39,670 nt of DNA from Chitinophagaceae bacterium UBA5175 (GTDB lineage Bacteria > Bacteroidota > Bacteroidia > Chitinophagales > Chitinophagaceae): contig DHWT01000323.1 of assembly GCA_002413325.1 (NCBI GenBank), forward strand, positions 1 through 39,670, written 5' to 3'. This document shows, piece by piece, positions 1-39,670 of the stretch. Made by a program: the position numbers and the translations under genes. The notes under the pieces were generated by a model, which was not told the DNA's origin, did not search any database, and saw nothing but the letters and a program-made list of their open reading frames with translations. The number at the start of each line of letters is the position of its first letter. Position 1 is the first letter of the stretch.

Positions 1-244
1 CAAAAATTAGCTTTATAAATTTTTTGTTTCTATGCCAAATGTCTTCGTCACCACCGTAGCCTGGATTGAGAGACAATAAGTAAACATTTGCCTTTTCCGG
101 GTTGCCAATAAACGGTTCCGGAAATATTTTCCCAATAATTTTATACTCTGTACTGCCGTTCTTATCATTAAATTTTTGCAGCGTAGCCAGATCATCTACA
201 TTTAATAAATTCCAACCTTCTTTTTTAACTATTTCAAAATTCAT
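1..244 (-). CDS. N-terminal part of a putative uracil-DNA glycosylase superfamily protein (runs off left edge)
   Basis: Absent from the ORF track because no stop is in the window. ATG at 244 reads MNFEIVKKEGW...KIFPEPFIGNPEKANVYLLSLNPGYGGDED..., open to base 1. PEPFxG-x-A-V-LL-LNPG resembles the first UDG-superfamily motif. Confidence 0.6.
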   Translation of the reverse strand, partial: MNFEIVKKEGWNLLNVDDLATLQKFNDKNGSTEYKIIGKIFPEPFIGNPEKANVYLLSLNPGYGGDEDIWHRNKKFIKLIF

Positions 245-350
245 TTTATTTTTGAATACTAAGTGTTGTCGAATTTATATTTTAAGGGAGGGGCTCCCTA
301 AATATATTTAAAATCAATGATTTTCAAGTTAAAGAAAGAAGAGTTTTATG

Positions 351-394
351 ATCCAAGGATAGAAAGTTCGAACTTGGGCTACCAGGAACTACAA
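351..394. repeat. Conserved 44-bp intergenic element, copy 1 (att-like)
   Basis: ATCCA-AGGAT-AGAAA-GTTCGAAC-TTGG-GCTAC-CAGGA-ACTACAA; aligns without gaps to 1286-1329 and 2293-2336. Confidence 0.8.
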
Positions 395-423
395 GTGTTT
401 GAAAATACGAATGACTAATTCAT

Positions 424-1248
424 TTAACTCCAGGTATTGCTACTTCTCACTTCTTTGTTCTTTTTGAAGATAATGAAAAGATAATCACCAAAATCGTTGA
501 TATAATCATCGTTCACTTTTGCAAAACTTTTGTTATCGATGTCATCTTTGAGTTTCTTCAGACCGGTCCTTATTTCGTCCTTATTATTAAGATCCGAAAA
601 CGAAGAAATACCAAATCTAATATTATCATTTAAATAAAGTGACGGATTTAACTTCCCCGAATATAGGAAATGATCTTGCAAACCGATTTGGATATTATAT
701 ATTTCTGTCGAGCAGATGTTAAAACCTCCTTTTAGTGCTGCATCCTCCATGTTTCTTAAAGCAGGCATCTTTTCAATGGACTCTCTCATCATTTTAGGAA
801 AATAATGGTTAAGCCAATAGCCATTCATTTGCTCAGGAAGGGACGTAAAGATTACTAAATGACTATGAATTTTTAAAACCCTATTCAGTTCTAAAAAGGC
901 ATTTTCGATATTTGCCCAATGATGAATTGTAAGTGTAGCCATTCCACCATCAAATGAATTATCTTTTACAGGAATATTTTCCGATGAACCCATTAACCAT
1001 CTAACCGAATTTGATTTTTTGTAAGCTACCTCAAGCATATTTTGCGATGGATCGACTCCGCAAAACTTTATTCCATCTTTAGAAAGTGCGATTGTATAAT
1101 TGCCGGTACCACAACCTATATCTAAATATAATTTCTCTGGTCTGAGGGACAATAAATCAAAAAGCCTTTGGGCTATGTACGGATCGGCTTTCCGAGTGGA
1201 ATTATACCTTTTCCCAATTTTGTCATATAGAATACCTGGCCTTAGCAC
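424..1248 (-). CDS. Class I SAM-dependent methyltransferase
   Basis: Motif I LDIGCGTG, GVDPSQNML, SFD..MATLTIHHW, ELNRVLK. Confidence 0.9.
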   Translation of the reverse strand: MLRPGILYDKIGKRYNSTRKADPYIAQRLFDLLSLRPEKLYLDIGCGTGNYTIALSKDGIKFCGVDPSQNMLEVAYKKSNSVRWLMGSSENIPVKDNSFDGGMATLTIHHWANIENAFLELNRVLKIHSHLVIFTSLPEQMNGYWLNHYFPKMMRESIEKMPALRNMEDAALKGGFNICSTEIYNIQIGLQDHFLYSGKLNPSLYLNDNIRFGISSFSDLNNKDEIRTGLKKLKDDIDNKSFAKVNDDYINDFGDYLFIIFKKNKEVRSSNTWS

Positions 1249-1285
1249 TGGGATTATTTTTATAAAAGATAGTAAAACTTAGCAA

Positions 1286-1329
1286 ATCCATTATCAGAAT
1301 GTTCGAACTCAGGCTACTTGGGTCTGCAA
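1286..1329. repeat. Conserved 44-bp intergenic element, copy 2 (att-like)
   Basis: ATCCA-TTATC-AGAAT-GTTCGAAC-TCAG-GCTAC-TTGGG-TCTGCAA; outer arms GCAAATCCA / TGGGTCTGC form an imperfect inverted repeat (7/9) about GTTC|GAAC. Confidence 0.8.
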
Positions 1330-1337
1330 ATAAATGA

Positions 1338-2003
1338 TTAAATATTTCTCCGGCTTTTTGTTAGAAGTTGATTTTTCTCAATACCATTTATGAATTTGTT
1401 TATTTCATTTACAAAATATTTGCTCTTCAAGTTTAGATTGTAATTGTAATTGATGTTGCTAACAACCTTATTTCCAAATTCCTCTTTAGAAAGGAAATTA
1501 AAGTTGTCTACGTATATTTTGGTTGTATCGTCTCCGATGAACATTTTGGCCTCTTGAATATGGGAATGGTCAACTCTTAAATTACTTATTTCACCTTTCT
1601 CATTGTATACATATTGAAAGCATTTAAACTTTTCATTTTTAATAATTGCTTTTTGTTTGAAGAAATATGTTCATATGCCTTGCATATTAATTTCAATGGT
1701 AGAATAGTCAAAGCAATTGTCCTTTTTTGTTAAATAAGATGTTCCATTTTTTGTCCAAAGGATATAAGTTGGCATATAAATTGTTGCATGGCATCTATTT
1801 TCCTTATTGTCTTTTATTACAACTTCCGAACCTGGCCAATAATCTTGAAAGATTAATATCGAGTCAATCCCATTTGATTTTAGTTGAACTATACATTTTG
1901 CTACTAAAGAATCTAAATGATCTGTAGTCGTATTTTGACCATTGGAGGCCAATGAACGCGAAAGAAAATATAAAAGTATTATCTGCTTTAAAGGTAACAT
2001 CAT
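1338..2003 (-). pseudogene. Exported hypothetical protein interrupted by one in-frame TGA (1671-1673)
   Basis: ORFs 1671..2003 and 1338..1544 are in the same frame and the intervening sequence is open: ...INMQGI*TYFFKQKAIIKNEKFKCF...QEAKMFIGDD. Signal-peptide-like N-terminus. Confidence 0.7.
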
Positions 2004-2292
2004 GAATAGCTTAATGAGAATAATTAATTTGGATAGAAGCGGATCATCGAGATTTTCAAATTGTTAAATAGTAATTATTTAATGGGAAAACCGATAATGA
2101 TTAAAGTATAAGATGTTGATGAGAAGATATTCCATAATGCTTCCGTAATTTTCGATATCTCGTGGTGTCTGATTTCCGGTAGTTCGCTCAATTAAAAATT
2201 ATAAAGACCATTGGTTAAAAATTGATTTTTTTAATATTTGTTAGGTCATTAATTAATTGAATATCAAATCATAGTAGACAGAGATTCGCAAA

Positions 2293-2336
2293 ATCCAGTT
2301 GGAGAAAGTTCGAACCGCTGCTATAGAGGTCGGCTC
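2293..2336. repeat. Conserved 44-bp intergenic element, copy 3 (att-like)
   Basis: ATCCA-GTTGG-AGAAA-GTTCGAAC-CGCT-GCTAT-AGAGG-TCGGCTC. Confidence 0.8.
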
Positions 2337-2475
2337 CTTCTCCGAAAAATTGTATTAGAAATATTTCTAGTTATGAATCCATAAATTTTTAATGATTATG
2401 TGCAATAACTAAAGAATAACCAAACAGTAAAATTTTAATGACAACGCCATTCATTAATAAGTCAAAACGTTTGCC

Positions 2476-3078
2476 ATGTTCAGGAAATACAATCGCTTAT
2501 CTATTTTAATTTTCAGCTTTTCACTCCTGATAGCCCCTTCCGGCTTTGCCCAATCGACGATATTGTCAAAAGGAGAAACAGCGCCCGTATTTACCACCAA
2601 AGCCAGCCTGACCTGCAGTGCATATGATTTTTCACTAAAAAACGCCCTTGCTAAAGGGCCCGTTGTAGTCTATTTCTATCCTTCTGCCTATACCGGCGGC
2701 TGTGATGCGGAAGCACATGCGTTCGCTGAACTCAATGATCAATTTACCGCGGCGGGAGCTACCATTATCGGTGTATCTGCAGACGATATTCAGCGGCTGA
2801 ATGCATTTTCTTCCGATCCGCAATACTGCGCCGGCAAGTTCCCCGTCGCTTCAGATCCCGGAGGCGAAATTGCAGCAAAATACGGCCTGACCATGTCTGC
2901 TCCAAAGGTTGGGATTAAAGACCCGAAGGGCCAGGACCTTACACACGGTTTCATTCCGCGAACCACTTTTGTTATTGATAAAGAAGGTAAAATTGTAGCC
3001 GTCTTTTCATCAGAAACCGACCATATTTCACCTACTGAACATGTTGAAAAGACGCTGGCGATTGTAAAAGGGTTGTAG
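2476..3078 (+). CDS. Peroxiredoxin (BCP/PrxQ-like, AhpC/TSA family), exported
   Basis: VVVYFYPSAYTGGCDAEA (PxxxTxxC), IIGVSAD, RTTFVIDKEGKI; signal peptide. Confidence 0.9.
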   Translation: MFRKYNRLSILIFSFSLLIAPSGFAQSTILSKGETAPVFTTKASLTCSAYDFSLKNALAKGPVVVYFYPSAYTGGCDAEAHAFAELNDQFTAAGATIIGVSADDIQRLNAFSSDPQYCAGKFPVASDPGGEIAAKYGLTMSAPKVGIKDPKGQDLTHGFIPRTTFVIDKEGKIVAVFSSETDHISPTEHVEKTLAIVKGL

Positions 3079-3429
3079 TTCGCGGGCCCGGGTTCAAAAT
3101 TTCGAACGTGCATGCTTGTTGACGTTGTCTACTCCTTATATAGCTATTTACCAGCTTTTGATCCACCAAAAAGTTCTGGATTTCAATCACTTAGCCATGT
3201 TTCTGTTTGGCTTGCAAAACCAAAAGTAAATATGAGTTATTCAACCTGCTTCATTTTTAGAAAATAAAGATTCTATGCCTGGAAACCGGAAAACACTTAG
3301 TAAATGGCAAAATAAAAATGCCATAACGGGAATACATGGAAACCCTAAGGAGATCGTCCGGGATATCGGCTATTTTCTTCTTTTGAACTTATTGAAACAT
3401 TTTAAATATTTTACAACTGCTCTTTGTTA

Positions 3430-3711
3430 CTAAGGGCTCCCACCTGCTTTCAATGAGTCCTTATTCGGACTCTTTTCCCAAAATACACGCAATTCACAGA
3501 TCCTTTGACCTTTTTTGTCAAATGCAAAAACTTTGTAATCAACATTTCTGGTGTGAACTCCTTTATCCGGCCACCCCACCGAATATGGTGTTCCATAACG
3601 TCTCTCAGGGAGGGCAGGTTTTTTTTTCTTCAATCTCCTGATATAATGAATCTTCCCTGGATTTTCTATAAAGCCTGAATGAGAAGAGCTTGTCAAGATT
3701 CGGTATAACAA
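3430..3711 (-). CDS. Possible small hypothetical protein or gene fragment
   Basis: 93-aa ORF with a non-ATG start; the C-terminal half is protein-like; no family recognised. Confidence 0.25.
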   Translation of the reverse strand: MLYRILTSSSHSGFIENPGKIHYIRRLKKKKPALPERRYGTPYSVGWPDKGVHTRNVDYKVFAFDKKGQRICELRVFWEKSPNKDSLKAGGSP

Positions 3712-3867
3712 TAAGATTTACTTTGAGATTCTCATAATAAACAAAAGCAACCAGATTGGCAGTATCGATTTCATTTTGGGCGAAAAGTTTGCCAATGCAA
3801 AATAAAAATCAACCAGGAATAATATTTTTTTCATTGAACCAAATTTAAGGTTTCGACGGGCGGAGTT

Positions 3868-4656
3868 TTAGTCCCGCCAAAAAACTTTCAATTCAATTTC
3901 TGCAGGAACCCAATCAGCTTTCTTAAAATCCTTGCTTTCGAATTTATCATATAGTGATTTAGGACTTTTTACAGTGACCCTTGTCCAATCCTTATGGGCT
4001 ATATTAAATGTGTCATTCAAATCATTCCCGGCTTCAAATGTTTTGCCATCAGCCATGCTTTTAAGAATTTTATCAATGTCAGACAAAGCCCATATAGGAC
4101 TGTCGGGATCATTCGTCCGTCTGGCATAAATATAAAATTCACCTTCATACCTCAAAGAAGGAGGGTAAAAAAATAAGACGTTGGAATCTTTCAGTAAACT
4201 GTTTCCGAAAGTGATACATTGTTTATAGGTGCCAAACCGGTAGCTCCGGGTATGATAATGAAGCGGATGCTTGTCATGCAGTTTTTCTATTTCTTTCATC
4301 TTAAACTGGTACCAGCTATTGCCGGATTTAATAATCTCCTGTCGGGGATAAATAAGTCCGGTTGGTATAACTTCCATTTTATTACGCAAAGTATAAATTT
4401 CTATACATGAGAATTCGACAGATAAATGCGGGGCTGGATTTTTAAAAACCCAGTCCTTTTTCAACTGAATCATATCGGCAGGATCGTCCAGGACGAACCA
4501 GTACCGGGGCAGACTGTCTATTTTACCATTATATCCCTGAACAATACCTACCACGCAATAAGAACTATCGAAATCGACGCCCTTAAAGTATTCGGATTTC
4601 TGCGCAAAAGAGAATGTGGCTGTAAATGAAAAGATCAGTAGTAAAATGACTCTCAT
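3868..4656 (-). CDS. Exported hypothetical protein
   Basis: 262-aa ORF with clear signal peptide MRVILLLIFSFTATFSFA-Q. Confidence 0.8.
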   Translation of the reverse strand: MRVILLLIFSFTATFSFAQKSEYFKGVDFDSSYCVVGIVQGYNGKIDSLPRYWFVLDDPADMIQLKKDWVFKNPAPHLSVEFSCIEIYTLRNKMEVIPTGLIYPRQEIIKSGNSWYQFKMKEIEKLHDKHPLHYHTRSYRFGTYKQCITFGNSLLKDSNVLFFYPPSLRYEGEFYIYARRTNDPDSPIWALSDIDKILKSMADGKTFEAGNDLNDTFNIAHKDWTRVTVKSPKSLYDKFESKDFKKADWVPAEIELKVFWRD

Positions 4657-4689
4657 GCTTATGAATTCTTATAATTTTCGGCTCGTGGC

Positions 4690-4830
4690 TTACTCAAATT
4701 CCGCTCTTTGTTTAATGACTTGCAACAGGGTTCCACTGAAACCAAGTCCAAAAATGAACGAGATGATAAAAAGTAAAAAAACCGGAATACCAAAGGCAAA
4801 TATTGCGTCTTTAATTTTTTCTCTTTTCAT
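4690..4830 (-). CDS. Small single-TM membrane protein (46 aa)
   Basis: Below the ORF-track cutoff: MKREKIKDAIFAFGIPVFLLFIISFIFGLGFSGTLLQVIKQRAEFE*; A-rich leader; co-oriented with 3868..4656. Confidence 0.55.
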   Translation of the reverse strand: MKREKIKDAIFAFGIPVFLLFIISFIFGLGFSGTLLQVIKQRAEFE

Positions 4831-5114
4831 ATTATTTTATGGTCTTGACCGAGGATCACCATTAGTATTTGTCTTTTGCAACGTTCGCTTTCCCGGAAAA
4901 GTTCAAAATTTCAGAAGAGTACTAATATAGACTTTTTAAGAGAATAAAATGGCTGCAGCTGACAGCAATTACAGGAGAAATTTTCCAATCGAGACCTAAG
5001 GGTAAACATTTATGGCCTGGGAATGGCAAAGTTTCGTTTTGCCGAATAAAATTATTGAATTACATATAGAAAACAAGGGGTTAGGCGTTATAGAAATCCA
5101 ATAATATCGGACCA

Positions 5115-5597
5115 ATGACCAACCCATTTGACGAATCGGAAAATGTAAAAAAGGGCTATCTATTTGAGCAATGGGTAGTCGGCCAGTTTCCGGTAAGTAA
5201 ATTTCTGCTACAGGAATGGAGGAGTGATAAGCACTTCGGAGATATATATCCGACATCCAGCCGCAATCCGGATATGGTGTTCAGGATGTTTGCGCCAGAA
5301 AGGCACAAAACATTTTTTGCCGTTGAATGCAAATGGCGGGCAAAGACCTACGACGGAGGAATTGATTGGGCGAGCAAGGATAAAAGAATTACCTATAACA
5401 AATTCGGCACCAAATTAAAGATGTCTATTCATGTAGCATTTGGAATTGGGGGATCTCCTGATAAACCGAAAAGGCTTATCTAATTCCTTTTGAAAAGATC
5501 GGGGTACTATGATGTTGTTGAAACCCGAATATTAAATGACTTCATCTGGCCAACAAATCCTGAAAAGTTGAAGGCTTATCTATCATATTGGCGTTAG
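5115..5597 (+). pseudogene. PD-(D/E)XK nuclease-like protein, apparently frameshifted near the C-terminus
   Basis: KGYLFEQWV, NPDMVF, FAVECKWR motifs. The ORF stops at 5483, but protein-like sequence continues in shifted frames (AYLIPFEKIG, then YYDVVETRILNDFIWP...YWR* ending 5597). Confidence 0.5.
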
Positions 5598-5619
5598 CTG
5601 ACAGACCTGACATTTTCCA

Positions 5620-5895
5620 TCAGTCATCATAATGGTATCTGCATTGCAGAATATAGCATTTTTGATTTCGGCCCCTGCTCCCTTCCACTTTGTAAACCAG
5701 TCTGTGTTCCCCGGTTATCCTGCGGGACCAATAACCCTTTAAATCGTATCGTAGTGGTTCCGGTCTGCCTAATCCCCGGAATGGGTTTCTGTTTATATCG
5801 TTCAGTAATTCTTTGATCTTCCCAACGATTTCCTGGTCATTTTCCAGCCAGTACCCGAAGTCTTCCCAGGCATTTTCGGTAAATTCAAAATTCAT
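5620..5895 (-). CDS. yoeB: Txe/YoeB family toxin
   Basis: FTENAWEDFGYW, PFRGLGRPEPL, WSRRITGEHRLVY, CRYHY. Confidence 0.95.
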   Translation of the reverse strand: MNFEFTENAWEDFGYWLENDQEIVGKIKELLNDINRNPFRGLGRPEPLRYDLKGYWSRRITGEHRLVYKVEGSRGRNQKCYILQCRYHYDD

Positions 5896-5911
5896 TCGAT
5901 GGAATGGGTAT

Positions 5912-6169
5912 TTACAGATCTTTCAGTTTCACTTTGCGTGTTTGCTTCTTACTGATCTGGTTGATGGACTCCTGTAACCTTGCCCTGTTCTTTTCAGAGG
6001 ACAGCAGATGGCCTGTTTCATTCAACGAATTATATTCTTTGATCGACATGATGACCACGGCATCCTCTTCCGTTGTGCGGGGCACAATGATCACGTCATC
6101 CGATTTACTGACCTCATCCAGGTACTTTTTAATGTTTCCCCGAAGCTGTGTTATGGTAATGGCCTGCAT
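5912..6169 (-). CDS. yefM: Phd/YefM family antitoxin
   Basis: [44 protein letters not shown]; directly upstream of yoeB. Confidence 0.95.
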
Positions 6170-6180
6170 GTTGTTTAGCT

Positions 6181-6212
6181 ATGTACGTTCAAATGTACGT
6201 TAAAAAGTACAT
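6181..6212. promoter_or_regulatory. YefM-type operator: three GTAC-core sites at 12-bp spacing
   Basis: ATGTACGTT (6181), ATGTACGTT (6193), AAGTACAT (6205); GTAC cores at 6183, 6195, 6207, just upstream of yefM. Confidence 0.7.
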
Positions 6213-6471
6213 AAATCATACGATTTTCTGTAAATCTACTCCTTCCCCCGAACCCTGATGCATAGAAACCCCTGTTTTCTCCGGGTTTTTAAACGGTCTG
6301 TTTCAGCCGTTATTCGTCGTCCGGAAACTCCAGTCTAATTACAATTGCTGATCACATAAAGCATTTTCGTAAGCTGGTCCTTTCGGATCTTTTTGGTAAT
6401 CCGTAGCATAGCTTGTCAGTAAAACAGGAAGTCATTGTCTTTTTAGGGTGGCCACTGCATTTCAACAGCGA

Positions 6472-7725
6472 TCATTGATCCTCCACGAAATTGATGTCTT
6501 TTTTGAAAGTTTCCTCCAGGAAGATGAGTGCGACTATTGCCATGGTGAAACTTACCAGGCCAACCGCTAAAGCGCCGTGAATAATTCCAACATGACTTTT
6601 CGCTAATGCAAATAGCATAGTTAACGGAATTACTGACCCCCTGACAAAGTTGGGAACCGTGGTGGCAACCGTTGCCCGGAGATCGGAGCCAAAAAGTTCA
6701 GCTGCAACGGTTATGAAAAGCGTCCAATAGCCACAGCAAAATCCAAGGCATACGCATAGTAGGTAAAATAGCAGGGTGCTATGGATGGGTACCAGTAAGC
6801 AGACAAGAACCAGTGAAAAGGAAGACAAAATAAATAATAAGATTACTTTTTTCCTGCTCTGCAGATATTGACTGAGAAAACCACTTGTTAAGTTACCCAA
6901 AACCTGGGCAGCAAATCCAAGCATGACTGCCTTACCTGCATCAACAGGTTGGTCAAGACCCATTGCCTGGCCAAATTCCGGGGAAAATGTGAACAAAATT
7001 CCGATTACAAACCATATGGGTATTCCGATCAGGATGCTGTTCAGGTATTTTAATAACCGGGTTTTATTATTGATTAATTTAAGCACATCACCCCGTTTAA
7101 TGTTCTTTTCTTTTAGCCTGATGAACATGCCCGATTCAAAAACCCGTACCCGCAATAACATGAGTATTAATCCCAGGCCACCGCCAATAAAAAAAGCCGG
7201 CCGCCAGTCAAACAGATGAGAAACAAGGTATGCGAGCAAAGCACCCATAATGCCCATCGTAGCTACCAGGGTTGTTCCATAACCCCGTCGCTCCTTCGGT
7301 AAAATTTCTGTTACCAGTGTAATGCCGGCTCCCAGTTCACCCGCGAGTCCAAATCCCGCAATAAATCTTAGTACAGCATATTGCGAGACGGTCGTTACGA
7401 ATCCATTTCCAATGTTTGCGATAGAATAAATCAAAATAGAACCAAACAATACAGAGAGTCTTCCCTTTTTATCTCCCATGATTCCCCAAAATATTCCACC
7501 GATCAGCATACCTGCCATTTGCAAATTCAACAGCATGATACCATCCGCCAGCAGTTTTTCTCCGGAAATATGCAGGGATTTTAAACTTGCAACCCGATTG
7601 ATACTGAAAAGAAACAAGTCATACATGTCCACCATATATCCCAGCGCTGCAACCAGTACGGGAATGCGTAAGAGTTCCCGGGCAATACTTTTAGAAGAGC
7701 CATTTGTCGTTGCTGTGAAGGTCAT
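6472..7725 (-). CDS. MFS transporter
   Basis: Motif A GIMGDKKGR, RFIAGFGLAGELG, many TM segments. Confidence 0.93.
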   Translation of the reverse strand: MTFTATTNGSSKSIARELLRIPVLVAALGYMVDMYDLFLFSINRVASLKSLHISGEKLLADGIMLLNLQMAGMLIGGIFWGIMGDKKGRLSVLFGSILIYSIANIGNGFVTTVSQYAVLRFIAGFGLAGELGAGITLVTEILPKERRGYGTTLVATMGIMGALLAYLVSHLFDWRPAFFIGGGLGLILMLLRVRVFESGMFIRLKEKNIKRGDVLKLINNKTRLLKYLNSILIGIPIWFVIGILFTFSPEFGQAMGLDQPVDAGKAVMLGFAAQVLGNLTSGFLSQYLQSRKKVILLFILSSFSLVLVCLLVPIHSTLLFYLLCVCLGFCCGYWTLFITVAAELFGSDLRATVATTVPNFVRGSVIPLTMLFALAKSHVGIIHGALAVGLVSFTMAIVALIFLEETFKKDINFVEDQ

Positions 7726-7812
7726 TACAATTATTCTTTGATTTCTTTATGGTGAATCAATATAATAGAGTGAACAGGTTGAGCAAAACTGCCTGATTTG
7801 CGGAAGGGATAA

Positions 7813-8583
7813 TTATAAACGCGGAATGGTTAATCCTCCATCTACCATGATTACCTGCCCGGTTGAATACATGAAATCGCCCTTTGTAAGTGATGCAACT
7901 ACTTTCCCAACATCCTGTGGTTCTCCCCAGCGCTTTTGTACACAGAGCCCCTCTCCGATTAATTTATCATACTTTTCTTTGGCTCCGGCTGTCATATCCG
8001 TTTGTACAATTCCCGGCCTTACTTCAAAAACAGGAATATCGTACTCGCCAAGCCTCACGGCAAATAATTGTGTAACCATGCCCATACCCGCTTTCGAAAT
8101 ACAATATTCACCACGGTTCAGAGACACTACCGTTGCGGAAATCGATGAAATATTTATAATGCATCCTTCAAATTCAGGATTCGTTTTCTTTTGTTCAATC
8201 ATCCAGTTAGCTGTCTTTTGCGTAAGAAAACAGGAGCCCTTTAAATTAACACCCATCACATAGTCAAAACTTTCTTCCGTAGCTTCCAGAATGTCTCTTC
8301 GCTCTTTAGGCACTACACCGGCATTGTTGACCAGCACATGAAGCGCGCCATAATGGTCTTTTACCTGTCGCAGTATTTCAATCCGATCGGCGGAGGAAGC
8401 GATGTCTCCCTGACAATACATCACATCCATGCCGTAGTGCCTCAATGCTCTTAATGCATCTTCTACCTGGGCTGCAGGGCGTGTCCCATTGACAGCCAGG
8501 TCAAAATTATTTTTTGCCAGTTCAAGGGCAATACCAAAACCAATACCGCGGGTCCCGCCTGTGATTAAAGCTACTCTTCTCAT
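7813..8583 (-). CDS. Short-chain dehydrogenase/reductase (3-ketoacyl-ACP reductase-like)
   Basis: TGGTRGIG, NNAG, YCISK (YxxxK), VDGG. Confidence 0.93.
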   Translation of the reverse strand: MRRVALITGGTRGIGFGIALELAKNNFDLAVNGTRPAAQVEDALRALRHYGMDVMYCQGDIASSADRIEILRQVKDHYGALHVLVNNAGVVPKERRDILEATEESFDYVMGVNLKGSCFLTQKTANWMIEQKKTNPEFEGCIINISSISATVVSLNRGEYCISKAGMGMVTQLFAVRLGEYDIPVFEVRPGIVQTDMTAGAKEKYDKLIGEGLCVQKRWGEPQDVGKVVASLTKGDFMYSTGQVIMVDGGLTIPRL

Positions 8584-8591
8584 ATTTTTAT

Positions 8592-8714
8592 GACTGGTTA
8601 ACGTTCAGGGATGTCGCTACTCGTCTCAAATTTTTTAGTGACCGGTTAAAGTTCAGGAATATCGATACCCGTCTCCTATTTTTAACGACTATCTAAAGTT
8701 CAGGAATATCCACC
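8592..8714. repeat. Degenerate 47-48-bp tandem repeat (about 2.6 units) derived from the 3' end of the Gfo gene
   Basis: Units start at 8592, 8640, 8687 (GAC.GGTTAA.GTTCAGG.AT.TC). Confidence 0.7.
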
Positions 8715-9838
8715 CAACACTTTTTGCTCCAGCTTTCCAATCCTTTTTCTGCCAGTTGTACACCCTTAACACCTTCGCGCATATCCCAGGGAAAAGGATC
8801 TCCCTTCACAACGTGTTTTAGAAATAGTTCCCATTGCACTTTGAAAGCATTATCATAATTTTCCTGTTCAGGAACTTTTGCCCAACCCTCAAAGAAATTA
8901 ATGGGTTGTGGAATATCCGGGTTCCAAACCGGTTTAGGTGTGTTGCCATAATGCTGAATATAACATTCACGCAATCCGGCTACAGCAGATCCTTCGGTTC
9001 CGTCAACCTGCAGTGTTAATAAATCATCCCGCCTTACTCTCACCGTCCAGGAAGAATTAAACTGGGCAATGATGCCACCCTCCAGTTCGAATGTTGCATA
9101 AGCTGCATCGTCTGCGGTAGCCTTATAAGACTTCCCTTCTTCATCAAATCTTTCCGGGATATGTGTAGCCCCAAGACATGAAACCGCTTTTACTTTGCCA
9201 AACACGTTGTCGAGCAGGTAACGCCAGTGACAGAGCATATCTACAATAATACCTCCATCCTGTTCTTTTCGATAGTTCCAGGATGGTCTTTGAGCCGGAA
9301 TAGAATCGCCTTCAAATACCCAATATCCAAACTCACCCCTCACAGACAGGATCTTACCGAAAAACCCCTGTTGAATCAGACGCTTTAATTTTAAAATACC
9401 GGGAAGCCATAGTTTATCCTGTACCACGCCGTTTTTTATATTATGCTCTTTACACAGGCGGTACAATTCCATCGCCCGTTTTGTGTCTGTTTCTATGGGT
9501 TTTTCACAATAAATATGCTTTCCTGCCTTTACCGCTTTCCGGATTCCTTCCGCCCTTCTGCCCGTAATTTGTGCGTCGAAGTAAATAACATTGCCCGGAT
9601 CAGCCAGGGCCTGATCCAGATCGGTACCCATTTTTTTTACACCGGACATCCTGCAAAGCTTTTTTAATTTGTTTTCATCACGACCGATCAATACCGGATC
9701 AGGCATTATGGTTTCACCGGGACCTATTCTTACACCACCCTGCTTTATTATTTCTGCAATAGACCGCATTAAATGCTGATTCGTTCCCATGCGTCCGGTA
9801 ACGCCGTTCATGATGACACCAATTTTATGCTCTGTCAT
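8693..9838 (-). CDS. Gfo/Idh/MocA family oxidoreductase
   Basis: NGVTGRMG, HIYCEKP, GGIIVDMLCH. Confidence 0.93.
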   Translation of the reverse strand: MTEHKIGVIMNGVTGRMGTNQHLMRSIAEIIKQGGVRIGPGETIMPDPVLIGRDENKLKKLCRMSGVKKMGTDLDQALADPGNVIYFDAQITGRRAEGIRKAVKAGKHIYCEKPIETDTKRAMELYRLCKEHNIKNGVVQDKLWLPGILKLKRLIQQGFFGKILSVRGEFGYWVFEGDSIPAQRPSWNYRKEQDGGIIVDMLCHWRYLLDNVFGKVKAVSCLGATHIPERFDEEGKSYKATADDAAYATFELEGGIIAQFNSSWTVRVRRDDLLTLQVDGTEGSAVAGLRECYIQHYGNTPKPVWNPDIPQPINFFEGWAKVPEQENYDNAFKVQWELFLKHVVKGDPFPWDMREGVKGVQLAEKGLESWSKKCWVDIPEL

Positions 9839-9863
9839 AGTTTAACTATTATCAGCCCTGTTT

Positions 9864-10697
9864 TTAAGAATTTTCTTTATATGCTTTAATAACCTTCTGA
9901 AGGTACTCAGATTGGTTGTCTTTCCAGTGTGACGTAGAAAAAATTTCAACCTCATTAAATCCGGTGAACCCCGCGGCCTCCACCCATGATCTGATTTGCT
10001 TAACCGGGATACAACCTTCGCCCATCAACCCGCGATCCAGCAGCATATCCGTTGTTGGCAGTTTCCAGTCACAGATATGGAATGCCATCAGGTGACCGCT
10101 TTCTCCGCAGCGCTTTATTTCTTTCTCAAGAGACGGATCCCACCAGACATGGTAGACATCAACAGCCACACCCACCCAGGGTGAATTGATTTCTCCGGCC
10201 ATATCATTGGCCTGTTTCATCGTATTGATGGCCGAACGTGTGTCAGCATACATAGGATGCAAGGGTTCAATGGCAAGCTTAATTTTTGCTGCTGATGCAT
10301 GCGGAATCAGTTCGTTGACAGCATCCTGAATCTGTTTCCGCGAATCCCCTAAACTTTGGGAAGGATCAGCGCCACAGACAAGCACCAACATCGGAGCTCC
10401 AAGCCCAGCAGCTTCATCAATTGCCTTCCGGTTATCATCCATGGCCAATTTTCTTTTATTTAAATCCTTGTGTGCGAAAAATCCACCCCTGCATAGCGAT
10501 ACAATCGTTAAGTCATGATCGAGTAATAACTGACCAGTCTGTTTGATATTTCTTCCGTCCAGTGCATCACGCCAGACTGAAATGCCCTTGACCCCCGCAG
10601 CTGAAAAATGCGAAGCAGCTTCTTCTATATTCCAGGGCTTCGTCGTAATGGTGTGAATGCACAATCTGGAAATATCTTTATCGTCTTTAGAATCCAT
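9864..10697 (-). CDS. Sugar phosphate isomerase/epimerase (xylose isomerase-like TIM barrel)
   Basis: LAIEPLHP, VDVYHVWWD, FHICD, RGLMGEG, EVEIF metal-binding residues. Confidence 0.9.
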   Translation of the reverse strand: MDSKDDKDISRLCIHTITTKPWNIEEAASHFSAAGVKGISVWRDALDGRNIKQTGQLLLDHDLTIVSLCRGGFFAHKDLNKRKLAMDDNRKAIDEAAGLGAPMLVLVCGADPSQSLGDSRKQIQDAVNELIPHASAAKIKLAIEPLHPMYADTRSAINTMKQANDMAGEINSPWVGVAVDVYHVWWDPSLEKEIKRCGESGHLMAFHICDWKLPTTDMLLDRGLMGEGCIPVKQIRSWVEAAGFTGFNEVEIFSTSHWKDNQSEYLQKVIKAYKENS

Positions 10698-12073
10698 TAT
10701 ATGTTGAAAAAGGTATGATATGTTTCATTATTGATCACCCGTTGAATGTAAAGGGCCGCTTCACGGACATGATAATCCCCCCACATACTGGATTCACCAT
10801 TTGGGATTTTACTTCCCTGAGGTATATAATCCCATCCATTTGGCCGATGATAAATGGAATGCAACAACAATCCCTGATGCGTTTTACCGGTGCTCAGGTA
10901 AGGCTCATCCAAAATGGTATTTAGTACGGTAAGACCTGCCTGCCAGTAACGATCGCCAGCCGCTGCCTCCCCTTTTTGCTGAAGAAATCTTCCGAATCTC
11001 AACAATCCCTGTGCTGCAATAGCTGCCGCCGAACTGTCAACCGGCTCAAAATCATTAAACGGATCAGCCGGTTTATTCAAATAATCCCCCAGCTTATACA
11101 GATCAGGGGCCCCGGTATCCCAATAGGGCACACCATCGGCCGGGCAGTTGTTTATGTAGAAATCGCAGACAGCCCGGGCTGCCTTTATCAAAATGGGCAA
11201 AATATCTTTCTTTATATTCAGGGCATTGATATCTGCCTCTTTAACAGAATCAAACGATTCAATTTCTTCAGCGAATCCACAGATGGCCCATGCCAGGCCT
11301 CTTGTCCAGGTGGTAAACGCCGAGTACCCCTGCTGGGAATTCGGACAACGAAAATTTCCGTCATTTACATTGAAGATGCTTTCGTGTGCTGTTCGCCCCC
11401 AAACGTCGTATGCATCACGACCCTCCCCATAAAATATTGAATAGTTTGCTGTCGCCTTCATATGTTCAACAGCACGTTCCAATAAACTGATCTGCTGATC
11501 GCCCTCCGACTGCAGGGTGTGCCCCAGGCAATGGCTAAGGATCAGGGAACGGCAGGAACGGAGCGTGTCAACAAAAAGTGAGTGAGGCCCGTTGAATGAA
11601 TAAATATAACCTCCGCCTTTAATTGTCGTCCACCGCCTGGCCTGGACGGCTCCCGATATTTTTAATGCCAGTGAATAAAAATGGCTTTCCCATTCATTGA
11701 AAGCTATTTTACCTTCTTTCATCAAACGGAGCAGATTGCCATACGTGCTCACATTGTTAAATCCATGATCATGCACACCCATATGACTGACATGTGGCGC
11801 CATTGACTCAACCGTTTTCCTGCGCCCCATTTCAAGAACCGCTTTTTCACCTGTTGCATCATATTGAAGAATCATGGATCCATACAGAAATCCCTGGGTC
11901 CATTCTGTCCATCCCCTGGTAATATATTTACCCTGACTTGTAAAAACCGGTGAACCTTTTGAAACATCATAATTATTTTCAATCCCGTGAATTTTTTCTC
12001 CTGACAGCTGCCAGAATCTCCTGAGTTTGCCAGCCAGACCGGATGGTTGTAAGGTTAGATCGATTTTTATCAT
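10697..12073 (-). CDS. Glycoside hydrolase family 88-like (unsaturated uronyl hydrolase-like)
   Basis: WTQGF, HDHGF, QGY...TWTRGLAW, VPYWD, DSSAAAIAA, WGDY. Confidence 0.85.
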   Translation of the reverse strand: MIKIDLTLQPSGLAGKLRRFWQLSGEKIHGIENNYDVSKGSPVFTSQGKYITRGWTEWTQGFLYGSMILQYDATGEKAVLEMGRRKTVESMAPHVSHMGVHDHGFNNVSTYGNLLRLMKEGKIAFNEWESHFYSLALKISGAVQARRWTTIKGGGYIYSFNGPHSLFVDTLRSCRSLILSHCLGHTLQSEGDQQISLLERAVEHMKATANYSIFYGEGRDAYDVWGRTAHESIFNVNDGNFRCPNSQQGYSAFTTWTRGLAWAICGFAEEIESFDSVKEADINALNIKKDILPILIKAARAVCDFYINNCPADGVPYWDTGAPDLYKLGDYLNKPADPFNDFEPVDSSAAAIAAQGLLRFGRFLQQKGEAAAGDRYWQAGLTVLNTILDEPYLSTGKTHQGLLLHSIYHRPNGWDYIPQGSKIPNGESSMWGDYHVREAALYIQRVINNETYHTFFNI

Positions 12074-12090
12074 GGTGCCAGGCCGATTAA

Positions 12091-12759
12091 CTACGATTTT
12101 ATTTTCTTCACAGCGATTCCCCCTTCAAACTGAACGATCCATTTGCCGGGTTCGTCTCTTAAGGATTGGTCATACATGGCCTTCGCTACGGCTGCTCCCG
12201 AAACACTGCGGTATTTTTTCCATTTGCCAATCAACAGGTGGTTTAGGATTTTAAACAGTTCTTCAAAAAACACTTCACCGAAACGTGTTTCATATTCCCT
12301 TCCTGTGAGCATCGACGGTTCGTACATGAATGACGAGTAAAAATTCAAAGCGCTGATGTCCCTTTCGGTTTCACCTTTCAATTTTATGTAAAAAGTTCCC
12401 GAGTTCGGGTTTGCACCAATGGAAGAGACCAGGTGAAATTGTTTTACTCCATTCGCCTTTGCCAACTTCGCGAGACGGAGCGGATAATCGTGGTCTATCT
12501 TATAGTATGTATTGCGGTCGGGCGTTTTCTTCCTCGTTGTGCCCAGGCAGGAAAATACTGCGTCTCCGGTGATTGAAAGCGAATGATTTTCGATCTGGTC
12601 AAAATCTACAACGAGCTGGGTCAGTTTTGGATGTGTGATATCCAGTTTCTTCCGGACAAGGATCAGCACCTCATCATATGTATCAGATGACAGCAAAATA
12701 TCCATCAGCTGACTACCAATCAGGCCGGTGGCCCCGGCAACGATCGCCTTTTTTCCCAT
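12091..12759 (-). CDS. NAD(P)H-binding oxidoreductase (TIP30/HTATIP2-like atypical SDR)
   Basis: GATGLIG, SCLGTT, VSSIGA, FYIKLKGETE. Confidence 0.88.
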   Translation of the reverse strand: MGKKAIVAGATGLIGSQLMDILLSSDTYDEVLILVRKKLDITHPKLTQLVVDFDQIENHSLSITGDAVFSCLGTTRKKTPDRNTYYKIDHDYPLRLAKLAKANGVKQFHLVSSIGANPNSGTFYIKLKGETERDISALNFYSSFMYEPSMLTGREYETRFGEVFFEELFKILNHLLIGKWKKYRSVSGAAVAKAMYDQSLRDEPGKWIVQFEGGIAVKKIKS

Positions 12760-12793
12760 GGTTTCAAGTTAATAAAAAATTCCGGCTGGTGGG

Positions 12794-13018
12794 TGTATGT
12801 CGTCAGAAGAAAGTGTACTTTTTGCCAGTGAGTGTTTCATTTGTTTAAGTTAATAGTAATTTTTTAGTTTTTTAGGGTTAGGATTAAATATTGTTCAGTT
12901 TTTCGGTAGCGTACAAGGCTCTTCGAATCATCATATTTTGGATTTTGATTTTTTCTCTGCGGCGCAGGATTTGTTCCTGCCTTCCAAAATACACATCTGC
13001 CGGAGTAAGGTTATTGAG
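12794..13018 (-). mobile_element. IS remnant (DDE transposase C-terminus, IS3/IS481-type, plus probable terminal IR)
   Basis: 13018..12884 reads LNNLTPADVYFGRQEQILRRREKIKIQNMMIRRALYATEKLNNI*, a typical transposase C-terminus; TGTATGTCGTCAGAAG at 12794 resembles an IS end. Confidence 0.7.
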
Positions 13019-13025
13019 CCTTCAC

Positions 13026-13496
13026 TTAATAAAAATCATCAATCCTTTCATGCAGGCTGAGCCTCAGCGAGTCCAGGTATTTGGTGTAACCCGTCTTGCG
13101 GGCGAGGATCTGCTGAAAGGTACGGGAGGTGTTGCCCAGGTCTACATTACCCATTTTTCCGAGACCAGCCAGGATTTTACTAACGGGTGCGTTGCCGTTG
13201 TTGAATGAGCCATGGGCTTTCATGGCATATCCCAGTTCGGTGAGGTAGACCTTGGATGCGGTAAAAACCAGGCCGGTTTCGCCGGGTTGAAAGATGTGCT
13301 GAATGAGATTTTCGCGAAGTTTCTCCAGGCGGTCGATGGTTTTACAGATCAGTTCCGGATAACTGGCGGGCATCCAGGTTTCGAGCTGGAGATTTTGCTG
13401 AAGGCATTTCAGTTCGTAGAGTATCTCGCGAATCGTTTCAAATGCATTCGCGGTCTGGTAATTACCGTTATCCGGTTTTTCAGGGTTGGTGAGCAT
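13026..13496 (-). CDS. rteC: RteC domain-containing regulator
   Basis: FTASKVYLTELGYA..GSFNNG, VDLGNTSRTFQQILARK..TKYLDSL match the RteC C-terminal domain of Bacteroides conjugative transposons. Confidence 0.8.
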   Translation of the reverse strand: MLTNPEKPDNGNYQTANAFETIREILYELKCLQQNLQLETWMPASYPELICKTIDRLEKLRENLIQHIFQPGETGLVFTASKVYLTELGYAMKAHGSFNNGNAPVSKILAGLGKMGNVDLGNTSRTFQQILARKTGYTKYLDSLRLSLHERIDDFY

Positions 13497-13607
13497 AAGA
13501 CGGGTGTTTTTGATGGTTGTGTAAAAATGTTATTCCTCTTTGCTTTCTGAAAGTACAGAACTAATCTAGGGCATTCCACCTGATAAAAATGCGAGTCTGT
13601 CCGACTA

Positions 13608-13757
13608 TTTATTTTCCAGGATCCAGGGAAATACGGGCCAGATAGCGGACACGGTTTTATTTAAAAAACCCAGGGAAAACAGGGTTCCCCGATCGTACCC
13701 CTTTTATTTTTTAAATATCAGGGAAATACAGGCCGCCCGATCGTACGCCTTTTATTC
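13608..13757. repeat. Three degenerate 47-48-bp direct repeats between divergent rteC and ECF sigma genes
   Basis: CAGGGAAA at 13624, 13671, 13719, each followed by a CGATCGTAC-like block (exact in units 2 and 3) and TTTTATT. Confidence 0.75.
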
Positions 13758-13919
13758 CCCGCAAAATGACCGTCTTTTCACTTTGTATATTTTTTGTTTG
13801 TACTTTTTCAAAAGTTTTTGTTGCAACAAAAACGGGTTGATCCGGATCCTGTCCGTTATCTTCTGAGAACCCGCCGGAATCGTGATGGATTGCATTTTTT
13901 TACACGTAATCATCATTCT

Positions 13920-14498
13920 ATGCAACCCTTAACAAAAAATCAAATATTGCGTGGATTCAACAGAGGGGAAGAAAGAGCCCGCCATGCGATCTACGGGCTC
14001 TACCACGATGCGCTTTTAGTTATGACGAGAAGAATTACACGCGATTCCTCCAGCGCCGAGGACCTGGTAAACGATACTTTCGAAGTATTATATAAATCCA
14101 ATAGAAATTTTGCAGAGATCAGCCTTTTACGTGACTTCCTGTTTCAGACTGGCAAAAATATCTGTATCGATCATTTGAGAGACCAGGAGCTGGAGCAAAA
14201 AAAATATGCGGAATTGAGGGAGCGTCATTCGTATTCGGAGGAAGATTTTTACGCCGATATAACTTATAGTGAAACCAGGGCGCTTATTTTTAAAAGCATC
14301 GAGGCCCTTCCTGAAAAATTAAAAATCGTTTTCCGGCTCCGGTATTTCGATGATCTGTCGAATGAAGCCGTGGCCGAACGCCTGCATATCGCTGTAAAAA
14401 CTGCCTATAACCGCTACTCCGAAGCCAGACAAAAGCTGAAGTGGGACCTGGAACAGGCGAAACGTTTTACTCTTTACCTTTTAAATCTTTTGTTATGA
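13920..14498 (+). CDS. ECF-type RNA polymerase sigma-70 factor
   Basis: Likely start ATG 13920; AEDLVNDTF (region 2), KNICIDHLR, IEALPEK..VFRLRYFDDLSNEAVAERLHI (region 4). Confidence 0.92.
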   Translation: MQPLTKNQILRGFNRGEERARHAIYGLYHDALLVMTRRITRDSSSAEDLVNDTFEVLYKSNRNFAEISLLRDFLFQTGKNICIDHLRDQELEQKKYAELRERHSYSEEDFYADITYSETRALIFKSIEALPEKLKIVFRLRYFDDLSNEAVAERLHIAVKTAYNRYSEARQKLKWDLEQAKRFTLYLLNLLL

Positions 14499-15517
14499 AT
14501 ACTACCGAACGAACAGGCAGGCTCATATTCCTTTATATACGCAACGAATTAAGTAAAAAAGAACAAGTCGAATTAGAAGCCTGGCGCAATCATTCTCCCA
14601 TAAACGAAAAGACATTCCAGGAGGCGACAGATCCTGAAAAAATCCGGGCTGATCTGAAAGCGCTTGAAGACAGCCGGACCAGCCGTCTTGAGAAAATGCC
14701 GATGGCATCCATTGCAACAAAACCTGCCTCCCGGTCTGTTATCCGCCGAATCGGAATCCGGATCCTAAAGGTTGCAGCAGCTGTTCTGCTGCTATTTTTC
14801 ACTTTTGCGGGGGTTGCCATCTACCGGTTTGTAACGGCGCATAAGCATCCTGCAATGGATTCGGAAGACCACCTGGCTGCCGTGGTTGATTTTTCCGATC
14901 TGCTTAATAATACGACTTTCAGCCGCGGATTCCTTGCCGGCTTTGCGGCGGTTGATATCCGGGAAGGATCGAATGGCTGGTTAACCGGGAATGTGCCCAA
15001 TACGGGCAGAATGGCAAAGAATGTCTATTTCAGACTCTTCACTTCCGATGGAAATCGATTGTTGCTGAATTTTTCAGATAGCACCCATATCTGGCTGAAT
15101 TCAAATGCCACTATTAAATACCCGTCCTGGCAACGCACCGATTCGATACGAATTTTCCTGAGCGGGGAAGCCTATATACATATTCCTTCCGGAACGAAAC
15201 ATATTTACCAGGTAAAAATTTCACCACCCGTCGACAGCACAACACCTTCGGCGTTCCGGGAGGCCGTTGCCGATAAGACCAGTCGCAGTATGTATCTGTT
15301 TTCCAGCGGCGGGGATTTTTATCTGAAAGCCTATTTTGGCAGTGACGTTACTGAGGCCACACTGATCAGCGGATCCCTACGCATCGATTCTGCTGCCGGA
15401 AAATCCATAACGCCGGTTACCCTGGAACCCGGACAGCAGGCAAGGCTGGATTCGGGGGCCCTGCAGATTCTAAAGCCTGAACATATAAGTGATTTATGGT
15501 CCTGGAAAAACCCATAA
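14495..15517 (+). CDS. FecR-family anti-sigma factor (short C-terminus)
   Basis: ATGA overlap with sigma gene; ELSKKEQVELEAW, TM helix, FSDSTHIWLNSNATIKYP, LSGEAY, LEPGQQA. Confidence 0.85.
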   Translation: MNTTERTGRLIFLYIRNELSKKEQVELEAWRNHSPINEKTFQEATDPEKIRADLKALEDSRTSRLEKMPMASIATKPASRSVIRRIGIRILKVAAAVLLLFFTFAGVAIYRFVTAHKHPAMDSEDHLAAVVDFSDLLNNTTFSRGFLAGFAAVDIREGSNGWLTGNVPNTGRMAKNVYFRLFTSDGNRLLLNFSDSTHIWLNSNATIKYPSWQRTDSIRIFLSGEAYIHIPSGTKHIYQVKISPPVDSTTPSAFREAVADKTSRSMYLFSSGGDFYLKAYFGSDVTEATLISGSLRIDSAAGKSITPVTLEPGQQARLDSGALQILKPEHISDLWSWKNP

Positions 15518-15563
15518 TACAAGGAGGGAAGTATGGAAATGTGGAAGTATGGGTGTATTTAAA

Positions 15564-15593
15564 AGGAAAACCCCGCCGTGGCGGGGAGTTCCT
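15564..15593. terminator. Probable bidirectional intrinsic terminator
   Basis: AGGAAAA-CCCCGC-CGTG-GCGGGG-AGTTCCT hairpin between convergent genes. Confidence 0.7.
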
Positions 15594-15614
15594 TGTAAAC
15601 ACCATTTTCAGGTG

Positions 15615-15827
15615 TCATTTTGTATCCGTCGGAACAGCGATCTGACTCACTGCACTCAGCACGGTTCCCGCAACAGCGAGGTAACCGGCAATCGTTGTAA
15701 CGATTGCGGGCAGGGCAACGGGTGTGGCGACGAGCGCGGCACTTACCGCGGCAAGCACCAGCCCGATGTTCCTCAGCTTTTGAAAGAACGTGGGCGTCGG
15801 TGACAGCAGTCTTTCAACAATGGACAT
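15615..15827 (-). CDS. Small two-TM holin-like membrane protein
   Basis: 70 aa, SPTPTFFQKLRNIG followed by two hydrophobic segments; 1-nt overlap with the upstream gene. Confidence 0.7.
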   Translation of the reverse strand: MSIVERLLSPTPTFFQKLRNIGLVLAAVSAALVATPVALPAIVTTIAGYLAVAGTVLSAVSQIAVPTDTK

Positions 15828-16228
15828 TACGTATCCTTTTTAATGGTTAAAAAAACGGGTTTACGCTGGTCGAGGACGGCGAATACCAGTGCGGTCAGCT
15901 TTTTAAAAGCGGCCCTGGAGCCGGTACCTGTTCCCGGACCAGTTAAAAATGAAACCGGAGCGATGCAGCCTTTCAGTTCATGCAGTGCATCATTTGCCGG
16001 ATGTATGAGAATATAATCGCGATCTTTCACATCCATCACCTGCAAATGCCGGAGAAATGCCGGGCTCCATCTTTTTTCCAGTTCATACCTTCCTTCTGGT
16101 ATACACGAAACCTGTGCGAGGTTGTTCTTCCAGGGGAGTTCGATACCATACGATATCCGTCTGCCCTGTAAAAGAATCTTTCCATTGGTTCCCATAGGAT
16201 CATATGTTCTCAGAAGCTCCAGTTCCAT
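15827..16228 (-). CDS. DUF5675-like protein (L,D-transpeptidase/YkuD-like His-Cys motif)
   Basis: TNGKI, IELPWKNN, SCIPEGRY, ILIHPAN..ELKGCIAP; no signal peptide. Confidence 0.8.
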   Translation of the reverse strand: MELELLRTYDPMGTNGKILLQGRRISYGIELPWKNNLAQVSCIPEGRYELEKRWSPAFLRHLQVMDVKDRDYILIHPANDALHELKGCIAPVSFLTGPGTGTGSRAAFKKLTALVFAVLDQRKPVFLTIKKDT

Positions 16229-16255
16229 TTGTTGGCTTTCAATTAAGGGTTTGGA

Positions 16256-16816
16256 CTAAAGGGTTACCGTCAGCGTGCCGATATTACCCGGTAAGTCGGA
16301 TGCAACAGCCGTAATCTTCGATCCCGCCATCGCCGCATTGGCAACGGTTGCAGTGTAGATCCAGTTTTTGTTCTCATCCAGAACGGCATTCCCGGTTTCA
16401 ATCAAAGCTCCGGCTGCACTGTCGATCGTTACGACCACAGCCGTTACTTTGAAATTATCGGTCGCGTCTATCACCAGTGTATCTCCCACAGCGCCATGAT
16501 AATTGGTACTGTCGATCTGATTTACAACCGGCGACTGCGCTGCATCGGCAAGTGCCATATTATAGGCGCTCGAGCCTCTCGGTGCTGCTGCAGCATACGC
16601 TGCTTTGGTAACCGGATTCTTCATGGCAATCAGTGCATAATTCACGGATGTCTTAAACCTACTCTGAATTGCCAGACCTTCAGCCGTTGGCGGTTTGCTG
16701 CTTGCGCCCCTTTGTTTCGCCAGGATGGTTTTTCCAGCCCTTTGCCGAAAAGACCAGAGGTCTCCGACATTTCCCGAAGCGCCTGAGGTCACATAATTGT
16801 CTTTTACAAATCCCAT
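16256..16816 (-). CDS. Hypothetical protein: basic SGxxG N-terminal domain plus Ig-like beta-rich C-terminal domain
   Basis: Likely ATG 16816 (MGFVKDNYVTSGASGNVG..FRQRAGKT); C-terminus ATDNFKVTAVVVTI...ITAVASDLPGN is Ig-like; no signal peptide. Confidence 0.75.
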   Translation of the reverse strand: MGFVKDNYVTSGASGNVGDLWSFRQRAGKTILAKQRGASSKPPTAEGLAIQSRFKTSVNYALIAMKNPVTKAAYAAAAPRGSSAYNMALADAAQSPVVNQIDSTNYHGAVGDTLVIDATDNFKVTAVVVTIDSAAGALIETGNAVLDENKNWIYTATVANAAMAGSKITAVASDLPGNIGTLTVTL

Positions 16817-16855
16817 ATACTTTTTTAATGGTGAATAATCCACGATTTAAATTTG

Positions 16856-16910
16856 ATCCCGCTTAAAATCCGTCTAAGATTCGTCTAAGATTCGCTTGGA
16901 ATCTGCCCGA
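16856..16910. repeat. 11-bp-period tandem repeat (5 units)
   Basis: ATCCCGCTTAA AATCCGTCTAA GATTCGTCTAA GATTCGCTTGG AATCTGCCCGA. Confidence 0.75.
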
Positions 16911-17060
16911 ACACCATCCGGATCTAATTTGTCAACTCAAACCGCGTTTGTCTTTTACTTTTTTTCAGGCGTCGGGCCCGCTGCATTCCTCATCTAGAAT
17001 CGGCCTGCAGCATGACGCCTGTTCTTCAAAACTGCGGATTGAAATAAATTATTTTATCGC

Positions 17061-17150
17061 TGCATCATGTTGCCTCATGATGCGTCACGTTGCGTCAACT
17101 TGCTTTAGGCTGCTTCGAATTGCTTCATGTTGCTTTCATCTGCCCGATTC
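17061..17150. repeat. 10-bp-period tandem repeat (9 units, invariant TGC)
   Basis: TGCATCATGT TGCCTCATGA TGCGTCACGT TGCGTCAACT TGCTTTAGGC TGCTTCGAAT TGCTTCATGT TGCTTTCATC TGCCCGATTC. Confidence 0.9.
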
Positions 17151-17425
17151 GAAAGAAAATTTTTACCTCTTTCAACATAATCGGAAATGTCTCCGCTATC
17201 ACTTGCGCAAAAAATTGGTGCTTGATAAAAAAATTTAGGTAGTCGAAGAAATAAATCTCTCGGAGGCTCCGAAATGGATTTAAAAAAGGAATGAATATTT
17301 GTTCTGTCAAGCGAAACGCCAGTAGAAAATGAATCCATTCTTCATATGACCTCCCTCTCGTTTGCCATAGATATGGAGAATCCCCCTGGCCGTTTTTACG
17401 GCCGGGGTTTATTAAAAATCTGATT

Positions 17426-17659
17426 ATGAACAATGAAAAACCGGAAGAAATCTGGATCGATAAGCAGGAAATTATGATGCGTTTGCATATCAGTAACCGC
17501 ACACTGCAAACCTGGAGAAGTAAAGGAATTCTCCCTTTCTCGCGTATCCGAAAGAAAATTTATTACAAGGAATCAGACCTGATAAATTTATTGAATAGCC
17601 ACGTGAGGCACAATCCAAATTCGTTGACGAAGCGGACAAGGTCCGGAAATTCATCCTGA
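17426..17659 (+). CDS. Helix-turn-helix DNA-binding protein (HTH_17; excisionase/MerR-like)
   Basis: WIDKQEIMMRLHISNRTLQTWRSKGILPFSRIRKKIYYKESDL. Confidence 0.9.
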   Translation: MNNEKPEEIWIDKQEIMMRLHISNRTLQTWRSKGILPFSRIRKKIYYKESDLINLLNSHVRHNPNSLTKRTRSGNSS

Positions 17660-17719
17660 GTGAGGCAAATATTTAATTATATCTAAAACCCCAAATATTC
17701 AATATATAAAATTTATTTT

Positions 17720-18352
17720 ATGAAATATCAAGACAATTCATTTCCCTTTCTTTTCAGCGGAAAAATCGGAAATGTCGTAGGCAGAGTCATCAACGGAAAA
17801 CAGTATATATCTAAATTACCAAGTCCCAGAAAAAGCAAGCCTACCATCCGTGAGTTGGAAATCCGGCGGAAATTCGCCATGGCCATTCGATTTTTAAAGC
17901 AAGCGGTTCCGGTTCTCAAAAAATATAATGAGCTGAATGGCAAAAGCGGATTTAATAAAGCCGTATCTCATCTTATACGTCATGCCATTCAGGGAACCCA
18001 TCCGGATCAGCGCATCGACTTCAGCCAGGTAATACTTGGGGAGGGAATCCTCCATAATCCCCGGACTTATCATATGCGATCATCGGCAAAAGGTCTCCTG
18101 GAATTTGGCTGGACCTGTGAAATGATGAAACGCAGCAGATCGAAATCAGACAGGATCTTCGTTTTAGTCTATAACGAGGCGACACATCAATACAAATACG
18201 AACTATCCGGCCCCGAGCGCCGGGAACGACAATTTCTGATGAATGTTTCCCGTTTCAGCGGCCAACAAATTCAAGTCTGGTTCGGATTTTCGTCCGCAAA
18301 CGGTGCACTTGTTTCCAATTCCGTGTATGCCGGTAGCATAAAGGTTATATAG
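17720..18352 (+). CDS. DUF6266-like protein
   Basis: FSGKIGNVVG, GKQYI, RRKF, FNKAVS, IDFSQVIL.EG, C-terminal VSNSVYAG. Confidence 0.8.
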   Translation: MKYQDNSFPFLFSGKIGNVVGRVINGKQYISKLPSPRKSKPTIRELEIRRKFAMAIRFLKQAVPVLKKYNELNGKSGFNKAVSHLIRHAIQGTHPDQRIDFSQVILGEGILHNPRTYHMRSSAKGLLEFGWTCEMMKRSRSKSDRIFVLVYNEATHQYKYELSGPERRERQFLMNVSRFSGQQIQVWFGFSSANGALVSNSVYAGSIKVI

Positions 18353-18383
18353 GACCCGTTTTAATCCTTACCTGTGAAAAATG

Positions 18384-18406
18384 AGCCGCCGAAGGGCGGC
18401 TTTATT
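18384..18406 (+). terminator. Intrinsic terminator
   Basis: AGCCGCC-GAAG-GGCGGCT followed by TTATT, downstream of the DUF6266-like gene. Confidence 0.7.
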
Positions 18407-18674
18407 GTGTCTTTTACAACATATCTGCCGTCATCAGCTGATACAGCGGGGTATCCTTTTAATTTCGAACTACAAATTCCTCTTCCGCTCTAAACCATCT
18501 TTCACTCAACTGAAAATAGTGAAGCTTTCTGCGTTGTTTTGTCATAACCTAATTTTAAGTAATAAATTCATTTGCCAATTTAGTCCAGCCATTCAGGCGG
18601 CTGGTACAGAGATGGCAAGAATCTTCCTCATGTTAGATTAATAAGGGGAGCTGAAACAAAACTTTTTATCAAAA

Positions 18675-19616
18675 TTAGTTACAATTTCTTTTAATCAACT
18701 CATAAGAGTAGGAATATCCTAATTCTCCGGCTTTACTAAAATCTAAACAAGCCCGGTCTTTTTGCCCTAAATAAATTTCAATATTTGCCCTATTTAGATA
18801 TGCAGTTATGACTAAATTCTTATTGTCGGAACCAATTTTTATAACAACACTATAATCATCTATCGCACCATGATAGTTTTCTAATGCACCTTTAGCTATT
18901 CCTCTATTAAGATATGCCTCTGTGTAAGATGGATCTGACTGTATTGCTTTATTATAATCTTCAATGCCGCCCTGATAATCATGTTTAGCTCCTTTAAAAT
19001 CCAAGTTTAAATTAGATTTCAAATTCCCGCGTTTAAAAAAAGGGCTGCTTTTTGAAAAACTATAAATGATTGAATTAGTGTAATCATCTTGAGCACCAAT
19101 ATTATCCCCCAATTTTTTAAATTTGATATCTCCTCTCAACTCATAAGCCTCGCCGTATTCGGAATTAAATTCGATTGCCTTATTCAAATCGATTAGAGCA
19201 CCTTGGTAGTCAAATAATTCATATTTTGCTTTGGCCCTGTTCAAATATCCAACATAGTATTTTGGATTTAGGATTAAAACCCTATCAAAATCTAATATTG
19301 CATTTTTATAGTCCTTTTGTTTAAATCTTGTTTCCCCTCTAAACTCATAAGAAGATAAATACGTAGGATCCAATGCTATTGCCTTATTAAAATCAGACAT
19401 TGCCCCCCTATAATCTTCCAAATTACTTTTAGATATTCCCCTATTTACATATGAGGTAATATCTCTAGGGTTATCTTCAATTACTTTACTGAAGAGACGA
19501 ATAGCCTCAACATTGTCCTTACCCATTTGCATTATGGCATCTAAATATAGTTTCGATTGACAATTGGATTTTAGAACAACACAAGTCATTATTAAATAAA
19601 ACAAATATTTTTTCAT
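18675..19616 (-). CDS. Tetratricopeptide repeat protein, exported
   Basis: Repeated YxNRG..K..L.DY.GA..DF.KAI..DP units; terminal ACLDFSKAGELG; signal peptide. Confidence 0.92.
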   Translation of the reverse strand: MKKYLFYLIMTCVVLKSNCQSKLYLDAIMQMGKDNVEAIRLFSKVIEDNPRDITSYVNRGISKSNLEDYRGAMSDFNKAIALDPTYLSSYEFRGETRFKQKDYKNAILDFDRVLILNPKYYVGYLNRAKAKYELFDYQGALIDLNKAIEFNSEYGEAYELRGDIKFKKLGDNIGAQDDYTNSIIYSFSKSSPFFKRGNLKSNLNLDFKGAKHDYQGGIEDYNKAIQSDPSYTEAYLNRGIAKGALENYHGAIDDYSVVIKIGSDNKNLVITAYLNRANIEIYLGQKDRACLDFSKAGELGYSYSYELIKRNCN

Positions 19617-19813
19617 ATATCTGATTTTTATATCCTAAATATCCATGCTATTTCACCAGCATCATAATCTGCCAGAATCTCTCTAACTATAACGTCATTT
19701 ATTATCTCTCAATTTTAAAATTTGATCAAATCTCAATCCCATTTCGATATGATTTTGCTTGATTTTATATCAGTTTGAAACAACTTAGAATTCAAAATAT
19801 AATTCTATCCTTT

Positions 19814-20758
19814 TTAGTAAACTTTTCTCAAAATCACAGCAGACTCGTTTATATCATCAAGCTTATATCTCGATTTCTTTCCAGCCTTAGCTAAAATCAA
19901 AATTTTGCCTTTAACTTCCCACTGTCCGATATCACCTTGTGTCGAAGGGAAATAATTATCCTGGTACGAATAACTTGAATAAAAATCTATAAATCCTAAC
20001 TCTGATCTGTTATAGGGACGACGACATAAAAACAGGCTACTATCTGTTCTGTTTTGTTCGATGTACCATCTGCCAGCCATCTTCTTGGATTCATCATTAA
20101 AATGCGAACCCACATGCACAGTATTTTGAATATTACCATTGCGATAAATTGAAATAGAGTCAGTGATAATAGACATTGGCTCATATCTATTTATATGAAT
20201 CATCGACTTCCCAAATTCCCAAGGCCCTGTTCTCAGGCCTCCCGAATAGTTTCCTATGGAAGAATTCTCAATCCATATCCCTTCCTTTTTCAATGGCCAT
20301 ATACAATTTTTACAAAACCAGTCTTGAGTAAGCCCCTTATCCCCATAAGGATCATTTACCATATCCGGTACAGACAATAAATTATAATCAGCTGGATTAT
20401 CTCTGTCAACCATAAATACGCCAATTCCGGTTACGTTCATATTGTCATCATATCTTACAAAACAAACCGAAGTATCCGAATTCATATAAAATTCCTCAAC
20501 TAATTTGTTTGAAATCCTTGAGAAGACAGACTTCTTAATTAGCCTCTGATTAAAACCAATTCTTAATTCTGTAGTATAATAGATGGAATCAAGCTTGAAA
20601 GAAACTTCACCATTGACAATTTGGATATCTTTTGATTTTTGTGCAAGAAGATTTAAGGCCTGGAATAAGAGAAATAAAAATAATAACTGGATTTTGCGAT
20701 ATTTTACCTTTGTAATGATCGTTATCATATAAGTTTTAACGCGGCAAGTCACTACCAT
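19814..20758 (-). CDS. Exported hypothetical protein (start possibly 20728)
   Basis: 314-aa ORF, hydrophobic leader, KKEGIW / RTGPW MORN-like motifs. Confidence 0.7.
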   Translation of the reverse strand: MVVTCRVKTYMITIITKVKYRKIQLLFLFLLFQALNLLAQKSKDIQIVNGEVSFKLDSIYYTTELRIGFNQRLIKKSVFSRISNKLVEEFYMNSDTSVCFVRYDDNMNVTGIGVFMVDRDNPADYNLLSVPDMVNDPYGDKGLTQDWFCKNCIWPLKKEGIWIENSSIGNYSGGLRTGPWEFGKSMIHINRYEPMSIITDSISIYRNGNIQNTVHVGSHFNDESKKMAGRWYIEQNRTDSSLFLCRRPYNRSELGFIDFYSSYSYQDNYFPSTQGDIGQWEVKGKILILAKAGKKSRYKLDDINESAVILRKVY

Positions 20759-21011
20759 TGAAGAAGTTAAAAACGAGAATAGAAAATAATTATTGCTAAT
20801 AGATTCCAGTTTTCTAGATTTTCAAACTCTATATAAATATTTATACTTAGTCTCTTACTCTGAGGCCTTTTCTAATACCATAGATTAGCCTTTGTAGTCA
20901 TATTGTAAAAACTATTAAAAGATCGTCGATTTTGAACGTAGCCGCTGGCTTTGGATTTACCGACCCCTTATAAACTGAACAGTTTTCTAAATGTAGTTTC
21001 GCCTTCCAATT

Positions 21012-21686
21012 TCAAACCGCCCGTCTTTGGGTATTCGTATGATAGCACTCACGACATTCAGGAATTTTGACACTGGTATCTGCTTCGTCACCACAACTAT
21101 GACAAAAATTCTCTTCGTAATCCGCGTTACCATAAAGATTCCAGGAATTATAACATGATTTACATAAAGGACGTAAGGGGTTATATGAAACAGAGGCCCC
21201 GCATCTTATACAAAACCCGGCATCTTCATGACCGGAATGTCTGCCGGGCATATGAATTTCCACAATGTCACTTTTGTCAATAATATATTCTGCTTCTCTC
21301 TTTGCAGCTTCATAAAGCGCTGTATCTGTTTTTCTGTCTACAAAAACACCCATCTCAATGTTGTTTCTGGCAGAAAAATCAAAGAAATTCATGGAAGAAA
21401 TAACCATTGATTCCTCATTGTAGTAGCATTTGGCATGTAAGTGTTCCAGAAAGCTGATGTGTAAGCCTTTAATCAAAGAAAGGAGCCCGAGCTGTTGGTC
21501 TTTGGGAATTGTCTTTCCAAAAACCAGGTCAACTTTGACCTTAGATTTAATTGCCTCACTAATACGGTCAGCAAAAATTTCTGAGATTTGGATATAGGGG
21601 GAAATCAGGACGATCCTTTGTTTCGCATTTCTGATAATCTTCTCAATACTTGCATTGATCTCTGAGGTTGTGAGGAATTCGGCCAT
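21012..21686 (-). CDS. Phospholipase D-superfamily nuclease-like protein with C-terminal Cys-rich Zn-binding domain
   Basis: Likely start MAEFLTT (21686); ISPYI, HLHAKCYYNE, SSMN, NNIEMG; four CxxC (CIRC, CKSC, CHSC, CREC). Confidence 0.85.
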   Translation of the reverse strand: MAEFLTTSEINASIEKIIRNAKQRIVLISPYIQISEIFADRISEAIKSKVKVDLVFGKTIPKDQQLGLLSLIKGLHISFLEHLHAKCYYNEESMVISSMNFFDFSARNNIEMGVFVDRKTDTALYEAAKREAEYIIDKSDIVEIHMPGRHSGHEDAGFCIRCGASVSYNPLRPLCKSCYNSWNLYGNADYEENFCHSCGDEADTSVKIPECRECYHTNTQRRAV

Positions 21687-21918
21687 AGTCAATGGATTTT
21701 GTCCATTTTGAACGTGAATTCGCACAAACTATTGCATTTTTTAAATTCTGTCGAGTCTTGAAGAAAAACTAAACGTCCCCCTTTGGAGTCTTTAGTTGCG
21801 GCAGAACATTACTTTTGACAATAATGTCTTACTCACTTCTAAGTAAGCATAACATGAAATTCATATCATTGATCTGAAGAGTTATGATCTACAGAATACT
21901 AATTTATTTGGATTAAAA

Positions 21919-21931
21919 CTAATACTATTAG
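21919..21931. promoter_or_regulatory. CTAA-N5-TTAG palindrome (candidate Bacteroidota SOS box) upstream of vsr
   Basis: CTAA-TACTA-TTAG, followed by TA as in both imuA boxes; a near-match CTAA-TTTAT-TTGG lies at 21899-21911. Confidence 0.45.
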
Positions 21932-21970
21932 TATATTAGCATTTTGCCCGGGATATCTACCTTTAACGGG

Positions 21971-22396
21971 ATGGATGTTTTGACTAAGGAACAAAGGAGA
22001 AAAAATATGCAATCTATCCGTAGTACGGATACGAAAGCAGAGATTTCTTTAGCTAAAGCTTTATGGGCAAAGGGCTACAGGTACCGGAAAAACGATAAGA
22101 CAGTTTTTGGAAAACCGGACCTGACTTTTAAAGGATTAAGGATTGCCGTTTTTGTTGACAGTGAATTTTTTCACGGCAAAGACTGGGAAATTCAGAAAAA
22201 CAGAATAAAGACTAACCGGGGGTTCTGGTGGAAGAAGATTGAGGGGAATATGAAACGCGACCTTTTAGTTATCAACAAATTGGAGTCTGATGGGTGGATA
22301 GTATTACGGTTCTGGGATAAGGAAATCCTGAAAAATTCAGCAAATTGCATAAACAAAATAGTGGACGCTGTTAATTTGAGAAAAAATGGCCATTAA
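21971..22396 (+). CDS. vsr: Very short patch repair endonuclease
   Basis: [47 protein letters not shown]. Confidence 0.95.
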
Positions 22397-23588
22397 GTAT
22401 TCAAAAGTCCGTGAGAAACTGAACCTGGAGGTTGATAACAAATCAGACTTTGATCTGGCTAATCTGACCCATTATCTGCAGAATCATAAAAACGGGGTGT
22501 CCCAGTATTTTAGACCGGCTGCAACAAAATATCTATCGCTATTACATGAAAAGCTGAATATTGTCGAAGAACCGGATTTCCAATATTATCTCCCTATTCA
22601 ATGGGATATACCATTCCCTCCTCCCGAAAAACCTAAATTCAAATTCATCGACCTGTTTGCGGGAATTGGCGGTATCAGACTGGCTTACCAGAACCTTGGC
22701 GGTAAGTGTGTCTTTACGAGCGAATGGAATAACTATGCCAAGAAAACTTATGAAGCCAATTTCGGAGAAGTGCCGTTCGGGGATATTACGAAAATTAAAG
22801 AGAGTGACATACCTGATCATGACATCCTGGTTGCCGGATTTCCCTGTCAGCCCTTTTCCATTGCCGGTGTTTCAAAGAAGAATGCTTTAGGCAGAGCACA
22901 TGGTTTTCTGGATGAAACCCAGGGTACTTTGTTTTTCGACCTTGCCCGGATTATTCAGGAAAAACAACCCAAGGCCTTTATGTTGGAAAATGTAAAAAAC
23001 CTCGTTTCCCATGATAAGGGTAAAACTTTTAAGGTTATTTCCAACACATTAAGAGAACTGGGATATTCCATCTACACAAAAGTTTTAGACAGCAAACATT
23101 TTGTTCCCCAGCACAGAGAAAGAATAATTATTGTCGGGTTCAGACAGGAAATATATAAGGGCAGGGAAAAATTCGAATTTCCTGAGTTGCCGGAACCTTC
23201 ACGTACAATGAAAGAGATTCTGGAAACAAAGCCGGATCACAAATACACTTTAAGCAGTCTGCTGTGGCAATATCTTCAGAATTACTCTGCAAAACATAAA
23301 GAGAAAGGAAACGGTTTCGGATTCGGCCTCGTGGATAGGAACGGAATTTCAAGAACCATATCGGCCAGATACTATAAAGACGGTTCAGAAATACTTGTTC
23401 CACAGGAAACTAAAAATCCGCGACGTCTTACTCCCAGAGAATGTGCACGACTGCAGGGATTCCCGGATAGTTTCCTGATCCCGGTATCCGATACCCAGGC
23501 GTACAAGCAGTTTGGGAATTCGGTTACCGTGCCGTTGATTCAGGCGGTTGCAGAAAAAGTTGTCAAAGGACTTTTATCTAATAAATGA
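22386..23588 (+). CDS. dcm: DNA (cytosine-5)-methyltransferase, Dcm/EcoRII-like
   Basis: [44 protein letters not shown]. Confidence 0.95.
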
Positions 23589-24895
23589 ATTTAGCCCGGC
23601 TTCAATCCATTTTTGCCGGTAACGGCTGTCAGAAGATCTATGTAAAAAAATTATCCCCGAACGATAACTCAAAGAATCAGGTTTACCTGGGTGGTAATTT
23701 CGAAATCCTGAATATTTTTCCCCTTTCATCAATTGAAACTGAAAGCGCCGGTGACTGGGAAAGAGAAAGATTTAAGGCGTCACTTAAATTTGGCTGGATA
23801 TCTGAAGAAGGGAAAATCTACCCGGCCCCACACGCACAGTTTATATTATATCCCAAATACCCGGAGGTTAGATTTTCCGGATTTCTCCTGGGCTGTGAAA
23901 AACCACCTTCAGAATTAATGACACAGCGAACGGCTGACAGACTGCTTTTACTTTCGATCACTGATAAAGGGATCGTAATCGGATATGTTACAGGTCCTAC
24001 AACTGAATTAGCAGGCGAATTTGAGAAATTGAACATTATTGATAAACTCGGGGTTTTTTCATTAATAGACCTTCCTCTAACTGTAAATAACAAACAACGT
24101 CTTATTGACGAATTAACCAGAATTCATAAAAAGGACTGGATTTTATCAAAACGTTTGGACAAATATGGTAATCTGTTGCCTTGTGATTCCCCAAATTGTG
24201 GCGGGTTTACATTAGAAGCTGAACTGGGTATAAAACCTAACGGCTTTTCAGAACCGGATTTTCTTGGATGGGAAATCAAGCAATTTGGAGTTACCAATTT
24301 TGAACACTTGGACAACTCTGTTATTACTCTCATGACGCCTGAGCCTACCGATGGATTTTATATATCTGATGGTGCTGAAGCATTTATTAATAAATATGGG
24401 TATGAAGATAAAAACGGAGTAGCCGACAGGAAAAACTTTGGAGGAATTCATAAATCCGGCTTAAAGCATCCCACAACAGGCTTGGAACTTAAGCTCGAAG
24501 GTTTTGACAGCCTGTCCGGGAAAATCAGAAGTGCAGATGGAATGATTGCCCTGGTAGATAAAAATAATAATATAGCAGCTTCCTGGGGTTTTGGTTCGTT
24601 ATTACTGCATTGGAACCGAAAACATAATCAGGCATGTTACCTGCCATCTATAAATAATAAAGAGAAAGAGAGAAAATATAAATATGGGAACAGAGCTATA
24701 TTAGGAATGGGAACCGATTTCCAACTTTTCCTGAAGGAAATGGCAATAGGGCATATTTATTATGATCCGGGCATCAAAATGGAAAACGTTTCTACAAATC
24801 CCAAAATCAAGAAGCGAAGCCAGTTTAGGATTAAGTCCAGTAACTTAAACAATCTCTATAAGGAACATGAAATTATTAATTTGATTGATAAGTAA
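23585..24895 (+). CDS. MvaI/BcnI-family restriction endonuclease
   Basis: [42 protein letters not shown]; ATGA overlap with the MTase. Confidence 0.85.
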
Positions 24896-25096
24896 TAAAG
24901 ATATTTTCCAATTCAACTTTAATATCAATAGTTATATTTAGAAGATATTTAGAAATTTATAAATTTTCAGCACTCAACAACTAGTTAAATCACTAGTGTC
25001 GCAATGAAACTAGACATAGTGGCACAGGGCGGATTTAAAAAGGATTTCCGTGAATGTCAGCTTATATATACATGTTTCCAAATCAAATATTAGCAA

Positions 25097-27415
25097 TTAT
25101 ACTTTATGATTTCTCTCGATATTCTGTAGCATATCATTAATTCTATTTGATAAATCCCTTAAGCCCCTAATCCTTGGATGATTGTAATCAGAGATAACGT
25201 CATTAAGTCTTTCGGAAGCCGTAATTAAGTATTTTTTTCCTTTAATATTTGAAAATTTACTGTAATACTGAATAGCTTGTACTGCAAATATCTTCGCATG
25301 ATAAAATTTTCTTGGATCCCTAATATAACAATCGGTCAATATATTGAGACTTTTCTCAAGAGTTTGTTGAACAACAGGATCACTCGAATCACCATTGATA
25401 TTGGCCTCAAAAAGTATTATTGCGTGTGTGTTTCTAATAGAAAAATGTCTGTCATGAGATAACCTAATGGCCTTGTCAATGGCAACAAATGCCTCTGTGA
25501 ATCTTTTTCTATTTGCCAAATACAATGCTTCTTGCTGCAAGACATAGAAGGAATCATCCTTTTGATAAATATCTTCGTAAAAAGTCATACCCTCCTCCCA
25601 GTTAGGGAAAGCCTTTACTGCAAACTTTGAATCATATCCCATTTTTTTAAATGTATAATAATTGCATATCCGATATGTTCCGACATTTTGTGTAAATCTT
25701 TTGAGTACCCGCTTGAAAATTACAGGAGGTACTTTTTCAATTACCGTTTCTGCAACTATTGTAGACCGTGTTTGAAAATAATCTTGATCATCGTCTACAA
25801 AGCTATTTGGATAATCAGTTAAAAGCGAACCTAATGCTTCGACGGTCGCTATTATATCATTATAATCTGGAATACTATTACTTAAAAATGCATAAGCCAT
25901 ATCAAATGAAACTGGCGTTCTGCAAGTATGAATATAACAGCACATCACAAATAAATCAACCAAATCAATAGACTGTTGAGCAAGTTCTTGAAATATTTGG
26001 TTATATCTTGCCTTAATTGAATTGCCGTGTATGTTTGCATTTACGAACTCAAAGAGACCATTATTTATCGTATGTATTAATTCCTTACCCCTAATTTCCA
26101 ATGGGATTTGATCAAAGATCTTTTGCACATCGATTTGCGTCAAATCAGTAATATCATAAATTTCTACTCTTGAATCAAGTCGATGTGAAATAATATCAAA
26201 ATTGTGTTCCCTGTCAAATCCGATGATTTTTATATTCGGATATCTTTGTAAATACTCAAATGCATCCAAATTATCCTTGAAGCTGTCAATAAATATGATG
26301 CATTTATCGCTACCTAATTTGTTGGCTATGAATTTTGCTTTATTGTAAGGCAAATAACTTGTTACTAGTTTATGCCCATTAAACTGATATGATGCAGCGA
26401 TTTGCATCATTAATGTTGTTTTTCCACTTGCAGGAATTCCAAGAACAAGTATTTCTTTTTTTTTGTTAATTAAATCAATTACATTTTCATAGTGGCTTGT
26501 TCTAACGATGTTACTTGAAAAAACGTCAAACCATATTGGTGGAGCACCTTTATAAAATTCAATAACAGGTCTTACTGAGACTGTTCCGGCTTTTGGAATA
26601 GCTAGTTCACCAAATAATTTAGAGGTACCTTGTCTAAGTATGCCGATTTCTTCTTTCCCCAGTTTTAATCCATCCAAATAATTTAAAAATTTATCAGTGT
26701 TGCTATAAATGATATTGAATCCTAAAGCATCAAAATACTGATCCATGGACTCATTCTTATCACTTAAGATTATCCATTTTGTTTGGTGAAATTTATAGTT
26801 TGAGCCTGGGCTAAAGAGTGCTTCAATTACACCAGCATCACTTAAGCTATAACCCCAAAATAATGTTGGGTATTTTTCAACACCTTGTCTTAAATATTGC
26901 CATGTATCCCTATCTGTAGAAAAGGCTGACACAATTTCATTAGGTGAAAATTTAAATGGCTTTTGAGGGTTCTCTATCGAGCCATGCAATGGAATATAAT
27001 TGATAGATTCCTTTCCTAAAAAAGCTCCGTTAATTGTTACGTCTATGAGGTAGTGTTTGTCACTTTGAGAATAAATTTTTTGAGTAAGATTATCTATGTT
27101 AGTAGTGTATATGTTTTTTACAAAAAATTTATCCAAGGAAAAATATCTAGGATCGAATGACTTGACATTAAATCGATTTAATAAGTAATTTCTAAAGTCA
27201 TTTTTTTTTGTTGAATCTAAAATTGTAGAAATCTTAGGTAAATCCAAAGAATCAGGTACTTTAAATATCTGACTTAATTCCTTTACTAATGTTCCTGCAG
27301 TGGGTAACAATTCATCTTCATGATCTTTCGCTAGAATAGAAAACCCAGCGCCTAAAAACAAATTAATCCCTTGTTTAAGCGCTTCTTCAAAGGTTGATTG
27401 TAGATGAAATTCCAT
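25097..27415 (-). CDS. SIR2-like NADase + STAND-type ATPase + TPR protein (Avs5-like antiphage sensor)
   Basis: LFLGAGFS, YTTNID, LHGS, FWGYSLSD (SIR2); GIPASGKTT Walker A, IIFID Walker B; helical TPR-like C-terminus; 772 aa. Confidence 0.8.
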   Translation of the reverse strand: MEFHLQSTFEEALKQGINLFLGAGFSILAKDHEDELLPTAGTLVKELSQIFKVPDSLDLPKISTILDSTKKNDFRNYLLNRFNVKSFDPRYFSLDKFFVKNIYTTNIDNLTQKIYSQSDKHYLIDVTINGAFLGKESINYIPLHGSIENPQKPFKFSPNEIVSAFSTDRDTWQYLRQGVEKYPTLFWGYSLSDAGVIEALFSPGSNYKFHQTKWIILSDKNESMDQYFDALGFNIIYSNTDKFLNYLDGLKLGKEEIGILRQGTSKLFGELAIPKAGTVSVRPVIEFYKGAPPIWFDVFSSNIVRTSHYENVIDLINKKKEILVLGIPASGKTTLMMQIAASYQFNGHKLVTSYLPYNKAKFIANKLGSDKCIIFIDSFKDNLDAFEYLQRYPNIKIIGFDREHNFDIISHRLDSRVEIYDITDLTQIDVQKIFDQIPLEIRGKELIHTINNGLFEFVNANIHGNSIKARYNQIFQELAQQSIDLVDLFVMCCYIHTCRTPVSFDMAYAFLSNSIPDYNDIIATVEALGSLLTDYPNSFVDDDQDYFQTRSTIVAETVIEKVPPVIFKRVLKRFTQNVGTYRICNYYTFKKMGYDSKFAVKAFPNWEEGMTFYEDIYQKDDSFYVLQQEALYLANRKRFTEAFVAIDKAIRLSHDRHFSIRNTHAIILFEANINGDSSDPVVQQTLEKSLNILTDCYIRDPRKFYHAKIFAVQAIQYYSKFSNIKGKKYLITASERLNDVISDYNHPRIRGLRDLSNRINDMLQNIERNHKV

Positions 27416-27801
27416 AAATGAGATGTTCTAGGTAAATCTATGAATTTGTTCGGCTTATCGGTTATAGTACCTTAAGATATTAAAAAAGGTTAAGATTAAA
27501 TTTAAGGTCGCAAATAGTGTGGCCAAGATCTTTTGTTTGGCGGAATAGAAATTTGTTTGGAAACAAGAAATAAAGTTTAAAAAAATTTGCTGAACCCATT
27601 TTTAATAATGCTTCCTCAAAAAGGACCTAACCCAGCGATCTTGATAGAATAGTCAGATAAGCAAATAAATACTATTTGGGTTATAATTTTGTATATACCA
27701 ATTTATAATTCAACCTCTTATAAGAAGCTTTAGAAAATAATTTTTGGCATTTTTTAAACATTAATTCGAAAGAATCAACGAAAGTTGAAAATGTGCATTG
27801 T

Positions 27802-27820
27802 TTACTAAATAATTTAGTAA
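27802..27820. promoter_or_regulatory. SOS box (CTAA-N5-TTAG) upstream of imuA copy 1
   Basis: TTACTAAATAATTTAGTAA palindrome about 50 bp before ATG 27873; the motif matches the one reported for non-canonical Bacteroidetes LexA-like repressors. Confidence 0.8.
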
Positions 27821-27872
27821 TTTGCTGCTAATTCACACCCTCATATTCATGAGCGGGCTGAAATCAACGTCT

Positions 27873-28608
27873 ATGTTTAGCACCAAATCAGATGTCATCA
27901 GCCGCCTGAAAAGGGAGATCCTTCCCCTGGAAGGGTTGAGGGCAACGAGACCGGAATCGGCCAGGGGACTGGGTTTGGACTTTACGAGCGTGGCTCTTCC
28001 GCAGGGATCCTTGCCCCTGGGTGCCGTGCATGAGCTGATTAGTGAGGGAGCGGAATCCGCCCTAGCCTCCATAGGTTTTATAGCCGGACTGTTGGGCGGA
28101 CTGATGAAAAACGGCGGAGCAGCAGTCTGGATCGGAAACGCCCCCACCCTCTTCCCCCCGGGCACTCAAAACCTTCTGCATCAATCCCGGCCAGGTCATC
28201 TTCATCGACCTGAAAAAAGAAAAGGACCAGCTCTGGGCCATGGAAGAAGCTCTCAAATGTTCGGCCCTCCCTGCAGTTATCGGCGAAATACCGGAACTCA
28301 GCTTTACCCATTCCCGCCGGTTCCAGCTCGCAGTAGAACAGTCAAAAACAACAGGATTCATCCTCCGCAATAACCCACGAACCCAAACCCCCAGCGCCTG
28401 CATCGCCCGGTGGAAAATAAAACCGCTGCCATCCATCAATGAAGATGGTCTCCCCGGGCTCGGTCACCCGGTATGGGAGATCAACCTCCAGAAAATACGC
28501 AATGGCCGCCCGCAGTCCTGGATCGTAGAATATAAAAACGGGAAATTCCGAGAGATCACACAATCAGTTCCAGCCATCATCCTACACCCCACTCGAAAAA
28601 CAGGATGA
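27873..28608 (+). pseudogene. imuA: ImuA, copy 1, with a +1 frameshift near 28160
   Basis: Colinear with 35911..36645; CTC TTC CCC CCG G GCA CTC versus CTC TTT CCA CCG GCA CTC shows one extra G. Confidence 0.85.
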
Positions 28609-28609
28609 G

Positions 28610-28709
28610 ATGCAACGCTTCGTCACCATATGGTTCCGTCACCTCAAGACGGACTGGCAGTCCGTCCGCCAGCCCGCCCTTCGCTCCATTCCCTTAGTAC
28701 TCGCCATAC
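28610..28709 (+). pseudogene. imuB: 5' remnant of imuB (first ~33 codons)
   Basis: MQRFVTIWFRHLKTDWQSVRQP... matches 36647-36746; similarity ends abruptly after CTCGCCATAC. Confidence 0.85.
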
Positions 28710-28926
28710 GTTCTTCCCAAACCATCAGCCGGATTTTTCGGTTGTTGCCATATTGTACATAGAGGGGAACGGCAAGGAATAAACTACCATAGACCAGGAT
28801 CTGCGTCATGGACAGGGAAAGCAAATGAAATATAAATACGAAGAGACAAGGGATGTACACCACCAGCAGCGCAATGCCATTCGGATTGTAGCTATAGACC
28901 CCGGTGGAGACGCTGTGGTTATTCAT
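28710..28926 (-). pseudogene. 3'-truncated membrane protein gene abutting the imuB remnant
   Basis: MNNHSVSTG...two hydrophobic segments...VWEER, then reads into antisense imuB sequence. Confidence 0.45.
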
Positions 28927-28968
28927 TACATAAACAAAATAGGGCCTGCCGGCCAGGGGCAAAGGCCA

Positions 28969-29322
28969 TTAAAAATGTCCGTAATACCTGGAGATGTCGA
29001 AATAAATATCCTTTTTACTGCTATCCCCCAACTCAATGGTCATGACATCAAAAGGCTTTTTATTCCAGGTACTCAGCGACTGACGGACTATTTTATAGTT
29101 TGTATAATGCTCGCTGATCCAAACATATTCGGCATGTATTCCCTTGTCTTCCGTTTTTTCCCTGATCAGCACGGCTGCTTCAAATGATTTGCCATCTCCG
29201 GGTGAAACCACCACCGCCGTGTCGGAGACGGCACCGTCTTCCGCTTTGGACGGCTCCGTGGTCTGCGCCTTTTTGCCGGGACTCTTCTTGGAAGCTTTCC
29301 CATGGTAGTTTTTTGGATACAT
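28969..29322 (-). CDS. Hypothetical protein (5' end uncertain)
   Basis: Globular-looking C-terminal domain GDGKSFEAAVLI...AEYVWI...KPFD...IYFDISRYYG; low-complexity N-terminus. Confidence 0.65.
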   Translation of the reverse strand: MYPKNYHGKASKKSPGKKAQTTEPSKAEDGAVSDTAVVVSPGDGKSFEAAVLIREKTEDKGIHAEYVWISEHYTNYKIVRQSLSTWNKKPFDVMTIELGDSSKKDIYFDISRYYGHF

Positions 29323-29343
29323 TGCATGCTGTAAAGAACTGCT

Positions 29344-30693
29344 ATGCCATTCGATAAGCTGATTCCTGCGACACCCATAAAGGTCTTACTATTCCTGCTT
29401 CCCGCTATACTCCTTTCACTGAGTTCCGAATCGCAAAGGCCAAAACAGGAAGTCATTATCGGAAATCATCAGGCGATTTATGATCAACAGGGCATGCTTC
29501 TGCCCTGGACTGACTGGCAGCGGGCGATCAACCTGGAAATGAACTGGTACCTCAATTGCCCGCTAACGAATGGTTATCCCAATTTTGTGTGGATGACATT
29601 TATGGACGGAAACTATCAGCCGGACAAAAACCGGAATGATTTTATCCCGGCTACACAAAACGGCATGGGCATCATTTCCTATCTGAAATATTACGAATAC
29701 TCCAAACGCCAGAATAAAAAAGTATTGGACTGGGCAAAGTATATGGGAGACTACTTAGTGAAGGAGGCGAATACACCCGATGAAGGAAAATATCCGCGGT
29801 TCACGCGTTCCACCGGCATCGCGGGAAAATTTCCGCAGCCAGCGGATTGTGGCAGGCAGGGCGATAAACCCTATGAAATCGAGCCGGACAAAGGCGCGAT
29901 TGCCGGCTATGCACTGATGCTCCTCTACCAGGAAACCCACGACAGGAAATATTTCGACCAGGCCCTGCACAATGCCAATGTACTGGTGGCCAATATGCGC
30001 AAAGGAGATTCCACCCAGTCGCCCTGGCCCTTTCGCGCGGACTTCAGAACCGGTGAAGGGCGCGGGCAAGTCTCCGGTGACATGGTGTTTATATTGAAAT
30101 TATTTGATCTGCTCTCCGGATCCGGTGGTGTAAAAATGGACAGCGCGGGGAAAGAACTCTGGTCATGGATCATCACTTATCAGCTCCCTGATCTGTCCAA
30201 AGGAGGAAAACTCTGGGAGCAGTTTTTTGAAGACCATGATGAAGACAGCGACCGCACGGCCTGGGCGCCGCTCAACCTGGCGCGTTGGCTGCTGGAGAAA
30301 AAAGAAAAACTGGATCCGGCCTGGAAGCAGCACGCTCACGATTTAATCGAATTCGTCAATAAAAATTTCACGGGTATTAAACAAGGTATACCGATATGCG
30401 GCGAGCAGGATCATGACAAAGATCCCTGGGGTGGCATACTATCCACTTACGGATCCGTACTGATGATGTATACAAAGGCAACCAATTCGGATGAATATAA
30501 AAGCCTGGCCCTGCAGGCGCTGAACTTTTCAACCTATGCATTGAATACAGACGGCTGCCCCTGCGACCGTGCCGGCTTTGGTCCCTGCCGGGGAGGCTGG
30601 CAGGAAGACGCACACACGGATAAGATCCATAATTATATCGACGCACTGATTGCATGGAAAGAGTTGTCCTTTTCATCAAACGGCTTCCGTTAA
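29344..30693 (+). CDS. Exported protein, possible (alpha/alpha)-barrel glycosidase-like enzyme
   Basis: 449 aa; signal peptide; LYQETHDRKYFDQA and YTKATNSDEYK helical hairpin motifs; acidic motifs IEPDK, FFED, GEQD. Confidence 0.65.
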   Translation: MPFDKLIPATPIKVLLFLLPAILLSLSSESQRPKQEVIIGNHQAIYDQQGMLLPWTDWQRAINLEMNWYLNCPLTNGYPNFVWMTFMDGNYQPDKNRNDFIPATQNGMGIISYLKYYEYSKRQNKKVLDWAKYMGDYLVKEANTPDEGKYPRFTRSTGIAGKFPQPADCGRQGDKPYEIEPDKGAIAGYALMLLYQETHDRKYFDQALHNANVLVANMRKGDSTQSPWPFRADFRTGEGRGQVSGDMVFILKLFDLLSGSGGVKMDSAGKELWSWIITYQLPDLSKGGKLWEQFFEDHDEDSDRTAWAPLNLARWLLEKKEKLDPAWKQHAHDLIEFVNKNFTGIKQGIPICGEQDHDKDPWGGILSTYGSVLMMYTKATNSDEYKSLALQALNFSTYALNTDGCPCDRAGFGPCRGGWQEDAHTDKIHNYIDALIAWKELSFSSNGFR

Positions 30694-30772
30694 TCGTTAT
30701 CGTTGCGGTTGATGCACCTGCCATGGCGGGAATTAGGCGGTTTACCGGCAGGTATGAATCGATGAGTACATT

Positions 30773-31831
30773 TTATTTCTGTACAACGACGATTCCCGTG
30801 ACCGTATATGAATTGTGCGTATTATCCAGTGGCAGTTTATGGGGAACATCGTTTTCCCAATACATCGGAATGAAATTTTCCATACCTGCCGTATATATAT
30901 CTGCACCCGACAGGGCAATCGCATACGCGACAGCCGGAAAAGATCCATCGGTGATCCTGTGTTCTGTTCCATTTTTCCAGTAGACGGCATAGTCCGCATT
31001 GGATAAGCTCGCCTCACCGGAAATATATACGTCATTACCAGCGGCTACAATGCCCGATGCGTAGGTATTGTTTTCATTGGTTGCCTGAATTTTTATTGGG
31101 GCCCCGTTTTTCCAATATACCGCCTGATTTTTTTCCGATAAGCTGTCATACATAACCCCTGCGATGTACACATCGGAACCCGAAGAACAAATGGCCTGGC
31201 ATTTTACTTCAGGAGACAGAGAGTCCAGCACAAATGTGTTTTGATTTTTGTTATACACGGCCATATCATATCCGTTTTTCTTTGATTCCGTCCAGGCGAC
31301 ATAGACATCCTGGCCAACGACCGTCACACCCACTGCCCGCGCATAACCCGGACTGCTGTTCAGGCTGGTGATGGTTCCGTTCTTCCAGATTTTTGCATAA
31401 GAATAACTAGGTCCATAATCCGCCCCCGAATTGACTCCGTAACCCGCCAGGTAAATATCATTTCCGGTCACGTACATGCCTAATATGTCGCTTAATGCAG
31501 CCGTATCTTTGAGGCCTAGGTCTTTGGATATCCCATTTACCCACAAGCCGCCTGCGGGCAGCCAATCACGGGCCTGCCCGGCAATCAGCAATTCGTTATT
31601 GGACCAGGCAATCGCCTGGGCGCAGCTGTTCTTCCCATTGCTACCGGACAAATAATGCACGGTCGCATCCTCCCAATAAACAGGTACCCAGCGGGCATTC
31701 AGGCTATCCCAGCAATTCCCGGAAACATAGACGGTTACCTTACTGCCTGGTGGCGTTGGACCAACCCCATTCGATTTTTTGCAGGAACAAAAAATGGCCA
31801 GTGAGATCAACAGGCAGTATGCAACTTTCAT
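30773..31831 (-). CDS. Lipoprotein with YWKNG/DVY repeats (beta-propeller-like)
   Basis: Lipobox-like IFCSC-KK; about 6 repeats of A.YWKNG...I...G.DVYIAG. Confidence 0.85.
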   Translation of the reverse strand: MKVAYCLLISLAIFCSCKKSNGVGPTPPGSKVTVYVSGNCWDSLNARWVPVYWEDATVHYLSGSNGKNSCAQAIAWSNNELLIAGQARDWLPAGGLWVNGISKDLGLKDTAALSDILGMYVTGNDIYLAGYGVNSGADYGPSYSYAKIWKNGTITSLNSSPGYARAVGVTVVGQDVYVAWTESKKNGYDMAVYNKNQNTFVLDSLSPEVKCQAICSSGSDVYIAGVMYDSLSEKNQAVYWKNGAPIKIQATNENNTYASGIVAAGNDVYISGEASLSNADYAVYWKNGTEHRITDGSFPAVAYAIALSGADIYTAGMENFIPMYWENDVPHKLPLDNTHNSYTVTGIVVVQK

Positions 31832-31960
31832 GTATATAAATTAATAAAAAAAACTGATCCTCGGAATAATATTCTGCTCTAAGTATTTCCACTTAGAAAA
31901 TTATTATAGATGCAGTAATGGAATATTCTATTTATTTTACCTCTATAAAATGTTGCTTCA

Positions 31961-33019
31961 ATGAAATTGACTGTCACACTATTTTTTTGCTGCCTTTTAT
32001 TCCTGCTGATTTCAGGTTGCAGCAAGTCGGATTCCAAACCGAACCCGGCTCCGCAGGTACCGCCTCATGACAGCACAACTGGTAAAACGGATACAACGGT
32101 CGACGTATACGTTGTCGGAAACCTCGGAAATAGCATTGGATACTGGAAGAACAGTCAATTTATTACACTGGGAACATCCGCAACGTATGCTTACGGTATT
32201 GATATGGCATTTTCCGGAAATGACATCTATGTTGCAGGTAAAACAGGGGATTCAACAGGATATTGGAAAAACGACCAGTTTCATCTGGTCGCTAAAGGCG
32301 ATACCCTAACTCCGGAATCCATCGCTTTGTCGGGATCAGATGTGTATTCATTTTTACAGGTATATCCGGGCTCCTGGAATGGATATTTGTATAAAAATAA
32401 TGCGCTTTCTTTGGCCCTGCCTACTGTAAATCAACCATCCGCTACGGAGATGACTCTTTCAGGTTCCGATCTGTATATTCCCGGAACAGTTGGGATTGTT
32501 AACAAAAATGCCCTCTACTGGAAAAACGGTATAGCCGATTCATTGCCAACAAGCCTGAATGGAAGTTATGCCTACAGCATTTTCGTGGACGGTTCAGATG
32601 TGTATGTAGCCGGACGAACTTTTAGTTACAAAGGAATCTCGTTAGCGACCTATTGGAAAAACGGTATTCCGGTCTACTTGACCGATAGTTCCATCTCCGC
32701 TACCGCTAATTATATTACAGTATCGAATGGTAATGTATATATCGCAGGAACCGTTATGCAAGGTGATCCGTTGCAGGCGTCAGATAGTCTGCATGCAGTC
32801 GTTTGGAAAAACGGGGTGGCCACAAATCTTACGCAAACGGGTTGGGGTGACAGGGTACTGGGGTTTGCAGTTAACGGATCAGATGTATATGTTTCAGTGA
32901 TAAGCAATATTTTGGGAAGCCAGGATCACCAATACAGATACTATAAAAACGGAAACATAGTGAACTACACATCACCGGGAACAGGCGTCGGCACGCGAAT
33001 ATTCGTCCGGCCGCGATGA
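31961..33019 (+). CDS. Lipoprotein with YWKNG/DVY repeats (beta-propeller-like)
   Basis: Lipobox LISGC-SK; same repeat family as the divergent neighbour. Confidence 0.85.
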   Translation: MKLTVTLFFCCLLFLLISGCSKSDSKPNPAPQVPPHDSTTGKTDTTVDVYVVGNLGNSIGYWKNSQFITLGTSATYAYGIDMAFSGNDIYVAGKTGDSTGYWKNDQFHLVAKGDTLTPESIALSGSDVYSFLQVYPGSWNGYLYKNNALSLALPTVNQPSATEMTLSGSDLYIPGTVGIVNKNALYWKNGIADSLPTSLNGSYAYSIFVDGSDVYVAGRTFSYKGISLATYWKNGIPVYLTDSSISATANYITVSNGNVYIAGTVMQGDPLQASDSLHAVVWKNGVATNLTQTGWGDRVLGFAVNGSDVYVSVISNILGSQDHQYRYYKNGNIVNYTSPGTGVGTRIFVRPR

Positions 33020-33056
33020 GATGTGTTTTTTTCCTGATTAAAGGAACTCAGTGCAT

Positions 33057-33596
33057 CTATACTTTCTTTGTAGTCCCAGTATCAGAGGTAAACAATTTCC
33101 ATTGCCCTTCGGAAACGACTTCGACTATGCCATCAGTCACTTTGATGGCGGTCTCATCATCGATCACGTATTGGGGGATTTTCCAGTCTGAAATTCTATA
33201 CTCTGAAATAACTTTTCGGCCAAAAACAAGCACTTCGGGAGAAACTTTAAAACCCGCACCACCGTAACTTTTATTAAACGTATTGATATTACCCATATTG
33301 GAATAAACAGGCTCACCCGTTTCTGCTTCTCCGATATTTGTCAGATATACCGGCTTGCCCAGTTTAACTTTGGTAGTTTCGCATAATGTAAGCGCTGACT
33401 TTTGTGCGTCGTCATAAGCCAGGAGGTCGGCCATGCGGGGCTGGACAAAATTGATATGGATCGTCAGATTGATCAAATCCGGCTTAATCCGGATTTTACC
33501 TTCTCCGAACACCCTGATGGCGGGTGCATTCTTTTTAGCACCGTTGCAGGAAAACTGCAGGCATACCACGAAGGTGGCGAAGAGGATCCTGAACAT
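33057..33596 (-). pseudogene. Internally deleted SIMPL (DUF541)-like gene fused to a peptidase E-like C-terminal fragment
   Basis: IRVFGEGKIRIKPDL and LAYDDAQKSALTL...VKLGK are SIMPL-like but lack the middle section; tail YVIDDETAIKVTDGIVEVVSEGQWKLF resembles the end of peptidase S51 proteins. Confidence 0.55.
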
Positions 33597-33784
33597 GTTG
33601 ATTATTTGCAGGTGTGATGCAAAACCAAATCTTCTTGCATAACCGTGGGATCGCTTTTAGGATATCTTAACAAATCGATCTTCAGGCAGCTGGTAGTGAA
33701 TATATGACCTGTGCTTTACTTCACCAGTAAGATTAGAAATCATTAGATGACTATGTTTCATTTGGCACAAGGCCCATAAAATGT

Positions 33785-34519
33785 TCACTCCAATCTAAAA
33801 TTGATTGGCTGCTGTTTATACGATTTAACGTTATGCCCGTTTTGGAAAGCAGGCTGCCATTTCCCGGAATTTTTAATAATCCTCATGGCCTCAGCATCTA
33901 TCGAATATTCCACGGAACGGGAAATGACAGGTTCAATAACAAATCCCTCCTTATCAACAATAAACCGAACAACAGCCTGCCCCTGAATATTTCCGCTCAT
34001 CGCCCGTTCGGGATATTTAAGATTCCCAAGCAGATATTTAGACCAGCCTTTTAAGCCCCCCGGAAATTCAGATTCCTTTTCATCCTTAAAGGAAGGAACA
34101 GAATCTTTTTTTACGGTGTCCAGATCAAATTTCTCCATGAGTGTATCATTCCTGTACAGAAAACGGATACGGTGATTCAGGCTGTCCCCACTAAGCTTGT
34201 AAGATTCTCCATTACGCTTTCCCTCGCTAAAATGTGCGACGGAATCAATAAATCCCTTTGCATTGTAATGATATGACACACCATTTATTTCGTTACCGTC
34301 CTTATCCCGGTACTGCTCGCTCTTGATTAAGGGACCGGTAAAATGATAAAAGTCCCATTGCCAGCAAGTATCATTCAGGGGATAGGTATGCAATAAAAAG
34401 TGGGCTGTTTCGATTTTGGTCGGTTTCCAGTTGGCGTCAAAAACATAGAACGATTCCTTCTCCTGCGATCTGGCTTTTAGCGTAAAACACACCAAAAAAT
34501 AAAGAGGTAGTTTTTTCAT
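33785..34519 (-). CDS. Energy transducer TonB C-terminal domain protein
   Basis: EFPGG, NLKYPERA, GQAVVRFIVDKEG, DAEAMRII, WQPAFQNG; signal peptide. Confidence 0.9.
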   Translation of the reverse strand: MKKLPLYFLVCFTLKARSQEKESFYVFDANWKPTKIETAHFLLHTYPLNDTCWQWDFYHFTGPLIKSEQYRDKDGNEINGVSYHYNAKGFIDSVAHFSEGKRNGESYKLSGDSLNHRIRFLYRNDTLMEKFDLDTVKKDSVPSFKDEKESEFPGGLKGWSKYLLGNLKYPERAMSGNIQGQAVVRFIVDKEGFVIEPVISRSVEYSIDAEAMRIIKNSGKWQPAFQNGHNVKSYKQQPINFRLE

Positions 34520-35535
34520 TATCGTATATAAAAACTCGTTTGCTCAATTTTATTTCCGACAAGTTTCATTTTTCTCCAGCTGCTGTTGTCGTTGAGAGGC
34601 ACCCATCTTTTCTCTTCGCTCCGGTAGTGCCAGTCCTTATCTTTTTGATAAAACAGCTTCATCGTTACCCCCTCAACAATTTTTAGAATCTCATTGTCAT
34701 GGTAATTCAACTGGTCATAATCCGTATAAGCCAGCTGAGCCATTTCTGAATAGAGTTCATTTAATTCCAGCAGCTTGCTGTTAACGGTGTTATCCAGTTC
34801 TTCTACATTTAATCCAATTTCCAGGGCTTCCCGAATGGTTATCGGATAAGAATGGGACGGATAATTTGAATTCAGAATGTTACTGATCTTTTCTGCCGCT
34901 TTTTTATCCGACATATGGTAGGATAAAATATCCGTTGTCAGCTTAATCGATAAAGAGGTGGCCCGGTCCACAGATCCAATAACCAGTGGATGGATATGGG
35001 CGTAAATATCAGAATATGGGTTTGTGTCATTACTCTGTTTATTGGTATTCCAAAGATTAATCACCCGGCTCAGTTCATTCTGGCTTACACTCACCCTGTC
35101 ATTAAACTTGTCAATTGGTGATAAGTCATGTGTGATCGAAGTGTCAATGGCCGACAAATATCCCAGTGGGCCCATACTTATTTTATCCGCTCCTAAGACC
35201 AGCATGGTTGCTGCCGAAGCACAATCCAACGGAACCAGGGCTATTATTTTTTTATAATATTTCCTTAATAGGTTAACGATTCGTAATGAAGCTTCCCCGG
35301 AACCACCATCGCTTTTAATAAAAAGATAAAGACTGTCATTCTTTTGTTTGCCTTTTAAAACTTCATAAAAAGCAACTATGTCGTCGCCAACTATTCTGCT
35401 GTTTGCTGAAATCCAATAGGAAATAAAATCACCTTTCAAATTTTGAGAAATAGATTTTACCACATCCTGTGTTTCCTTAAACAAAATCGGTGGGGTTTTA
35501 ATGTCGATTTTCTTAGTGGTTGTTTTTTTCAACAT
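34519..35535 (-). CDS. SDH-family Clp-fold serine proteinase
   Basis: LYLFIKSDGG, ASAATMLVLGADKISMGP..LSAID, SHSYPIT..EA..IGL. Confidence 0.85.
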   Translation of the reverse strand: MLKKTTTKKIDIKTPPILFKETQDVVKSISQNLKGDFISYWISANSRIVGDDIVAFYEVLKGKQKNDSLYLFIKSDGGSGEASLRIVNLLRKYYKKIIALVPLDCASAATMLVLGADKISMGPLGYLSAIDTSITHDLSPIDKFNDRVSVSQNELSRVINLWNTNKQSNDTNPYSDIYAHIHPLVIGSVDRATSLSIKLTTDILSYHMSDKKAAEKISNILNSNYPSHSYPITIREALEIGLNVEELDNTVNSKLLELNELYSEMAQLAYTDYDQLNYHDNEILKIVEGVTMKLFYQKDKDWHYRSEEKRWVPLNDNSSWRKMKLVGNKIEQTSFYIR

Positions 35536-35850
35536 GAATATTTTATTGATCAGCTAATATATTTCCTCTATAGGTTCAGGCTTGGGAGCCTTCAGGAATT
35601 TATAAAGATTCCAATTTATACTTTTTGCTTTTAGTATTGTTTTTATTACTGCAATAATGCCATAATAAGGGCTAAATTGTTCTGTAGTAAGTGATTTCAC
35701 TTAGGAGCCGGTTGCATAGAATCTGAAATTACTGCAGGATATTTAAACCGGTTCTCAAATTAATTCCCAACAACTATTTTTAATTGAATTGCAGGAGTCT
35801 GTTTAGGGATAAATACCCAAAAAAGAATGATTAAATAAACTTCTCAATTG

Positions 35851-35863
35851 CTAATATTTTTAG
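35851..35863. promoter_or_regulatory. SOS box (CTAA-N5-TTAG) upstream of imuA copy 2
   Basis: CTAA-TATTT-TTAG, 47 bp before ATG 35911. Confidence 0.8.
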
Positions 35864-35910
35864 TATTTTAGCAGCCTGCCTGCTCCTTTTTCAGGGGTCG
35901 GGATTATAAA

Positions 35911-36645
35911 ATGCTCAGCGCCAAATCAGATATCATCAGCCGCCTGAAAAGAGAGATCCTTCCCCTGGAAGGGTTGAGGGCAACGCGGCCGGAATCGGCC
36001 AGGGGACTGGGTTTAGACTTTATGAGTGAGGCTTTCCCGCAGGGATCCTTCCCCCTGGGTGCCGTGCATGAGCTGATTAATGAGGGAGCGGAATCCGCCA
36101 TAGCCTCCGTAGGTTTTATAGCCGGACTGTTGGGCGGACTGATGAAAAACGGAGGGGCTACAGTCTGGATTGGAAACGCCCCCACCCTCTTTCCACCGGC
36201 ACTCAAAACTTTCGGTATCAATCCCGGCCAGGTGATTTTCATCGACCTGAAAAAAGAAAAGGACCAGCTCTGGGCCATGGAAGAAGCATTGAAATGTTCT
36301 GCTCTCTCCGCCGTCATCGGAGAAATACCGGAACTCAGCTTCACCCACTCCCGCCGGTTCCAGCTCGCGGTGGAACAATCAAAAACAACCGGTTTTATCT
36401 TAAGAAATAGTCCACGCGCTTTAACTCCCAACGCCTGCATCGCGCGTTGGAAAATAAAACCTTTGCCTTCGATCAATGAAGAGGGACTGCCCGGTCTCGG
36501 TCACCCGGCCTGGGAAGTCAGTCTCCTGAAAATACGCAACGGCCGCCCGCAGTCCTGGATCGTAGAATGGAAAAACGGGAAATTCCGGCAGGTCGCAGAA
36601 GCCGCACCGGCCATCATCCTCCACCCCACCCGAAAAACAGGATGA
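35911..36645 (+). CDS. imuA: Error-prone repair protein ImuA
   Basis: GAVHE, LWAMEEALKC, SRRFQLAVE, ARWKIKPLPS; first gene of imuA-imuB-dnaE2. Confidence 0.92.
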   Translation: MLSAKSDIISRLKREILPLEGLRATRPESARGLGLDFMSEAFPQGSFPLGAVHELINEGAESAIASVGFIAGLLGGLMKNGGATVWIGNAPTLFPPALKTFGINPGQVIFIDLKKEKDQLWAMEEALKCSALSAVIGEIPELSFTHSRRFQLAVEQSKTTGFILRNSPRALTPNACIARWKIKPLPSINEEGLPGLGHPAWEVSLLKIRNGRPQSWIVEWKNGKFRQVAEAAPAIILHPTRKTG

Positions 36646-36646
36646 G

Positions 36647-38173
36647 ATGCCGCGCTTCGTCACCATATGGTTCCGTCACCTGAAGACGGACTGGCAGTCC
36701 GTCCGCCAGCCCACCCTTCGCTCCCTTCCCTTCGTACTCGCCATACCCGATCACGGTCGCAAGATCATCACAGCTGCCAACCCCCTCGCCCAGCAACAGG
36801 GCATCGAACCGGGCATGGTCGTTGCCGACGCGAAGGCCATCTTTCCTTCGCTCAAAATCATCGACGACGATCCCTCTCTCCCTGAAAAATTATTAAAATC
36901 CATCGCCAAATACTGTATCCGCTATACCGATACCGTCGCCATCGACCTGCCCGACGGATTAATATTAGACGCGACCGGATGCGCACACCTCTGGGGAGGA
37001 GAGAAAAACTATATCGCTGAAATAAATTCCCGTTTAACCAATCGCGGTTACGATGTACGCGCCACCATGGCCGACACCATCGGCGCAGCCTGGGCCATCG
37101 CCCATTATGGCGGTTCATCACCCATCATAGAACCCGGAAAACAGATGGAAGCGCTATTGAATCTTCCACCCTCAGCACTCAGATTAGAACCCGAGGTCAC
37201 CGACCGTCTCTATAAACTCGGTCTCCGTAAAATTAGCCAGTTCATCAACATGCCACGTGCTGCCCTGCGCCGGCGTTTTGGTCAGCATACGATTCTCAGA
37301 TTGGATCAGGCCCTCGGCAACGCAGATGAACCCATCACACCCATCATCCCGCCCGAACCCTTTCGTGAGCGGCTGCCCTGCCTGGAACCCATCGTCACAC
37401 TGACGGGAATCGAAATCGCACTCCAAAGAATGCTTAACGCCCAAAGCCTGACACTTAACGCTAAAGGCATGGGCTTACGGAAAGCTGTTTTTACATGCTA
37501 TCGAATAGACAATAAAGTAGAGCAGGTAGAAATCGGAACCAGTCGCGCTACGGCCAACCCGAAACACCTCTTCAAACTCTTCGAAGAAAAAATACAAACC
37601 ATCGAACCGGCCCTGGGTATCGAACTCTTCATACTCGACGCCACCAGGACAGAAAAAATAATCAACCGCCAGGAATCCATCTGGTCAACAACAGGCGGTC
37701 TCGAGGACCCCGCCATCGCGGAACTGGTGGATCGTCTTTCCAACCGCTTTGGATCATCACCCATCAAACGTTATCAGCCGGATGAACGGCATATGCCGGA
37801 GAATTCTTTTAAACCCGTAGTGAATCTGCTTGAATCAATGGTTGACGGTTCACGGTTGACGGTTGACGGATTTCAGTGGACGACTGACAGACTTAGGCCG
37901 ATCAGCCTGCTTTCTCGTCCGGAACCGATAGATGTAACAGCGCCGATACCCGACTACCCGCCCATGAACTTCCGCTACCGGAACAAACTGCATAAAATAA
38001 AAAAAGCCGACGGGCCGGAACGGATCGAACCGGAATGGTGGATCAGCGAGGGGCGCCACCGTGACTACTACGCCGTGGAAGACGAAGAAGGCGGTCGCTA
38101 CTGGATCTTCCGCGCGGGCCACTACGCGGCGGACCGTTCCCCGAACTGGTTCATCCACGGATATTTTGCTTAA
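36647..38173 (+). CDS. imuB: ImuB, inactive Y-family DNA polymerase
   Basis: GIEPGM.VADA, DGLILDATGCAHLWGGE, LRLDQALG, GPERIEPEWW, RDYY, RYWIFR. Confidence 0.93.
   Translation: MPRFVTIWFRHLKTDWQSVRQPTLRSLPFVLAIPDHGRKIITAANPLAQQQGIEPGMVVADAKAIFPSLKIIDDDPSLPEKLLKSIAKYCIRYTDTVAIDLPDGLILDATGCAHLWGGEKNYIAEINSRLTNRGYDVRATMADTIGAAWAIAHYGGSSPIIEPGKQMEALLNLPPSALRLEPEVTDRLYKLGLRKISQFINMPRAALRRRFGQHTILRLDQALGNADEPITPIIPPEPFRERLPCLEPIVTLTGIEIALQRMLNAQSLTLNAKGMGLRKAVFTCYRIDNKVEQVEIGTSRATANPKHLFKLFEEKIQTIEPALGIELFILDATRTEKIINRQESIWSTTGGLEDPAIAELVDRLSNRFGSSPIKRYQPDERHMPENSFKPVVNLLESMVDGSRLTVDGFQWTTDRLRPISLLSRPEPIDVTAPIPDYPPMNFRYRNKLHKIKKADGPERIEPEWWISEGRHRDYYAVEDEEGGRYWIFRAGHYAADRSPNWFIHGYFA
37840..37888 (+). 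repeat. Heptamer tandem repeat (GGTTGAC) inside imuB
   Basis: GGTTGAC GGTTCAC GGTTGAC GGTTGAC followed by degenerate units. Confidence 0.7.
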
Positions 38174-38177
38174 CACA

Positions 38178-39670
38178 ATGGAATACACCGAACTCGAAAT
38201 AACGTCCAACTTCAGCTTCCTCCGCGGCGCTTCCCACCCGGAAGAAATCGTCGAATACGCGGCCTCCCTGGGCTATTCCGAAATCGGCATCACGGATAGG
38301 AACAGTCTCGCGGGGATCGTACGCGCGCATGTCGCGGCAAAAGCCTCCGGCATGCGGATCCTGCCTGCCGCGCGACTGGACTTCACCGACGGTCCTCCGC
38401 TGCTCGCCTACCCGGCTAACCTGGAGGGCTATACGCAGTTGTCCGGTCTGCTCACCACCGGCAACCTGCGTGCAGAAAAAGGAAAATGTGAGCTCCATAC
38501 GGCCGATGCCTTTGTCGCGCTGAAAGACCTGCGTCTCATCGCCATTCCGCCCACGGCCCTCAATGCGGAATTTGCATTCGACCCTTGCTTCGAAAAAAAT
38601 CTTTCCATCTATCGGGAAGTCTTTGGTGAACGATTATACCTCGCCGCTACCCGCCGTTATCTGGGCGACGACGCCAAACAGCTCTTCCGTCTCGCGCAGA
38701 TCTCGAAACGTTTGGCCATTCCGCTGGTCGCCACCAACGATGTGCATTACCATAACCCGGAACGCCGTCAGCTGCAGGATGTGCTCACCTGCATCCGTGA
38801 GAAATGCACCATTCAAAATGCCGGATACAAACTGCAACAGAACGCCGAGCGTCACCTGAAGTCAGTCGCCGAAATGAAAAGGCTCTTCCTCCACTATCCC
38901 GAAGCCATCCGCGCTACGCAGGAGATCGTGGAAGCCTGTCAGTTCTCTTTAAGCGAATTAAAATATGTATATCCCGAAGAACTCACCACCGAAGGCAGGA
39001 CCCCGCAGGAAGAGATCGTCCATCTCGCCTGGAAGGGCGCGCGGGAACATTACGGAGAAATCATTCCGGAAACCATTTCAAAAAATATACGCTATGAACT
39101 CCGCTTCATCGAAGAGATGAACTACGCGGCCTATTTTCTCACGGTCTACGATATCGTGCGCTATGCCCGCTCGCAGGGCATCCTCTGCCAGGGCCGCGGA
39201 TCGGCGGCCAACAGCACCATCTGTTACTGTCTCGGCATCACCAGCGTGGACCCCACGAAATTTGATCTCTTATTCGAACGCTTCATCTCCTCGGCGCGCA
39301 ACGAACCGCCCGATATCGACGTGGACTTTGAACACGAGCGCCGCGAAGAAGTGATCCAGTACATCTACAATAAATACGGGCGCGAACGGGCCGCCATCGT
39401 AGCCACCGTAACACAGGAGCGGCAGCGTGGTTCCATCCTTGACGTGGGTAAGGCCATGGGTCTCTCGGTGGATACGATCAAACAGATCTCTTCTTCCATC
39501 CGGGAGTTCAGGCCCGAATTCCTGGAAGGCAAACTCGGGGCCGGACAGGCGTTGAATCCGCTGGATCCTTTATTACGAAAAACTTTAGAACTCACCGGAC
39601 AGCTCATGGGATTTCCGCGGCAGCTCGGCATGCATACCGGCGGATTCGTGATCACCCAGGGGAAATTATC
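38178..39670 (+). CDS. dnaE2: Error-prone DNA polymerase DnaE2 (runs off right edge)
   Basis: MEYTELEITSNFSFLRGASHPEE, ITDRNSLAG, ATNDVHYH, CQGRGSAANS, LLFERF, EPPDIDVDFEH, GFPRQLGMHTGG. Confidence 0.95.
   Translation, partial: MEYTELEITSNFSFLRGASHPEEIVEYAASLGYSEIGITDRNSLAGIVRAHVAAKASGMRILPAARLDFTDGPPLLAYPANLEGYTQLSGLLTTGNLRAEKGKCELHTADAFVALKDLRLIAIPPTALNAEFAFDPCFEKNLSIYREVFGERLYLAATRRYLGDDAKQLFRLAQISKRLAIPLVATNDVHYHNPERRQLQDVLTCIREKCTIQNAGYKLQQNAERHLKSVAEMKRLFLHYPEAIRATQEIVEACQFSLSELKYVYPEELTTEGRTPQEEIVHLAWKGAREHYGEIIPETISKNIRYELRFIEEMNYAAYFLTVYDIVRYARSQGILCQGRGSAANSTICYCLGITSVDPTKFDLLFERFISSARNEPPDIDVDFEHERREEVIQYIYNKYGRERAAIVATVTQERQRGSILDVGKAMGLSVDTIKQISSSIREFRPEFLEGKLGAGQALNPLDPLLRKTLELTGQLMGFPRQLGMHTGGFVITQGKL

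Follow-up and report, generated by a model that had tools for sequence, protein, structure and literature searches.

Tandem islands behind a stable-RNA gene have been described in Dehalococcoides, where 15 islands are reported without an integration module (McMurdie et al. 2011, PMC3146451). According to that report, the DsiB recombinase is a serine recombinase of approximately 540 residues, the gene of which overlaps the att site with its 3' end and, within the island, is not closed by a stop codon of its own (PMC3146451); the authors suggested that the gene is perhaps complete only on the circle and left this question open (PMC3146451). Streptococcal CIMEs, as described, are recombinase-less units of 1.2–13 kb, together with gene-less ones of 130–220 bp, which lie in tandem at the target, the most decayed units being the most distal (PMC7563491). 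The DsiB islands and CIME accretion are the systems closest to the locus analysed here, a 39,670-bp stretch of DNA from Chitinophagaceae bacterium UBA5175 (the window) that contains three copies of a conserved intergenic repeat.

Each of these repeats is very probably the right-hand end of a unit that a large serine recombinase (LSR) integrated into the 3' end of tRNA-Arg(CCT), the units being stacked one behind the other. The locus had been presented as a new gene-cassette array, which is overstated because serial integration at tRNA genes is a known process; judged from its sequence, the feature is probably tandem accretion at a tRNA gene, a new form of this known process. As in the DsiB islands, the LSR gene overlaps the att site and lacks a stop codon of its own. 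Unlike those islands, which have ssrA as target and a 20-bp direct repeat, the present system targets tRNA 3' ends of several isotypes and shows no long repeat, its units are mostly 0.6–3 kb in size, and a 21-residue tail under codon-level constraint can be demonstrated. No DsiA-like second recombinase gene was seen beside the LSR gene, its place being taken by a MerR-like helix-turn-helix (HTH) gene.

A conserved site occurs three times in the window

The repeat pattern matched the window at positions 351, 1286 and 2293 (copy-to-copy spacing of 935 and 1007 bp) and gave no match in 100 shuffles; 24 of the 44 columns were invariant across the three 44-mers, as originally predicted. With a 66-bp matrix trained on 75 sites, all from other genomes, exactly three matches were obtained in the whole 3.3-Mb assembly, namely the window copies (54, 49 and 39 bits), and the reversed genome used as a control yielded nothing above 12 bits. 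Further copies are present in related genomes. A weak match on contig C304 from an early pattern scan was lost with the independent matrix. The conserved unit comprises approximately 66 bp and not the 44 bp first assigned to it: its left limit is a conserved stop codon, and its right ends (392, 1327 and 2334) lie two bases short of those first given.

Site 1 (324..392, plus strand) is best read as an element-derived att arm, i.e. an attR-type junction, with GTTCGAAC at 366–373; its minus strand encodes a 22-residue peptide followed by a stop codon, and AC at 391–392 is its putative crossover dinucleotide. Site 2 (1262..1327, plus strand) appears to be an arm of the same kind, with GTTCGAAC at 1301–1308, a terminal GC instead of AC, and an open peptide frame with a displaced stop (34 residues, the stop ending at 1223). 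Site 3 (2269..2334, plus strand), by position the last, tRNA-distal arm, contains GTTCGAAC at 2308–2315, has a terminal GC and encodes the canonical 21 residues plus stop, so that all three sites retain the peptide frame. Ends in GC were found in 9 of 77 sites overall, including these two of the three in the window; they count against the proposed origin of the sites, and the two window sites concerned may be inactive. The outer arms, previously described as imperfectly symmetric, do not form a conserved inverted repeat, and a folding test of 77 sites on both strands gave a mean z of 0.02, with 5% of the strands below −2 and no hairpin. Rfam and ARAGORN searches of the window returned no match.

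Genes and units of the window

The window is a complete contig (C301) of a 3.3-Mb assembly (331 contigs, 77.5% complete), so the left end of the array is cut off. Three array genes are co-oriented on the minus strand, with a GC content of 0.33, 0.35 and 0.29 compared with 0.45 for the genome. The leftmost (2..244, minus strand) is a cargo gene truncated at the contig end, so that just its 5' part is present; it belongs to no Pfam family, and its resemblance to uracil-DNA glycosylases (score 0.80, family found on 20% of the cluster members) is a weak lead. Unit A (393..1327), delimited by junction comparison and measuring 935 bp from junction to junction, is devoid of a recombinase and carries a class I SAM-dependent methyltransferase gene (424..1248, minus strand; PF08241, E = 2e-21) that has a patchy distribution in the family, with homologs of 40–56% identity in 14 of 300 other genomes. 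Unit B (1328..2334, 1007 bp), delimited in the same way, carries a 221-codon gene of unknown family (1338..2003, minus strand), which is broken by a TGA at 1671–1673; the same letters were found in a re-assembly of a possible source run. Two relatives (G104 and L087) contain a 1405-bp unit that carries other cargo but whose left end shares 79–82% identity with the first 110 bp or so of Unit B. In a DNA search of 103 genus genomes with window positions 1–2480, no near-identical copy of the window units was detected, only short matches or matches of 67–83%.

The claim that each interval holds one AT-rich, co-oriented gene stands as regards base composition and the common minus-strand orientation, but the gene of the second interval contains the internal TGA. 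Likewise, sites 1 and 2 follow a stop codon (at 29 and 8 bp, respectively, measured from the 44-mer), as had been stated for every site, whereas site 3 does not and is followed, 139 bp away, by a plus-strand peroxiredoxin gene. This AhpC/TSA-type gene (2476..3078, plus strand) represents the chromosomal flank and lies downstream of tRNA-Arg(CCT) in L037, L040, L114 and L119. The short stretch 3' of Site 3 (2335..2349, plus strand) resembles the DNA after tRNA-Arg(CCT) on contig C44 and the DNA after the last site in G123 and G116, and likely preserves part of the chromosomal DNA that originally flanked the target. In the assembly, the glyoxalase gene and the tRNA gene are located on C44, and the sites and the peroxiredoxin gene on C301; the gene order in relatives suggests that the two contigs join. 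C44 ends in a multicopy repeat, and no bridge between C44 and C301 was present in public contigs; on C44, terminator-like DNA follows the tRNA, and no matchable end of a site-bounded unit was found there. A search for an LSR in the 77.5%-complete assembly found none. This absence and the missing bridge to the tRNA contig count against the proposed explanation.

In relatives the site is linked to tRNA-Arg(CCT) and an LSR

In six genomes (G120, G025, G122, G111, G088 and G076) segments of 8.8–14.3 kb showed the order tRNA-Arg, LSR, site: the LSR gene, coding for approximately 536 residues and, for the G120-type LSR, spanning L033:10849–12459, ends inside the 3' end of tRNA-Arg(CCT), and the site is the first boundary past the cargo of the LSR element. 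These findings agree with the original prediction, which had likened the site to those of large serine recombinases, placed the recombinase outside the window and suggested looking for a linked tRNA 3' end and for variable gene content between sites: in relatives, LSR elements end at the site, the LSR resides in tRNA-proximal elements, the tRNA is tRNA-Arg(CCT), and the genes between sites differ among genomes. The arrangement points to the LSR as the enzyme responsible for making the sites. The LSR of the relatives contains Resolvase and Recombinase domains, its catalytic motif Y-x-R-V-S was invariant among 98 homologs, and the best match to the structure model of a homolog was to serine integrase–att complexes (E = 3.5e-15); in the alignment of 98 homologs the zinc ribbon was degenerate, with no invariant cysteine. 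An HTH-type gene, MerR-like in its 318-residue forms, precedes the LSR gene.

Genomes free of the LSR showed the order glyoxalase gene, tRNA-Arg(CCT) and site-bounded units, followed by the peroxiredoxin gene in the four relatives named above. Close relatives of the LSR were located at tRNA-Arg, tRNA-Gln and tRNA-Leu genes and, in L107, at a site that is not a tRNA gene but has tRNA-like spacing; every one of these junctions ends in AC. The ends of the sites follow the neighbouring tRNA, reading CTAC beside tRNA-Arg, CGAC beside tRNA-Pro, GCAC beside tRNA-Leu and CCGC beside tRNA-Ser. However, several sites in relatives (e.g. L032, L038 and L166) had neither a tRNA nor an LSR gene within the DNA examined, which counts against the insertion of every unit by an LSR at a tRNA gene.

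The crossover maps to the right end of the site

A comparison of the DNA downstream of 63 sites and 42 tRNA-Arg ends revealed units shared between the two kinds of junction. A 642-bp deaminase unit is located behind the tRNA in G116 and, twice, behind a site in G120, with 97–98% identity starting right after CTAC, and the 1405-bp unit is located behind the tRNA in L087 and behind a site in G104 (1385 of 1405 positions identical), where the tRNA is also followed by the left end of this unit (163 of 166 identical). The stretch from the palindrome to CTAC does not move with the downstream DNA. Since the homology of the DNA that follows a tRNA or a site starts at the final ..AC, the crossover was placed at the right end of the motif, and since junctions sharing the same LSR-side sequence vary at the base before AC, the core was putatively narrowed from CTAC to AC, the tRNA discriminator base and C74, on the assumption that the established 2-bp overlap of serine recombinases applies here. 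Breakpoints at TC|GA, with the palindrome as core, had been predicted and were not found; they fall at ..AC. Neither recombination nor a circle or strain variant was seen, and in public contigs of four runs no joint was detected at any site, which counts against the proposed explanation.

The distance from the start of GTTCGA, which would be the zinc-ribbon-domain motif, to the end is 27 bases in the sites and 22 bases in tRNA-Arg and in the secondary site L107, i.e. the word lies 5 bp further from the switch point in the site than in the tRNA. For Listeria integrases, the outer motif has been described as displaced by 5 bp when attP and attB arms are compared (PMC3783163). The GTTCGAAC block itself, by its letters, is a copy of the tRNA T-loop word. 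Because no conservation was seen to the right of the site (61 sites compared, at most 0.13 bits per column right of the core), we regard the site as one arm of an att site and not as the whole symmetric site of the original prediction. The same asymmetry also counts against the proposed explanation, as a right-arm motif is absent, unlike in canonical LSR sites: the LSR-side arms are alike solely as coding sequence, and the motif is not shared by both attP arms. The GTTCGAAC word, 19–26 bp from the inferred centre, lies 2–3 bp beyond the motif of the Listeria integrase (16–24), which is a further point against it. The six segments with the order tRNA, LSR, site, on the other hand, are bounded by hybrid att junctions that share a short core. 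A symmetry centre at the A-run left of the palindrome (ends GTAGA...TCTAC) was considered and dropped, as the conservation on the left follows codon positions and the breakpoints lie at the right end. In sum of traits, the enzyme resembles the Listeria LI/A118 integrases, as far as these are described, in domain order, fold, short crossover and the 5-bp shift of the P and B outer motifs (PMC3783163), and it differs from them in an att site that probably lies inside the integrase gene, the lack of a conserved right arm, the degenerate zinc ribbon and the use of several tRNA targets.

The site encodes a probable detached tail of the LSR

Read from the core on the minus strand, the site has the consensus V-D-x-x-S-x-x-S-N-F-x-x-x-D-L-x-x-(I/L)-x-x-L-stop. 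This frame was open through 21 codons in 60 of 64 sites, compared with 56% in shuffles, the other frames being closed, and 37 of the 64 sites had the stop at codon 22. Among the 43 of 77 sites with that stop, TGA was used in 23, TAA in 14 and TAG in 6, and the entropy over codons 11–21 rose from 1.20 at second codon positions through 1.39 at first ones to 1.72 at third ones, the most variable. The tail, defined in this way from dozens of natural copies, comprises 21 residues with hydrophobic ones at positions 15, 18 and 21. L172 contains a site fused in frame with approximately 50 bp of the LSR 3' end, a natural attP-type junction. Among the 120 LSR homologs listed out of 811, 106 had tRNA-antisense residues at the C-terminus and 12 ended in other ways. 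The remaining 2 had a tail in the same register, but their similarity to the consensus was weak (best 9.8 bits), which counts against a common tail, as does the structure model, in which the tail (pLDDT approximately 50) was not resolved. The open tail frame, the L172 junction and the C-termini of the homologs make it likely that attP lies inside the LSR gene, and the 21-residue peptide is likely the detached tail of the LSR. The integrase genes of the Myxococcus phage Mx8 and of archaeal SSV1-type elements, both coding for tyrosine integrases, are likewise split by their own attP, and integration alters the C-terminus; to our knowledge, no stack of detached tails occurs in these systems.

In the mechanism that we propose, the LSR would insert a unit at the 3' end of tRNA-Arg(CCT), and each new unit would push the older ones away from the tRNA. 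The site would be the P arm of an attP located inside the LSR gene, so that integration would replace the enzyme's own tail with approximately 12 tRNA-antisense residues and leave the tail at the far end of the unit. If recognition depended mainly on the left arms, any earlier unit could serve as the right arm and stacking could continue. Units without an LSR, including the two in the window, may, once an LSR is supplied, travel as passengers or in the form of small circles, and the tail swap may regulate the LSR. A further-reaching proposal is that of an integron analogue, in which a split serine integrase reads one arm per site and captures any DNA that lies nearby as small recombinase-free units stacked behind tRNA genes, each with a spare 21-residue tail, so that the distal site that happens to take part in excision provides the C-terminus and switches the enzyme between a chromosomal and a circular state; we put this forward tentatively and consider it rather unlikely as a whole.

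If the proposed explanation is right, soil Chitinophagaceae gather accessory genes in this way (toxin–antitoxin systems, acetyl- and methyltransferases, restriction–modification and other defence genes), and island finders that rely on tRNA direct repeats likely miss the site, the repeat being only 2–4 bases long. It would also provide a concrete test for the DsiB question of 2011, namely whether the tail swap regulates a serine integrase with its cutting site inside its own gene. As an integration tool, LSRs of this family would be of interest for recognizing the T-loop word and the discriminator–C74 dinucleotide of several tRNAs while tolerating any right arm.

Most units between sites lack an LSR

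The segment set comprised 45 distinct segments, each ending in a site and beginning either at a tRNA or at another site. An LSR was present in six of them, all directly behind a tRNA and none behind a site. The remaining 39 had a median length of 1553 bp, and 31 were at most 3 kb long; long segments may conceal weak sites. These 39 contained one ORF of at least 80 residues in 19 cases, two in 7 and none in 1, and the ORFs of the 19 single-ORF segments pointed toward the previous junction in 13 cases and toward their own site in 6, so that the rule of single co-oriented genes holds as a tendency only. Cargo was scanned in 71 of 144 listed ORFs plus 30 other proteins and included toxin–antitoxin pairs, GNAT acetyltransferases and thioredoxin-like and beta-lactamase-fold proteins; no relaxase was seen among these 71 and 30 proteins. 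The cargo of the LSR elements included restriction–modification and other defence genes.

LSR 3' sequence begins 1 of 84 site junctions, compared with 11 of 44 tRNA-Arg junctions, and two units of G094 retain only approximately 50 bp of the LSR end. Because simple deletion derivatives should retain the LSR 3' end, the left ends of most small units are, on the junction sequences, of other origin than the LSR element; they may derive from cryptic sites or from whatever lay behind the tRNA. With recombinase-less units lined up in tandem where an autonomous element integrates, the locus resembles the CIMEs, and a 234-bp interval without genes (L240) resembles the microCIMEs; unlike CIMEs, which keep both parental att ends, 83 of the 84 site junctions carry no trace of the parent's left end, and both ends are kept only in the G094 units.

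The reading closest to ours holds that the small units are decayed LSR islands of the CIME type, which lost the recombinase by deletion and are immobile alone; it disputes the cassette step and not the identity of the site, and we consider it possible but doubtful. In its favour, intact elements are found next to the tRNA in every case, with the LSR-less units distal to them (six LSR elements behind a tRNA, none behind a site), the same rule having been described for streptococcal CIMEs (PMC7563491), the two G094 units retain just the short LSR end, the second gene and two of the site cores in the window are broken and altered, respectively, and IS110 elements have inserted into sites. Decay, however, predicts an LSR 3' end at the left edge, which was found at just the one site junction mentioned; LSR-less units also occupy first and internal positions at 97–99% identity, and the tail frame is still open in most sites of LSR-less units.

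The other readings concern the site itself. The form in which the feature was first conceived, a symmetric 45–50-bp site that recombines site by site and has its crossover core (TC|GA) in the palindrome, draws on the fact that GTTCGAAC is the best-conserved block of the site (0.93–0.98 per column); the palindrome, however, copies the T-loop word of the tRNA, and homology at shared junctions begins 20 bp further to the right, which makes this form very improbable. Slightly less credible still is a transcription-factor site, a terminator or a REP-like dispersed repeat: the copies are intergenic and some lone sites are distant from tRNA genes, but there are just three copies in 3.3 Mb, clustered and on one strand, neither a hairpin nor an Rfam match was found, and the conservation is codon-patterned with three kinds of stop codon and precisely tied to LSR elements and tRNA ends. 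An atypical integron attC or CALIN is the least plausible of all, with hardly any probability left to it, since the array layout and the toxin–antitoxin pairs and acetyltransferases carried by relatives are set against the occurrence of RYYYAAC...GTTRRRY in 0 of 77 sites on either strand, the absence of a folding signal and a linked enzyme in relatives that is a serine recombinase (Resolvase plus Recombinase). The original prediction had already set the site apart from attC and IntI on similar grounds.

Accretion by an LSR at a tRNA gene, the explanation we prefer, nevertheless shares features with integrons. The sites are targets of insertion by IS110-family elements, which parallels the insertion of this family into attC sites. 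As in integrons and CALINs, in the form described (PMC8618304), the array is polar, consists of small units with mostly one or two genes, has its newest unit beside a fixed primary site and persists without the enzyme; unlike in integrons, the recombinase beside the array in relatives carries Resolvase and Recombinase domains, attC boxes and hairpin are missing, genes point in both directions, a tRNA end serves as the primary site and the enzyme is carried on a mobile unit. The tycheposon islands of Prochlorococcus are similar in that elements integrate one after another at tRNA genes, later arrivals displacing earlier ones into the island, and differ, according to the preprint, in that mostly tyrosine recombinases (910 of 937) are involved and partial tRNA copies form the boundaries (bioRxiv 10.1101/2020.12.28.424599).

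Distribution of the site

A strict pattern with two mismatches allowed gave no match in 60 relatives; the sites of relatives were found with three mismatches and a refined pattern. The latter matched 25 of 104 genus genomes, including the present one (12 of 57 high-quality genomes; one control match). Of 400 further genomes from the family, 13 gave a match, compared with two matches in the control. Copies were mostly clustered and on one strand, and frequently lay behind tRNA-Arg(CCT). Two pattern matches in viral contigs, neither above 14 bits, and the non-Bacteroidota records L077 and L086, below 20 bits, were taken as chance. A locus titled Pedobacter (L087) shares an identical 556-bp flank with G104 and so provides no evidence for a transfer between families. 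In a search of the literature on Bacteroidota, short of supplements and most subscription papers, neither the array nor the tail was found to be described. Island databases such as TIGER/Islander may list such elements. An exact-match scan of a genome collection yielded 30 loci, 28 of which were titled Bacteroidota, mostly Chitinophagaceae or Puia.

Arrays, site variants and recombinase copies in relatives

Among the relatives, locus L091 (6607-11757) carries a clean array that lacks a large serine recombinase (LSR) gene: behind tRNA-Arg(CCT) lie four units, each bounded by sites, with lengths of 715, 2635, 878 and 850 bp. In genome G500, two sites (L240:3222-3499) enclose a gene-less interval of 234 bp, and an LSR fragment is located 4.5 kb from this pair. 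Site variants were also found behind tRNAs of other kinds (L117, L168, L173, L249, L250 and L252), namely tRNA-Pro(GGG, CGG), tRNA-Arg(CCG), tRNA-Leu(CAG) and tRNA-Ser(TGA), and the last bases of these variants match the respective tRNA. Moreover, a second copy of the LSR in genome G120, which carries a frameshift, has inserted where a gene for an RsmB-type methyltransferase has its 3' end (L107:660-720), a non-tRNA insertion target that displays tRNA-like spacing. At L181 (4120-4300), an LSR of 50% identity is joined to a non-tRNA arm, again with tRNA-like spacing, and to a tail that finishes in a similar D-L motif; other LSR subfamilies may therefore rely on another arm design.

Insertion elements at the sites and a probable one on the tRNA contig

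Two sites of G120 are split by an IS110-family element (L106:7347-8955 and L032:13366-14974). The two copies, each of about 1.58 kb, are 95% identical and are inserted at the same point in both sites, between the A-run on one side and GTTCGAAC on the other, and in L106 another orphan left arm adjoins a second IS110. The element appears to be an IS110 for which these att arms are the target. On C44, the contig of the UBA5175 assembly that carries tRNA-Arg(CCT), the assembly is broken 600 bp behind the tRNA by a multicopy repeat (C44:2830-3069), probably an IS end, which also terminates contigs C211, C272 and C178.

Other features of the window

The window additionally contains a YefM-YoeB toxin-antitoxin pair (5620-6169) and an RteC-domain gene (13026-13496); genes of the latter type usually have a role in regulating conjugative elements of Bacteroidota. 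An AT-rich stretch (18675-27415) coding for a TPR protein, a PLD-domain protein, a C-5 methylase with an MvaI/BcnI endonuclease, and a SIR2-STAND NTPase is likely a defence island. The GC-rich stretch at 35911-39670 (0.51-0.57) encodes an ImuB-like (IMS) protein and a DNA polymerase III alpha subunit, the gene for the latter being cut by the contig end, and likely represents an imuA-imuB-dnaE2 mutagenesis cassette.
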